Both the position numbers and the translations under genes were made by a program. Positions 1-64,000 of a stretch of 64,000 nt of DNA are shown here, piece by piece (the first letter of the stretch is position 1; every line of letters starts with the position of its first letter). The notes under the pieces were generated by a model, which made no database searches, was not told the DNA's origin, and was given only the letters and a program-made list of their open reading frames with translations. Origin of the DNA: Mobula hypostoma (taxonomy: Eukaryota); assembly GCF_963921235.1 (NCBI RefSeq), contig NC_086097.1, positions 163,496,001 to 163,560,000 on the forward strand, read 5' to 3'.

Positions 1-1240
1 GAGGAAAAGTAATAGAGGCAATGCTCAGTATTTTGGCATACATATAAGAGTTGATCACAAGCTTGTGGAGTTCATCACTGGAAAATGGGTTTTAAATGAG
101 AAAAAAAAAGTAGCCAAGCTTTGGAGAATGCTAGAGATAGCTTTAATGGAATTGAATGAGAGGCCTCTATTGTGGAAATATCTGTAACTATCAATGGAGC
201 CATGATTCATGTGATACGCAGCAGGAAGGATCCTGAATAATAACGTTGAGATGAAAGGAGTGGGTCATGCATTGTACTCTTAGTTCACAAAGGATAAAGA
301 ACTTTGTAACTTGTGATGTTGACGAGTGTTCACTTTATTCAAGACAAAATGGAACTTGGGCAATAGTAGACTAAAGCAGTGGGAATATTGGGACAGGCAT
401 AAGTAACAATAATCCCTCTGAGTAGTGGCAAGAAAAACTGTTTCATACCTTGTGCTAAGGTGATGCAGGTTATTGATAAGGGTGTTGAGGACAGTTTGGT
501 GTTTGTCTTCAGAACTCCTGAAATTCTAGATTAACAGCTAAAGGCTGATGTTCTTCTGAGGAACATGAGGAATGTGTTTAATATCTTGGGTGAGAGTGAT
601 AGATAGCAGAGATACCAATATAGGAGGCAACAGTAAGAGGAAGAGGGTAAAGTTTTTGGAAAAATAGGACAGTAAAGTTCAGAGCAGAAATGCAAGAGCA
701 CAACATGATATTTTACTATTCCATTAATGGGCTGTGGATCTGATTCAGGGTTTTGACCTTTCTCCTATTGATCCTGTTGGACTTGCTGAGCTCCCCCAGA
801 AGAATGTTTATTCCTTTACTTGTATTTCTTCTGGTAGCCAAGTTCTCATATTTAGTCGCATGCTTTATTTATGTCCCATTAATCTGGCTGGTTTGTAAGG
901 GTGGGGGTGTGTGCGAGAGCAATGGGTGTTTGATAGTCAGTATGGACTTGTTGGGCTGAAGGCCTATTTCCCTGCATATGATTCTATGAATTCACAAGAG
1001 ATATATTTTCAGATTCTATTTAGATGGGAAATGCTTTGAAAGTTGTCCTCAGCTGAAGTTTAGAGAGGAGTGACTGTTAAACTACTGAAAATAACTGGTA
1101 TTTGAGAAACTGCAAAATATATCCTAAGAGGAAATTTGTTCCATTTTTACGAAGGACAAATTTGGAACAGGTTAAACAATTAGCATCAAAACTGTGCTCA
1201 GAAACTGGACTACAGGGAAGCAATTGGACAGATATCTATT

Positions 1241-1458
1241 ATCAGAATCAGGTTTATTATCACCGGCATATGTTGTGAAATTTGTTAACTTAGCAGCAGC
1301 AGTTCAATGCAATACATAAAAAAATAAATAAATTACAGTACACGTATATTGAGTAGATTAAAAATAGTGCAAAAAACAGAAATAATATATATTAAAAAAG
1401 TGAGGTAGTGCCCAAGGGTTGAATGTTCATTTAGGAATTGAAAGGCAGAGGGGAAGAA
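1241..1458 (-). mobile_element. Rex1/Babar LINE 3' end fragment
   Basis: atcagaatcaggtttattatcaccggc...aacttagcagcagcagttcaatgcaatac is nearly identical to the 3' ends of the Rex1 copies at 40388 and 41493. Confidence 0.8.
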
Positions 1459-2188
1459 ATGCATCTTGATCAACACTTGATAATACAATATCACCATAGT
1501 ATCTAGAGAAAAACTCCTCCTCAGAATCTTCTTTCGCTCACCAAACCCGGAAAGTAAACCATCAAAGACATATCAGTGAAATCTTCCAGCCCTCAGTTCT
1601 TTATTGTATATTGTTATTCACTGGCTCTTCATTTACCTCTTTATATACAATGTTAGTCACTTAAAAGATTGAGTGACAATATCTTTCTTTCTCAGGAAGC
1701 GCAGTTTAAATGCAGTCAGGACTAATGAACTTCAGTCTCCTTACAATGTCTGCTGAAAAGATGCCAAATTGAATACACTGAGATAGTTCTTTATGGAAGT
1801 ATGCTTGGGTCACTGGACTGGCTATGGGGAAAGAGCAGGGGCGTGGGTCTAATTAGACAGCTCTTTTAAAGAGTCAGCACAGGAACTGTGGTTTTAAATC
1901 TCTTTCCTGTGCTGTAGTCTAATAACGAGCAAAAATGACTCATCTCTGAAATTAGACAAAAAGCATTGATTTGAGCAGTTAGCGTTATTGGTTATTCTTT
2001 TAAGTGACTGACATTGTATATTCAGAGGTAAATGAAGAGCCAGTGAATAACTTGTACAATAAAGAACCAAAAGCTGGAAGATTTCACTGCTAAGTTTTTG
2101 ACAGTTCACTTTCCGGTTTTGGTGCGCTAAAGAAGATTCTGATGACGAATTTTATTGTATTGTGAAGTGATGATCAATATGCATTTCT
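1455..2188. repeat. Long degenerate inverted repeat (arms 1455-1668 and 1996-2188), possible MITE or fold-back element
   Basis: The reverse complement of the right arm aligns along the left arm (cagaatcttcttt..caccaaa.ccggaaagt; gttattcactggctcttcatttacctct; gtcacttaaaaga). The spacer holds a CR1-type tail at ~1810-1920. Confidence 0.85.
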
Positions 2189-2542
2189 AATATATATTTG
2201 TCTAATACAAAGTATGCTGGGAGATAAGAGTAGGGGAAGGAAGTTTTGTCTTGGAATATCTGTCAGAATGGGGTAAAGAAGCTCTCTGAAGCACTCTAAA
2301 TGAGAGAACCAGAGCCAACTTGTGATGTGTGACTGTTCCTCCCATCGCTGAATATTTCCATGGAAATGAATCAAAAATGAACTTAAGTTTACTCAGAGTC
2401 CATAACACAGTTAATCTATAAATAAATGGGGTTACTAGTGTACTCTGGTTGATAGTCTTGAACTCCAAACTATGGATTTTTGTCACAATAGTATTGGAGA
2501 ACAATCGTCATTTATTTTAATATCAATTGCTTAATGATATAT

Positions 2543-3250
2543 ATTGGTATTGGCATTGGTGTACAGTATTATTGCTTTGTGTACAACGATACAGGGAAAA
2601 GCTTGTTCTACATACTGTTTATGCAGATGAATTCATTATGCAGTGCATTGAACTAGAATAAGGTGAACCAACAACAATGCAGAATATAGTGTAAAAACTC
2701 ACACAAAAACGCAGTGAAGCTAACAATAAAGTGCAAAATCACAACTAAGTAGATTGAGGACATGAATCTATCTTATTGTACAAGAGGTCCATACAAGACT
2801 CTGATAACAGTGGGATAGAAGATGTTCTTGAGCCTCGTGGTACGTCCTTTCAAGCTTTTGTATCTTCTGCCTGATGGGAGAGGGAAGAGGAAAGATTGTC
2901 TGTAGCTGATGGGATCTTTGATTATGTTGGCTGCTTTACTGAGGCAGCGAGAAATCTAGACAGCATCCATGGAAAAGAGGTTGGCTTCTTTGATGTGCTG
3001 AGCTGTGTTTATAGCTCTCTGCAGTTTCTTGCAGTCACGTTCAGTAGAGTTGCTTTATGAAGCCGTCCAGATAGAGTGCTTTCGATGGTACATCAATAAA
3101 AGATTGGTGAGAGTGAAAGGAGACATGTAAAGTTTCTTGAGCTTCCTGAGGAAGTAGAGGCATTGGTGAGTTTTCTTAGTTGTGACATCAACGTGGTTGG
3201 TCCAGAACAGGTTGTTGCTGAGTTTGTAACTCGGATCTTGAAGCTCTCAG
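2543..3250 (-). mobile_element. Rex1/Babar LINE 3' fragment, degenerate
   Basis: (attggt)n-like tail, and homology to copies at ~3410-3595, 15580-15790, 52795-53460 and 62730-62930. Confidence 0.7.
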
Positions 3251-3742
3251 TCCTCTGTCTATTTGTATGAAAATGACAAGAAGGGTGGCTGACACAATCA
3301 GGATTTCTTATGTACTACAGGCTATGCTCTCTAACTTGGCATTATGAAAAAAATAATGTACCATTTTATGAAAAGCTTACTGTGAATGCATGAATAATTA
3401 GTGTTGATAATGATTTATTATTGTCACATGTACAAAGATATAGTGAAAAGCTTGTCTTGCATACTTTTCAAACAGATCAGATCATCATGCAGTGTATTGT
3501 GGTAAAACAACAACGAAGCAGAATAAAGAGTAACAGCTACGGAGAGAGTAAAGTGCAGGTAAACAATAAAGTGTAAGATCATAACAAGGTCGCAGCCAAT
3601 CCCTTACATTGATTTCAAGTTCATAATTCATCACAACGCAGAAGGAGGCCATCCAGCTTATCAAATCTGTGTCAGGTCCCAGAGCAGGTTTCTCGTTTTC
3701 AATTCTCTACTTACTTCCCAGTTACCTATTCTCTCTCAGATG

Positions 3743-4010
3743 TTGGAATGTGGAAGGAGAAGCAAACTGCTGGAGGGAATCTGCAGGTAGGGCAGCAGTT
3801 GTAGTGGGAAATGTACACTTGACGTTTGGGTCAAGACACTTCATCTGAATCAGAATAATAATCAGGTTATTTATCACTGAAGTATGCATGTTGTGAAATA
3901 GACTGGTTGCTAGTTCAGATGAAGGGTTTCGAACCTAAGTGCTAATTGCCCATTTCACACTACCTGTGCTGCCTGACCCAGTGAATTCCTTCACTAGTTT
4001 GTTTTTTGGC
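3743..4010. mobile_element. Degenerate inverted Penelope-like pLTR pair with a Rex1 tail in the middle
   Basis: Arms ~3761-3850 and ~3912-4003 are reverse complements and include a decayed cagatgaagggt hammerhead remnant. Flanks acctattctctctcagatg (3724-3742) and acctattttccctcacatg (4011-4029) look like a TSD. Confidence 0.6.
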
Positions 4011-5009
4011 ACCTATTTTCCCTCACATGCCCATCTCCACCAAGGACCAATATTTCAGCTGGGAAGTCGCAGAACTTGAGGCAAACTCACATGATCAAAG
4101 AAATGTGTGCAGAGAGCACCAGAGGTGAATATTTGACCTCGTTCACTGGAACAGGAAGCAGCAGCTCTACCTGCGGCATCACTGTGCTTCCCACAATTCC
4201 CTGGGAGCATTGTGAGCTGAATACTGCCAATTTAAATACTTGTCCTTTAACCCTGCTCAATCTTACCTGTTGTTCAATTGATTTCCTAGCTGTGTCACTT
4301 GCAAGGATTTCACTTTTAACCTCAAGGTTATTCTCATTTAACCTAGAGGTTATTGAAAGCCTTTATCAAAATCTATGCAATTATCATCCACAGACTTGTC
4401 TCCTTGTCTGCCACTGTATTCACCTCTTCAACATATTCAGCTCAGGTCTCAGTATTCAAGAATGTGATAGAGACATGTATTTATTTTACCTGTATCTTGA
4501 TCTATCACTGTCAATGTTCGTCGACAACCATAATCCAAAAACCTTTTGAGACAGCAATAAAAATACTTTCCTGAAGAGAGATAATCGAACAACTTTTCCT
4601 GACAGCTGTCTGCGAACTGCACGCCAGACATCACTTGAATTATGTGTCATTCTGTCTTCTTTCTCATCATAATCAGTCTTATCAACTCCTGCATTTCTCC
4701 ATGCTGTCTGAAGCACCCTCTCATCTGTCAGCCTTCCATTTAATTTTCACTATGTCGGCAGTACTCTGAGCTTTTATTTCTTGGCCCTCAGTAATTAAAA
4801 TTAGTCACCCATTCCCTCCTCCCCACCTATTCCACTCAACAGCTCCCCACCCACGGCAGTGAAAACTCTGATGGTTTGGAAACCATAATGTTACAATCTG
4901 GTAAGAATTTAAGTAATGCAAGAGTAAGTGTACTCTGATTGGAAGTTTTAATTCCACTCTGCAGCATCTCTCAAGAGCATTGGTAGATCTTTCTTTTAAG
5001 TTCATGCCT

Positions 5010-5275
5010 CGCTAGTCCCCCTCCTCATTCTTTTGTGGTCCACCAACATCTCCAATTTGATTCCTTATTCTTTAGCCCTTTTCCTCCTCTTCTTATCTCC
5101 AAGCTTCTTACAGCATCCCTCCTCCCCCACCCACCCACTTTCCCCCTCGCATGATCTCAACCAGCCAGCTTGTACTGCCCCCCCCCTCACCTTCTTACTT
5201 TGACTTCTGTTCTTATCCTTTCCAGTTTTAATGGAAGGGTTTGGAGATTTCCAGCATCTGCAGAATCTCTAGTAT
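5010..5275 (+). mobile_element. Penelope-like 3'UTR/pLTR fragment, degenerate
   Basis: C-rich tract followed by atttccagcatctgcagaatctc, as in other pLTR copies. Confidence 0.55.
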
Positions 5276-5440
5276 CTTATAATTTTATTTGCTTATTGCC
5301 TCACCATTCAGGAAGGTCACAGCTGATTTTTGTGCCTCAGCGCCACTTCCCTACCCCAATCTCAATATCTAAAACAACTTTCACTACCTTTCTTGAATAT
5401 ACTGAGTGACTGAGCATCCATAGTTCCCTTGAGTGGCAAA

Positions 5441-5740
5441 ACGGTAGCGGGTCTTGCTGCTGTCTTACAGTTACAGGGACCCAGATGTGATCAGACCCCT
5501 CGCCTGGTGTCCGCATGTTTTCCCTGTGACTACATGGGCTTCTGCTGAATGCTGTTTTCCACCCACAATCAAAAGATATACTGAAAAGACCATTTTGTCA
5601 AACTCCCGCTTAGTGAAAGTAAGTGTAAAAAAAAGATTCAAAGTGGGGTTGATGGGGTAGTTTGAAGAGGATGAATTGCAGGGGTGCAGAGAAGTAAAGG
5701 GAGCAGGAATGAGACTGACGGAATTTTTCTGCTGGGATCA
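5441..5740 (+). mobile_element. V-SINE (HE1-like) partial copy
   Basis: V-domain-like gcatgttttccctgtgactacatgggcttct...ttttccacccacaatcaaaga. Confidence 0.55.
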
Positions 5741-7795
5741 GCATGAATGACACATCACTTCAATTATCTTTCATCCCGGTTGAAGTGCCCTCTCGTCCAT
5801 CATGTTCCACAATGGCTTTCTTCCATGTCATAATAAATAAGTGACAAATTTTCAACAACCTTTGAGAGAAGTTTCTTCTAACTTGTATTCTGAATAGTTA
5901 CCTTTTTATTGTGAGACTGTGATCCCTTGTTCAAGACATCTCAATCAGTGGAGACTTAGTCCTTGCATATACCTCATCAGGCCCTATGTTCAACGAGAAT
6001 GGCCACTTCCTCATTCAATGGGGATCTCCAGTGGTTGAGCTATCAGGGTTCATTGGGTGAGATTATGGCAGGTTAGACCTTGCACCTGGTCATTTCTAGT
6101 CCCAGAAAGAAGATTAAAAATATTAGAAGTAATTTATATTTTGAGTCTGTCTCTGCTGCACTACCAATTCCACAGTTCTGATTAAATTGAATAAAATTTG
6201 TAAATAGCCAATCATTGTAAATTTGGTAGGCTAATTATAGCATTAACTTTGCAGTAAATGTGAGACTTCTTTACGTTGTCACCCATGCTAGTGTACTGTT
6301 GTTTCTTTGTTTTGTTAAGTCATCACTGAGAGAATGGTGGGTGGCTCATATGCACAAAGTTCCATTTTCCGGGACTTGGCAGTATAATTTATCCCTACTT
6401 TGAACGAAATGGGTATCTTCAATGCACCCATCACATCTCAAGATACTTATTAAATATTTGTGCGAAAAGCTATGTAAGAACATGCAGTGAGCAAGAAATA
6501 ATTTATGTTGTTCAACAGTTGATCCAAAAGCATATAACCTTGTATGATGGTTGTCTTGAGGGAGAATATTATGCTATGTGTTATGTAAGAAAAGATCATC
6601 TTTAAGTAATGGCGAGTTTTGGTAGTTTACCTGTGGTAATATGTTTTATCAAACACAGGCAGCTGGCATTCTGAGAAATCAGTGGCAGCTTGAAATGCTC
6701 AAGTCGGCAGAAGAAGATACATTTTACTTCTGTTTTGTACAACATTAAATTGTTCAAAAATTTTTCACTAGGCTGCCTGAATAGGGAAATGTAAATTGTA
6801 TGACATTATGCATATGTCACAGAGGACATTTTGCAAATTGTTTGAGGCAGTCTACTCCTTATCACAAATGTAAAATGTCAAATTGCAGCAGATCGTGGTA
6901 AAAATGGAGTGTTGGTTGACAGGGTAGTCACTCGGAATTGTGGTGAATAAGTTATTGAGATATTGTATCAAAATTCAAAACTTAATGTGCACATTTATCA
7001 TAATTTAAAGAGAGCGGGAAGATTAAACGTGGCTGCCATTTTGCCTGTTTTGGGAAAATCAACTCAAAATTCTCATTAAATGCATTATAAGTCAAGGGAT
7101 GGGAAGCAAAAGCAGAAAAGTGGTGCTAAGCTAGATCAGCTGGCGGCCTTGTTGAACAGCTAAACAGGCTCGAAGGGCAGACTGGCTCCTGCTCATTTCT
7201 CATCAAGACCTATTGCCATGTTTTCTTGTGGACTTTGAAGAGGTTATTTTTAAAGGAAAGCAATGGAAGCAATTTGCCTTGTTGAACATGAAGATGGAAA
7301 TATTAACATAGGTCCAAGCCTGTAAATTCACCTATTGTGCTGCACAGTTTGTAAAGCCACAAATAAATTTCTCCTTTATGTCAGAAAAACGTTAATGTAG
7401 TCAAGCAATGCGGGACCACTCAGTGGGAGATAATCTTCCATCACTTGACCTTTGCAGAGCTATATTGTAAAGTCTCATTAGTATTACCAAGTGTAAAATA
7501 ACTCTACTTCTCCTGAATGCTACAATTATGAGCTTTGAATGACCCATTTCTGGGCTGTGAGTGATTCTTCGACACGCAGCAGTGACTGAGTCATATTACA
7601 AAGTTGGAAACATTTTGAGAAACAGAACAAAAATATTCTTCAGCTTGCAGGTTTACTCAGACAATGTCTTGCTTTCTCTGAAATGTGTGGCCCATTCTGG
7701 GCTAGCACTCCAGTACTGAGTGAGTGTAGCTCTGTTGGAGGTGAGCTGAGAAGATATACCTGCTCTCTCAGGTGAATGTACAATGGAGCTAGCTA

Positions 7796-8069
7796 GGGTG
7801 CCACAGTAGCGTAGCAGCTATTGCAATGCTATTACAAATCGGGGCGTCGGTGTTTGGAGTTCAATCCAGCGCAATCTGTAAGGGGTCTGTACGTTCTCCT
7901 TGAGATTGGGTGGGTTTCCTCCCACAGTCCAAAGATGAACAGATACTAGATGAATTAGTCATTGTGAAATGTCCTGTGATTAGGCTAGTGTTAAACAGGT
8001 GGACTGCTGGGCAGCACGGCTCATTGGGCCAGAAGGGCCTGTTCCATGCTACTATCTCTAAAATTAAAA
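7796..8069 (+). mobile_element. tRNA-derived V-SINE (HE1-like), near full length
   Basis: tRNA-like head with B box ggagttcaatcc, V domain (gtacgttctcc..gtgggtttcctcccacagtccaaaga), CR1-like tail gggccagaagggcctgttccatgctactatctctaaa. Confidence 0.8.
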
Positions 8070-8210
8070 CCAATCAGAGGATCAGATGTTGTTGTTGAAG
8101 CCATGGCCAGAATTTATCCCTCAGCAACCATCATTTAAAAAGTAAAGAATGTGGGGTCATTAATCAAGTTTGGATCTTACTGTGCAAAATTGATTGCCTT
8201 GTTTTCTACA

Positions 8211-8323
8211 TTACCTCATTGACAACACGTTAATGTTACCTCATTGGCAACACGTTAACATTACCTCATTGGCAACACATTAACGTTACCTCATTGGCAA
8301 CCCGTTAACGTTACCTCATTGGC
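8211..8323. repeat. 25-bp minisatellite, about 4.5 copies (TTACCTCATTGGCAACACGTTAACG)
   Basis: Units start at 8211, 8236, 8261, 8286 and 8311, head to tail with no spacers. Confidence 0.95.
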
Positions 8324-9463
8324 TGTAAAGTCTTTTCAGGGTTTGTTGTCAGGGATGTGAAAGATATATACGTATATATACACGTGTGTGTGTGTGTTTT
8401 TTTGCTCGCTAAGGTAAGTTATTGCTTCTTGAAATGACTTGTGTTTCTTGCCTGAAACACGTGTGAAATTGGTTTGCCAGACAGAATCCTTGGATAGCTA
8501 GTTTATCTCATGAGAAGAGAATAAACTGACTGGACTAATACTGGTGATAATTTAGCGAAACATAAAGTGATGGAATCCGATACTAGGGGAATCAAGATGT
8601 GTGGTTTAGTGCCGAACAGTAGTACTGAAATAGGTCAACTGTAATCTTATTGAATATCACAGCAGGAACAAGGGCTGAGTGGCCTATTCCAGTTTCCATT
8701 CCTTTTCTTAATAAGGATATTGGCAATACTCAGCAGGCAGTACTTCCTATCCCTTTCATCCTTCAGATGTCCAGCAGAAGCAATATTTTGCTCCTTTCTG
8801 TGCAGAATTCTGAACAGATTGAAACCAGCTCAGCATATCGGGGCAGTTTGACCACAGAGCAGTAGCTCTGGCATTGCCTGTGCTTGTCAGATGTGCTTCT
8901 GATGGTTTTAGCACAATATCTCCTTCCTATGTCTGTTCTTTTCAATGGAACAAGTTCTTAAGCCCATCTCAAAACTTTCAAAGCAAATACACGTAAAAAG
9001 GCAATGCAATTACAAAGCACATTATTTTTTAAATACCATGGGAATTTTTTCCATAATCCCATATAACTTAGATAGAGACCACTCCAGCCCTTTGACTCTA
9101 TGCTGGTTCCATTTTCTCACTAAATACTTCTCCATGTAACCGATTCTCTCCATATTCCCATCGATCCTGACCTTCCCCCTACACACTATAGGTAATTTAC
9201 AGTGTTCAATTGATCCACCAGCTGGTACTTCTTTGGGATGTGGGAGAAAACTGAATCATCCAAAAGAAACCTACACAGTCAGAAATTAACCTGGAATACT
9301 GAGCAACAGCAATTGGTGGGCTAATTCCAAGCAAATAAACTCTTTTTGGGCTTCCAGCAGGTACAGGTATCGATTATAACTGATGTTTCAATGACAGACT
9401 TTGCCATCTTCTTCAGGGCTGATGCCTGGCCCAATGATAATTATACTCCTGTATAGAGTCCCT

Positions 9464-11360
9464 GTATAAAGAAAAAAGCACAAAGAATAAATGGATGACA
9501 GATGAAATCAAAAATCTAATGGAAGAAAGGAGACGGAAGAAAGCAAATCTTATAGAATATAAGTCCTTAGATAAAAAAGTTAAAAGCTTATGTCAAAAAG
9601 CCAAAGAAGAATGGCTAAACCAGGAATGTGAACAATTAGAAAGAATCCTTATTACTGATCCAAAAAGGTTACACCATCAAATCAAGAATATCACTGGTAA
9701 AAAGCTCCTTTGTTCTTCAGGTGGATGTTTGAAAACAAAGGACGGTAACATTATTATGGAAAAAGATGAGATTATGAACAGATGGACTGAGTATTCAGGA
9801 ATTGTTTGAAGATGATCGAAGCGAAAAACCAGAAATTAAGAAGAACATTGAAGGTCCAAGTATTTTAAAATCTGAAGATCATAATGCAATAAATAAGATG
9901 AAGAAAGGAAAGGCAGCAGGTCCTGATGAATTAGTAATAGAACAAATTATCACCCTTGAAGATTATGGAACTGAAAAACTTACTGATTTAATCAATGACA
10001 TTTATGAGACTGGAATAATACCAGAAGAGATGAAAAAATCAGTATTTATCACTCTTCCTAAGAAAGCTGGAGCAATAGAATATGAATTACATAGGACCAT
10101 AAGTTTAATGAGTCATATCAATAAGATACTTCTAAGAATTTTGATGACAAGAGCTAAGAGCAAGATACAAGCTGAAATAGTTAAAAGAACAATGTGATTT
10201 TGTGAAAGACAAAGGTACAAGAAATGCGACATTGATGTTAAGGATACTGTCAGAACGAGCTATTCAAGTGCAAAAAGATTTGTTTGTTTTATCGACTACA
10301 CAAATGCATTTGATAAAGTGAAACACAATAAGTTACTCGAAATATTACAGGAAACTCTGGATCTAGATTCGAAAGACCTCCGCCTAATCAGAAATCTGTA
10401 CTGGGAACAAACTGCCGCTGTAAAAATAGATGGAGAAGTGAGTCAGTTTATGAAAATCAAGAGAGGCATTAGACAAGGGTGTGATTTCTCCTCTGATTTG
10501 TTTAATGTGTACAGTGAAACAATATTACAAAAAATAAGAGACAGTTTGGGTATCAAAGTTAGTGAAAACATCGATCATTTTAGATATGCGGATGACACTG
10601 TGTTAATTGCAAGTATGGAGGAAGAACTACAAAACTTAATTGGTATAGTTGTTGAAGAAAGTGCAAAAATGGGTCTATCAACTGCAAAAAGACAGAATGT
10701 ATGGTGATATCCAAAAAGAAGGAGAATCCTATCTGCAGGCTGAGAATAAACAGGGAAGACATAAAACAAGTACAGAACTTCTGCTACTTCAGAATCTGGG
10801 TGACATCAGATGGCAGGTGTGACATGGACATCAAAAGAAGAATAGGAATGGCAAAAGACACCTTTACGAGAATGAAGAGTATACTGACCAACACTAAACT
10901 AGGCAATAAAACCCGCCTCAGAGCACTGAAATGTTACATTTATCCAGTTATGTTATATGGCTCAGAATGTTGGACAATATCTAGCAACATGAGGAAACAA
11001 ATTGAAGCAGCAGAGATGTGGTTTTTGAGGAAGATACAAAGAATATCATGGATGAAACGAATATCTAACGAGGATGTCATGAACAGAGCAAGCACAAAAA
11101 GAGAAATAATGTATGATGTCATGAAAAGGCAACGTGCCTTCATTAGACGTGATTAGGAAAGAGGAGTTGGAATGCATGGTAATTATGGGAAAGATTGAAG
11201 GGAAGAAAGCAAGAGGAAAGCAAAGACAAATGATGATGGAGACAGCAGCCAGAGAACTGGAAATGAATACCAATGAATTGATCCACTTGACCTGAAACAG
11301 GAATGTGTGGGCCATGACAGTCAGAGCTCAAACTGGGCACGGCACCTGATGATGATGATG
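9464..11360 (+). mobile_element. RTE-clade LINE, 5'-truncated, frameshifted reverse transcriptase
   Basis: ORFs 9495-11156 carry RT motifs (KAAGPD, RTISLMSH, GIRQGC, RYADDTVL, LYGSECWT); (GAT)n 3' tail at ~11348-11360; TSD atagagtccct (9453-9463) / atacagtccct (11361-11371). Confidence 0.92.
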
Positions 11361-11468
11361 ATACAGTCCCTCCTGATTAGTTAGTCCTCATCCAATCAGG
11401 TTTCCGCTCTCCCACCTTGCTTAGAGCGAGACTGGAGTTTGATTTTAAACAAGGTAGGAGAGCAGAAA

Positions 11469-11980
11469 GATTCAAAAAACTTTATTGTCATTCTAACCAT
11501 ACATCAGCTCTGCAGGGCAGAATGAGACAGTGTTTCTCAGGGGCAGTGCAATCATAACATAACAAATGCAACAGTAAATAATAAACATAACAATAAATAG
11601 TAAAACACAACAGCCACATGTCAGTTGTAAGTGTCTAGTGCAAGTTAAAAGTGTCCAAAGCAGAGTCAGATGGAGCAGCTATTTAGCAGTCTGACTGCCT
11701 GTGGGAGGAAGCTGTTTAGTAGCCTTGTGGTTTTAGTTTTGATGTTCCTGTAACATTTGCCTGATGGCAGAGGAACGAACAGTCCCTGGAGAGGGTGTGA
11801 GGGGTCTTTAATGATGTACCGTGTCTTCTGGAGGCACCGACTCTGAAAGAGGTCTTGGACAGAAGGTAGGGAGACCCCAATAACCTTCTCTGCTCCCCTA
11901 ACCACCCTCTGCAAGGCTTTTTTGTCGACAACACTGCAGCTGGAGTACCAGGTTGTGATGCAAAAGGTCAGCACACTCTC
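11469..11980 (-). mobile_element. Rex1/Babar LINE 3' fragment
   Basis: ORF 11666-12007 ESVLTFCITTWY...LPSGKCYR...NSFLPQAVRLLN is the Rex1-clade C-terminus; aataaa plus tail follows. Confidence 0.85.
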
Positions 11981-13057
11981 AAACCTGATTGAATGAGGAC
12001 TAAACAATAGGGAGGGATGGAATCAAGGAGTATAAGTACCACTGAACTTGACATGCCCAGGCATCATCCCTGAAGAACATGGCAGAGTCTGTCAGTTATA
12101 ATCAATGCCTGTACCCGACTGGAAGCCCATGAAGAGTTTATTCATCATATACGCCAGGAAAGCAAAGGTCCTTGTTTAATTCCAAGCAGCTGTTGCAGTA
12201 TTCTAGGTGGATGTGCCTATCAAGAGCTTAAAAGATTCACTAAAAATTAAGAGCAAAGTTGAACAAAGTTGAAATGTATAACTATCACTAAAATTTGTGT
12301 GTCTGTGTCTAAGCTACTGACAGTAGATGCTTGCTCAGTTCTGGGTGAATCACTGTTGTATAAAATTTTCTGCTAAACTAAATCCTAATGTGATTACGTA
12401 CCTTGTTGTTAATTTGAATTATTTCTGCCAGGTCTATTAAATAGCCCTAACCCTTACCCTAACCCGAATGTCTGGGTCTCTGAAATAGAAATTGTCCGCG
12501 GTTTGCATGTTCTCCCAGGGTGATTCCTCTGGATGCTCACAGTTTTCTCCTGCATCCTAAAGTCTTACCAGTTGGTAGGTTAATTGACCCCTATAAATTA
12601 TCAGTAGTGTGTGACGGTAGATGAAATCTGAAGAGACAAAAGTGGGATTGATGGGAATATGTGGAGAAGTTATTGATGGAAAGGAATTAATCTGTAAACC
12701 AGCATAAACTCAATGGATGAAAGAATCTTCTTCCAAGTTTTAAGAAGTGTGGAAGAAATATCTAGGGTATTTTTAAAATGATGTGCATTTCTTTACATAA
12801 CTTTATTTATTAGTTTTGAAATTTGGGTTTTGGGCTGAAAATCTAAGTTTGCGTAATTTCACGGACAGGTACCAGAACATTACTCTAGTTAGAAATGAAA
12901 CCATGTGTTCATTCATATGCTGTTCATTATGAATCCTGCACTTCTCTGTTCCTTTCTGCAGTTGATTGGATACTGACACTTCCTGCTATTTTCACCTCCC
13001 ATATCAACCTCATTTTAAGTCAGTCTGGCACCTTTGCAGCCAACACAAGTATCCTCT

Positions 13058-13300
13058 TCAGAATCAGAGTCAGATTCATTTATTATCACTGCCTTACATG
13101 ACATGAAATTTGATGTTTTGTGACATTATTACAGTGGCAAGACATAAAATTACCATTAAATACAAAATAAATTAAATAATATAAAACAATAAAGAGGTAA
13201 TGCAAATTAAATAATAGTGAAACAATGTGCATGGGTTCAGAAATCTGATGGTGGAAGGGGAGAAACTGTTCCTGAGTCGCTGAGTGTGGGTCTTCAGCCA
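13058..13300 (-). mobile_element. Rex1/Babar 3' end
   Basis: cagaatcagagtcaga tail; gggttcagaaatctgatggtggaaggggagaaactgttcctgag. Confidence 0.7.
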
Positions 13301-14134
13301 CTGCTATTAGATTTGAAGCTTGCACCTTCTCCTGCAGATCATAAAACTGGAGATACCTATCACCAAATAGGAGCCATTCAGCCCATTGTGTCTAAACTAG
13401 CTAACAATGCTTCCATTTAGGTTACTCTTGTTGGGTAGACTGGAATACCTCAAGTGCACATCTCAGTGCATTTGAAATATTTCCACTACACTTTCAAACA
13501 GTGAGTTCCAAACCCCAAACTCTCATTACTTGAAATTCCTTTTCCTCAGCTCCTGATCTTTCCACCACTTATTTTAAACCAGTCCTGTACTCCTGACCTT
13601 TTTGGTAAGTGAAGTACATAATTCCAGTTGACCCTTTCTACATCCCATTATTAAATCCTCCAAAGAAAACCACTGCAGCCTAAATGGTCTCTCCTCAGTT
13701 ATAATTCTCCAGCCCTGGTACAGTACTTCTAAATCTCCTGTAGGCCCACTGTAGCAGCAGCATATCCTTCATGTAGTATGCAGTGCGGTGACGTGATATA
13801 AGGTGTTTCATGGTACTTGAGCAATATTAACTGCTTTGTTAACCTGTTCTGACACCAGCAAGGATTTGACAAAATACAGAACGCTCTTACAGCCAGTTAC
13901 AAATTGAATCGTCTGCTTAGTAGTTAATGATTTTGCTTTTGCACCATAGACATTTCACCACACACTCCTTTGTAGATCAAACCTGCTTGTTTTCTTACAA
14001 AGTCCACCGATGTCTTCTTCACAGTTTGCTCCGTTTCCTAGTTTTCTGCCATATCCAGAGCTGTTTCCGGTAATCCGAGTCATGACCGTATTTCAGAAAC
14101 AATGGTAGTCTCAGCATTAAAGCACCATTCCATT

Positions 14135-14425
14135 CAGAATCAGATTTACTATCACTATCTTCTCTGACTTTTTCAGCAGCAGTTTAGCTCAAAGACATAG
14201 AACTGCTATAAGTTATAAACATAAATAAATATAAAGGTAGCATTCTTTGGTTTCACATATTCCACAAATCTGATGGTGGAGAGGAGGAAGCTGTTCTTGA
14301 ATTATTGAGTATGGATCTTCAGGCTCCTGTACCTCCTCTCTGATGGTAGTAATGAGAAGAGGATGTGTTTTGGATGGTGAGGACTTTAGTGATGGATGCT
14401 TCCTTCTTGAGGCACCACCTCTTGA
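14135..14425 (-). mobile_element. Rex1/Babar 3' end
   Basis: cagaatcaga tail; antisense coding remnant (aagctgttcttgaa..ctcctgtacctcctctctgatgg). Confidence 0.7.
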
Positions 14426-14739
14426 AGACATCCTCTCTCCAGACCTAAAAATGTCATTCTCCTTTACTTTATACCTCTGCGTTTTGACAACCCTGTTACA
14501 TGCAGCTTTGTGAAATGCCATCTGAAATATAAACGTATGATTTCAACTAAACTGCCGTAATTCATCCTCAAAATAAAGCATAATCAAGTTGTTGGGAACA
14601 CAGTGTAGTAAGTGATGTGTAAAGGGAGCAGGCAGATTGTTCTGTGTTTGCATTAGTGATGCCAGAGTGGTACATTGTCTCCCTGCTGTTTGAGTTAAAG
14701 GTATTACTGAGCAGCCATGGAAACATCTGAAGGGAAAGG

Positions 14740-15000
14740 CAAGAAGACTTGAAACAATCAGCAAGTTAGACGGCATCTGTGGCGAGAGGAGCAGAATTTC
14801 CATGGTATATTGGTGACTTTCATTAGAACTAATGACTTCTAATCCAGCCTGGAAAGGCTGCAGATCTGAAATGATTGAATTCAGAGTTGTACCCTGCAGA
14901 CTACAGCTGGAAGATGAGATTCTGTGCCTTCAGGTTACATGGGGTTTTATTGGAGCTATGTAAGAGAACAAAGATAATGAGGCAGTGGGAGTGAAGTATC
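14740..15000 (-). mobile_element. Old Penelope-like fragment (pLTR plus GIY-YIG C-terminal remnant)
   Basis: Decayed similarity to the pLTR and ORF-end portions of 30672-31230. Confidence 0.45.
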
Positions 15001-15889
15001 AAAGTGATTTTTGACTCTTGTATATGTTATTGCTGGCTCTCAGTTTATTCTGTGATTGGCCAAGTGTCTGAGCAGAAGAAATACACAAGCATAGACAGCA
15101 TGATTATAGGTTGGACTGATGCTGAGAGACCTGCTGGTGTCGGAATCATGAAGCACATTCTTCAAAGTGTTGGATTATTTAACCTTAGAAGATTCCCAGA
15201 GAAATGGAATATATTGTAGGTTGGAAAGACAAATAGACTCATCATTGTGAGAAAGGGATGTGTAGAAGTAAATTCGCAAGGAAACTCAAAACGGGTGGGA
15301 ATGGAGGAAATGATTGGAGAGAACAGGGGGAAGCTGGGGTGATCATAGTTATGAGCAGACTATTGAGATTATATTAATACCAATTACCCTGATTAAGTCA
15401 TTGAATTAAAGCTTTGTGTTGGGATTGCCGAGACTAGGAAAGTCACAGGTTTAAATTTCAGCTAGTGATAAGTGGATTGATTTTGGTGAGAGTAAAGACA
15501 GAATAATTGTACTGGTCAAACTAGATAAAAGAGAGAGTGGATGAGTTATAGTTCTCAGTTATAGTTACTGTCTAATGTAATTGGAATTGGTATATTATTG
15601 TCACATATATTGAAGTACTGTGAAAAGCTTGTCTTGCATCTGTTCATACCGATCAATTTGTTATAAAGTGCGATCTTAGTGTACTAGGCAACCATTCATT
15701 ATTCTTATAACAGCTGTCCTTGAGCCTGGTGCTGCATGCTTTCAGGCTTTGTATTTTCTGCCGGATGGGAGAGGGCAGAAGAGAGAAGTATCTGACCCTC
15801 ATGCTCTTCCAGTGATCATATGATGTTTGGTATGACCACGTTCATTGTCCATGCTCGTATATATATATAAATGACCATTTTAGAGATAT

Positions 15890-16170
15890 ACAGTCATGGA
15901 GTCATACAGCACAGAAACAAGCCCTTTGGGTAGACTGAGATAGCCGTCTCAGCTATTCCCATTTGTCCGTGTTTGGCCCCATCCCTCTAAACCTTTTCTT
16001 TCCAAGTGTCTTTTAAATGTTGTTAATGTTCTTGCTTCAACCACTTCCTCTTACATCTTATTCTATATATGGACCACCTTCTGGGTGAAAATGTTGCCCT
16101 TTAAGTTGCTATTAAATCTCTGTCCTCACAACTAAAACCTATGCCCTCTCGTTCTTGATTATCTAACTAT
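15890..16170 (-). mobile_element. CR1 (HER1-like) LINE 3' fragment
   Basis: catacagcacagaaacaagccctt tail and antisense CR1 ORF2 end. Confidence 0.7.
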
Positions 16171-18039
16171 GTAAAAATTCTTGATTCCTAAACTTTTCAT
16201 GATTCCCCAGTACTCATGGATATATTCTCCAATAATGGCAGTTATGTCCATAAATGGAATGATTGAGAGTAAGCTGATGTAGTTCAGGACACCCGTGCTC
16301 ATGGAATTTATCACTGAAGAGCTAACTTCCAGCTTAGTCTGTGAAATCTCCCCTCTGAATCTGTACCCTGTAAATTTGGTGTAAGTACTGCAGTGCCATT
16401 AAAATGAGTAGAGAAATAGACTGCTGTGAGGGAGGTGAGTTACACTTCACTGATTTAAATAGATTTGTTTAACTGTTGTTTAATGTGTCTTGTAATTCTT
16501 AAAGAATATATTTAATGACTTTAATTTTATATGTAAACTGGGTGATTTAGATTGTTCGTGAATCCAAGAGGCAGCCAGGCCTGAGAGCCCCGACTCTGTT
16601 ACTGTGGCTGGGTCAGGGTCTTAGCTGAAGAGGAAGAGCTGTCAGTTAGCCATCCGAGGGGATGGAAGATGAGTGGCTAAATAGGTTGTTGATGGTCAGT
16701 GTGGCCTTAGGTGAGCTGAAGGGCTTGTGTACTGTATGTCTCTGTAACTCTAAGATCTGTCCCAGTGGAGTTCATACAAATTAGTTAAAATACAATAATT
16801 TGACCAAAGTTTTTGGTCACCTGGTCTGTTATCTACCTGAGCACTAAATTTCGTTTGCTAATTCTTCCGTGAAGTGCCTTGAATCATTTATTATGTTGGA
16901 GGTGCTGTGTAAATGAAAGCAATTCTTGTTAACAATGGTGCCTGTTTTCTTCAGGGAATAATATCCTTTATCGCAGTTTGCACTGCGTTTATAGCATCCA
17001 ATTGATTTGCAGAACGTAATCTTAGGGAAAGCAAACAAGATTTGAAAGTCTGTCATTATTACAGAGTGATAAAGGGGCGACCTGCAGATATTGGGCTTAG
17101 AAAGAATAAAGAATGGCTTATCCTTTATCTGGGTCTTTGTGGCCTGGGCAGGGTGTGAGTATGTGAGAAAACAGCTGGAAATGCGATTGAAAAAATGGAA
17201 AAAGATTAACCTTGGAAATCAGGCTTCAACCATTTATTTATCACAATCTAAGAGAGTACTGCTTTTTCAGATTAGTGACGATATTGAGAATGACTTTTTC
17301 AATCTGTTTGAAAGTGCAAAAGCAGACAGCCACAGTGGACACAATCAATCCAGGCTTTAACTTCCGATGGGACTGGCAGTGCAGAATTCGACTAAAGCTG
17401 TCCCACATTTCCCAAATGGATTGAGCAGTGAGATTTTGGGTTTAAACAGACAGTGGATGGAAAAGTCATAAGACGTTGGTTTAAAATTACCTGAGATTGC
17501 TTTGTGGCTTCTCTCCTCTGGGAAACACAAAGACAAGATGTTCATTTAAGTGACTAGCATTATGGAGGCAGATTGAGCAAAAAGCACTCTCGCGATTCAC
17601 TGAAAAGCACGTGCAAGGCTGATAAAGCTGAGTAGGCAGAAGACCAAAGAGGGAAGGGGTACTGATGAACATATAATGTTACAGTATGCCAGATAGGGAA
17701 TGCTGGAGGATTTTGTAGCGTTGAGCAGTTTGCAGTTGTTAGTGCAGTTGTTTGAGCAATAAATGTTGAGCAGGGAACTGAGGAGATACTTGAGTCGTGC
17801 CATGGACTCGTCCTCACCCACCCATTTTGCCTTTAAGAGAATAGTAACACAAGAATCTGCAGATGTCGGAATCTGGAGCAACAATATACTGGAGGAACTC
17901 ATGGCATCTGGGGGGTTGGGAGGGAAATGTAATTCCTCCTCTTCTCCCTCCCCATGAATGCTAATCAACACATTGAGTACCTCCGGCAGTTTGTATGTAA
18001 CTTAAATGAGATGGAACCTCCTCTTTACCGTAGCAGGGT

Positions 18040-18425
18040 GCCATAAGAACATAAGAAATAGGAACAGGAATAAACCTTATGAACTGTCAAGCCTTCTCCT
18101 CCATTCAATCAGATCATGTCCGATCTGGCCGTGAACTCAGCTCCACCTACCTGCCTTTTCACCATAACTCCTAATTCCCCTGCTATGCAAAAATCTATCC
18201 AACTGTCATAAAATAATTTAAATGATTTTTTTTCCTGCTGATTCATGGGCAGAGAATTCCACTGAATCTCTACTCTCTTGGAAAAGGAGTTTCTCCTCAT
18301 CTCCATTCTAAATCAATTCCCCTGAATCTTGAAGCTATGTCATCTAGTTCTAGTCTCACTTACCAGTAGAAACAACTTTCTTCTCTCTATCTTAACTATC
18401 CCTTTCATAACATTATGTTTTTATA
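18040..18425 (-). mobile_element. CR1 LINE 3' fragment
   Basis: (ataagaac)n tail; ORF 18109-18306 EMRRNSFSKRVEIQWNSLP. Confidence 0.8.
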
Positions 18426-20254
18426 ATATCTCTCCTCATAAGCTAACCCCTCATCTCCAGAGTCAACATTTTCTACACTGCACCAAAGATAGAATATCTT
18501 CACTCAAGATGTTGAACTTGCTGGAGTGGGGAATGGACTTGGAGTTTCCTGACGTGAGACAAGGGAACTTTCCACTGAGCCTTGGTGATCAGCAACAAGC
18601 ACCAGGTGGAAGTTTATTATAGCAATCCTGTCAATTCATGACAGATTGAGCATTGACCTGGTGGTTATACTGTGGCTCAGTAATGCAAAAGATGGTACAT
18701 ATTGTCACCTGAGCCAGCAGAGTTCATTATTGCACCCCCATCTTTCTGACATTGCTACACTACTTTTAAGAAGTCCTTGCCTCTGCATGAATTTTAATAG
18801 GTGATAGAAAAGGTCACAGCAAATTACATTTATCAGGGGGACAGAAAGGTAAAACACTTGAAGGTCTAAGTAATGAATGAAATTTTCATGACATTTGCAT
18901 CTCTCTGTGGGTTCTATGAGGGAAAAATATATTCATTCCAGGAGCCATTGATGTTAATATCAAAAAGGGAGCAAAAGCAATTTACAGCAATTCATGAGCT
19001 ACCTCATTCCAAGAAAGGGTTGAATAAGTCATTGCTTAAAATAAGAACTTCTGAGCATTTGCCAATTACACCCAGATATTGACAGGGAAAAATACCTTGA
19101 AAAAAATTACATTGGATGCAAGATAATAGTTTTAATCTTGTGAACTTAAATGCTTTCCCATTCTATGATTCTGTTTTCTCTGTATTTGCTTGTAGAAAGT
19201 AAACCAATGAACTTGAGAGTCGCCAGAGTTCTTTACAGCAACTGGTAGAAAACAATTAATAGTGCAAAACATATTAAGAATCATAAATAACTTGATTCTT
19301 TTATATTGAAATCTCAGGTCTAATGGAAGAAATATTGGAGAATTTTACAGTGCTGAATCTTGAATTGATGAAGGCAAATATCAAAGGAGAAAATTATTAA
19401 TAGAAAATGACAAGGACTTAAGCAGTCCTCAGGCTGTAATGTACATTGTGATATCTTTTACTACAATCTGTGATGGTCACATTATTACCTTAATATCTAT
19501 GTCACTGCCCCTCCATAAAAGAATAATGATGGGAAGAACAGAGTCTTCTTTGAGTGTACTTTTGCGAGCTTCAATTCTCCATATTAAAAAGTAGTGGGAT
19601 GATCAGTTTTGAATAGCTGGTACTGGAAGTTGGCCTTCTTTCCTCATACTTTTCTCTTTTCTTTGGTGCTTGTCATGGATGTATATGGAAATGGATTTCT
19701 CTGACAAAAACACAATGCTTACCAACAGGTCTACATGCCCAAAATCTCAGTGTGTGCTGAGATTACTGTTGGGGGCATTTCAGGAAGGGACATGCGATGA
19801 TGGGGCAGTACTAATGTAGAATTTCTCACTAGTACTTATTGTAGAGCTTTACATGTGAAGAAGGCTCTTTCTGGCTCGGTTCTAAAAAAAGTACATCCTT
19901 AAGGGGGAGGATAATAGTGTAATGGTCGCTTGATACTATTTTGATTTAATATATTTTTGACCACAAAGTACTCTGGTGTCATTTAAATGAAAGTGAATGA
20001 AGAAATATTTTTAATATTTGGCCAGTAGTCAGTTTTGCCACTGAAGCCATAAATGCATTCATTCCTATTCTCCTTCATCTATCTAGTCAGCTTGACCTTC
20101 CTTTCCTTCCTCTCACCTCATGTAATTATCTGACTATCTTTTAATGTTAACTTAGCAGAATTTAATTTATAAGATTTAATCGTTTTGACAGGTAAAATAA
20201 ATTATTTTTAGGCATTTATTTTCCTTTTTATTGATTTGAGTTTTCAGAATTGTA

Positions 20255-20348
20255 CAACATACATCAAAGTTGCTGGTGAACGCAGCAGGCCAAGCAGCAT
20301 CTATAGGAAGAGGCGCAGTCGACGTTTCAGGCCGAGACCCTTCGTCAG
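20255..20348 (-). mobile_element. Penelope-like pLTR fragment truncated at the hammerhead core
   Basis: Near identical to 33606-33698 (reverse complement) and 55913-56006; similarity stops at cttcgtcag (CTGACGA on the - strand). Confidence 0.85.
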
Positions 20349-21369
20349 ATTTTACAGTTTTTACCCTTTTTACAGTTTTTTAAAACCTCCATCTCAGCTT
20401 GTTTCCTTTCTTGAATCAGTCACACAGCTAGCTGAAAGAAATACAGTTGGTTTAGGCTGATGTTAATAATTTAAATGGATTCAGTCAGAGGAGATTTTTC
20501 ACAGATTCACTGATAGTAGTTGGTTATTGTCCCAATAGACTGAGACCCCTTAATAAAGATGGAAATGACTTGCATGTAGTTCAATGTAAAGATTTCAAGT
20601 TGGGTTTGTCTTGTGCACAAGTAGAGGTAAAAATGAAAAGTTTGCTTGCAGCAGCATCACATGCTATCCAGCGTGTGAATTGATTTGAAATTTGGTACTA
20701 TGCATGGCAAAATATGTCTTTTATATCAAGGGAAACAGTGTGACTCGTCATGAAGTTAATTTCCAGGAACCTGAAGCAAATGCAGGAGAGTAAATGAACT
20801 TCACTGTTAGAGTCTTGTCCTGCGAGGTGGGATCATAAGGTACCACCTGACACCTTAGGAAAGCCTTTGAGTTCTGGTGGAGGATGAACTGAAAATTCAT
20901 CCTCTGACGAGTGGAGCTTTCTGAATTCCTTGTTGATGCTTGTGAAAGATCCTCTGATCAGAAATCGGGCCTCAGACTGCTTCGTTATTGCCTTAGTACA
21001 GGAGCACATCCAGCAATGGAAATTGCACAGTGCTGATAACCTGAGGATTACTGAACCACTTCATGAAAATGTTTGAAGCAGGAGCGGAGCAATAACCTGA
21101 GTCTGTGTAAGATGCTAAATATCAAAAACAGAGATTCCAAGAGGGCATTTCTTTCACTACAGCTATAGAATACAATCATTCTTGCAGATGTATAATGTTA
21201 ATCTCCAACTTGACAGCAAATGCACAAGCCTGTTTGAATTGGGTAATCACTGAGACTTGATTCCTGCACTTGATAATAGTGACTATGGTGCTAGCCCTGG
21301 TTCACTTGGAACTTCCTCAGCTGTAGGGCAGAAGGCTGTGCACTCTGTGCCCCACCCATTACATTTGGT

Positions 21370-21630
21370 GGAATATTCAGTGAAGTACTGACGCAGTGAA
21401 TTGCTGCCATATGTATCTTTGTTCCTGTGAGACATTCAAAGCTTCATTGGTTTGAATGTATTAAAAAAAATCAGTGTCTAGTGTCTATCCTCTAACTAAT
21501 ATTGCATAAAACAGATTTATTTGCTCTTGATTGTTGGTGGGCTGTGAGATATTGCTGTGCACAGATTGGCTGACACAATTCTTACATTAACACAGTGACC
21601 ACTGCTCCATGAGATTATAGAAAGTGCAAT
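21370..21630 (+). mobile_element. Deu-SINE, degenerate
   Basis: cagtgaagtactga...taaaacagatttat...gatattgctgtgcacagattggctg...cttacattaacacagtgac. Confidence 0.6.
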
Positions 21631-22136
21631 ATTAGCTACATCTTGAGCTGTGAACCTGAATATACCACATAGAGCTACTTCATCATACTGTCAGCCCTGT
21701 GTGCCTCTGTATGTCAGAAGTCACCTTCTCCATTAGTTTTTTACACTCTTGGAGCTGTTCAACTTCAGTGTGCACTGCAGCTGACCCAAGCTTTCCTGTT
21801 ATTTAAAAGTTTGTTGGCATGCTGTTCCATCAAATCAATATTTTACTGATTGCCATGAACTAACTGCGTAGAAAACTCCCTACAAATCAAAGGAAAATGA
21901 AACAGCTGTACAGCATACAGAGTTGCATCTTTTTACGTGCATGAAATAAGGAAGGAAATGTCACAGAGTCTATTTGGCCCGTCATCTCCAGCTTCGTTTT
22001 AAATTAGTCCCTTGCTGTTAGACGGTGTCTTTTCTTACCCTTTATTGCAAAGAATCGTGTAGTAATATGCTTCCTGCTTGCATTACTATGCAACTCTAGT
22101 CCTTGTTACTCAAGTACTAGCACGTGTATGCAATTG

Positions 22137-22216
22137 TCACACACAAAATGCTGGAGGAACTCAGCAGGCCAGGAAGTATCCATGGAAAAGAGCACAGCTG
22201 ACATATCGGGCTGAAA
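22137..22216 (-). mobile_element. 80-bp Penelope-like pLTR insertion
   Basis: cacacaaaatgctggaggaactcagcaggccagg; perfect 12-bp TSD tgtatgcaattg (22125-22136 / 22217-22228). Confidence 0.85.
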
Positions 22217-22444
22217 TGTATGCAATTGCCAAGATTTTACTGGACACATGTTCCACTGTACACTTTTCCTTTAAAATTACTGATCATTGAACTAAATATT
22301 AGAAGCTCAGGTGTGAACAGGTCATTTTCCTCTTAATCACTTAAGATAGATTTTATTCAAATCACGTAATTACCTCACTAACTCCTAGCTCTTCTTAAAT
22401 CTTTGATCCCTCATTATTGATATCTCTGCTATTCACTCGACCTA

Positions 22445-22790
22445 TGCATACCCATTACATCATCTTTTGGCCGTTATATCCAAAAGCAAACTTACAGTTC
22501 CACCAGGTTCAGGAACAGCTACTTTCCTACAACAGTCTGGTTTTTGAAACTACCTGCACAGCTCTAACCCTACCTCACCAATGGAACACCATGGACCATC
22601 TCTTGCAATATCATGAACTTTGCCCCAATTGTGTTTTTTTTTGCACTTGTATCTTGTTTTGCAGTCTTTTTCTTCTCTGTTTCAAGTGTTTTCCAAACCT
22701 ATGTGTATGTGTTGCTGATGCAGGCAAATTTTTCATTCTACCTGTATCTCACTGTATTTTGTACATCTGCCAATAAACTTGACTTGATCT
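22445..22790 (+). mobile_element. Rex1/Babar 3' end
   Basis: caccaggttcaggaacagctactttcc; ends caataaacttgacttga. Confidence 0.65.
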
Positions 22791-24074
22791 TTCCTATCAC
22801 TGGCAAAATCCTTTTAAACCTTCAATGAAGCCCTTCTATTGTTGTCATGTGGTACCCAGGTCCTAATCTGGGCTCCCTGTGGTACCAGCTTGCCCCTTGT
22901 TATTCTTTCCTCTGAAAAGAAGCATGCCTCCTTAACCCACCTGTTCTGCTGCCTTGAAGGGTTACAATGGGTATGCACACCAAACTCCTATCACACCACT
23001 ACACTTTTTGGTATCAATCGAACTCAAAGCAATAAGAACCGTGAAGAAGAGAGCTCTGAAATAAAAATGGGAAATGCTGTCTGTAGAGACATATAGCATA
23101 TGGAAGGAGGCTCTTTGGCCCATTGTGTCTGCAGTCTATCAAGTATTCATTTTTACAATTCTTGCAGTAATCCCAATTTTAAAAAATTCCCCACATTCCA
23201 GTCAACTCCACCTAGATTCTACCACTTAATTACATGCTGTGGATAATTTACAGTGGCCAACTTACTTACCAAACCAAACATCTGCACTTGACAAGTCAGC
23301 CAGAATCTAAGAGCATAAGATACATTTGGTATTTTTCTATCAGTATTTGATTTTGGTAACTTACTTCCTTGCTTCACTGCTGAAATATCTTACATTTTGA
23401 GAAACTTTGAACTTTTTTTACTGTGCCATGGGCTGTTCTCCATCGTTATGGTATTGTTGCACTGTTGTAACTATATGCCGTAATTATGTGGTTTTGTTAG
23501 TTTTTCAGTCTTGGTCTGTCCTGTGTTTTCGTGATATCACACCGGAAGGATATTGTGTCATTTCTTAATGCATGCATTACTAAATGACAATAAAAGAGGA
23601 CTGCGTGTCCTCATAATTTAATCTAATCTAATAATCTAATTTTAGTACTGGTTTTTTAAGTCAATCCAGAAATGGTACCACTGTAATGAAGCATTTTACA
23701 GTTCTGGCAAGTAATGAGCAATCAAATCCTGTTACAATATGTATATGTCCTTGTCAAACTTATACCAAACCTTCCTGTCTCAATAACTCTGTTCTGGTGA
23801 CCACAAAGACTTGTCTCAGCTGACGTGAGTCTGGGACCTTTCAGTGGACTCGTCTATTTGACGGAGCAGTAGTGGATGATCTTAGTCAGATATTTTGGGT
23901 CTAATCAAAATTTTGAACAGGAGCTGCTACAAATCATTAGCCACTGAAATTCAATAAGACAAGGTCATTTCAAAGACACAAGATCCATTCCTTTCTTATT
24001 TTAAAAAATCTTTCACGTGCATAATAAAAACAGAAACTGTTGGAAACTTTCAACAGAGCACGTATAGCAAATTG

Positions 24075-24640
24075 TAAACATGAGATTCTGCAGATGCTGG
24101 AAATCCAGAGCAGCACTCACAGAATGCTGCAGGAACATAACTGGTCAGGCATCTCTATGGAAAGGAATAAACAGTCAATGTTGTAGGCTGAGACCTTTCA
24201 TCAGGACTGGAAAGGAAGGGGGGAGGATGCCAGGATAAAAAAGGGGGGGGAGAAAAAGAGGGACAGGTTTTGGGAACTGGAGAGTGAAGGGGAGGTAAAG
24301 ATGTGTTTGATAGTAAGATCCCTTTGAAGATGGCAGAGGTTGCATGCAGAGGTTCATAGGGTGGTAGGTGAGGAGAAGAGGAGCTCTATCCCTGTTCAGG
24401 TGGTGGGACGATGGAGTGAGCGTGGATGTCCAGGAAATGGATGAAATGCGGGTGAGGACAGCATCATTGGTGGAGGATAGTGAAGGGAAATCTTATTCTT
24501 TGGTGTGCAGAATAGTTGCAGTGGAGATGAAGGAACTGAGGAAAAAATAGCATTTCTACAGGAGGCATGGTGGGAAGAGGAATAATGAAGATAGCCAAGG
24601 GAATTGGTAGGTTTATAAAAGATGTCAGCAGACAGTTTTC
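24075..24640 (-). mobile_element. Penelope-like element fragment with decayed hammerhead
   Basis: pLTR (ctgcagatgctggaaatccagagc...ctttcatcaggactgg) followed by similarity to the ORF region at 31600-31950. Confidence 0.7.
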
Positions 24641-25099
24641 CATGGCCAGGAAGTGGTGGCAGCCAAAGTCTGGGCTCGGGCTGGAGCTAGAGCCCACGTA
24701 ATTCATGTTCTGGAGGCATCCGGGATCATTGGAATTAAAGTTGGAGGTGGTGGGATCCATGGTCTGGAAGCATCCAGGGTTATTGGAATGGGAATTGGTG
24801 ATGGTGGATGGTGGAATCCACAGTCTGGAGACATCCAGGGCATTCGGAACCTGAGTTGGAGATGGTGACAAGCCTGCTGCATAACGTAGCAACCCTGGAG
24901 AGAAAAGTAAAGTTAGTGTTTCCAGTTGTCCCTCTGAAAGGTATATTGTTTCTCCTTCCACAGATGTTGCCTGACCAGCTAAGTGGACTTCCATCATCTG
25001 CAATATTTTTTTCAATTTCATTTTCTTTTACATAAAGCCGGCATGATTTCAGGCCATATTACGGTACCTTGTAGGTAACGAAATATCTCTAAACAATTG

Positions 25100-25750
25100 G
25101 GTATGGAACATAGAACAGCATGGTACATAAACAGGCCCTTTAGCCCACAATGTTGTGCCAAACTAATTAAGCTAATCACAGTTGCTTCTGCCTGTGTATA
25201 GTCCATATCCATCCATTCTCTGAACATTCAATTGCCTATCTAAGAGCCTTTTAAATTTCTGTATTTCATTTGCCATCAACATCACCCTGGCTGTACATTC
25301 CAGGCACTCCGTGGGAAAACAAAATTTGCCCTGCACATCTCCTTTGAACTTTCCTCTTCTTACCTTAAATTCATGCCCCCTAGCATTAGACAAATCCACC
25401 CTGGGGAGGAAAAAAGGTGTTGACTCTATGTCTACATGATTTTATAAACTCCTGTCAGGTCTCCCCTCAGCTTCCACCACTCCTGAAGAAGCAACCTTAA
25501 ATTGTCCCATCTTTCCTCATAGCACATAGCCTCTAGCCCAGGCAGCATCCTTTACGCCCTTTCCAAAGCCTGCCTATAATGGGGCAACCAGAAATTAATG
25601 TCATGCTCCAGGAGCAGCTTAACCAGTTTTTATAAAGTTCTATCATAACTTCATTACTCTTGAACTCAGTACCGTGACTAAAATAGGCAAACGTTCCATG
25701 CTCCTCCTTCATCACCCTATTGACCTGCTGCCTCTTTCAGGGAGCTATGC
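25100..25750 (-). mobile_element. CR1 LINE 3' fragment
   Basis: ORFs 25172-25399 (RGHEFKVRRGKFKGDV) and 25533-25715. Confidence 0.8.
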
Positions 25751-26473
25751 ACTTCAGAATCAGTATCAGACGTATCACTGACATATGTCATGAAATTCAT
25801 TGTTTTGTGGCAGCAGTACTATGCAAGACATAAACATTACTAAAGTTGCAAAAAAAACCCAACTATTAAATAAACAACCGTTGCAAAAGAGGAATAGTGA
25901 GGTTATATTCATGGATTTATGTACTATTCAGAAACCCCCCCACTTCTGCTGACAAGTCACTCCTACAACTGCAAATAACTTTACAGATTTTGTATACAAT
26001 GATGTTGAAAGGCTGAAGTTCACAGTCTTCATTTGGTGAGGGCAATGCTTTCATGTTTGAATTAATAGCATGTTAGAATGGTCTTCCAGATAGCTCTTGC
26101 AACATCCCTTCATCTTAATATACTAGATATTTTCCCTCTATTTTTCATCACAGATGGAGGGTCTCAACCGGAAACATTGAATGTCCATTTCCGTGCATGG
26201 AAGCTGCTCAGCAAGCTGAGTTCACCCAGCATTTTGTCTGTTGCTCCAGATTTCAGCATTTGTGGTCTCTTGTGTCTCCGTGTCAGAGTTGTCCATTATT
26301 GGGCTAAAAGTAATCTCTAAGCCATTTTGAAGCAGGTAATATGCACATAAACCATTTCATGGGCAAACTTGAAAATGCTTCCACTGATCTTCTGGGATTG
26401 AAAATCAAATGGATACAAAACATTTAGCAGCCCAACTTGATTACATGTCATTTTGAACAAGTGTCTCTGAGAA

Positions 26474-26645
26474 TCAGGAGCAACACATACAAGCTACTGG
26501 AGGAATTCAGGCTCAAAACGCTGGAGGTCTTGGCCTGAAATGTTGACCACTTATTTCCCTCCATAGATGCTGCCTGACTTGTTGAGTTCCTTCAGCATGT
26601 TGTGTGTCTGTTGCTCGGGATTTCCAGCAACTGCAAAAATCGCTT
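26474..26645. mobile_element. Short inverted Penelope-like pLTR insertion
   Basis: Arms gagcaacacatacaagctactggaggaattca and tgagttccttcagcatgttgtgtgtctgttgctc; TSD-like gtgtctctgagaa (26461-26473) / gtgtctttgagaa (26646-26658). Confidence 0.65.
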
Positions 26646-26939
26646 GTGTCTTTGAGAAGGAAATCAAAATTGCTGGTCGTTGAGATTTGCCTGAATGATA
26701 CCAGGGATGAGGCTTAGACATGTGAAAAGATGATCATCGTGCAGCAGGGTTAAGGAAGGATCTGATAATATTCACAATTATGAGGAGCTTTGATGGTAAA
26801 CAACAGCAATCTGTTTCCTCTAATCAGTGAGCTGGTATACTAAAAGTATAGCTAAAAGATTATCAAAAGTACAACAAAACAATTAGAACTTTGTTATAAC
26901 ATGAAGAATTCTCAGTTAAGACTAAAGACTCAGAGACCA

Positions 26940-27510
26940 TAAAAGCAGGATGTAATGCTGAAGCTTTAAAGGATATTGGTCAGACAATATTTGAAGTATT
27001 GTGAGCAGTTTTGGGCTTTATTTCTAAGGAAAGATGTGCTGTTGTTGGTGAGAGTCCAGAGGAGGTTTACAAGAATGATCCCAGAGATGACAGAGTTAAT
27101 TTATGAGGAGTGTTTGATATTTGCTGGGGTTCAGAAGGGTGAAGGGTGTGGGGCTCTGCCTGAAACTTACCAAATATTGAAATGCCTGGATAGAATGGAT
27201 GTGGAGAGAACCTAGGACCAGAGGGCACAGCCTCAGAATAAAAGGACTTCCCTTGAGAAAAGAGTTGATGAGAAATTTCTTTATCCAGAGGATAGAGAAC
27301 CTGTGGAATTCATTGCCACACCCAGTTGTGGAGATCGAGTTACTGGGTATATTTAAAGCAGAGGTTGATAGGGTCTTGATGAGTAACAGTGTCAAAGGTT
27401 ACATGGAGAAGACGGGGGAATGGGATTGGGAGTGAATAATAAATTAGCCATAATTCAATAGCGGAGCCGATACAATGGGCTGAATAACCTAGTTCTGCTC
27501 CTACCTTATA
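26940..27510 (+). mobile_element. CR1 LINE 3' fragment
   Basis: ORFs 26976-27215 and 27199-27435 (RVQRRFTRMIP; TRGHSLRI; FFIQRIENLWNSLP). Confidence 0.88.
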
Positions 27511-28099
27511 GTGTCATTTTACATTGTGTTTTTCGAGTATTGATTTGTATTCATTGCAATATTCAGGCAATATTAGTGCATAAAATCAGAACTAGTTCCA
27601 ACAGTTATAATTCTCTGACCAGCATGGTTATTTATTTGTGGATTAGCTATGGCATTCCATGGACTATCAAATTTCAGCTTGACAGGGGCAATGAGATTTA
27701 TTATCTGATGCCTATCAATGTTAGCAATTAATTAGGGCCACTAAAAATAATGTTCTGATGGTGATCTTCCTCTGATTATCCTTCCCTGCTTCTACTTACA
27801 CTTGCTTTACCTTAGTAGAGGGGCAGGAGTCAGTCAATTAGCCATTCAGCCTTCATCGCCTCTTCCATGAGATCATGGCTGATTTGCAATCTGAAGCCTT
27901 TCCATCTTATACAGTACTTGAATCCCATTTGTAACAATGTTTTAATGCTGTAAACACTCAGCAGGACAGGCAGTATCTGTAAAAGGAGAAATTGAGTCAA
28001 TGTTTCAGGTCAAATTGTCTTCAAATCGAAAACCTTCTGATGCTTATGAAAAGATTTTCCAAATTTCAGCCACTCTTTGCATGCATTCATCTTTCCTAA

Positions 28100-28375
28100 A
28101 TAGAATTAGAATTTCAGATCTGGAGATGCGAGTTCATTTACTGACAGAGGAACCTGTGGAATTAAATTCAAGCAATTAAATAAATCTGGTAGCAAAATAA
28201 TCTAGTAATGGTAAGGCTACAGAATAGTTATAAAATACCCTATCTGTTATCATACTTGGCTTATATGTGACTCCAGACAAGCCAGTGATCTAGCAAAACA
28301 ATATGTTCTGGGGGCAGCTAGGATTGATAAACACCAGCCTTACCTGTGGTACGCACACCCTCAGACCAAATAAAT
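28100..28375 (+). mobile_element. Degenerate elasmobranch tRNA-derived SINE
   Basis: ggaattaaattcaa..taaataaatctgg..agtaatggt..tggcttatatgtgactccagac, recalled shark SINE core. Confidence 0.45.
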
Positions 28376-29254
28376 TCTATATTTGGACCTACTTTGAGAT
28401 AATTCCAGTGTTTAAATAGACAGTTCTCCCAAACAGCAGAATACAGCCCTAAACCACTTACAAATCAAGTCCTGGAACAAAAGGCCTTGCCCGAAATCCT
28501 ATATTCAAAGCTAAATATATAATGAAAGGTCTCTGCTGTACAGGAAAATGTTGTTGAACAAAAGTCATTTTTGATTAAGATCAGGGTGTGTATACACTCC
28601 ACGATCAGCAACAATGGTAAGCACAATTTGGTTATAAACTTTTATGATGCAAGGCCTAAACCCTTTCTTGTCCCTTTCACTCCAGGGAAATATTGAGCCC
28701 TGACTGGCAATCTCAATTCCGCTTATGTTGCGGCTTTGTGTTGTTTACATACAACTAAGATGATTTTTGCTGTATTGGTGCAGCTGCAGTGTTAACACTT
28801 CCACTTTAGTTCTCCACTTACACATCATTTTTTTTATTCCCTCTCTCTCCAGGAATGCAAATATAAACCATTTCTCTTGTCTCCATGGCAACCTATTGAC
28901 AAGTCATTTACCTTTGGTAGAAGACCAATTTCACCCACTTCCTAGCATTAACTTTTAATTTGCAGCAACATGCATTCACTGATATTTGAACACTTCGCCA
29001 TGAGCAGTCCATGTGTCTAGATCAGTTTTGTCAAATCAGAGTTCCTTTAGCTGCTTGTCTTTGGAGTGATGATTCCTTTTACACCTTTGAAAATTAATTT
29101 CTTTGAAATCTATGTCCTGTTTTCTATTTACTACTTCATGGCACGTGGATGGAACAAGCTGTGCAACCATTTATTATCAATCTTTGTATCCCCCTTGTCC
29201 TTCATTCCAGAGGCAGTTAAGGCTCAATTCTGTTGATGCATGTTTAAAATCAAC

Positions 29255-29890
29255 CAATGTCAGCATTAATTTTAAGAGGACTGGAATATAAAAGCTACGA
29301 TGTAATGCTAAGGCTTTATGAGGTGTTGGTCACACCACACTTGAAGGATTGTGAGCAGATTTGGGTTCCTTATCTAACAAAAAATGTGCTGGCATTGGAG
29401 AAGTCCCAGAGGAGATTCATGAGAATGATTCCCAGAATGAAAGGGTTAATGTATGAGGTGTATTTGATGGCTCTGGGCCTGTATTTGCTGGAGTTTAGAA
29501 GAATGAGGGGAAATCTCATTGAAATTTATAAAACAATGAAAGGCCTTGATAGAGTGGAGGTGGAGAGGATATTTCCTATAGTGGGTGAGTCTGGGAGCAG
29601 TGGGCACAGCCTCAAAATAGAGGGACAGCCATTTAGAACAGAGATAAGAGGGAATTTCTTTAGCTAGAGGGCAGTGAATCTGGGAATTTATTGCCACAGG
29701 CATCTGTGGAAGCCAAGTCACTGAGTATATTTAAAATGGAGATTGATAGTTTCTTGGTTCATCAGGGTGTCACAGGTTATGGGAGAAGGCAGAATAATGG
29801 GGTTGAGAGGTTTAATAAATCAGTCATGATGGAGTGGAGCTGACTCAATGGGCTGAGTGGCCCTATTCTGCTCCTGTGTCTTGTATGGTC
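29255..29890 (+). mobile_element. CR1 LINE 3' fragment
   Basis: ORF 29257-29667 (RGLEYKS..LRLY..LEFRRMRGNLIEIYK) plus CR1 3'UTR. Confidence 0.9.
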
Positions 29891-30239
29891 TTTGTTCAAA
29901 GCATTACTGAATCATGAGATTTTATAACAGTCCAATAGATTAATGGTCATTAAAATAAAATACTGCAGAAGCTGAAAATCTGAAGTAAAAATAGAAAATG
30001 CAGTATCTGTGAAAAGAGAAACAGTTAATGTCATAGACAGTCAACAATACCAGCTAGAAACAAGGGGCTGTGCAGAGTGTAGTGACCAGCATTCAAGGAG
30101 TGGCCTTGGTGGTATAGAACAGCAATAGTTGGAGAAGGAGTTGGCTCCCACTGGGGCGCAAGCAGTAGAAGTAACGGAGTGGGAGAAAAAGAGGGACGAG
30201 TGCAGAGAGCTGAGACAGGGTGAAGACATGCCAGTGGCT

Positions 30240-30667
30240 ATACTTCAAGATTTTGAGGAGATTTGGTATGTCTCCAAAGACTGTAGCAAATTCCTACAGA
30301 TATACCATGGTGAGCATTCTGACTGGTTGCATCACTGTCTGATGTGGAGGCTCCAATGCACAGAATTGTAAGAAGTTTCAGAGGGTTGTAGACTCAGCTA
30401 GCCCCATCACAGGCGCACACTTCACCACCATCTTGAAGATTAGTGCCTCGAGAACATAGCGTCCATTATGAAGGACCCTCACCATCTGGGACATGCCCTT
30501 TTCTTCAAGTATGTCACTTTATGTACGTACAAGCAACCTACATATATATATTTTTTATTATGTCCTTTATCTTAATATGTTTTTTGTGCGCTGCATCAGA
30601 TGCTGAGTAACAATTATTTTGTTCTCTTTTGTACTTCTGTACTGGAAATGACATTAAAAAATGTTAA
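30240..30667 (+). mobile_element. Rex1/Babar 3' fragment; its tail resumes at ~31970 after the Penelope insertion
   Basis: gagcattctgactggttgcatcac...gaaggaccctcaccatc; tail taaaaaatgtt / taaataatgttgaatcttgaa on either side of the PLE. Confidence 0.65.
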
Positions 30668-30671
30668 ACAT

Positions 30672-31958
30672 CACACATAAAAATTGCTGGTGAACGTGGC
30701 AGGCCAGGCAGCATCCATAGGAAGAGGTACAGTCGATGATTTGGGCCAAGACCCTTCGTCAGGACTAACTGAAAGAAGAGCTAGTGAGAGATTTGAAAGT
30801 GGGAGGGGGAGATCCAATATGATAGGAGAAGACAGGAGGGGGAAGGATGGAGGCAAGAGCTGGACAGGTGATTGGCAAAAGGGATATGGAAGGATCATGG
30901 GACAGGAGGCCCAGGGAGAAAGAAAGGGGAGGAGGGAAAAAACCCAGAGGTTGGGCAAGGAGTATAGTGAGAGGGACAGAGGGAGAAAAAGAGAGAGGAA
31001 AAAAATATACATATAAAATAATAATAAATAAATAACGGATGGGGTACAAAGAGGAGGTGGGGCATTAACGGAAGTTAGAGAAGTCAATGTTCATGCCATC
31101 AGGTTGGAGGCTACCCAGACGGAATATAAGGTGTTGTTCCTCCAGCCTGAGTGTGGCTTCATCTTGACAGTAGAGGAGGCCGTGGATAGACATGTCAGAA
31201 TGGGAATGGGATGTGGAATTAAAATGTGTGGCCACTGGGAGATCCTGCTTTCTCTGGCGGACAGAGCGTAGGTGTTCAGCAAAGCGGTCTCCCAGTCTGC
31301 GTCGGGTCTCGCCAATATATAGAAGGCCACATCGGGAGCACTGGACGTAGTATATCACCGCAGCCGACTCACAGGTGAAGTGTTGCCTCACCTGGAAAGA
31401 CTGACTGGGGCCCTGAATGGTGGTGAGGGAGGAAGTGTAAGGGCATGTGTAGCACTTGTTCCACTTACAAGGATAAGTGCCGGGAGGGAGATCGGTGGGA
31501 AGGGATGGAGGGGACGAATGGACAAGGGAGTCGCGTAGGGAGCGATCCCTGTGGAAAGCAGAGAGAGGGTTGGAGGGAAAGATGTGCTTAGTGGTGGGAT
31601 CCCGTTGGAGGTGGCGGAAGTTACGGAGAATTATATGTTGGACCCGTAGGCTGGTGGGGTGGTAGGTGAGGACAAGGGGAACCCTATTCCTAGTGGGGTG
31701 GCGGGAGGATGGGGTGAGAGCAGATGTGCGTGAAATGGGAGAGATGCACTTGAGAGCAGAGTTGATGGTGGAGGAAGGGAAGCCCCTTTCTTTAAAAAAG
31801 GAGGACATCTCCTTTGTTCTGGAATGAAAAACCTCATCCTGAAAGCAGATGCGGTGGAGACAGAGGAATTGTGAGAAGGGTATGGCATTTTTGCAAGAGA
31901 CAGGGTGAGAAGAGGAATAGTCCAGGTAGCTGTGGGAGTTCATAGGCTTATAGTAGAC
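30672..31958 (-). mobile_element. Penelope-like element, 5'-truncated: RT thumb, linker and GIY-YIG endonuclease, then 3'UTR and pLTR
   Basis: Stop-free ORF 31065-31958: YYKP..HSYLDYSSSHP..IPFSQF; C-x3-C-x2-C; FTC..VIYYVQCSRCGLLYIGET..R..EH..VATHFN..E..LI..LGSLQPDGMN. Decayed hammerhead at ~30731-30767. Confidence 0.93.
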
Positions 31959-32004
31959 AAATATTATAGTAAATAATGTTGAATCTTGAATTTTGAATCT
32001 TCTT

Positions 32005-32265
32005 ATTACAGCCATCAGGAAGAAGGTACCGAGCCTGATTGCCCACACTCAACTTTTTATGAACAACTTCTTCCCATCTGCCATCAGATTTCTGAATGGT
32101 CTATGGTCCATGAACACACTTCACTATTCCTCTTTGGCACTATTTATTCATTTATTGTGTTGTGACTTATAACATTTTGTTATGCCTGCACTGCACTGTA
32201 CTGTTGCCACAAAAGAACAATTTTTATGACTTATGTCAGTGACAATAAACCTGATTCTGATTCTG
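32005..32265 (+). mobile_element. Rex1/Babar 3' end
   Basis: ccatcaggaagaaggtac...aacaacttcttcccatctgccatcaga; aataaacctgattctgattctga tail. Confidence 0.75.
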
Positions 32266-33473
32266 AGAGGGATGAGGAGAGGGAATGATTCTGATATTTC
32301 CATCAGTTTCCAAATCAGTTTCAGACCTTTTCCCCCAGTAACGGCAGGTTTACTGTGTTTACAGTGTGAGAACGCAGATGAAACGTGCACAGTTCGTACT
32401 GACAGCATACGAAGTCAGGGTTGCTGAAGTTATGAGGCAGCTGCTCCACCGTGGTGCCCATTTACAGAGTGAGGAAGTGTGTGTAGTGGGATATGTGTTT
32501 TCAGTGTGGTCGGGCGCACCTCAGCCACCCAATTATTATCCATGGTCCCAATGGCCATTTATCAGTACATATAAAATGAGTTATTCTTCCCTACCACCAC
32601 CTTAGACATTGCTCGTCCCACTAAGTACGTCCAGCAGATTGTTTGTAGTGCATATAAAAACTTTTTAAAAGTAATATAATTAACATAATCTGCTTCTGAA
32701 CAGGGGCTAAATCATGCAATGTGCACAAATGGTCCCCTTTTCAGCTGATAGGGCACTGTGGCTCTCTGAAACTGGTTCTGGTTTATTCTGACCTGTTTGG
32801 AGGAACTCAATAAGAAATCAGTTAATAAAGGGTTAACACAAGTTCTGCATGGCAATCAGTATCATGAAAACAACAATTATCATACAGGGTACTAAGATTC
32901 CACTCATAATCTGTAAGAATTGAACTCTGGATGGAGTTCATCACATCAGTTCTTTCACCTCATCTCACGCTTAACTTTTTTAGACAAGCGATTATCAAGA
33001 TTTTAAAGATAATCTGCTAAAGGGCTGTGGATCAAGTCCAATGCAAGGGAAGGCCCTAATATAGTGACAAAGTCAACCAAGAACTTAAACTTTCTCATAG
33101 ATAATGCAGAGAACCTAGCCTGAAACCAGTCTGTCCTGAGGCCTGGGTTGAGGCTGATGAATGCTGCGAACCATTAACTGCTTCTTAACTGCTTGAACTT
33201 GGGTTCTTCCCAACACCATTGCAAGGAGCCATCATCACATCTCCAGTCATCTGCCTATGGTAAACTACTGGGATGCTATCTGTTTAAACAGTGCAAATCA
33301 GCCAATTAATCAACATAACAATGAATCTAAATAAATTTTGGTAAGATTGCAAATGATTAAGTGAACTTAATAGTTCACGTTAATATTCCAAGCTGTGCCT
33401 GCTCAGTGGCAAGCATATTTTTGTAAGTATAATAGGTTTTAAATAATTATTGCAATATACATATTTTCCCTCT

Positions 33474-33700
33474 CATGTCCCTTTTGCCAATCACCTGTCC
33501 AGCTCTCGGCTCCATCCCTCCCCCTCCTGTCTTCTCCTATCATTTTGGATCTCCCCCTCCCCCTCCCACTTTCAAATCTCTTACTAGCTCTTCCTTCAGT
33601 TAGTCCTGACGAAGGGTCTCGGCCTGAAACGTCGACTGTACCTCTTCCTAGAGATGCTGCCTGGCCTGCTGCGTTCACCAGCAACTTTGATGTGTGCTGC
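33474..33700 (+). mobile_element. Penelope-like 3'UTR/pLTR insertion with intact hammerhead motif
   Basis: Same family as 30672-30890; TSD atattttccctct (33461-33473 / 33705-33717). Confidence 0.88.
33602..33637 (+). ncRNA. Minimal type I hammerhead ribozyme motif (Penelope-associated)
   Basis: AGTC-CTGACGA-agggtctcggcct-GAAA-CG-TC^-GACT: helix I AGTC/GACT, conserved core, helix II, vestigial palindromic helix III (ACGT). Confidence 0.8.
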
Positions 33701-33744
33701 ATATATATTTTCCCTCTAGTTTTGTGAATTTGGAGGCAAGACAC

Positions 33745-34410
33745 AAAGTCAAAGTCAAAATTGAGTTTATCGCCATATGCAACGGTACATGTATGCACAG
33801 GTGTAATGATACAGCAAGTAGCATCACAGGCACATAGCATCATATAACCAACTTTTACAAAAAACACAAATAAAACATAAATTATACACAATTTTTACAA
33901 TAAAAATACATAGCAAAAAACACAATATCAATTTTAGTGCAAATTTCATCAATATGGTGGTAGTGTTGCTGAGCTGTAGTGGTTAGGGTTTTGCCGGTTG
34001 GTTCAGGAACAGATCCATTGAAGAGAAGTAGCTGTTCTTGAACCTGTTAGTGTGAGACTTCATGGTTCTGTACTTCATGGCCAAAGGTGAATATGAGTTG
34101 ATGATATGGGCCAGATGGCTGGGATTTTTGATGATGGATGTTGCCTTCCTGTGGCGGTGCCTTCTATAGATAATAGCAATGATGGGGATGGATGTGCCTA
34201 TGATGTATTGGGCTAAGTGAGTCTCTGCTCTCTGCAGCTTCTTACATTCTTGCACTTTCAAATTGCTGTACCAGACCATGATGGAACCAGTCGGGATACT
34301 TTCAACAATACGTCTATAGAGTGTTTGATGATGAGCCAAATCTCCTTAATCTCCTTAGAAAGTAAAAATTCTGGCATGCCTTTCTTGTGATTGCATTTAT
34401 GCATTGGGCT
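33745..34410 (-). mobile_element. Rex1/Babar 3' fragment
   Basis: ORF 33983-34339 (YRRIVESIPTGSIMVWY...NRFKNSYF); (aaagtc)n tail. Confidence 0.8.
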
Positions 34411-36194
34411 CCTATGAGCTAGTATCATTGGATATTATTGATAGAGCCAAGAGTATTGTTGAACTGTATTTCCATTTGGTTATTGAACAACCTGAAAATA
34501 TCAACCAGTCAAATGCACTTTAACTATTTTGGTTTACTTGCTGAATTAATTTGTGATTTGATTCAAAGTGTTATATTGGAGTCGCCAACTGTCAACAGAT
34601 CTTGATATGGTGCATCCAAATGCAGTGAGGCAGAATATGTTTCCTGAAGCATGTTGCACCAGAGACTTAACACTTTACTTCATATTTTGGACTGCAAAGC
34701 ATTAAAGAACTGCAAACTTGTACACGCTGTCAAGCAAAGAAAAGCGTCATTTAAATGGTTTACATGTTAACAAATTGAGTGCGCATTAACCTTTGGCCAT
34801 ACTGCCATACGTACCTGGGAGTAAATGTTTCCAACATGTTAATGCATGAACTGATCCTTTGGTTGTTAAATGATTGCTAAGTAGCAGCTTATGTCGAACA
34901 AGAAAATTTACCTATTTCTTGCACATAATTAAGTTCCTTCCATTCGGACTGTTTTTGTTGAATCATAAAGAGTCTCAAAAGGAGTATGTTTATCCTATTC
35001 TTTTTTTCTCTCTTTACTGCTTCTACGTAGTTTCATTTTGTAGGATGTATTACGAAGTTATCCTGTGGTTCTTGCTTTGAATTCTGGTCATTCATACTAA
35101 TCAGTACTATTTAGTTTGACCAATGGCCTTTCCTTCTATTATACTTTGGCCAACAATAATGTAATCAATTCAGCAAATATTAAATCCATCTAGTAACTTC
35201 TAGTGTTTCTCCTGATTTTTTAAAGGTTGGATGGGAGCCTGAAGGACATTTCTAGATCTGCTGATAAAGTAATAGGGGTTATTAGTGTTTGTAATTTTAC
35301 TGCTGCCTGTAATAACAGTCCTGAAACTGTGGTACTGCTTACATTAAGTTTAGCAATACCAATGTATGGAATTTTTAAGGTGAAAAAGTTGAAAAATCAC
35401 ACAACATACAAATAGACCGTTTAACCCTAAACTCTGGTTGGTGATGGAGAGCCTATTTTGCACTAAACTCATCTGATTGTGTTCTGTGGAATTCCCATCA
35501 GTTCCTCTGTCCCTTCAAACAAGCTGGGATATCTTTAAATTCAGGATGAATAAGTGAAGTGGCAGCACTAAAGCTAAACACTGCAGATCCTTGTAATCTG
35601 AAGTAAAAACAGAATGCAAAGAGACCCCAGCAGGCAAGACTACATTAATGAGAAGAGAAACAGAGTTAACCATCCAGGTCAGTGACTTGGATCAGAACAC
35701 CTTTCGCCAGAGATGTAGCTATTCAGCTTGTCTATCCATCCCTCCCTTCTGATCTGCTCTTATTACTTCAGTGTTGGTGACTGACACAAATTAAAAAGTA
35801 ATAGAGCAAGTGATTAGAAAGTAAGAACGAATACTCACACTTCATGGATAAACATCAAGTCTTGTCTTATCCTATTTAAAAAATGTAATAACTTCTTTAC
35901 TCAGCTCCTGTGTTTCATGAAATTAATTGAGACAGGATCTCAATGGCCTTGAAAATCCTGTACATTTAAAAGTGTGAAGATTGGTATTCTTGTTTGAGGC
36001 AATATATTAAAGATGACTTTTGTTGCATTCCAGTTGTGCAGATTATTCAGAGTCAAGGAACGGCTGCCTAGTTGTTTCATTTCATGAAAAGGAATTTTAA
36101 TTAAAAAATCTCTGACTAAAAAGATATGAATGAATGCTTTCTAAATTGAAATGGATTTCTTTTTGTTCATTTTTAAAATGTTTTGGTTCTACAG

Positions 36195-36320
36195 GAAGCT
36201 GCTCCTTTGATGAACCGTTCAATGCATGCGGGTACAGCCAAAGGCTTGAAGACAGCGACCTTGACTGGGATCAAGTAAACACAATAGTGAAGCCTTTTAT
36301 GGATCCATGGATACCAACAG
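36195..36320 (+). CDS. Internal coding exon (exon 2 equivalent, MAM domain N-terminus) of a type IIB receptor-type protein tyrosine phosphatase, PTPRM- or PTPRT-like
   Basis: Acceptor ttttggttctacAG ends at 36194 and donor GTttgc starts at 36321; 126 bp, phase 1/1. Translation (G)SCSFDEPFNACGYSQRLEDSDLDWDQVNTIVKPFMDPWIPT(G) matches the recalled PTPRM (GCLFDEPYSTCGYSQ...WEQVNTLTKPTSDPWMPSG) and PTPRT (GCSFDEHYSNCGYS...WEQINTWEKPMLDQAVPTG) MAM start. Paralog not resolved. Confidence 0.93.
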
Positions 36321-36861
36321 GTTTGCTTCAATACTGGAAATTTTTAGTTAATGTTCTGATGTTTGACTTAGTATCTACTTCTTGATACAAAGTGATTAAA
36401 AACTCCATTTATTTGAACCCCATGGTGGTGAAATTAAATGGGTTTTCATGTTGTTATATATTATCTTATTTCATGTGTACATGCTTTAGATTAGCCTCGT
36501 TAGGATGATAGAAACTAATGGTCCAGAAGGAGGTTCAGCAGCGCAGCTGATTGTGATGGACTCCTCTCTAGCTCTCAACATGTGACTAAGTTCTGCCAGC
36601 ACTCATTTTTAAATATGAATGTTTTTGCTTCCACCATCACTGATGCTGCTTCATGAATATTTTCATCTCACATCGGTTGTAAAGATTTCCCTGACTCTAT
36701 CCACAAAGGATGCGTGCATGCCATCATGTTGATGGAGACTCAGTTACTGAGAGCATCTTGGAATTTCTAATTTGGACTACACTTGTGCAGATATCTCAGT
36801 GCAATAATCACAAAATCCAGCAGTTGGAAAACCACGTCCAATGATTCCAAGATGATCTTAG

Positions 36862-37556
36862 TGTAGCCCCCCGGCCACCCTCAGGGTCGCTCGGCTCGCT
36901 GTTGTCTAGGGAAACAGCCTCGGTCCCGCCAAACTGGATAATTCGTTTGTGTGGATGCTGTGTGAGGTACCCCACCCCGCCCAAATAACAGACAATACAC
37001 CAGATGCAATTAAATGATTTACATATTATTGATATTACTGGAACTATATAATTAAAAGAGAATAAAATATAAAAGGAAAATAAAAGGCGCCACACTTGTC
37101 AAAGTTCAATCTCTTCGTGCACAAAAACCGTTGGAGCTCAAGGACCTTCTTCTTCACCCTGCGACCCCCTCGGACCCCCTCGACCGGCCGCCTGGGACCA
37201 ACAACGGTGGTCGACCAGACGCTCCACACGAGTCCGTCTCCGTGTCCTCGCCGAACGTCCCGCTCGGGGTCCGACCCCGTTAGCAGACTCACAGCACCTC
37301 GTCCATCCTCTGTCTCGCTCTCCCGCCTTCTGCCCCAAAACCCCGCGCGTACAGTATCTTCAAATACACCAAAACCACAACAACTATCCCAATTGGTTAA
37401 TAACGTATTTCTTATCACCCTCTAAACCACAACAAGCTGCTAGTGCAAACTTTCTCAGCGTTTAACACAACAAAGCTGTATTCCCCAGATTAACATAACA
37501 AAGACGCCATTTTAATTAGCCTCCGCAGTAACATAAAAAATCAAAACCCCCTTACA
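36862..37556 (-). mobile_element. Solo LTR (695 bp), Gypsy/ERV-type
   Basis: TGTA...TACA termini, exact 4-bp TSD ttag (36858-36861 / 37557-37560), CpG-rich compared with flanks. Orientation inferred. Confidence 0.85.
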
Positions 37557-37690
37557 TTAGTAAGATTGTAACTTGTGCTGGGAATAGTTGCATCATCTCA
37601 ACCTACCTGGTTGTTATAGTACTATTGAATATAGTGGTTGAACATGGTGGTGGTATACATTTGTTTGGGAAGTGTGTGATATGGACAAGG

Positions 37691-38021
37691 TGTGATGTTG
37701 AATCAGGTTCAAGGGTCTGGTGAGTGAGACAGACACACGGACTGTGAATAAGTATATTAATCATCTATTTACAAGATATAGAAACTACAAAGCTGAATAT
37801 TCAACAAACATAATAAGATAAGAGCATGCGCAGAGCATACCTTCCCTATGGTTTTGTTACCACTTGCCCTAAATAAAGGACAAAGAGAGCAAGCCCCTTC
37901 CATGTGCGATTTTACACCCGGGATATTTGAAACTGGACACCAATGGGAAAAGCGGCTGCAGTTTCTAATCTAACCAATCACGTCAAAGTGACTTTCGACG
38001 TGTGGAATAAACCAAAGGACT
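37691..38021 (-). repeat. 3' LTR of the ERV
   Basis: Colinear with 40155-40385 plus 43005-43022 plus 43359-43484; preceded on the - strand by PPT aggggtggag (38031-38022). Confidence 0.85.
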
Positions 38022-38059
38022 CTCCACCCCTCGCAAGTTGAGACTGTGATGATCCAACC

Positions 38060-38325
38060 CTCGGACTTGGATGACTCCTGCGAACTCCCAACTAAGCTAT
38101 ATATAAAACGCAAAAGTACAATACCCAGTACTGTAAACCCAATAGTCACCTCCTAGTGTACTACAGTAGTCCACCAGCCTCCCTGCACCCTAAAAAGCCA
38201 CCAGCCCCACCCTGTGTAATAGCTAATGAGCTGGTCCCCCACTTAATTTTAAACACTGACTCTCAGATATGATCAACCAGGTGAGTAATGTTCTCCAACC
38301 TGTCAGGAAAATAGGTGCAGCATTC
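38060..38325 (-). pseudogene. env transmembrane-subunit remnant
   Basis: - strand reads ECCTYFPDRLENITHLVDHI*ESVFKIK (end of CX6CC plus HR2), then Trp-rich GWGWWLFRVQGGWW and hydrophobic VTIGFTVLGIVLLRFIYSL. Confidence 0.75.
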
Positions 38326-38919
38326 CTGAAAAATAAAAGTACAAGTGTAAGCAGGTAATTTAAGGCCTTTGAAATCAGTTCCTGGGACAGTCTAGTCATA
38401 CCATGCTAAGAAAGGCTACCATTCAAAACCTTCCTTCCTTTGTGATAGCCCTCTTACAACCAGCACAGGGAATGTGCTCATCCAGGACACTGGGGTGGCA
38501 GACATACAGCACCACATATCAACCGCACCACCTGCAGAACCACGGGTGGGCCTAGGAACTGCATATCCAGTATGTGCCAACCAGCATCCAGCAAGTGCCC
38601 ATCTTCACAACACCATTTGGCATAGACAGCCCTCCCAGGATACTGTTCCTGCTCACCCTTGCCATCCACCTAGCTCCTTGTACCTGAACTCAACATACCA
38701 CATAACCAACACTCTGTCAGGTTCAGAAAACAGGACCTTCCAATTAAATAAATGGTATGTAAGGAAATACCAGCCCTCAATACTAGGGCTATTAAGGCTC
38801 AAGCCTCTTAAGGCTGTTACCATACTCTGGGTTGAGTTTGGCTGGAATGGACTACTCGCTCCCAGCTCCTCCAAAACAGAATGTCAAACCCGAGAAACCA
38901 GATAATTCCCCCGCAGACT

Positions 38920-40110
38920 TCTCCTTGTGAAAGGGACCAATATCAGTTGCATCCTTTCCGTGATGTAATAAGGAGTCCTCATTAACCCTATTGTGGTATA
39001 ATTCTGAGTTAAGAGCCCACTAGTGTAAAACTTTAGTGCCCTCTTCTAATGTGCTCCATTGCACTTGGGGTTTCAAATTCCATTCAGTGAGAGAAGGATC
39101 TGAAATGTAACTGCAGCTGTTAATTGAACCCATAGTGATTCATTATGCTCAGGGGAATCAAGCAGCATTCTCAGGGCATTATAGGTCACATGTTCGGATG
39201 ATAGGCTCCCTAAAGCACCCACCTCTCTATCAGATAGGCTCCCTCTGGTACCCCCCTTATCCCATATCGTCAATAACCACATGGTCAAAGACCCTGCAAC
39301 CCACTGTCTGTACCTATCTCCTAAACTCACTAATTCCTTAGCGGAGAATTCTCTGAGCTCTGTTGTCTCGAAGGTGCCCATTGTACTATCCCCCACACAT
39401 CCCTGATCCTTCCCCTCCTGAAAGGAAGAAGCTGCAGGCCAATGCCGTCCACGGCGGGTGTGGGAGCGTGTGATCACTGGCCTGGCCTGCACTGTTTTGG
39501 ACACGCAGGGGAGAGGGTGATGATTTTGCAGATTAAACTGAGGGGTCCACACTACCCTCTCTCTCTCATTTCCATCATCCTGTCAGACAGCCCATCCCCC
39601 AACCCCACAGGAGGATCATCGCCCCACCTCATCAAGGCTTGAACCTTAACAGGATCGGGCTGCCAACCAGCTCAGCATGCTACTTCGAAGTGCTGTGGCT
39701 TCATTAGCTGACAAGCTATCTCGTATCCTCTCACATTCTTATCCTCTAAGTTTGCAGCTCGAGTTTGGGCCATCAACAATGATTTTCTCAGAACAGTACA
39801 GCGCTGACTTAATTTTTCCAATACATTCTTCAGACTCTGTATACTGATGTCTTGCAATCACTGCAAATAGCCAGAAAGCATCCCACCAGCTATCCTTTCT
39901 CCAGGGAAAACCCATCAATTTAAATATAGAAACAATGTGGAGTCCCATTTCACCCCCCAGTGAAATCTAACTGGTCTGACCAATCTATTGGCATTCCATA
40001 ACCCATCAGTAAGTTAGCAAGACATCCAAAGCCTGCACTGTTATCTGTTCACCGTGGGACTCTGCATCTCTCATATGGAGGTTCTCTTTTTTTAAATAAC
40101 CTTTTTAGGA
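38920..40110 (-). pseudogene. ERV-L/Fv1-like gag, decayed
   Basis: Ordered motifs: LANLLMGYGMPIDW; coiled coil (ORF 39672-39857); VKVQAL; FSAKELVSLGDRYRQ..WLLTIWDKGG..LSDREVGALGSLS (ORF 39073-39552; cf. ERV-L YTxKELxxFSNLYxQ..WILRVWDNGG); QWSTLEEG. Confidence 0.8.
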
Positions 40111-40135
40111 AATGCACTTATGCTTAAAAAGACAT

Positions 40136-40153
40136 ACCTGCTCGCAGCAGCGA
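40136..40153 (-). promoter_or_regulatory. Primer-binding-site-like motif (tRNA-Ser type, degenerate)
   Basis: tcgctgctgcgagcaggt directly after the 5' LTR; resembles the complement of tRNA-Ser 3' ends (TGGCGC[A/T]G[C/T]GAGCAGG). Confidence 0.55.
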
Positions 40154-40387
40154 GTGTGATGTTGAATTAGGTTTGCGGGTCTGGCAAGTGAGACAGGACA
40201 TGCTGACTTCAAATAGGTGCATTAATAATTTATTTACAAACAGTAAAAATTTGACTAATCATTCATGTTTACCAAGTTACGGAGGCTTCAACAAATGTAC
40301 TTAGTTAAAAGCATACACAGAGCTTAGCTTCCCATTGGTGACATGCACCACTTGCCTGAAGCAAAGGAAGAAGAGAACAAGCCAATC

Positions 40388-41240
40388 CAGAATCCGAATC
40401 AGGCTTATTATCACCAGCGTGTGACATGAAATTTGTTAACTTAGCAGCAGTTCAATGCAATACATAATCTAGGAAAAAAACCTGAAATAATATAATAATA
40501 AATAAGTAAATCAATTACAGTATACATATATTGAATAGATTGAAAACCATGCAATAAAACAGAAATAATATATGTTAAAAAAAGTGAGGTAGTGTCCATG
40601 GGTTCAATGTCCATTTTGGAATTGGATGGCAGAGGGGAAGAAGCTGTTCCTGAATTGCTGAATGTGTACCTCCTGGCTTCTGTACCTCCTACCTGATTGT
40701 AACAGTGAGTAAAGGGCATGCCCTGGGTGCTGGAGGTCCTTAATAATGGACGCTGCTTTTCTGAGACACCGCTCCCTAATGATGTCCTGGGTACTTTGTA
40801 GGCTCATATTCAAGATGGAACCAACTAAATTTACAACCCTCTGCAGCTTTTTTCGGTCCTATGCAGTAGGCCCCCAACCCCCATACCAGATAGTGATGCA
40901 GTCTGTCAGAATGCTGTCCACCATACACCTATAGAAGTTTTTGAGTGTATTTGCTGACATACTAAATCTCTTCAAACTCCTACTGAAGTATAGTCACTAT
41001 CTTGCCTTCTTTATAATGGCATCGGTATGTTTGGACAGGTTAGATCCTCAGAGATCTTTACATCCAGGAGCTTGAAACTGCTCACTCTCTCCACTTCTGA
41101 TCCCTCTATGAGGATTGGTATGTGTTCCTTCATCTTGCCCTTCCTGAAGTCCACAATCAGCTCTTTTGTCTTACTGACGTTGAGTGCCAGGTTGTTGCTG
41201 CGACACCACTCCACTAGTTGGCATAGCTCACTCCTGTACA
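40388..41240 (-). mobile_element. Rex1/Babar 3' fragment inside the ERV 5' LTR
   Basis: ORFs 41011-41241 (NNLALNVSKTKELIVDFRK) and 40604-40813. Confidence 0.9.
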
Positions 41241-41492
41241 TCTGTGCTGTATCTCAACAAATAAAAAAAAATAAAAGTTCATTAAAGTATGTAACAAACC
41301 TTTTAGATCCTCCCTTTCTCCAAGCAACTAAGAAAATTTATGAGATATACATTATCAAGAAAGTAGGCAGAGGATAAAAGGGAGGTGTAGATTAAGTGAG
41401 CAGCAAAGAACCAAAAAAAAATGTGGAAAAGCTTTTTCACAAAGTAAATGACAGTGTGTTAGAGTACTCTGCCTAAAAGCATGCAGACTCAT

Positions 41493-43004
41493 TAGAATTA
41501 GAATCAGGTTTATTATCACCGGCACTGGACGTGAAATTTGTTAACTTAGCAGCAGCAGTTCAATGCAATACATAATCTAACAGAGAGAAAAAAATAATAA
41601 TAAATAAAATAAAACATAATAAACAAGTATATCAATTACGTATATCAAATAGATTTTTTTAAATGTGCAAAAAACAGAAATAGTGTATATTAAAAAAAGT
41701 AGTGTCCAAAGCTTCAATGTCCATTTAGGAATCGGATGGCAGAGGGGAAGAAGCTGTTCCTGAATCGCTAGTGTGTGCCTTCAGGCTTCTGTATCTCCTA
41801 TCTGATGGTAACAGTGAGAAAAGGGCATGCCCTGGGTGCTGGATGTCCTTAATAATGGACGCTGCCTTTCTGAGACACTGCTCCCCAAAGATGTCCTGGG
41901 TACTTTGTAGGCTAGTGCCCAAGATGGAGCTGACTAGACTTAACAACATTCTGCAGCTTCTTTCGGTCCTGTGCAGTAAGCCCCCCATACCAGACAGTGA
42001 TGCGGCCTGTCAGAATACTCTCCACAGTACAACTATCGAAGTTTTTGAGTGTATTTGCTGACATGTCAAATCTCTTCAAATTCCTAATGAAGTACAGCTG
42101 ATGTCTTGCCTTCTTTATGACTACATTGATATGTTGGGGCCAGATTAATTCCTCAGAGATCTTGACACTGAGGAACTTGAAGCTGTTCACACTCTCCACT
42201 TCTGATCCCTCTATGAGGATTGGTATGTGCTCCATCGTCTTACCCTTCCTGAAGTCCACAATCAGCTCTTTTGTCTTACTGACGTTGAGTGCCAGGTTGT
42301 TGCTGCGGCACCATTCCACTAGTTGGCATATCTCACTCCTGTACGCCCTCTTGTCACCACCTGAGATTCTACCAACGATGACAATGGTTGTATCGTCAGC
42401 AAATCTATCGATGGTATTTAAGCTATGCCATGTCACTCAGTCATGGGTATATAAAGGGTGAAGCAGTGGGCTAAGCACACGCCAGTGTCGATCGTCAGCG
42501 AGGAGGAGATGTCATCACCAATCCACACAGATTGTGGTCATCCGGTTAGGAAGTCGAGGATCCAATTGCAGAGGGAGGTAAAGAGGCCCAGGTTCTGCAG
42601 GATTGTGCATATGATGGTATTAAATGCTGATCTATAGATGAAGAACAGCATCCTGACATAGGTGTTTGTATTGTCTAGGTGGTCTAAAGCCATGTGAAGA
42701 GCCACTGAGATTGCATCTGCCATTGACCTATTGTGGTGATAGGCAAATTGCAATGGGTCCAGGTCCTTGCTGTGGCAGGAATTCAGTCTAGTTCATGACC
42801 AACCTCTCAAAGCATTTCATCACTGTTGATGTGAATGCTACCAGGCAATGGTCATTAAGGCAGCTCACATTTTTCTTCTTAGGCACTGGTATAATTTTTG
42901 CCTTTTTGAACCAAGTGGGAACTTCCACCCATAGCACTGAGAGATTGAAAATGTCCTTGAATACTCCCACCAGTTGATTGGCACAGGTTTTCAGAGCCTT
43001 ACCA
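41493..43004 (-). mobile_element. Rex1/Babar RT fragment inside the ERV 5' LTR
   Basis: ORFs 42788-42970 (IIPVPKK..MKCFERLV), 42538-42753 ([14 protein letters not shown]), 41912-42436 (FADDTT). Confidence 0.92.
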
Positions 43005-43022
43005 GGCCCACATGCTATTTTA

Positions 43023-43357
43023 TTGAATGGTGAAAGGGCTTGATAGAATTGATGTAGAGAGTATGTTTCCTAAGGTGGGAGTGTCTAAGACCAGAGGGGG
43101 CATCCCTTTTGAATGGAGATGAGGAGGGATTTCTTTAGGCAGAGACTGGTGAATCTGTGGAATTCTTCACTACAGGTAGCTGGCGAGGCCAAATCTTTAT
43201 GTATAGGTAAGACAGCGGTTAATAGATTCTTGTTGGTCAGGGCATGAAGGGATACAGGGAAATTACAGGAGTTTGGGGCTGAGAGGAAAATGGGATCAGC
43301 CATGACGAGACTCGATAGCCCAAATGGCCTAGTTCTGCTCCTACGTCTGGTGGTCTT
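43023..43357 (+). mobile_element. CR1 3' fragment inside the ERV 5' LTR
   Basis: gggcttgatagaattgatgtagagagtatgtttcc...ggtgaatctgtggaattc...aaatggcctagttctgctcct. Confidence 0.8.
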
Positions 43358-44090
43358 ATACCCAGGATATCTGAAACTGTACACCAGGTGGCTAGGGTGG
43401 GAAAAGCAGTTGCAGTTTCTAAACTCACCAATCATAATGAAGTGACTTTCGACAGACAGAATAAGCCGCAACCCGCTCAGGACACAAGGGATCTTGATAA
43501 GATTCTGTTTGACAGTTTTTTCAAATACTTTTTGCTTTAAGTAACTAACTTACACCTCATTTGGGCTTCCTGTAGGAAGAATGGCTCAGGGTTTGGTGTG
43601 GTGGGATAAATGGTGTGATAGATCTGAATTTTCAGCATATCATATCCTTCTGGAGAGTAGGTGACAAAAGCAGAGCAGGCTAACTAAACCACGAGGTGTG
43701 TCCATATCCAAAATAACCAGCTATGGTTTAAATACAATGATTAATGCTGCAACATGAAATGGAGGGGGGTGGATTTGTACTATCACATTTGTTTAAGGTG
43801 TATAAAGACTTCCACATTCAAAATATTTATGAATCACAGTATCAGTTCGGAAACACCTGCCCTCAGTAGTATTGTTTACGATGTTTTCTGTGACTGTTAC
43901 TTGTATTTTGGTTTGAACTATGAATTTTCACCATGTTGATATTTGATTACTGTTGTCACATGCACTGAACATGTAACAAGGGTCTCCTTCGTCCTTCTAT
44001 ACAGGCCGTGCATCTCAAACAAATGTAAATGATGCATTTTTCACATGTGCCCTTGGGTTTGTATATTGTCAATTGTCCCAAGGTTTAATC

Positions 44091-44310
44091 ACAGCAAGAA
44101 ACAGGCAACTTGAGGAATTTGGTGGATTAGGCAGCATCTGTGGTGGCAAAGGAATAACAGATGTTTTAGTTTGAGAAGCTTGCACCAGTTTCTCATCCCA
44201 AATTGCTGACCATCTCTTTGCTGCCACAGATGCCATCTGACCCACCTAGCTTTCTTCCAGGAACTTGTGTTTTTGCATAATTTCCTTATGCCTGCAGTCT
44301 CTTGTGTTGC
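44091..44310. mobile_element. Degenerate inverted Penelope-like pLTR pair
   Basis: ggcagcatctgtggtggcaaagga versus tctttgctgccacagatgcc as inverted arms. Confidence 0.55.
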
Positions 44311-45104
44311 CAGCATTTATTGCTACAGTATGCCAATTTGCAGTAATGACAAATAATCTGTACTGTCACATTTGCGCACATTTATTCTGTTTTGTTCTGG
44401 TATGAAATTCATTTTAGAGTAAAGGTATGTGGTGTGGATGATTTGTTTAATTTGCACATAGTGAATTCAGAACAGTATGACTGGGATTTGTGGTGTTGTG
44501 AGAGAGATTTATGAATGCCTGCCAAAGACAGAGGTATAAATTATAAGAAGTTGCAATTGGAACAATCAGTATCCTAAAGCTGGAATATCCCCAGGACAAT
44601 TTTTTTCTGGTAGGTCTACTCCTGGTTAATTGTGCTGTTTCCATTCTTCAGTTATTTTAACCCTTGTGAGAGAGCCAGCAAAATCAACAACTCAAACACT
44701 GAAATAAGCCCACTGTGTCTGTGCTGACAATGATGTCGAGTTAAACCACACTCTCTCAAGTACAAGGACTTCACTCACCTCCTCGGATACCCCTGGCCGA
44801 CAAGAAAGGACTTTACTAGTATACTAAGAGCAAACCAGTAGTCATGCAGACTGTTGGTTCTCTTGAGGATCAGTGTGATGATCTACATGTGGAACTACAG
44901 GAGTCTTAAGTAAGAGCATAAGACAAAATGTGTCTAGTTGGTACACACTGTGTAGAAGGACTTGGCAGCTACTGAGTTCAGGGGAGTAAATCACTGATGT
45001 CCTGCAGCATTTCAACATTTCAAAGGGGGAAGTGTTGCAAATCTTGAAATGCATACAGCTGGATAAACCTCAGATCCTGACCAGATATATCCTAGGTTGT
45101 TATA

Positions 45105-45620
45105 AGCCCATAACACATAGGAGCAGAATTAGGCCATTCAGCCCATCAAGACTGCTGTGCCATTCCATCATGGCTGGTTTATTATTCCTCTCAACTCCAT
45201 TCTCCCGTCTCCTTCGATGCCCAGACTAATCGAGAACCTATCAACCTCTGCTTTAAATATACTCAGTAACTTGGCCTCCACAGCCATCTCTGCAATGAGT
45301 TCCACAGATTTACACCCCTCTGACTAAAGAAATTCCTCCTCATGTCTGGACTACATGGACATCCCTTTATTCTGAGGGATCTGGTCCTGGACTCCCACTA
45401 TAGGAAACATCCTCTCCACATCCACTCCATCTAGGCCTTTTAATATGTGATAGGTTTCAATGAGATCCCCCCTCATTCTTCTAAACATCAGTTAGTACAG
45501 GCCCAAAGCTATCATATGCTCCTCATATGTTAATCCTTTCATTCCTGGACTCATTTTTGTGAAACTCCTCTGGACCTTTTCCAATGCCAGCACATATTTT
45601 TCTTAGATAAGGGTTCCTTT
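45105..45620 (-). mobile_element. CR1 3' fragment
   Basis: cataggagcagaattaggccattcagccc tail and antisense ORF2 end. Confidence 0.8.
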
Positions 45621-45629
45621 GTCTATCTA

Positions 45630-46372
45630 CCTATTTTCTCAAAGAGGATGTGACTAAACACATTGATGAAGGTGGAGCCGTAAATGTAGTGTATATGGAT
45701 TTTATCAAGGCATTTGATGAGGTACCCCATGCAAGGCTTATTGAGAAAGTGAGGGGGCATGGGATCCAAGGGCACATTGCTTTGTGGATCCAGAACTGGC
45801 TTGCCCACAGAAGGCAAAGAGTGGTTATAGACAGGTCATATTCTGCATGGAGGCCGATGACCAGTGGTGTGCCTCAGGGATCTATTCTGGGACCCCTACT
45901 CTTTTTGATTTTTTTTTAAATGACCTGGATGAGGAAGCGGAGGGATGGGTTAGTAAATTTGCTGATGATACAAAGGTTGGGGGTGTTGTGGATAGTGTGG
46001 AGGGCTGTCAGAGGTTACAACGGGACATTGACAGGATGCAAAACTGGGCTGAGAAGTGGCAGATGGAGTTCAACCCAGATAAGTGTGAGGTGGTTCATTT
46101 TGGTAGGTCGAATATGATGGCAGAATATACTGTTAATGGTAAGACTTTTGGCAGTGTGGAGGATCAGAGGGATCTTGGGGTCTGAGTCCATAGTACACTC
46201 AAAGTTGCTGTGCAGGTTGACTCTGTGGTTAAGAAGGCATATGGTGCAATGGCCTTCATCAACCGTGGGATTGAGTTCAAGAGCCGAGAGGTAACGTTGC
46301 AGCTATATAGGACCCTGGTCAGACCCCACTTGGAGTACTGTACTCAGTTCTGGTCACCTGACGACAGGAAGG
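45630..46372 (+). mobile_element. CR1 RT fragment
   Basis: ORFs 45650-45919 (YMDFIKAFD, SGVPQGSILGP), 45784-46185 (KFADDTK), 46210-46392 (LVRPHLEYC). Confidence 0.92.
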
Positions 46373-46491
46373 ACCCCGGGCCAACAACTTAGAACATGAA
46401 TTCTACTGTTCTACCTGTGCCAGTACTCACTCAGATAACTTTCCAATTTACAACTCTGAAATAGGGGAACTCCATTGGTCAGAGGATCGAT

Positions 46492-46518
46492 CCTTCCTTC
46501 CTTCCTTCCTTCCTTCCT
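46492..46518. repeat. (CCTT)n microsatellite
   Basis: Direct inspection. Confidence 0.9.
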
Positions 46519-47989
46519 ATCCCTGGTGTAGGTGATTCTCCAGAGTTATCGCTGATAGCACAATTAGTGATCACCTCTGTTTTCATTCTTAGCAATTCAA
46601 ATGTAGCATTCCAGTACCATTGTCTGTAAGTCATGTGTCTGGCCTTCAACACCTTTTTATTGGCTCTGCTCCAGGACAGCATCCACTAATGCCCTCTTCC
46701 CAGCAAGTGACAATCAGTAATTCATCGCTCTTTGTTCTCAGTCAGCACAAGCTTGATTCATGCAAAACAGATACTGACCCAATAGTCAAAAACCTGGATG
46801 TTATATCCAATCAAGGAACATCTCACAAATAACTTCTTATTCGGAAATTATCTCCAGTCCAGCAGCTTACATGAACCATCACTGTGTCTTCACTGATCAA
46901 GCCAAGCAACTAACACATAAAATGGAGGACGTAAAAACAGATCCACAAAATGGCAGCCTCCATCTCCAAGCACACAGCAGAAACAAAGACAATTGATCTA
47001 TCTGCTTCCACTGTCCTTGACCCATTCAAGTTTGACATTTTCCTACATATTTCAAATCTACAAGGGCCAACAAGTAGTTTGCAGGCAACGCTGTAACTGG
47101 TGGCAAAGTGGACAGTGAAGAAGGCTATCGAAGGCTACAAAAAGGTGGGTGGAATTTAACTTGGACAAGTGTGAGGTGATGCATTTTGGAAAGTTAAAGC
47201 TGGAAATTAAAATCATCCACTACAATAACCATGTTTGTACTTTTTGCCATAATCTGCCCACATATCTGTTCCTCTAGCTCCTGAGAGTTATTCAGAGGGC
47301 TATAGTATCTTAGTGATGGAACCTTTTTTTGTTCCTGCATTCTACCTATATGACCTCACTGGATGATTCCTCCAAGATGTTCTCTCTTAGTGCAACTGTA
47401 GCATTCTCCCTAATCAGTAATCATCCCTTCGCTTTTACATCCCTCTCTGCCACATCTTAAACATCAGTACCCTGGAATATTGAACTGCCAGTTTTGCTTT
47501 TCTCTGAATCAGTTTTCTGTAATGGCGACAATATTATAGTTCCATATATCAGAGTCAAGGAGTCATAAAACATGGAAATGGGCTGTTAGACCCATGGTTT
47601 CCATACTCTGTCACCCAGCGAGCTAGTCCCGTCTGTCTGTGTTTGGCCCATAGTCCTCTAGATCTCTCCTATCCATGTACTTGCCTAAATGACTTTTAAA
47701 TATTGCTGATGTGCCTATCTCAACCACTATCCCTGGCAGTTCATTCCGAATATACACCACCCTTTAAGTGAAGAATCAGCTCCTGATGTCCCCTCTAAGT
47801 CTCTCACCTTTGATCTTAAACCTATTTTAAACTAATTCAGGCTCAAATGTCTTACTCACTATATTCCTTGCTTTAACATAAATGCACTTGAAGCTATCAC
47901 TCTTACAGTGTTCATTATCCTAGCTTTTCCTGTTTTCGCTGTTCCATTTACTTGACTTAACCTCTACTGAACCTTTAGCCAGCTATTCT

Positions 47990-48193
47990 CTCAAAATGCT
48001 GCAGGAACTCAGCAGACCAGGCAGCATCTATGGAAAAGAGTAAACAGTCGACATTTTGGTCCTGATGAAGGGTCTCGGCCCGAAATGTCGACTGTTACTC
48101 TTTTCCATAGATGCTGCCTGGCCTGCTAAGTTTCTCCAGCATTTTGAGTGTGTTGCTCAAATTTCCAGCGACTGCAGATTTTCTTGTCTTCAT
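47990..48193. mobile_element. Fold-back Penelope-like pLTR insertion with central hammerhead motif
   Basis: Arms ~47990-48057 and ~48083-48148; GGTC-CTGATGA-agggtctcggccc-GAAA-TG-TC-GACT at 48058-48093; TSD ccagctattct / ccagctactct (47979-47989 / 48194-48204). Confidence 0.85.
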
Positions 48194-48427
48194 CCAGCTA
48201 CTCTTGCTGTTTTTGAGGGTGCCTTTGATTCCTGATTCAAACGATAGTATTGGGAAAGGCCTATTGTATTGAACTCAGAAAATAGCCATTTAGCAGAAGC
48301 TATGGATTAGCTCTCCCAAAGTGGAGTGATACTGAGGGATACTCAAATGTAAAAGGAAAACACTGTTAATATTGCCAGTGGATGGCATGATCTCACCTCT
48401 TGCTACACCCTTTCCCCAGACAGCTTT

Positions 48428-48800
48428 TATAGAACATAGTACAGCACAGTACAGGCCCTTCGGCCCACAATGTTGTGCCGACCCTCAAACCCTGCCTCCC
48501 ATATAAGCCCTCACCTTAGATTCCTCCATATACCTGTCTAGTAGTCTCTTAAACTTCACTAGTGTATCTGCCTCCACCACTGACTCAGGCAGTGCATTCC
48601 ACGCACCAACCACTCTCTGAGTAAAAAACCTTCCTCTAATATCCCCTTTGAACTTCCCACCCCTTACCTTAAAGCCATGTCCTCTTGTATTGAGCAGTGG
48701 TGCCCTGGGGAAGAGGCGCTGGCTATCCGCTCTATCTATTCCTCTTATGATCTTGTACACCTCTATCATGTCTCCTCTCATCCTCCTTCTCTCCAAGGAG
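48428..48800 (-). mobile_element. CR1 3' fragment, relatively young
   Basis: Open ORF 48485-48796 ERRRMRGDMIEVYKI..TRGH..FFTQRVVGAWNALP. Confidence 0.92.
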
Positions 48801-50887
48801 TAAATGTAGACATTTGCACTACATTGTTTTCATTGTTACAATCTCACTTTCTCATTTACTGGTTTTCTGCGCTTAACTCCTGTTGTAAGCTGTAGCCCAG
48901 AACACTGATTCTCCCGGAGTTCCTCTGCTCAGTAATTGACTTGTATCCTGTTCTTTACAAAATGTCACCATTATTAATTTAAGAACATCATTGTGAAGAA
49001 AAACATAAATTAATAATGCCCTGACTGTATGTTGTTCAAACCAGTATCTCACAGTGAAAATTTTGAATGGGATGCAGTGAACTTAAAGTTCAAAGGGATA
49101 CTTTGAAAGGTTGAGCCTGGATGAGGTGAAAGGGATTTGTAGTTGAGAGCAGTGGGGCTACAAAAAAATCTATGGACACTAATTCATATAGAAGGGAAGA
49201 AAACAGTTTCACTTAGCAGCATCATGACCAATCGTTGTAACAAGGAGGAGAGAAGATGAAGATTAATATTAATCTTAGCTAAACTTGATCTGTTTCAGTT
49301 TTTGAGGTTGAATAGTTTGGGCAAGAGAGAGGACAGAGTGGCAGAGAGAGTTTTGGAGTTGATGTTTTGTCAAAAAGTAAGAGACTTTAAAATCCTTTTG
49401 TTTCCAACACATGACATTACTTGGTAATTGCAAACATGTCCCTTTGTAGGTTAGAAAGGATGAATGAGAATTCTCATCAGATATGGACAAAAGTATGGAT
49501 TAGGCAATAGGCAAAATAACTAGAATGGGATAGGCAGAGGATCAGAAGTGAAGTATCAGGTTTCTGTTTTATTCTGCAGATCATTCATGCAGCTTTGAAC
49601 ACCTTAAACGTTTACAAAGTAATTACTTTAGTTCATTTCATTTGATTGTGATGTAAATAATTAATTGGATTGCCTCTTACCTGCACAGAGCTGAACCATT
49701 TGTCCGATTCTTGCCCTTCAAATTCTTCTCAACTCTGTTTTTGATTTCTGAGGCGTTCTTGGCCAAATGTTGAGATGATGTTCTTTAAGAAATCTATGTT
49801 ATGAGCATACCAAAAGAGCATCTTCCTGTTGGAGATCTCTGTCACTTAATGAGCCCGGTTAACTTTCCCGCATTTGCATTCAGAAATTTTCTCTTTCATT
49901 TTTATTCTCTATAAATATTTGTTGTGGTTATTTTGCCAGCATTCTAGTATTCATTAAGATGGAGAAAAATTATTGTTGGCCAAGTGGATTTTTGTGCTTA
50001 ATGGCCTTTATTTTGCAAGTAAATCCATCAAAGGTTACTTGAAACCTCAAGATATTCTTACTGATACTTCTCAATGATGATTCCTGCTGATGAGGTAATG
50101 CTTAGATATTACAGTTGTCCTTGGATGGATAATACACAAACGAGCAAGATTAGCCATTGTTGGATCATTGCTTCCTGCAACAGTAATAAAAAGTGCCATT
50201 ACAAGACACTTAAGTAATATGTTTCCTATTTACTTGTTATGTTTTATTTCACCTGGGTTACGTCTTTTGTATTGTTATTGTTACTCTAAAGAGAAATGAA
50301 TTTAGAATCCATTAGTAATTAGGCTTGTAACTTCAGCACCATTGAGGCTGTGCATACAGGGTCAAAGTAACCTAGAACAAATTGAAAAGGAGTTTTCAAT
50401 GAAAACTACTTCTGAGGTCCTTTGAACAATTTGGCTTGGCTCAAGTCCATTGGGTGGCAACTTGTTGCTCTCCAAAACCCCACAAAAGCTTGGTTTACCT
50501 CACTATTTTGGAAGATGATGAATCAATTATGATGACTCCACTAGTTTATTGAGGAGTTGAAGCTGAAGACAGGAAATATCCCTTCAGTAATGGAATTTGG
50601 AAACTTGCACAGTTGGATGGAATAAAAAAAATTGAAATGCAAGGTACAAAAAAGGGCTTTTGCTGCCTTACCAAAAATAGCTTTGAGATAGTTCCACAGG
50701 TCAGATTATTTTAAAAAAATGACATGGGAAAGAATTCATTCTAATTAGAAAGGAGGAGAGTGGATAAAACTGAGCTGTATGGATCAGGAAAAGTTCCTCC
50801 TCCGACACCAACATCTAACTCTGCCTGAGTGATGAGGTAGTTAGTAGTATGGTTTCTATTATGAATTTGTATTCAAGTCTGACTTTT

Positions 50888-51142
50888 GGGGTAGCACAGT
50901 AGTGTAGTGGTCATCATAATGTTATTTTAGCTCCACCAGTCTGAGCTCAATTCCTGCCACTGTCTGTAAGGAGTTTGTACAGTCTTCACATGACTGTGTG
51001 GGTTTCCTTCAGATGCTCCGATTTCCTTCCACGTTCAAAAGGATAATAAGTTAATTGGTTAATCGGGTATAATTGGGCAGTGTGGGTGCATTGGGCTGGC
51101 AGAGCTTGTAACCATGTCGTATCTCCAGATAAATAAATAAAA
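50888..51142 (+). mobile_element. V-SINE (HE1-like)
   Basis: tRNA head, V domain tgtaaggagtttgtac..gtgggtttcc, (taaa)n tail. Confidence 0.8.
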
Positions 51143-51509
51143 GTAATGTAAAGTCTATCCCCACTGCTCAGTCATTCACCTAAATGACTAAAAATAATAT
51201 TAAGGATATGCTTTGTGAAAGAAATTAGATGGAGAAGGGGTCATTTATGGTTTAGTTAGCCTTAAGATGGATGATGACTTTCATTGATAATGTTTCCATC
51301 ATTAAGTAACCAACCAACACTGTCATCTAATGAATGGCAATTTGGCCCAGGTACCCAAGAGTTGCCAATTGTCACTAAAATTGTAGTCCTGCAACTGTTA
51401 CAATAACAAGAGACGTTGGAGGAAACTAAGAAATAAAGTGATAAAATATTGCAGGCAAAGCATTAAGGTGTGTCAGAATGAACAGAGGTTCTGACAATGG
51501 CTGGAAAAC

Positions 51510-51586
51510 ATAGTTTTAAATCATTTTTATGCCATGGACTGCTACCATTAACCAAGGGGTTTGTGGACCCCAGGCTGGCACCACCT
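51510..51586. mobile_element. Possible tiny hAT-type MITE remnant
   Basis: ttttatgccatggac..ccattaaccaagggg..tgtggaccccagg..cctg; recognised from memory only. Confidence 0.3.
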
Positions 51587-52794
51587 GTTTTAAAGGCATT
51601 TTAAAAGTTTTAGCACCTAGGTAACTGATAGAGAAAAATGATTGTAAATATAATAAATGTGGTGTTGCTAATAGTTTTTGAGAAGGTCTTTAATGAACAA
51701 TTAATTACAACATTTCTTTGTGTTGGGCGAATCTGGTGGGGCTGGTGATTCAAGGATGCACATCAGAAATTAGAGTACAGAGGTCACTGTGTCTGATGCC
51801 CAGCCTTCCAAATTCTGCTGCATGAAGTTTCTTTGAGATGGTAAACCTGACAGTGACACAAAAGTTTAACAATGATATGAGAAACACTTCTTACTAGCTT
51901 GCATTTCTTTTTACAGCATCCCAAGGAATTGTACAAGTCTTATGACAGAAACTCCTCAGATGGCTGTATGAGAGCAATTAGATGATTAATTTTAATGACG
52001 TTGATTAAGAGGTCAAAGATTTAAAAGGGACCGGAGGGGCATTTTTGTTTTACACATGCTGATGACTATATGGAACGAGCTGCCAGAAGACATGATTGAG
52101 GCAGGTACAATAATATTACTTAAGAAGCACTTGGATAAGTACTTGGAGAGACAGGAGAAATATGGGGCAAACACAGGAATTTGGGACTAACTGGATGGGC
52201 ATCATGGCTGGCATATGTTTGTAGATCATTGGGCCAGAGGGCCTGTTTCTGTGGCAGGAAAGGAATTGTTGACGTTACTGGTCAAAGCCCTGCGTCCATA
52301 ATCACAGTACTGCTCAACCAACTGAGTTCCTGCAGCAGATTGTTTATTATACCTACATAAAATATTTCTGTACCAGTTGGTGCCTCGAAGAGATCAGAGG
52401 AAACAACTGCCACAAAGGATACTGCATAGTACTGAACAGGTAATATAGGCAAGTATATTACTATAAAATTTGCTTATTTATCAGATCAACTGAGGACTGA
52501 AAATGTATGGTTTATGGCTAAGTAATTGGTCTTGAATATATGAATAATGTAATGAGGATACTTAACTGTTCAGGGTAATTAACCTCCTGGGTTGGTTTAT
52601 GGTTCTTAGTGGACAGATCCCTTGTAACCTACTTCTCACCTTTTCCTTTCATGGCATCAGTTTACCACTTGAATGCCTTCAACTGTTTTGCATTTGACTT
52701 AGCCCTTGACTACATTATGAGTCAAATATTGTTAAATAAAAGTAAAGCAACATTAGCAACTCCTGGCTGAAGACTGAATATGTACAGTGTAACT

Positions 52795-53460
52795 GATATT
52801 AGTTATTTGTACCATGATACAGTGAAAAACTTGTCTTGTAAAACTGTTTATACAAATCAAATCATAACACAGTGCATTGAACTAGAATAAGGTAAAGCAA
52901 TAACAATGCAGAATAAAGCGCAAAGATCATAACAAGGTAGATCATAATCAATGGCCCCTTCTTAGTGTACAAGAAGCCCATTCGAGAGTCTGATAACAGT
53001 AGGATAGAAGCTGTCCTTGAGTTGGTGGTACGTACATTCAGGCTTTCGTATCTTTTGCCCAATGGGTGAGAGAAGAAGAGGAATGTCCAGGGTGGAAAGG
53101 GCTTTGATTATACTGACAGCTTTGCTGAGGCAGCAAGAAGTCTAGACGGAGTCCATAGAGCAGAGCTGGTTACTGTGATATGCTGAACTGTGTCCACAAC
53201 TCTCTGCAGTTTTCTGTGGTCATTTATAGTGTAGCTGCCATACCAAGCTGTTATGCCACCAGGCTTTCTACGGTGATTAAAAATTGTTAAGAGTTGATGG
53301 GGACATGCTGAATTTCTTTAGCTCCTGAGGAAGCAGGTACGTTGATCAGCTTTCTCAGTCATGAAATTATATGGTAGAACCAGGATGTGCTGTTGGTGAT
53401 GTTCACACCAAGGAGCTTGATGTAGACAGGAGCATGTGAATCACTATCCTTTCTGAAAAC
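52795..53460 (-). mobile_element. Rex1/Babar 3' fragment
   Basis: Colinear with 2543-3250. Confidence 0.75.
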
Positions 53461-54026
53461 TACTCACTGCCTGAACATGCCAGACCTGTGCAACAAATGG
53501 TGCAGAGGTTTATAAGGTTGTGAAAAATTGTGTAGACTGAAAAATAAGGTAAAAATTTTCATTCAAAGCCAAAAGGAAGCTGCAAGATGCTCAACAGGTA
53601 AACACAACATCTGTTAAGTGACTGAATTTCATTCTGTTGAGAAAATCACAAGTTTGCTCTTTCCCCTATATTGAATTATATGATTTCAGAGGTTATTTAT
53701 TCTGTCTTCATGATCTCCAGGCTAGAGAGTGTGTGTGGAGGATGGGGCATGGTGAGGGGTAGAGAAAATAATTAGTGAGTCTTGTTACTCCTTAATGCCA
53801 TCCAGCTTTGCATACTTACCTTCTTACTTGGGATTCAGTCACATGCCTGTATTATTTTAATATTGACGGGGAGAAGCACCTGTGTTTGGCAGCTTCTGAA
53901 TTTCTAATGTGCTTCAGGGAGGTTGAATCCTCCTGGAAAAGACAATAGGTAAAATTGTGGTTAACTGTGATGAGCTCCATTTTTCAAAAAATATTCTTTA
54001 TTCATAAAAACTGCAAATTAATTGTA

Positions 54027-54323
54027 TCACAGTGGCATAGTGGTTAGCGTGATGCTATTACAGCTCGGGCATCTGAGTTGAGCTCAATCCTAGCATCGTC
54101 TGTGAGGTAGGTGTCTCTGTACGTCCTCCCCATGGAATGCATAGGTTTTCTCCAGGTGCTCCAGTTTCATTGCAGAGTCCAAAAACATACTGGGTAGGTT
54201 AATTAGTTATTGTAAATTGTCCCGTGATTAGGTTAGGGATAAATCGGGGTGCTCAAGGTTTGCCATGCAGTGTGGCTCGTAGGCACACTGCACCTCTAAA
54301 TAAATCAATAAATAAAAATAAAT
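54027..54323 (+). mobile_element. V-SINE (HE1-like)
   Basis: A box gtggcatagtggtt, V domain, (aata)n tail; homologous to 7796-8069. Confidence 0.8.
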
Positions 54324-55875
54324 ATGCCGTCCATTCATAAATTACTACTCGCTGTGCAGGACAGAAAATTCCTCTTGTGGACAATCTCACATTGTGTTAA
54401 CGTGTCCTCAATAATTTTTTCTTTTACATACAGTCTGACATAGGGCACTGCAGCACAGGAGCAGGCTCTTTGGCACATCTCGTCCATGCCAAGCTGTCAC
54501 TCTGTCAACCCACACCTCAACCACGGCCATCGGTACCCCACCCATCCATGTACTAATCCACCCTTCTCTTAAATATTGCAACCAAACTCACATCCACCAC
54601 TTCCGCAAGCAATGCATTCCACACTCAGACCACCCCTCAGGATCCCCGTAAACATTCCACCTTTCGTTCTAGTCCCTCCCTGAAGGAGATGGATGACTGA
54701 CTCATCTCTACTGCAATCCCTGCAAAGGCAGAATGTTGTTGCGTTGAGTCCTTAGCTGACCATGATAAGCTCAGAAGAACACAGCAAGTAGAAGCAGGTG
54801 CAGGCCATTTGGCCCCTTGTAGCTGCTCCACTGTCCCATATGATCGTGACTGATCTTTTACATCAATATCATTTTCCTCCTGTCTCTCTCAATACACAGA
54901 AATCTATCATTCTGTACTTAATGGTGGACAACCTGCTATTCAGCTGCTCATGTGTGTTACAAACACTTGAATGAAATGTTGGTACTCGGGAAACCAAAAT
55001 ATTATTCAAATAACAAATGCTTCTTTCTGCCTTTTAAAAATCTTCTCTCTTCTCTCATTGGTGGAACAAGAACTTTCAATAGTATAGGAAATGGGAAGAA
55101 GTATAAACGTGATGACAGAGAAGCATTTGCAGTGGAGTAGTTGTCAAAGTCTATTTTATTGCCATATGCTCAAGTACATATTTGCACAGGTGCAATGTAA
55201 AGCTAGCTTTCGGTAGCATCACAGGCACATAGCTTCATTCATATAAACAGCATTTCCAAAACAAAACATAACTTATAAACAATTATGGGCCAGTTTAATG
55301 GTAGTGTTGATAAAATTTGTCAACAGGATGTGGCTGGTGTTCTGGTGGAGAGTTGCATGGTACCAAGAGAAGGAAGTGTGGAATGGCATGAAAGAATGGC
55401 ACTGAGCCAAATCAGTAATCAGCAGGGCTAGGTATGATACAAATTGTTGAGGAATGCAGGCAGGAACAGTGGTCAACTGCGGAGTAGGAATTGTCCTGGG
55501 AAGGACAATTCCTATTGAAAATTAAGTGAAAATAATGTGTTTCAAATTAAGAAAACTCTATACAAAATCTATCGTAATGAGAACTGGAGAAGGTTCGAAG
55601 TCTATGGAAGGTTAATTCTATTAACCTCTATTAATCAACCACTGAGGCTTTTTAAATAAATTAGGCAGGCTTTGATGGATTTTTAATTGTGCAAACATGT
55701 CCACTATATTCAGAGAAAAGCTAAAAAGTTTTAAAGGGTGTTCTAAATGCTATTTAAATGTTGCCTGGGAATTATTTCTCTGTTGTTTATTTATATATAA
55801 TTTGCTGTATTGTTTTGATGCTGCTTCACCTCTAGGATTCAGCGCCAAACAGACGAGCTTAGCTACTTTTTACAG

Positions 55876-56090
55876 TAAACACGAGGAATTCTGCAGATGC
55901 TGGAAGTTCAAGCAACACACATCAAAGTTGCTGGTGAACGCAGCGGGCCAGGCAGCATCTCTAGGAAGAGGTACAGTCGACGTTTCGGGCCGAGACCCTT
56001 CGTCAGGGTCTCGGCCCGAAACGTCGACTGTACCTCTTCCTAGAGATGCTGCCTGGCCCGCTGCGTTCACCAGCAACTTTGATGTGTATT
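55876..56090. mobile_element. Young fold-back Penelope-like pLTR insertion (perfect 83-bp palindrome)
   Basis: Arms 55917-55999 and 56005-56087 are exact reverse complements around a 5-nt loop; perfect 14-bp TSD gctactttttacag (55862-55875 / 56091-56104). Confidence 0.95.
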
Positions 56091-56349
56091 GCTACTTTTT
56101 ACAGATATGTTTTGGGAATGAAGAGTTGAATACTAGATGGCACAAAGGTAGGGGTGGGGTAGATTCTTTAGTCTGTTAACAAGTGTAGCTGATGAGCTCA
56201 AAACCTCTGAGATAGGGGAAATAATGAGGGGATAGGAGTGGGAGGGTGACAGGTGGGGGTGTATTAACTATCAAACTGACTTGATTACTTGACCATCATA
56301 ATGAAAATAATCATGTTTCTACATAGAAGCATTTTTATATTGAAAAATA

Positions 56350-59300
56350 GGGAGAGTGTAATACTGGATCTTTTATTAGGAAATGAGACAGGGCAGGTGA
56401 CAGAAATGTGTGCAGGGTAACACTTTTGATCCAGTGATTATAATTATGTTTGTTTTAGAAAATTATGGAGAAAGATAGGACATGTCCTTGGGTTGAGATT
56501 CAAAATTGGAGAAAGACCAATTTTGATGGCATCAGGAAGGATCTGTAGTTATGGATTGGAGTAGGTTGCTTTCTGTTAAGTGGGCGGCCTTCAACAATGA
56601 AATATTTAGAGCACAGTGTTGATATGTTCTTGTTAGAATACAGGGCAAGGCTCACAGGTTTAGGGAATTGGTTTCTGGGAAATATTGAGACCCTGCTTAA
56701 GAAGAAGGAGATGAATAGCAAGTACAGGCAGCAAGTAACAAATGAGGCAGTAGAATATAAAAAAAATGCAAGAGAGCACTTAAGAGGGAAATCAGGAGTG
56801 CTAAAGGAATGCATGAGGCTGCTCTAACAGACAAGATGAAGGAGAATCACAAGAGTTTCTGCAGATATATTAAGAGCAAAAGGATAAGAGACAAAATTGG
56901 TCCATGTGAAGATCACATGGTGATCTGTGCATGGTGCTGAAAGAGATAGGGAGGTCATAATTGGTGTATTTATATCTGTATTTACTTGGGAGAAGGACAC
57001 AAAGTTTATAAAACTGAGGCAAAACAGTAGCAAGGTTATGGACATATCAGAATTACAGAAGAGGAGGTGCATGCCATCTTGAGGCAAATTAAGGTGGATA
57101 AGTGTACAAGGCCTGCCAATGTGTCCCCTTGGACCTTGTAGGAGGCATGTACAAAAGTTGCAGGGAACTTGGCAGAGGTACTGAAACACTCTAAATCATG
57201 GCATGGTATCCGAGGATTGGAGGATTGTTAATGTTGTTCCATTGTTTAAGAAGAGCTCAAAGAATAAGATGGGAAGTTATAGGCTGATGACATCAGCAAT
57301 GGGTAAATTATTGGAAGATGTTCTGAAGGACAGGATATATAAGTATTTGGATAGATAGAGCCTGAAGAGAAAAAGTCAACATGGCGTTGTAGGTCATATC
57401 TAACCAAACTCGTAGAGATTTTTGAAGAGGTTACCAGGAAAGTTGTTGAAAGAAAGGTAGTGGCTATTGTCTCTATGGACTTTGGTAAGGCTTTTTCACA
57501 TAGTCTCACATGGGAGGCTAGTCTAGAAGTTTCAGTTGCTTGACATTAAGGATGAAGTGATAAATTAGATTTAACTTTGGTTTAGTGGGAGAAAATATTC
57601 AGAGTCTTCATCAACCAGAAGCCCTGGATGCACCATGTGATCCACAATCTGTTAAAGGCCAGATCAGTGGCATTCAGGTCTAGTGACCAAGGAAGATTTA
57701 AGAGGTCTAGGTACAATCTGCAGAAAGCCACCTCATGTGCGAAATGACAATTCTGGACCAAAACTGAATCACTGAAATGTGCTCAACAGCTGTGGCAGGG
57801 TTTGAATGCTATTACCTTTTACAAAGTGAAACCAAACGACGTAGATGTCAACAAGGCTTCACTCCCGGATGAGCTTAATGCCTCCCATGTTCACCTTGTC
57901 TGTCAAAAACTGGATGAATCTTCACTCACACCCTCCAATGACCCTGTGATTTCAAACTCTGAGGCTGATGTGAGAGCATCCTTCATGATGGTGTACCCAC
58001 AGAAAACATCCAGCCCAGATGGGATACCTGGCCGAGTGCTAAAATCTGTGCTGATCAACTGGCTGGAGTGTTCACTGATACCATTAACCTTTTGCTTCTG
58101 CAGCCCTGAGGTACCTACCTGCTTCAAGCAGGCTTCAATTATACCAGTGCATAAGAAAAACGTGGTAACTTGCCTCAAGGATCATCATCCAGTAGCACTT
58201 ACACCCACTGGGATGAAGTGTTTTGAGAGGTTGCTGATGAAACAGATCAACTTCTGCCTGTGAAACGACTTGGATCTGCTCCAATTTGCCTACCGTCACA
58301 ACAAGTCCAGAGCAGATATCATTTCCTTGGCTCTTCAACCAACCCTGGAACATCTAGACAGCAAAGATTCATACATCAGGATGCTCTTTATCAACTACAG
58401 CTCGACATTCAATGCTATCGTCCCCTCAAAACTAATCAATAAGCTTCAAGAATTTGGCCTGAATACCTCCTTGTGCAATTGGATCTTCAATTTCCTCAGC
58501 TGTAGACTCCAGTCAGTTTAGATTGGCAAAAACATCTCCGACAAAATCCATCAGCACAGGTGCACCAAAGGCCGTGTGCTTAGCCCCCTGCTCTGCTCCA
58601 TTTATATTTGCAGCTGTGAGGCTAAGCACAGCTCCAGTGCTATACTTAAGTTGCTGATGACAGCATTGTCACTGGCCGAATCAAAGGTGGTGATCAATCA
58701 GCATACAGGAGGGAGAATGAATATCTAGCAGAGTGGTGCCACCACAACAACCTGTCACTCAATGTCAGCAAGGCCAAGGAGCTGATTATTATCTTCAGGA
58801 GGAGGAATCTGGAGGTGCATGAGCCAGTTCTGATTGGAGGATCAGAGGTGGAGAGGGTCAGCAACTTTAAATTCATTTCAAAGGATCTATCCCGTGTCCA
58901 GCAAGTAAATGCCATTACAAAGAAAACACAACAGTGCCTCTACTTCCTTAAAAGTTTAAGGTTCAGCATGACATCGAAAACTGACAAGTTTGTATAGATG
59001 TGTGCTGGAGGGTATATTGACTGGCTACATCACTGCACTTGAACAGAAAATCCTACAAAAAGTAGTGGATACAGCCCAATCCATCATGGGTAAAGCCCTC
59101 TCCAGCACTGAGCACATCTACATGGAGCGCTGTTGCAGGAAAGCAGCATCCTTCATCCAGGACCCCACCACCCAGACCACGCTCTCTACTCCTAGCTGCC
59201 ATCAAGACGAATGTACTGTCACCTCAGGACCAAAACCACCAGGTACAGGACCAGTTATTACCCCTCAACCATCATGCTCTTGAACCAGAGCGGATAACTT

Positions 59301-60450
59301 CATTTGCCCCATCACTGAACTGTTCCCACAACCTCTTCGTTCACTTTGAAGGACTCATCATCTCATGTTCTCAACATTCATTGCTTATTTATTGTTATTC
59401 TTTTGTATTTGCAGTTTGTATCTTATGTACACTGGCTGTTTGCCCATCTTGTTGAAGGCAGTCTTTCATTGATTCTATTGAATTTCTTGGATTTACTGTG
59501 TATGCCCATAAGAAAATGAATGTCAGGGTTGTGTGTGATAAATTTACATTGAACTTTGATAATGTGGTAAACTTGATCAGCAACTTTGTGACACTAAAAT
59601 TAGGGTATTTTGGACAGTGAGTAAGACTATCAAAGCTTGCTGCAGCATCTGGAGCAGCTGGAAACATGGACAGAAATATGGCAGATGGAACTGAATGCAG
59701 ATAAGTGTGATGTATTGCACTTTAGGAGGATAAACTAGGGTAGAACTTTTATCAATGAATGGGAGGGCACTGAGGAGAGTGGTAGAACAAACAGATGTGG
59801 GAATGCAGATCCATAATTCCTTGAACATGGTGTCACAGGTAGATAAGGTCATAAAAAGAGCTCTTGGCACATTGGCCTTCACAAATCAGAGTATTGAGTA
59901 TAGTTGTTTGGATGTTATGTTGAAATTGTACAAGATTTTGGTGAGGCTAAATTTGCAGTGTTCTGTGCATTTCCACAGTCACCTACCTACAGGAAAGATA
60001 TCACAGAGTACAGAGAAAATTTACAAGGATGTTGCTGGGACTTAAATCCCTGAGTTATAGGGCAAGGGAGTATAGTTTCCTGGATTGTAGGAGAATGAGG
60101 AGGGGCTTGATGGGGTATCAAAAATTGAGCGGTATAGCTGGGGTAAATGCAAGCAGTCTTTTTCCTTCTGAGGTTGGATGAGACTAGAACGAGGTGAAAG
60201 GTGAAATATTTACGGGGAACCTGAGGGGTAACTTTATTTTACTCAGGGTGGTGCAAGTGTGGAATAAGCCACTAGCAGAAGAGGTGGGTATGGGGTTGAT
60301 TACAACATTTAATTGAAGTTTGGATAACTACATGGATGGGAGGGCTTTATTCCAGGTGCTAGCCAATTGAACTAGGTAGAATAACAGTTCTGCATCGACT
60401 AGCTGAGCCTAAGGGCCTATTTCTGTACTGTGGGCCTATTTCTATGACTC
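56350..60450 (+). mobile_element. Long degenerate CR1 LINE interrupted by Rex1
   Basis: CR1 ORF2 remnants at 56350-57595 and 59575-60450 (ORF 59755-60045 QVDKVIKRALGTLAF..MLKLYKILVR) plus 3'UTR. Confidence 0.8.
57596..59560 (+). mobile_element. Rex1/Babar LINE RT region to 3' end
   Basis: ORFs 57802-58263 (PDGIPGRVLK; IIPVHKK..PVALT..MKCFERL), 58270-58521, 58990-59283; tail ataaatttacattgaactttga. Confidence 0.9.
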
Positions 60451-61504
60451 TCCCTGGTGCGGTTCTTTGCAGTTCACTCACAAAACAAAATTTTATGGGG
60501 TTTGAGTGAGTGAGGATGAGAGATAAATTAATAGAGGTGACTTACTAAGCTGATAAGTAGCATAGATAGAATGGACAGCCAATGCCTTTTTCCCAGTGTG
60601 ACAATGACTAATATGAGAGGACATAAGGAAAATATAGAGGAGCTGAGTGGTAATCGTACTGAGTACACAGTGGTAAGTGCATGGAATGCATTGTCAGCCT
60701 TGATGGTAGAGTCAGATATGTTAGGGACATTTAAGGGATTTTCCGATAGAGGGAGGAAAAATGGAGGGCTATGTTGGAGGGAAGGATTAAATTGATCTTG
60801 GAGTAAGGAAGAGCAGGTCAGGTTTACAGCAACTTAGTCAATTAGTTATAGAAAATTATTGAAATAGTGAAAGCGAGCAGAAACAGGGGAGTGCAGTTGC
60901 AGAGTTGCAAGACTGGAGCAGTTTGAGCATTTTTGTAAGCACTGACATCCCACAGCAAAACTTGAAACAAGCATATCTTCATCTCACAGGAGCTAATTAC
61001 TCCAATTTTTCGGCTGCCAGTTAGCGCTTCAGATCAATTACTTCACGCTAGGCCTGAAATATTAACTCTATTTCTCTCTCCACAGACACCGCCTGACCTG
61101 CTGAGTACTTCCAGCATTTTATATTTTACCTATAACTGAGACCTGTGTGTGAAGAGAGTGCTTCTTTTCTATCTCAGAGACTTCTTAAATTAGAACTACC
61201 TGGATGCTGATAGGTCACTGCAGTGTTCCAGCAGTCAGTAGTCAGCATATGGCACTAGATAACATCCTGACTTGATTACTTCTGAAACCACAGGAAAATT
61301 GAGATTAATTTTTATGGGATAGATTTTGGTGTCTGTACATGGCAGCACACTGAGTGAGTGTAAATTTGGAAAAGATTTTCTTTGGGTCTGATAATGAAGA
61401 CAGTAGAGATTAATGGTGCTAGCAATGTACCTTTGAGAGCAGTGGCAGAATTTTAATGTAGGGATGGAGCAGCTGAACTGGACCAATGGCTGACCTGATG
61501 GAGA

Positions 61505-62275
61505 AATAAATAAGGAGCAGAATTAAATTATTCAGGCCATCAAGTCTGCTCTACTATTCAATTGTGGTTGGTTTATTTTTCCTCTCAACCCCACGTTCTA
61601 CGTTCTCCCCATAACCTTTGACACCCCTACTAATCAAGAACTTCTCTACCACCGCTTTACATATACCCAATGAATTGGCCTCCAAAGCCATCTGTGGCAA
61701 TGAATTCTGCATTCAGCACCATCTAGCTAAAGAAATTCCCTTCTGTTCTAAAGGAGCATCCTTGTTTTCCGAGGCTGTGCTGCCTGGTTCTAGATCCTCC
61801 CCTATTGGAAACATCCTCTCCACATCCAATCTATCTAGACCTATCAATATTTGGTAAGTTTCAATGAGATATCCCCCCCCCCCCCCCATTCTTCTCAACT
61901 CCAATGACTACAGGCTCAGAGCCAACAAACACCCCTCGTATGTTAAACCTTTCATTTCTGGGATCATTCTTGTGAATCTTCACTGGATCCTCTCCAGTGC
62001 CAGCACATTATTTTTAGGTAAGGGGACGAAGACTGCTCATAATACTCCAAATATGGTCTAGCCTGATAAAGCTTCAGCATTACATCCTTGTTTTTATGTT
62101 CTAGTTCTCACGAAATCAATGCCAATGTTGCATTTGCCTTCCTTTCCACTGACTAAACCTGCTAGAGAACCATTAGGAAATCCCACACGAGGACGCCCAA
62201 GTCCCTTTGCACCTCCGATTTCTGAATTCACACCCTGTTTAGAAAATAGTCTACAATGAACACCTCTTAATTCAG
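61505..62275 (-). mobile_element. CR1 3' fragment
   Basis: ORF 61713-61904 LIETYQILIGLDRLDVERMFP. Confidence 0.8.
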
Positions 62276-62989
62276 AGTAATGTGCATCACTGCATTCGTT
62301 CATGTCCAACACATCACTGAAACTTTAAACCAATTTATCGACTATGCTGGAAAATATAGAAAATTCAAGAGCTTAATTTATTTCCTTCTGTGTTTGATTG
62401 ACATATGTCCTTTTGTAATGAAATTACTATTGCAAGATTAATGGTGCTTCACATCAATTAAATATTAGAGATTCTGGTTTAGGCAACAGTCAGTTTAATT
62501 TTGTAATATAACATTTTGCTTGTGTGAAGCAGTCCTCAGCCTGCACTCTCTTTCTTTCAGTCCTCCAGTTTTAATGCTTTCTTGTCTGCCTCTTTTTAGA
62601 TACCATTTGGTCTTTTGGTCAGTGCAACTCAGAACTATCCAGGCAGGTAACGCTGAATTTCCTATGAAATTCACTATTGCTGCTAGGCTAATGTGAAATA
62701 AAATCAAAGGACTGGGAAGCTGACAGAATTGGAATTCGGTTTATTATTACTGAGATACAGTGAGAAGTTTGTTTGCTGCCATCTGGACAGGTCATTCTAT
62801 GCAAAAGTATGATAAGATAGTAAAAAGGAAAAACAGAATGCAGAGTAATGTAGTTTTACAGCTGTAGGGACAGTGCAGATAGTCAAAGTGCCAAGCTGAG
62901 GTATATCAAGAGTTCATTTTTAAGTGTATGAGAGAATAGAAAGGATGCCAAGTTTTAATCTCCTCGAGTAGCTTGCTCCTTCCCTACCA

Positions 62990-63348
62990 TATAAACATAT
63001 AACAATTACAGCACGGAAACAGGCCATCTCGGCCCTTCTAGTCCGTGCCGAACTCTTACCCTATCCTATTCCCACCAACCTGCACTCAGCCCATAACCCT
63101 CCATTCCTTTCCTGTCCATATATCGATCCAACTTAACTTTAAACGACAACATAGAACCTGCCTCAACCACTTCTGCTGGAATCTCGTTCCACACAGCTAC
63201 CACTCTCTGAGTAAAGAAGTTCCCCCTCATGTTACTCCTAAACTTTTGTCCTCTTATTCTCAACCCATGTCCTCTTGTTTGAATCTTCCCCACTCTCAAT
63301 GGAAAAAGTCTAACCACGTCAACTCTATCAATCCCCCTCATAATTTTA
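62990..63348 (-). mobile_element. CR1 3' fragment
   Basis: ORF 63066-63341 MRGIDRVD..TRGHGL..FFTQRVVAVWN. Confidence 0.9.
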
Positions 63349-63725
63349 AATTAACGGAACTGTTAATGCCCCACCTCCCATTCATACCCCATCCATTATT
63401 TATTTATTATCATTATTATTTTTTCCTCTCTCTCTCTCCTTTTTCTCCCTCTGTCCCTCTCACCATACTCCTTGCCCATTCTCTGGGCTTCCCCCCCTCC
63501 CCCTTTCTTTCTCCCTAGGCCTCCCGTCCCATGATCCTCTTATATCCCTTTTGCCAATCAACTTTCCAGCTCTTAGCTCCATCCCTCCCCCTCCCACTTT
63601 CAAATCTTTTACTATCTCTTCTTTCAGTTAGTCCTGACAAAGGGTCTTGGCCCGAAACGTCGACTGTATCTCTTCCTATAGATGCTGCCTGGCCTGCGTT
63701 CACCAGCATTTTTTATGTGTGTTGC
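63349..63725 (+). mobile_element. Penelope-like 3'UTR/pLTR with mutated hammerhead (CTGACAA)
   Basis: Reverse-complement match to 30672-31070; agtcctgacaaagggtcttggcccgaaacgtcgact at 63630-63665. Confidence 0.88.
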
Positions 63726-64000
63726 TATAAGTACATGAAGAGCTTTTGAATGGAAGCAGACACACACTGCATTAATAGGAAATGATCCATTGTTCTTACG
63801 CACAATCTATTCAATGAATCAAACCTTGATTGCAGTGGGCAAAGTTGTCCCTTAAATGTTACTGTACTGCAGATTAAAAATGCCTGAGCATGCTTTTGGT
63901 GCTCAAGTATATTAAATGTCTGCACAATTATATTTTTGTTTAATCACTGTCAATTAAACTTACTAGGGAAAATTTAACCCACAGCATATTTGTCCACTTT

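What the first reader, a model, noticed from the sequence alone, without database searches (positions are those of the whole stretch)
37691..43484. Pol-less class III (ERV-L/ERV-S-like) provirus with gag and env remnants in an apparent cartilaginous fish
Seen: after removing nested LINEs, the - strand gives TSD(caagg)-LTR-PBS-gag-(~600 bp unassigned)-env TM-PPT-LTR-TSD, with only ~2.1 kb of internal sequence (38022-40154) and no RT, RNase H or integrase motifs that I could find. Established: the WLLxxWDxGG / KVxAL / WxTxEEG gag motifs, the 5-bp TSD and the GGGGTGGA-TGTCCT PPT/LTR junction are typical of ERV-L/ERV-S lineages best known from amniotes (also the source of Fv1), and mammalian MaLRs are pol-less relatives. 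Inference: this may be a MaLR-like non-autonomous family in elasmobranchs. The LTRs differ at roughly a fifth of positions in my hand count of the first ~85 bp, so the insertion is old.
Basis: partly seen in the sequence, partly recalled or inferred. Interest (0 to 1): 0.75.

Follow-up and report, generated by a model that had tools for sequence, protein, structure and literature searches.

The report
Shrunken ancient retrovirus family in rays
This is a long-dead copy of an ancient retrovirus that kept most of its capsid gene and scraps of its envelope gene but lost its copying enzymes, and it probably spread in that shrunken form with borrowed enzymes, a known retroviral habit seen here in what appears to be a ray.

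Summary
The provirus is real: 5-bp target duplication, TGT...ACA ends, LTRs 23% different, 2,133 internal bases, no pol motif. Gag is class III (ERV-L/ERV-S/Fv1 type): its best relatives are electric-ray (Narcine) Gag-like proteins, one named 'Fv1-like', colinear over most of its length. So the ancestor was an ERV-S-like virus with a full gene set, not a MaLR. Contigs from two species show a family of tens of internal copies and hundreds of LTRs; diverged relatives share the shortened env, and a few hold gag end and env in one contig. Coverage by relatives is thinnest exactly at the gag/env join, so a family-wide loss of pol is likely but not shown. Class III ERVs are already reported as the main ERV class of cartilaginous fish, and an amplified deleted ERV-S subfamily is published for Xenopus. 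Verdict: an undescribed member of a known kind; modest interest.

The parts
43485..43489 (.). target site duplication, upstream copy (caagg on +)
43358..43484 (-). 5' LTR, first piece (U3; starts TGT)
   Evidence: 82 matches, 20 mismatches to 3' LTR in local alignment
43023..43357 (-). nested LINE 3' fragment (later insertion)
   Evidence: 65-77% alike to other repeats in the window, e.g. 45104-45440, 29537-29767
43005..43022 (-). 5' LTR, short middle piece (approximate ends)
   Evidence: 12 of 15 matches to 3' LTR 37914-37900; weak on its own
40388..43004 (-). two nested LINE 3' fragments of one family (40389-41239 and 41494-about 43004) with a spacer of about 250 bases
   Evidence: 83% alike over 870 bases; RVT_1 and ALKBH8_N hits
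40155..40387 (-). 5' LTR, last piece (AATAAA at 40234; ends ACA)
   Evidence: 155 matches, 51 mismatches to 3' LTR
40137..40154 (-). probable primer binding site, decayed; tRNA-Ser is a recalled resemblance, not tested
   Evidence: position directly behind the 5' LTR; searches gave no reference tRNA
38800..40108 (-). class III (ERV-L/S, Fv1-type) gag, nearly full length up to the end of capsid, broken by stops and frameshifts; MHR-like 20-mer at 39312-39253
   Evidence: tblastn of P0004 residues 21-436 in four HSPs, E 2e-12 and 7e-15; weak colinearity to 38800
38725..38800 (-). gag/env join: the gag 3' tail, pro-pol and the env start are missing here; a hydrophobic, signal-peptide-like stretch begins at 38798
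   Evidence: thinnest coverage by relatives at 38730
38455..38724 (-). env SU remnant: NLTECWLC (38723-38700), GTYWIC (38578), furin-like KRA (38455)
   Evidence: motif scans; no profile hit
38090..38454 (-). env TM remnant: ISD-like ALNYLL (38366), CX6CC (38343), membrane anchor (from about 38149); frameshifted
   Evidence: compared by eye
38022..38031 (-). polypurine tract (9 of 10 purines)
37691..38021 (-). 3' LTR, uninterrupted (starts AGT, ends ACA)
37686..37690 (.). target site duplication, downstream copy
   Evidence: a contig of organism B spans it with 2 differences in 281 bases

Best explanation
A dead copy of a defective derivative of an ERV-S-like retrovirus (class III gag, class I 'gamma-type' env). 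Steps: (1) an ancestral virus with gag, pro-pol and env entered the germ line of the host lineage (inferred from gag and env remnants in proviral order); (2) deletions removed the gag tail, all of pro-pol and parts of env, while LTRs, PBS, leader and PPT were kept (shown for this copy); (3) this shrunken RNA was reverse-transcribed and integrated by enzymes of an intact relative, giving a family of copies (shown: multi-copy family and a shortened env shared by diverged relatives; inferred: pol loss before the spread; helper not seen); (4) this copy integrated with a normal 5-bp duplication before organisms A and B split (shown), then decayed and took three LINE pieces in its 5' LTR (shown). 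It has no function of its own today that I could see.
For: Gag: P0002/P0004/P0006 of Narcine bancroftii, one named 'Friend virus susceptibility protein 1-like'; colinear tblastn; top structural row for P0004 is an Fv1 cluster, score 950 against 260 for the next row, though under the tool's naming bar; the MHR-like 20-mer matches the 7 class III rows of a published alignment at 6-10 of 20 positions and the 16 orthoretroviral rows at 1-3 of 20 (hand count). Env: four motif patterns each occur once in the six frames of the 64 kb, in env order. Family: 3,192-3,868 contigs laid per run, all 30 bins covered in 4 of 4 runs; summed depth equals about 23-36 (gag), 62-94 (env) and 181-286 (LTR) single-copy equivalents (the tool warns this is no copy number). 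Shared shortening of env: contigs about 80-86% alike run 38369-38625 with 4 gaps and 38159-38530 with 30 gaps in X5 and X7; 55-65 variant contigs per run cover 38657. Gag end and env in one contig: joints 38628 to 38785/38787 in 2-4 contigs per run and 38671 to 38731 in 1-3. Precedent: eleven structurally similar 4-kb deleted XtERV-S copies, most with their own 5-bp TSD (PMC8278194).
Against: The join is the place least covered by relatives: at 38730 only 0, 2, 1 and 2 variant contigs in X1, X2, X5, X7, against 5-12 at other thin places and 35-65 just beside it, so most relatives do not align there and may carry pol or other breakpoints. The length between the two sides of the bridging joints is 'not known', and records of 11-31 kb exist in these runs. 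Only the best-supported rows of the tables were shown. No autonomous partner was found, and no genome could be searched. Env has no Pfam, PDB or protein-database hit, and the motif patterns were chosen after reading the sequence. Gag colinearity from 38934 to 38800 is weak (25 of 5,000 shuffles; 30 of 42,576 background windows). The short env spacings are judged against one virus only, and one paper reports that fusion peptide and heptad repeats can be absent in anamniote gamma-type Env.
Confidence: 0.65

Rival explanations
1. An ordinary ERV-S-like family that spread with its own pol (with or without a working env); this copy and a few others lost pol afterwards or in isolated replication errors, so there is no non-autonomous lineage.
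For: Deepest coverage trough of the internal region lies at the gag/env join (38730). Clade III RT loci are abundant in cartilaginous fish (2,843 in 6 genomes; PMC11089739). Internally deleted copies are common in ERV families.
Against: Bridging contigs in 4 of 4 runs; two listed records of 567 and 649 bases stop aligning at 38625, three bases from the joint, with only 147 and 229 letters left on the gag side (that they are the bridging contigs is my inference); no loose end near 38700-38800 among the rows shown; the shortened env is shared by diverged relatives.
Confidence: 0.25
2. The 38022-38800 stretch is not env but other captured or unrelated sequence in place of pol, as in the LTR families with host mRNA cargo that earlier notes describe for this genome.
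For: No profile or database hit for env. Earlier unchecked notes report several pol-replaced LTR families in this genome.
Against: CWLC, GTYWIC, ALNYLL and CX6CC-TY are each unique in 64 kb, lie on the gag strand in the order of XtERV-S env and end in a hydrophobic anchor before the PPT; 0 of 5,000 shuffles held three of them together. No Pfam family hit the three frames at a meaningful E-value.
Confidence: 0.06
3. A Gypsy-type or other non-retroviral LTR element whose gag only resembles ERV-L.
For: The feature search for P0004 returned retrotransposon Gag, PEG10 and foamy Gag clusters first, all under 0.9.
Confidence: 0.03

Closest known systems
XtERV-S of Xenopus tropicalis and its deleted copies Xt-S4 to Xt-S22 (Yedavalli et al. 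2021, PMC8278194; text parts 1-3 of 8, passages, supplements 6, 7, 9 and part 1 of 8 read)
   Same: ERV-L-type gag with the same MHR-like pattern, gamma-type env with CW(I/L)C near the SU start, ISD and CX6CC, TGT...ACA LTR ends, 5-bp TSD; a subfamily of structurally similar deleted copies and over 140 solo LTRs.
   Different: XtERV-S is intact and young. [quoted passage not shown] LTR 331 against 705 bases. No direct sequence comparison was possible.
ERV-SA.a-Ppe (Chen et al., bioRxiv 10.1101/2021.11.23.469661; passages and sections 6 and 8 read; supplements closed)
   Same: Class III virus with a class I gamma-type env, from a screen that found such env in 6 cartilaginous fish. 'Ppe' is probably the sawfish Pristis pectinata (my inference; the main text does not spell it out).
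   Different: It has pol, called SnRV-related. Whether it is the autonomous relative of this family could not be checked.
HERV-S, HERVL32 and HERVL66 (Vargiu et al. 2016, PMC4724089; passages read)
   Same: Class III backbone with a class I envelope; the paper finds this in every class III env it saw.
   Different: Mammalian, with pol.
MaLR (MST/MLT/THE) of mammals (PMC4724089 passages; gene content recalled)
   Same: Class III, non-autonomous, no pol, gag-derived sequence kept.
   Different: MaLRs have a single gag-derived frame and no env (recalled) and make up about 4% of the human genome; this element has env remnants and tens to hundreds of copies. It may work like a MaLR; it is not one.
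Narcine bancroftii Gag-like gene models XP_069772250.1 ('Fv1-like'), XP_069792282.1, XP_069797066.1, XP_069743339.1
   Same: Closest sequences found; colinear with the window's gag.
   Different: Only 32-52% identical in the HSPs, so another family; long open frames; their genomic context (pol, env) could not be seen.

Membership tests
Class III ERV (ERV-L/ERV-S) | RT groups with ERV-L/ERV-S in a tree | not testable with these tools
   no pol in this copy; no partner found
Class III ERV (ERV-L/ERV-S) | Gag with the class III MHR-like pattern | tested here: met
   39312-39253 matches class III rows at 6-10 of 20, orthoretroviral rows at 1-3 of 20 (hand count)
Class III ERV (ERV-L/ERV-S) | Gag homology to ERV-L/Fv1-type proteins | tested here: met
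   indirect: window to Narcine 'Fv1-like' proteins; P0004 to Fv1 cluster by predicted structure, under the naming bar; no direct hit to a mammalian ERV-L or Fv1 sequence
Class III ERV (ERV-L/ERV-S) | TGT...ACA ends and 5-bp TSD | tested here: met
   feature as stated; the 3' LTR start reads AGT
Class III ERV (ERV-L/ERV-S) | no zinc knuckle in Gag | tested here: inconclusive
   the gag tail is missing in this copy
ERV-S type | gamma-type env: SU CXXC, ISD, CX6CC, membrane anchor | tested here: met
   by motif and order only (against 25, 74); profile and database searches blank
ERV-S type | serine tRNA primer binding site | tested here: inconclusive
   resemblance is recalled; no reference tRNA obtained
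ERV-L proper | no env; dUTPase after integrase | tested here: not met
   env remnants present; dUTPase region absent with pol
MaLR | no pol | tested here: met
   for this copy; for the family only partly
MaLR | no env-derived sequence (recalled feature) | tested here: not met
MaLR | sequence similarity to MaLR LTRs or internal ORF | not testable with these tools
   no Dfam or Repbase library here
Non-autonomous ERV subfamily | many independent insertions share one deleted structure | tested here: inconclusive
   env shortening shared by dozens of contigs; gag/env join bridged by 2-4 contigs per run, length between not known
Ty3/Gypsy | Retrotrans_gag or Ty3_capsid domain in Gag | tested here: not met
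   no such Pfam hit for P0002-P0005 or the window frames

The most novel reading that the evidence does not exclude
Rays hold an old, independently derived MaLR-like lineage: a class III retrovirus that lost pol and a working env before it spread, kept a nearly whole gag, and reached tens to about a hundred internal copies and hundreds of LTRs on borrowed polymerase. If gag stayed open during the spread, the element built its own capsids and borrowed only Pol, a stage between ERV-S viruses and MaLR-type elements that RT-based screens cannot see.
Probability: 0.4. Interest if true: 0.5.

Novelty: new member of a known kind. Interest (0 to 1): 0.3.

Why it matters
The vertebrate ERV surveys whose passages I read mostly start from Pol or RT, so a pol-less class III family escapes them. 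If the family-wide loss of pol holds, it shows that the route from an enveloped ERV-S-like virus to a non-autonomous gag-keeping element was taken in cartilaginous fish as well as in mammals and frogs, and its old orthologous insertions give a minimum age for ERV-L/S-type gag in this lineage. It does not extend the known host range of class III ERVs and suggests no host function.

Tried and rejected
No whole genome was held, so no copy survey. Pfam on 14 ORFs and 10 further sequences: no gag or env family. PDB sequence search with window gag, window TM and P0004: only chance rows. Word-based protein search with window gag ('longer') and env SU: nothing. P0001, the top-scoring row, is a 37-fold repeat artefact and was dropped (1 of 3 rows). 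L001 from the metagenome scan matched by an 8-residue pattern in an unrelated element and was dropped. Viral contigs: nothing. AlphaFold on P0002 without alignment: pLDDT 34, not used, so no fold search. Atlas on the window's gag ORF: no usable hit. A gag C-terminal 'IDG'-like match at 38871-38773 was considered and left: 70 of 500 shuffles reach it. The bacterial promoter scan and ARAGORN gave nothing of use. LTR dating is too rate-dependent to trust: 63, 139 or 633 My at 2.2e-9, 1e-9 or 2.2e-10 per site and year, and the two LTRs may have differed at integration. Ten paper searches found no description of this family; Hayward et al. 2015 is not held; Dfam and Repbase could not be searched; the closed supplements of the bioRxiv paper may list it or its partner. 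Look-ups in earlier scan notes by words and sequence found no note on it.
Full report
Observation. The element lies on the minus strand from 43484 to 37691, flanked by the same five bases. The 3' LTR (37691-38021) is whole. The 5' LTR is cut into three pieces by LINE fragments at 43023-43357 and 40388-43004; the second insert holds two 3' fragments of one LINE family, 83% alike over 870 bases. The internal region is 2,133 bases and has no RT, protease or integrase pattern.

Gag. A HMMER search of 1.84 billion representatives with one window frame gave 3 rows. One was a repeat artefact. The other two were a Narcine bancroftii protein named 'Friend virus susceptibility protein 1-like' and an unnamed Logan protein; Narcine is a batoid elasmobranch. 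The 540-residue cluster member P0004 aligns by tblastn to 40108-38984 in four colinear pieces over three frames (residues 21-436, E 2e-12 and 7e-15 within the window). Colinearity probably runs on to 38800, the end of capsid, but weakly (25 of 5,000 shuffles). The Atlas structure search ranks an Fv1 cluster first for P0004, well above Gypsy and copia rows but under its naming bar; its feature search gave retrotransposon and foamy Gag clusters below 0.9. The 20 residues at 39312-39253 match the 7 class III rows of the MHR alignment in PMC8278194 at 6-10 positions and the 16 orthoretroviral rows at 1-3 (hand count). No search hit a mammalian ERV-L or Fv1 sequence directly. The gag is therefore class III, nearly full length up to capsid, and dead.

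Env. Directly after 38800 come a hydrophobic stretch (38798), NLTECWLC (38723-38700), GTYWIC (38578), a furin-like KRA (38455), ALNYLL (38366), CX6CC (38343) and a membrane anchor (about 38149), then the PPT. This is the order of the gamma-type env of XtERV-S. Four of the patterns occur once in the six frames of the 64 kb; plain CX6CC occurs 4 times and KRA 22 times; 0 of 5,000 shuffles held three patterns together. The patterns were chosen after reading, and Pfam, PDB and the word-based protein search gave no env hit, so env rests on motifs and order. Against XtERV-S the remnant is short by roughly 130 codons between CWLC and the furin site and 50 between the furin site and the ISD (arithmetic). 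The pol gap thus lies between about 38800 and 38725.

Family. No assembly was available. Eleven runs were listed and four laid on 37400-40395 at 80% likeness: two of organism A, two of organism B, one sample each. Between 3,192 and 3,868 contigs were laid per run (these include a very abundant repeat in the flank) and all 30 bins were covered. Summed depth divided by the depth of single-copy pieces gives 23-36 for gag, 62-94 for env and 181-286 for the LTR; the tool warns that this is no copy number, so I read it only as tens of internal copies and hundreds of LTRs. Organism B has a 281-base contig across flank, TSD and LTR with 2 differences, so the insertion is shared and far older than the split.

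Was the shrunken form amplified? For env, yes: diverged contigs in X5 and X7 run 38369-38625 with 50 differences and 4 gaps, and 38159-38530 with 54 differences and 30 gaps; 55-65 variant contigs per run cover 38657 and 46-51 cover 38580. For pol, probably: 2-4 contigs per run align both at or below 38628 and at or above 38785, and 1-3 bridge 38671 to 38731. Two listed records of 567 and 649 bases stop at 38625 with 147 and 229 letters left on the gag side; if these are the bridging contigs, which I infer but cannot see, there is no room for pol. Against this: the length between the sides is given as not known, records of 11-31 kb exist, only the best-supported rows were shown, and 38730 is the thinnest point of the internal region (0, 2, 1, 2 variant contigs). 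Most relatives do not align across the join, and what they hold there is open.

Mechanism. Most likely (0.65) an ERV-S-like virus gave a deleted derivative that kept the signals needed in cis (LTRs, PBS, leader, PPT) and was copied by the Pol of an intact relative; that such signals suffice is established retrovirology (recalled). The clean TSD and TGT...ACA ends show integrase-made insertion; they do not show whether pol was lost before or after. The rival (0.25) is a family that spread with its own pol, with this copy among a few deleted ones. The identity as a class III provirus with gamma-type env remnants I put near 0.9.

What is known. Clade III ERVs are the majority of ERV RT loci in cartilaginous fish: 2,843 in 6 genomes (PMC11089739, passages). 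The clade holding class III ERVs infects all major vertebrate lineages (PMC6001957, passages). Elephant shark has an SnRV-like lineage (PMC4422223, part 1 of 2; PMC4977317, passages). Gamma-type env was found in 6 cartilaginous fish, with one class III/class I recombinant, ERV-SA.a-Ppe (bioRxiv 10.1101/2021.11.23.469661, passages and sections 6 and 8; supplements closed). Class III ERVs with class I env are the rule in mammals (PMC4724089, passages). XtERV-S has 19 deleted copies, eleven of similar structure (PMC8278194). So each ingredient is published. Ten paper searches found no description of this family; Dfam and Repbase could not be searched. It works like a MaLR if the best reading holds, but it fails the no-env feature and is not filed as one.

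Host. Earlier unchecked notes call this genome a ray. The nearest Gag is from a ray but only 32-52% identical in the HSPs, which does not fix the host; the SINEs in the window look like elasmobranch HE1 by recall only.

Verdict. A real, old, dead provirus of an apparently undescribed ERV-S-like family, probably a non-autonomous subfamily. New member of a known kind; interest 0.3, rising to about 0.5 if a locus survey shows one shared pol-less structure with selection on gag.

Noticed in passing
P0002, P0004, P0005, P0006 (Narcine bancroftii gene models): Four gene models of a class III Gag family 85-90% alike with long open frames, which suggests a young or expressed family in the electric ray. 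P0006 is named 'sperm acrosome-associated protein 9 isoform X1' but its aligned part is Gag: a mis-annotation or an ERV exon joined to a host gene.
   Followed up: partly
window 36900-37540: Another, far more abundant repeat ends about 150 bases beyond the provirus (summed depth 39,000-104,000 against 5-23 for single copy; 60-78 loose ends per run at 37538). On the minus strand it starts with TGTAA, like an LTR.
   Followed up: no
window 40388-43357: Three LINE fragments sit within about 20 bases of one another in the 5' LTR, just behind the TATA-like box, while the 3' LTR and the internal region have none; two are of one family with a 250-base AT-rich spacer.
   Followed up: partly
window 55875-56094: Two SINE copies in inverted arrangement meet at about 56005, forming a long near-palindrome.
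   Followed up: no
window 38793-38817: An 8-base direct repeat lies at the inferred gag/env join; it may relate to a template switch or be chance.
   Followed up: no
window 37981 and 37770-37812: Many relatives diverge from this 3' LTR at the same places (32-33 loose ends at 37981 in X1 and X2), which points to LTR subfamilies and can inflate the LTR-LTR distance.
   Followed up: no
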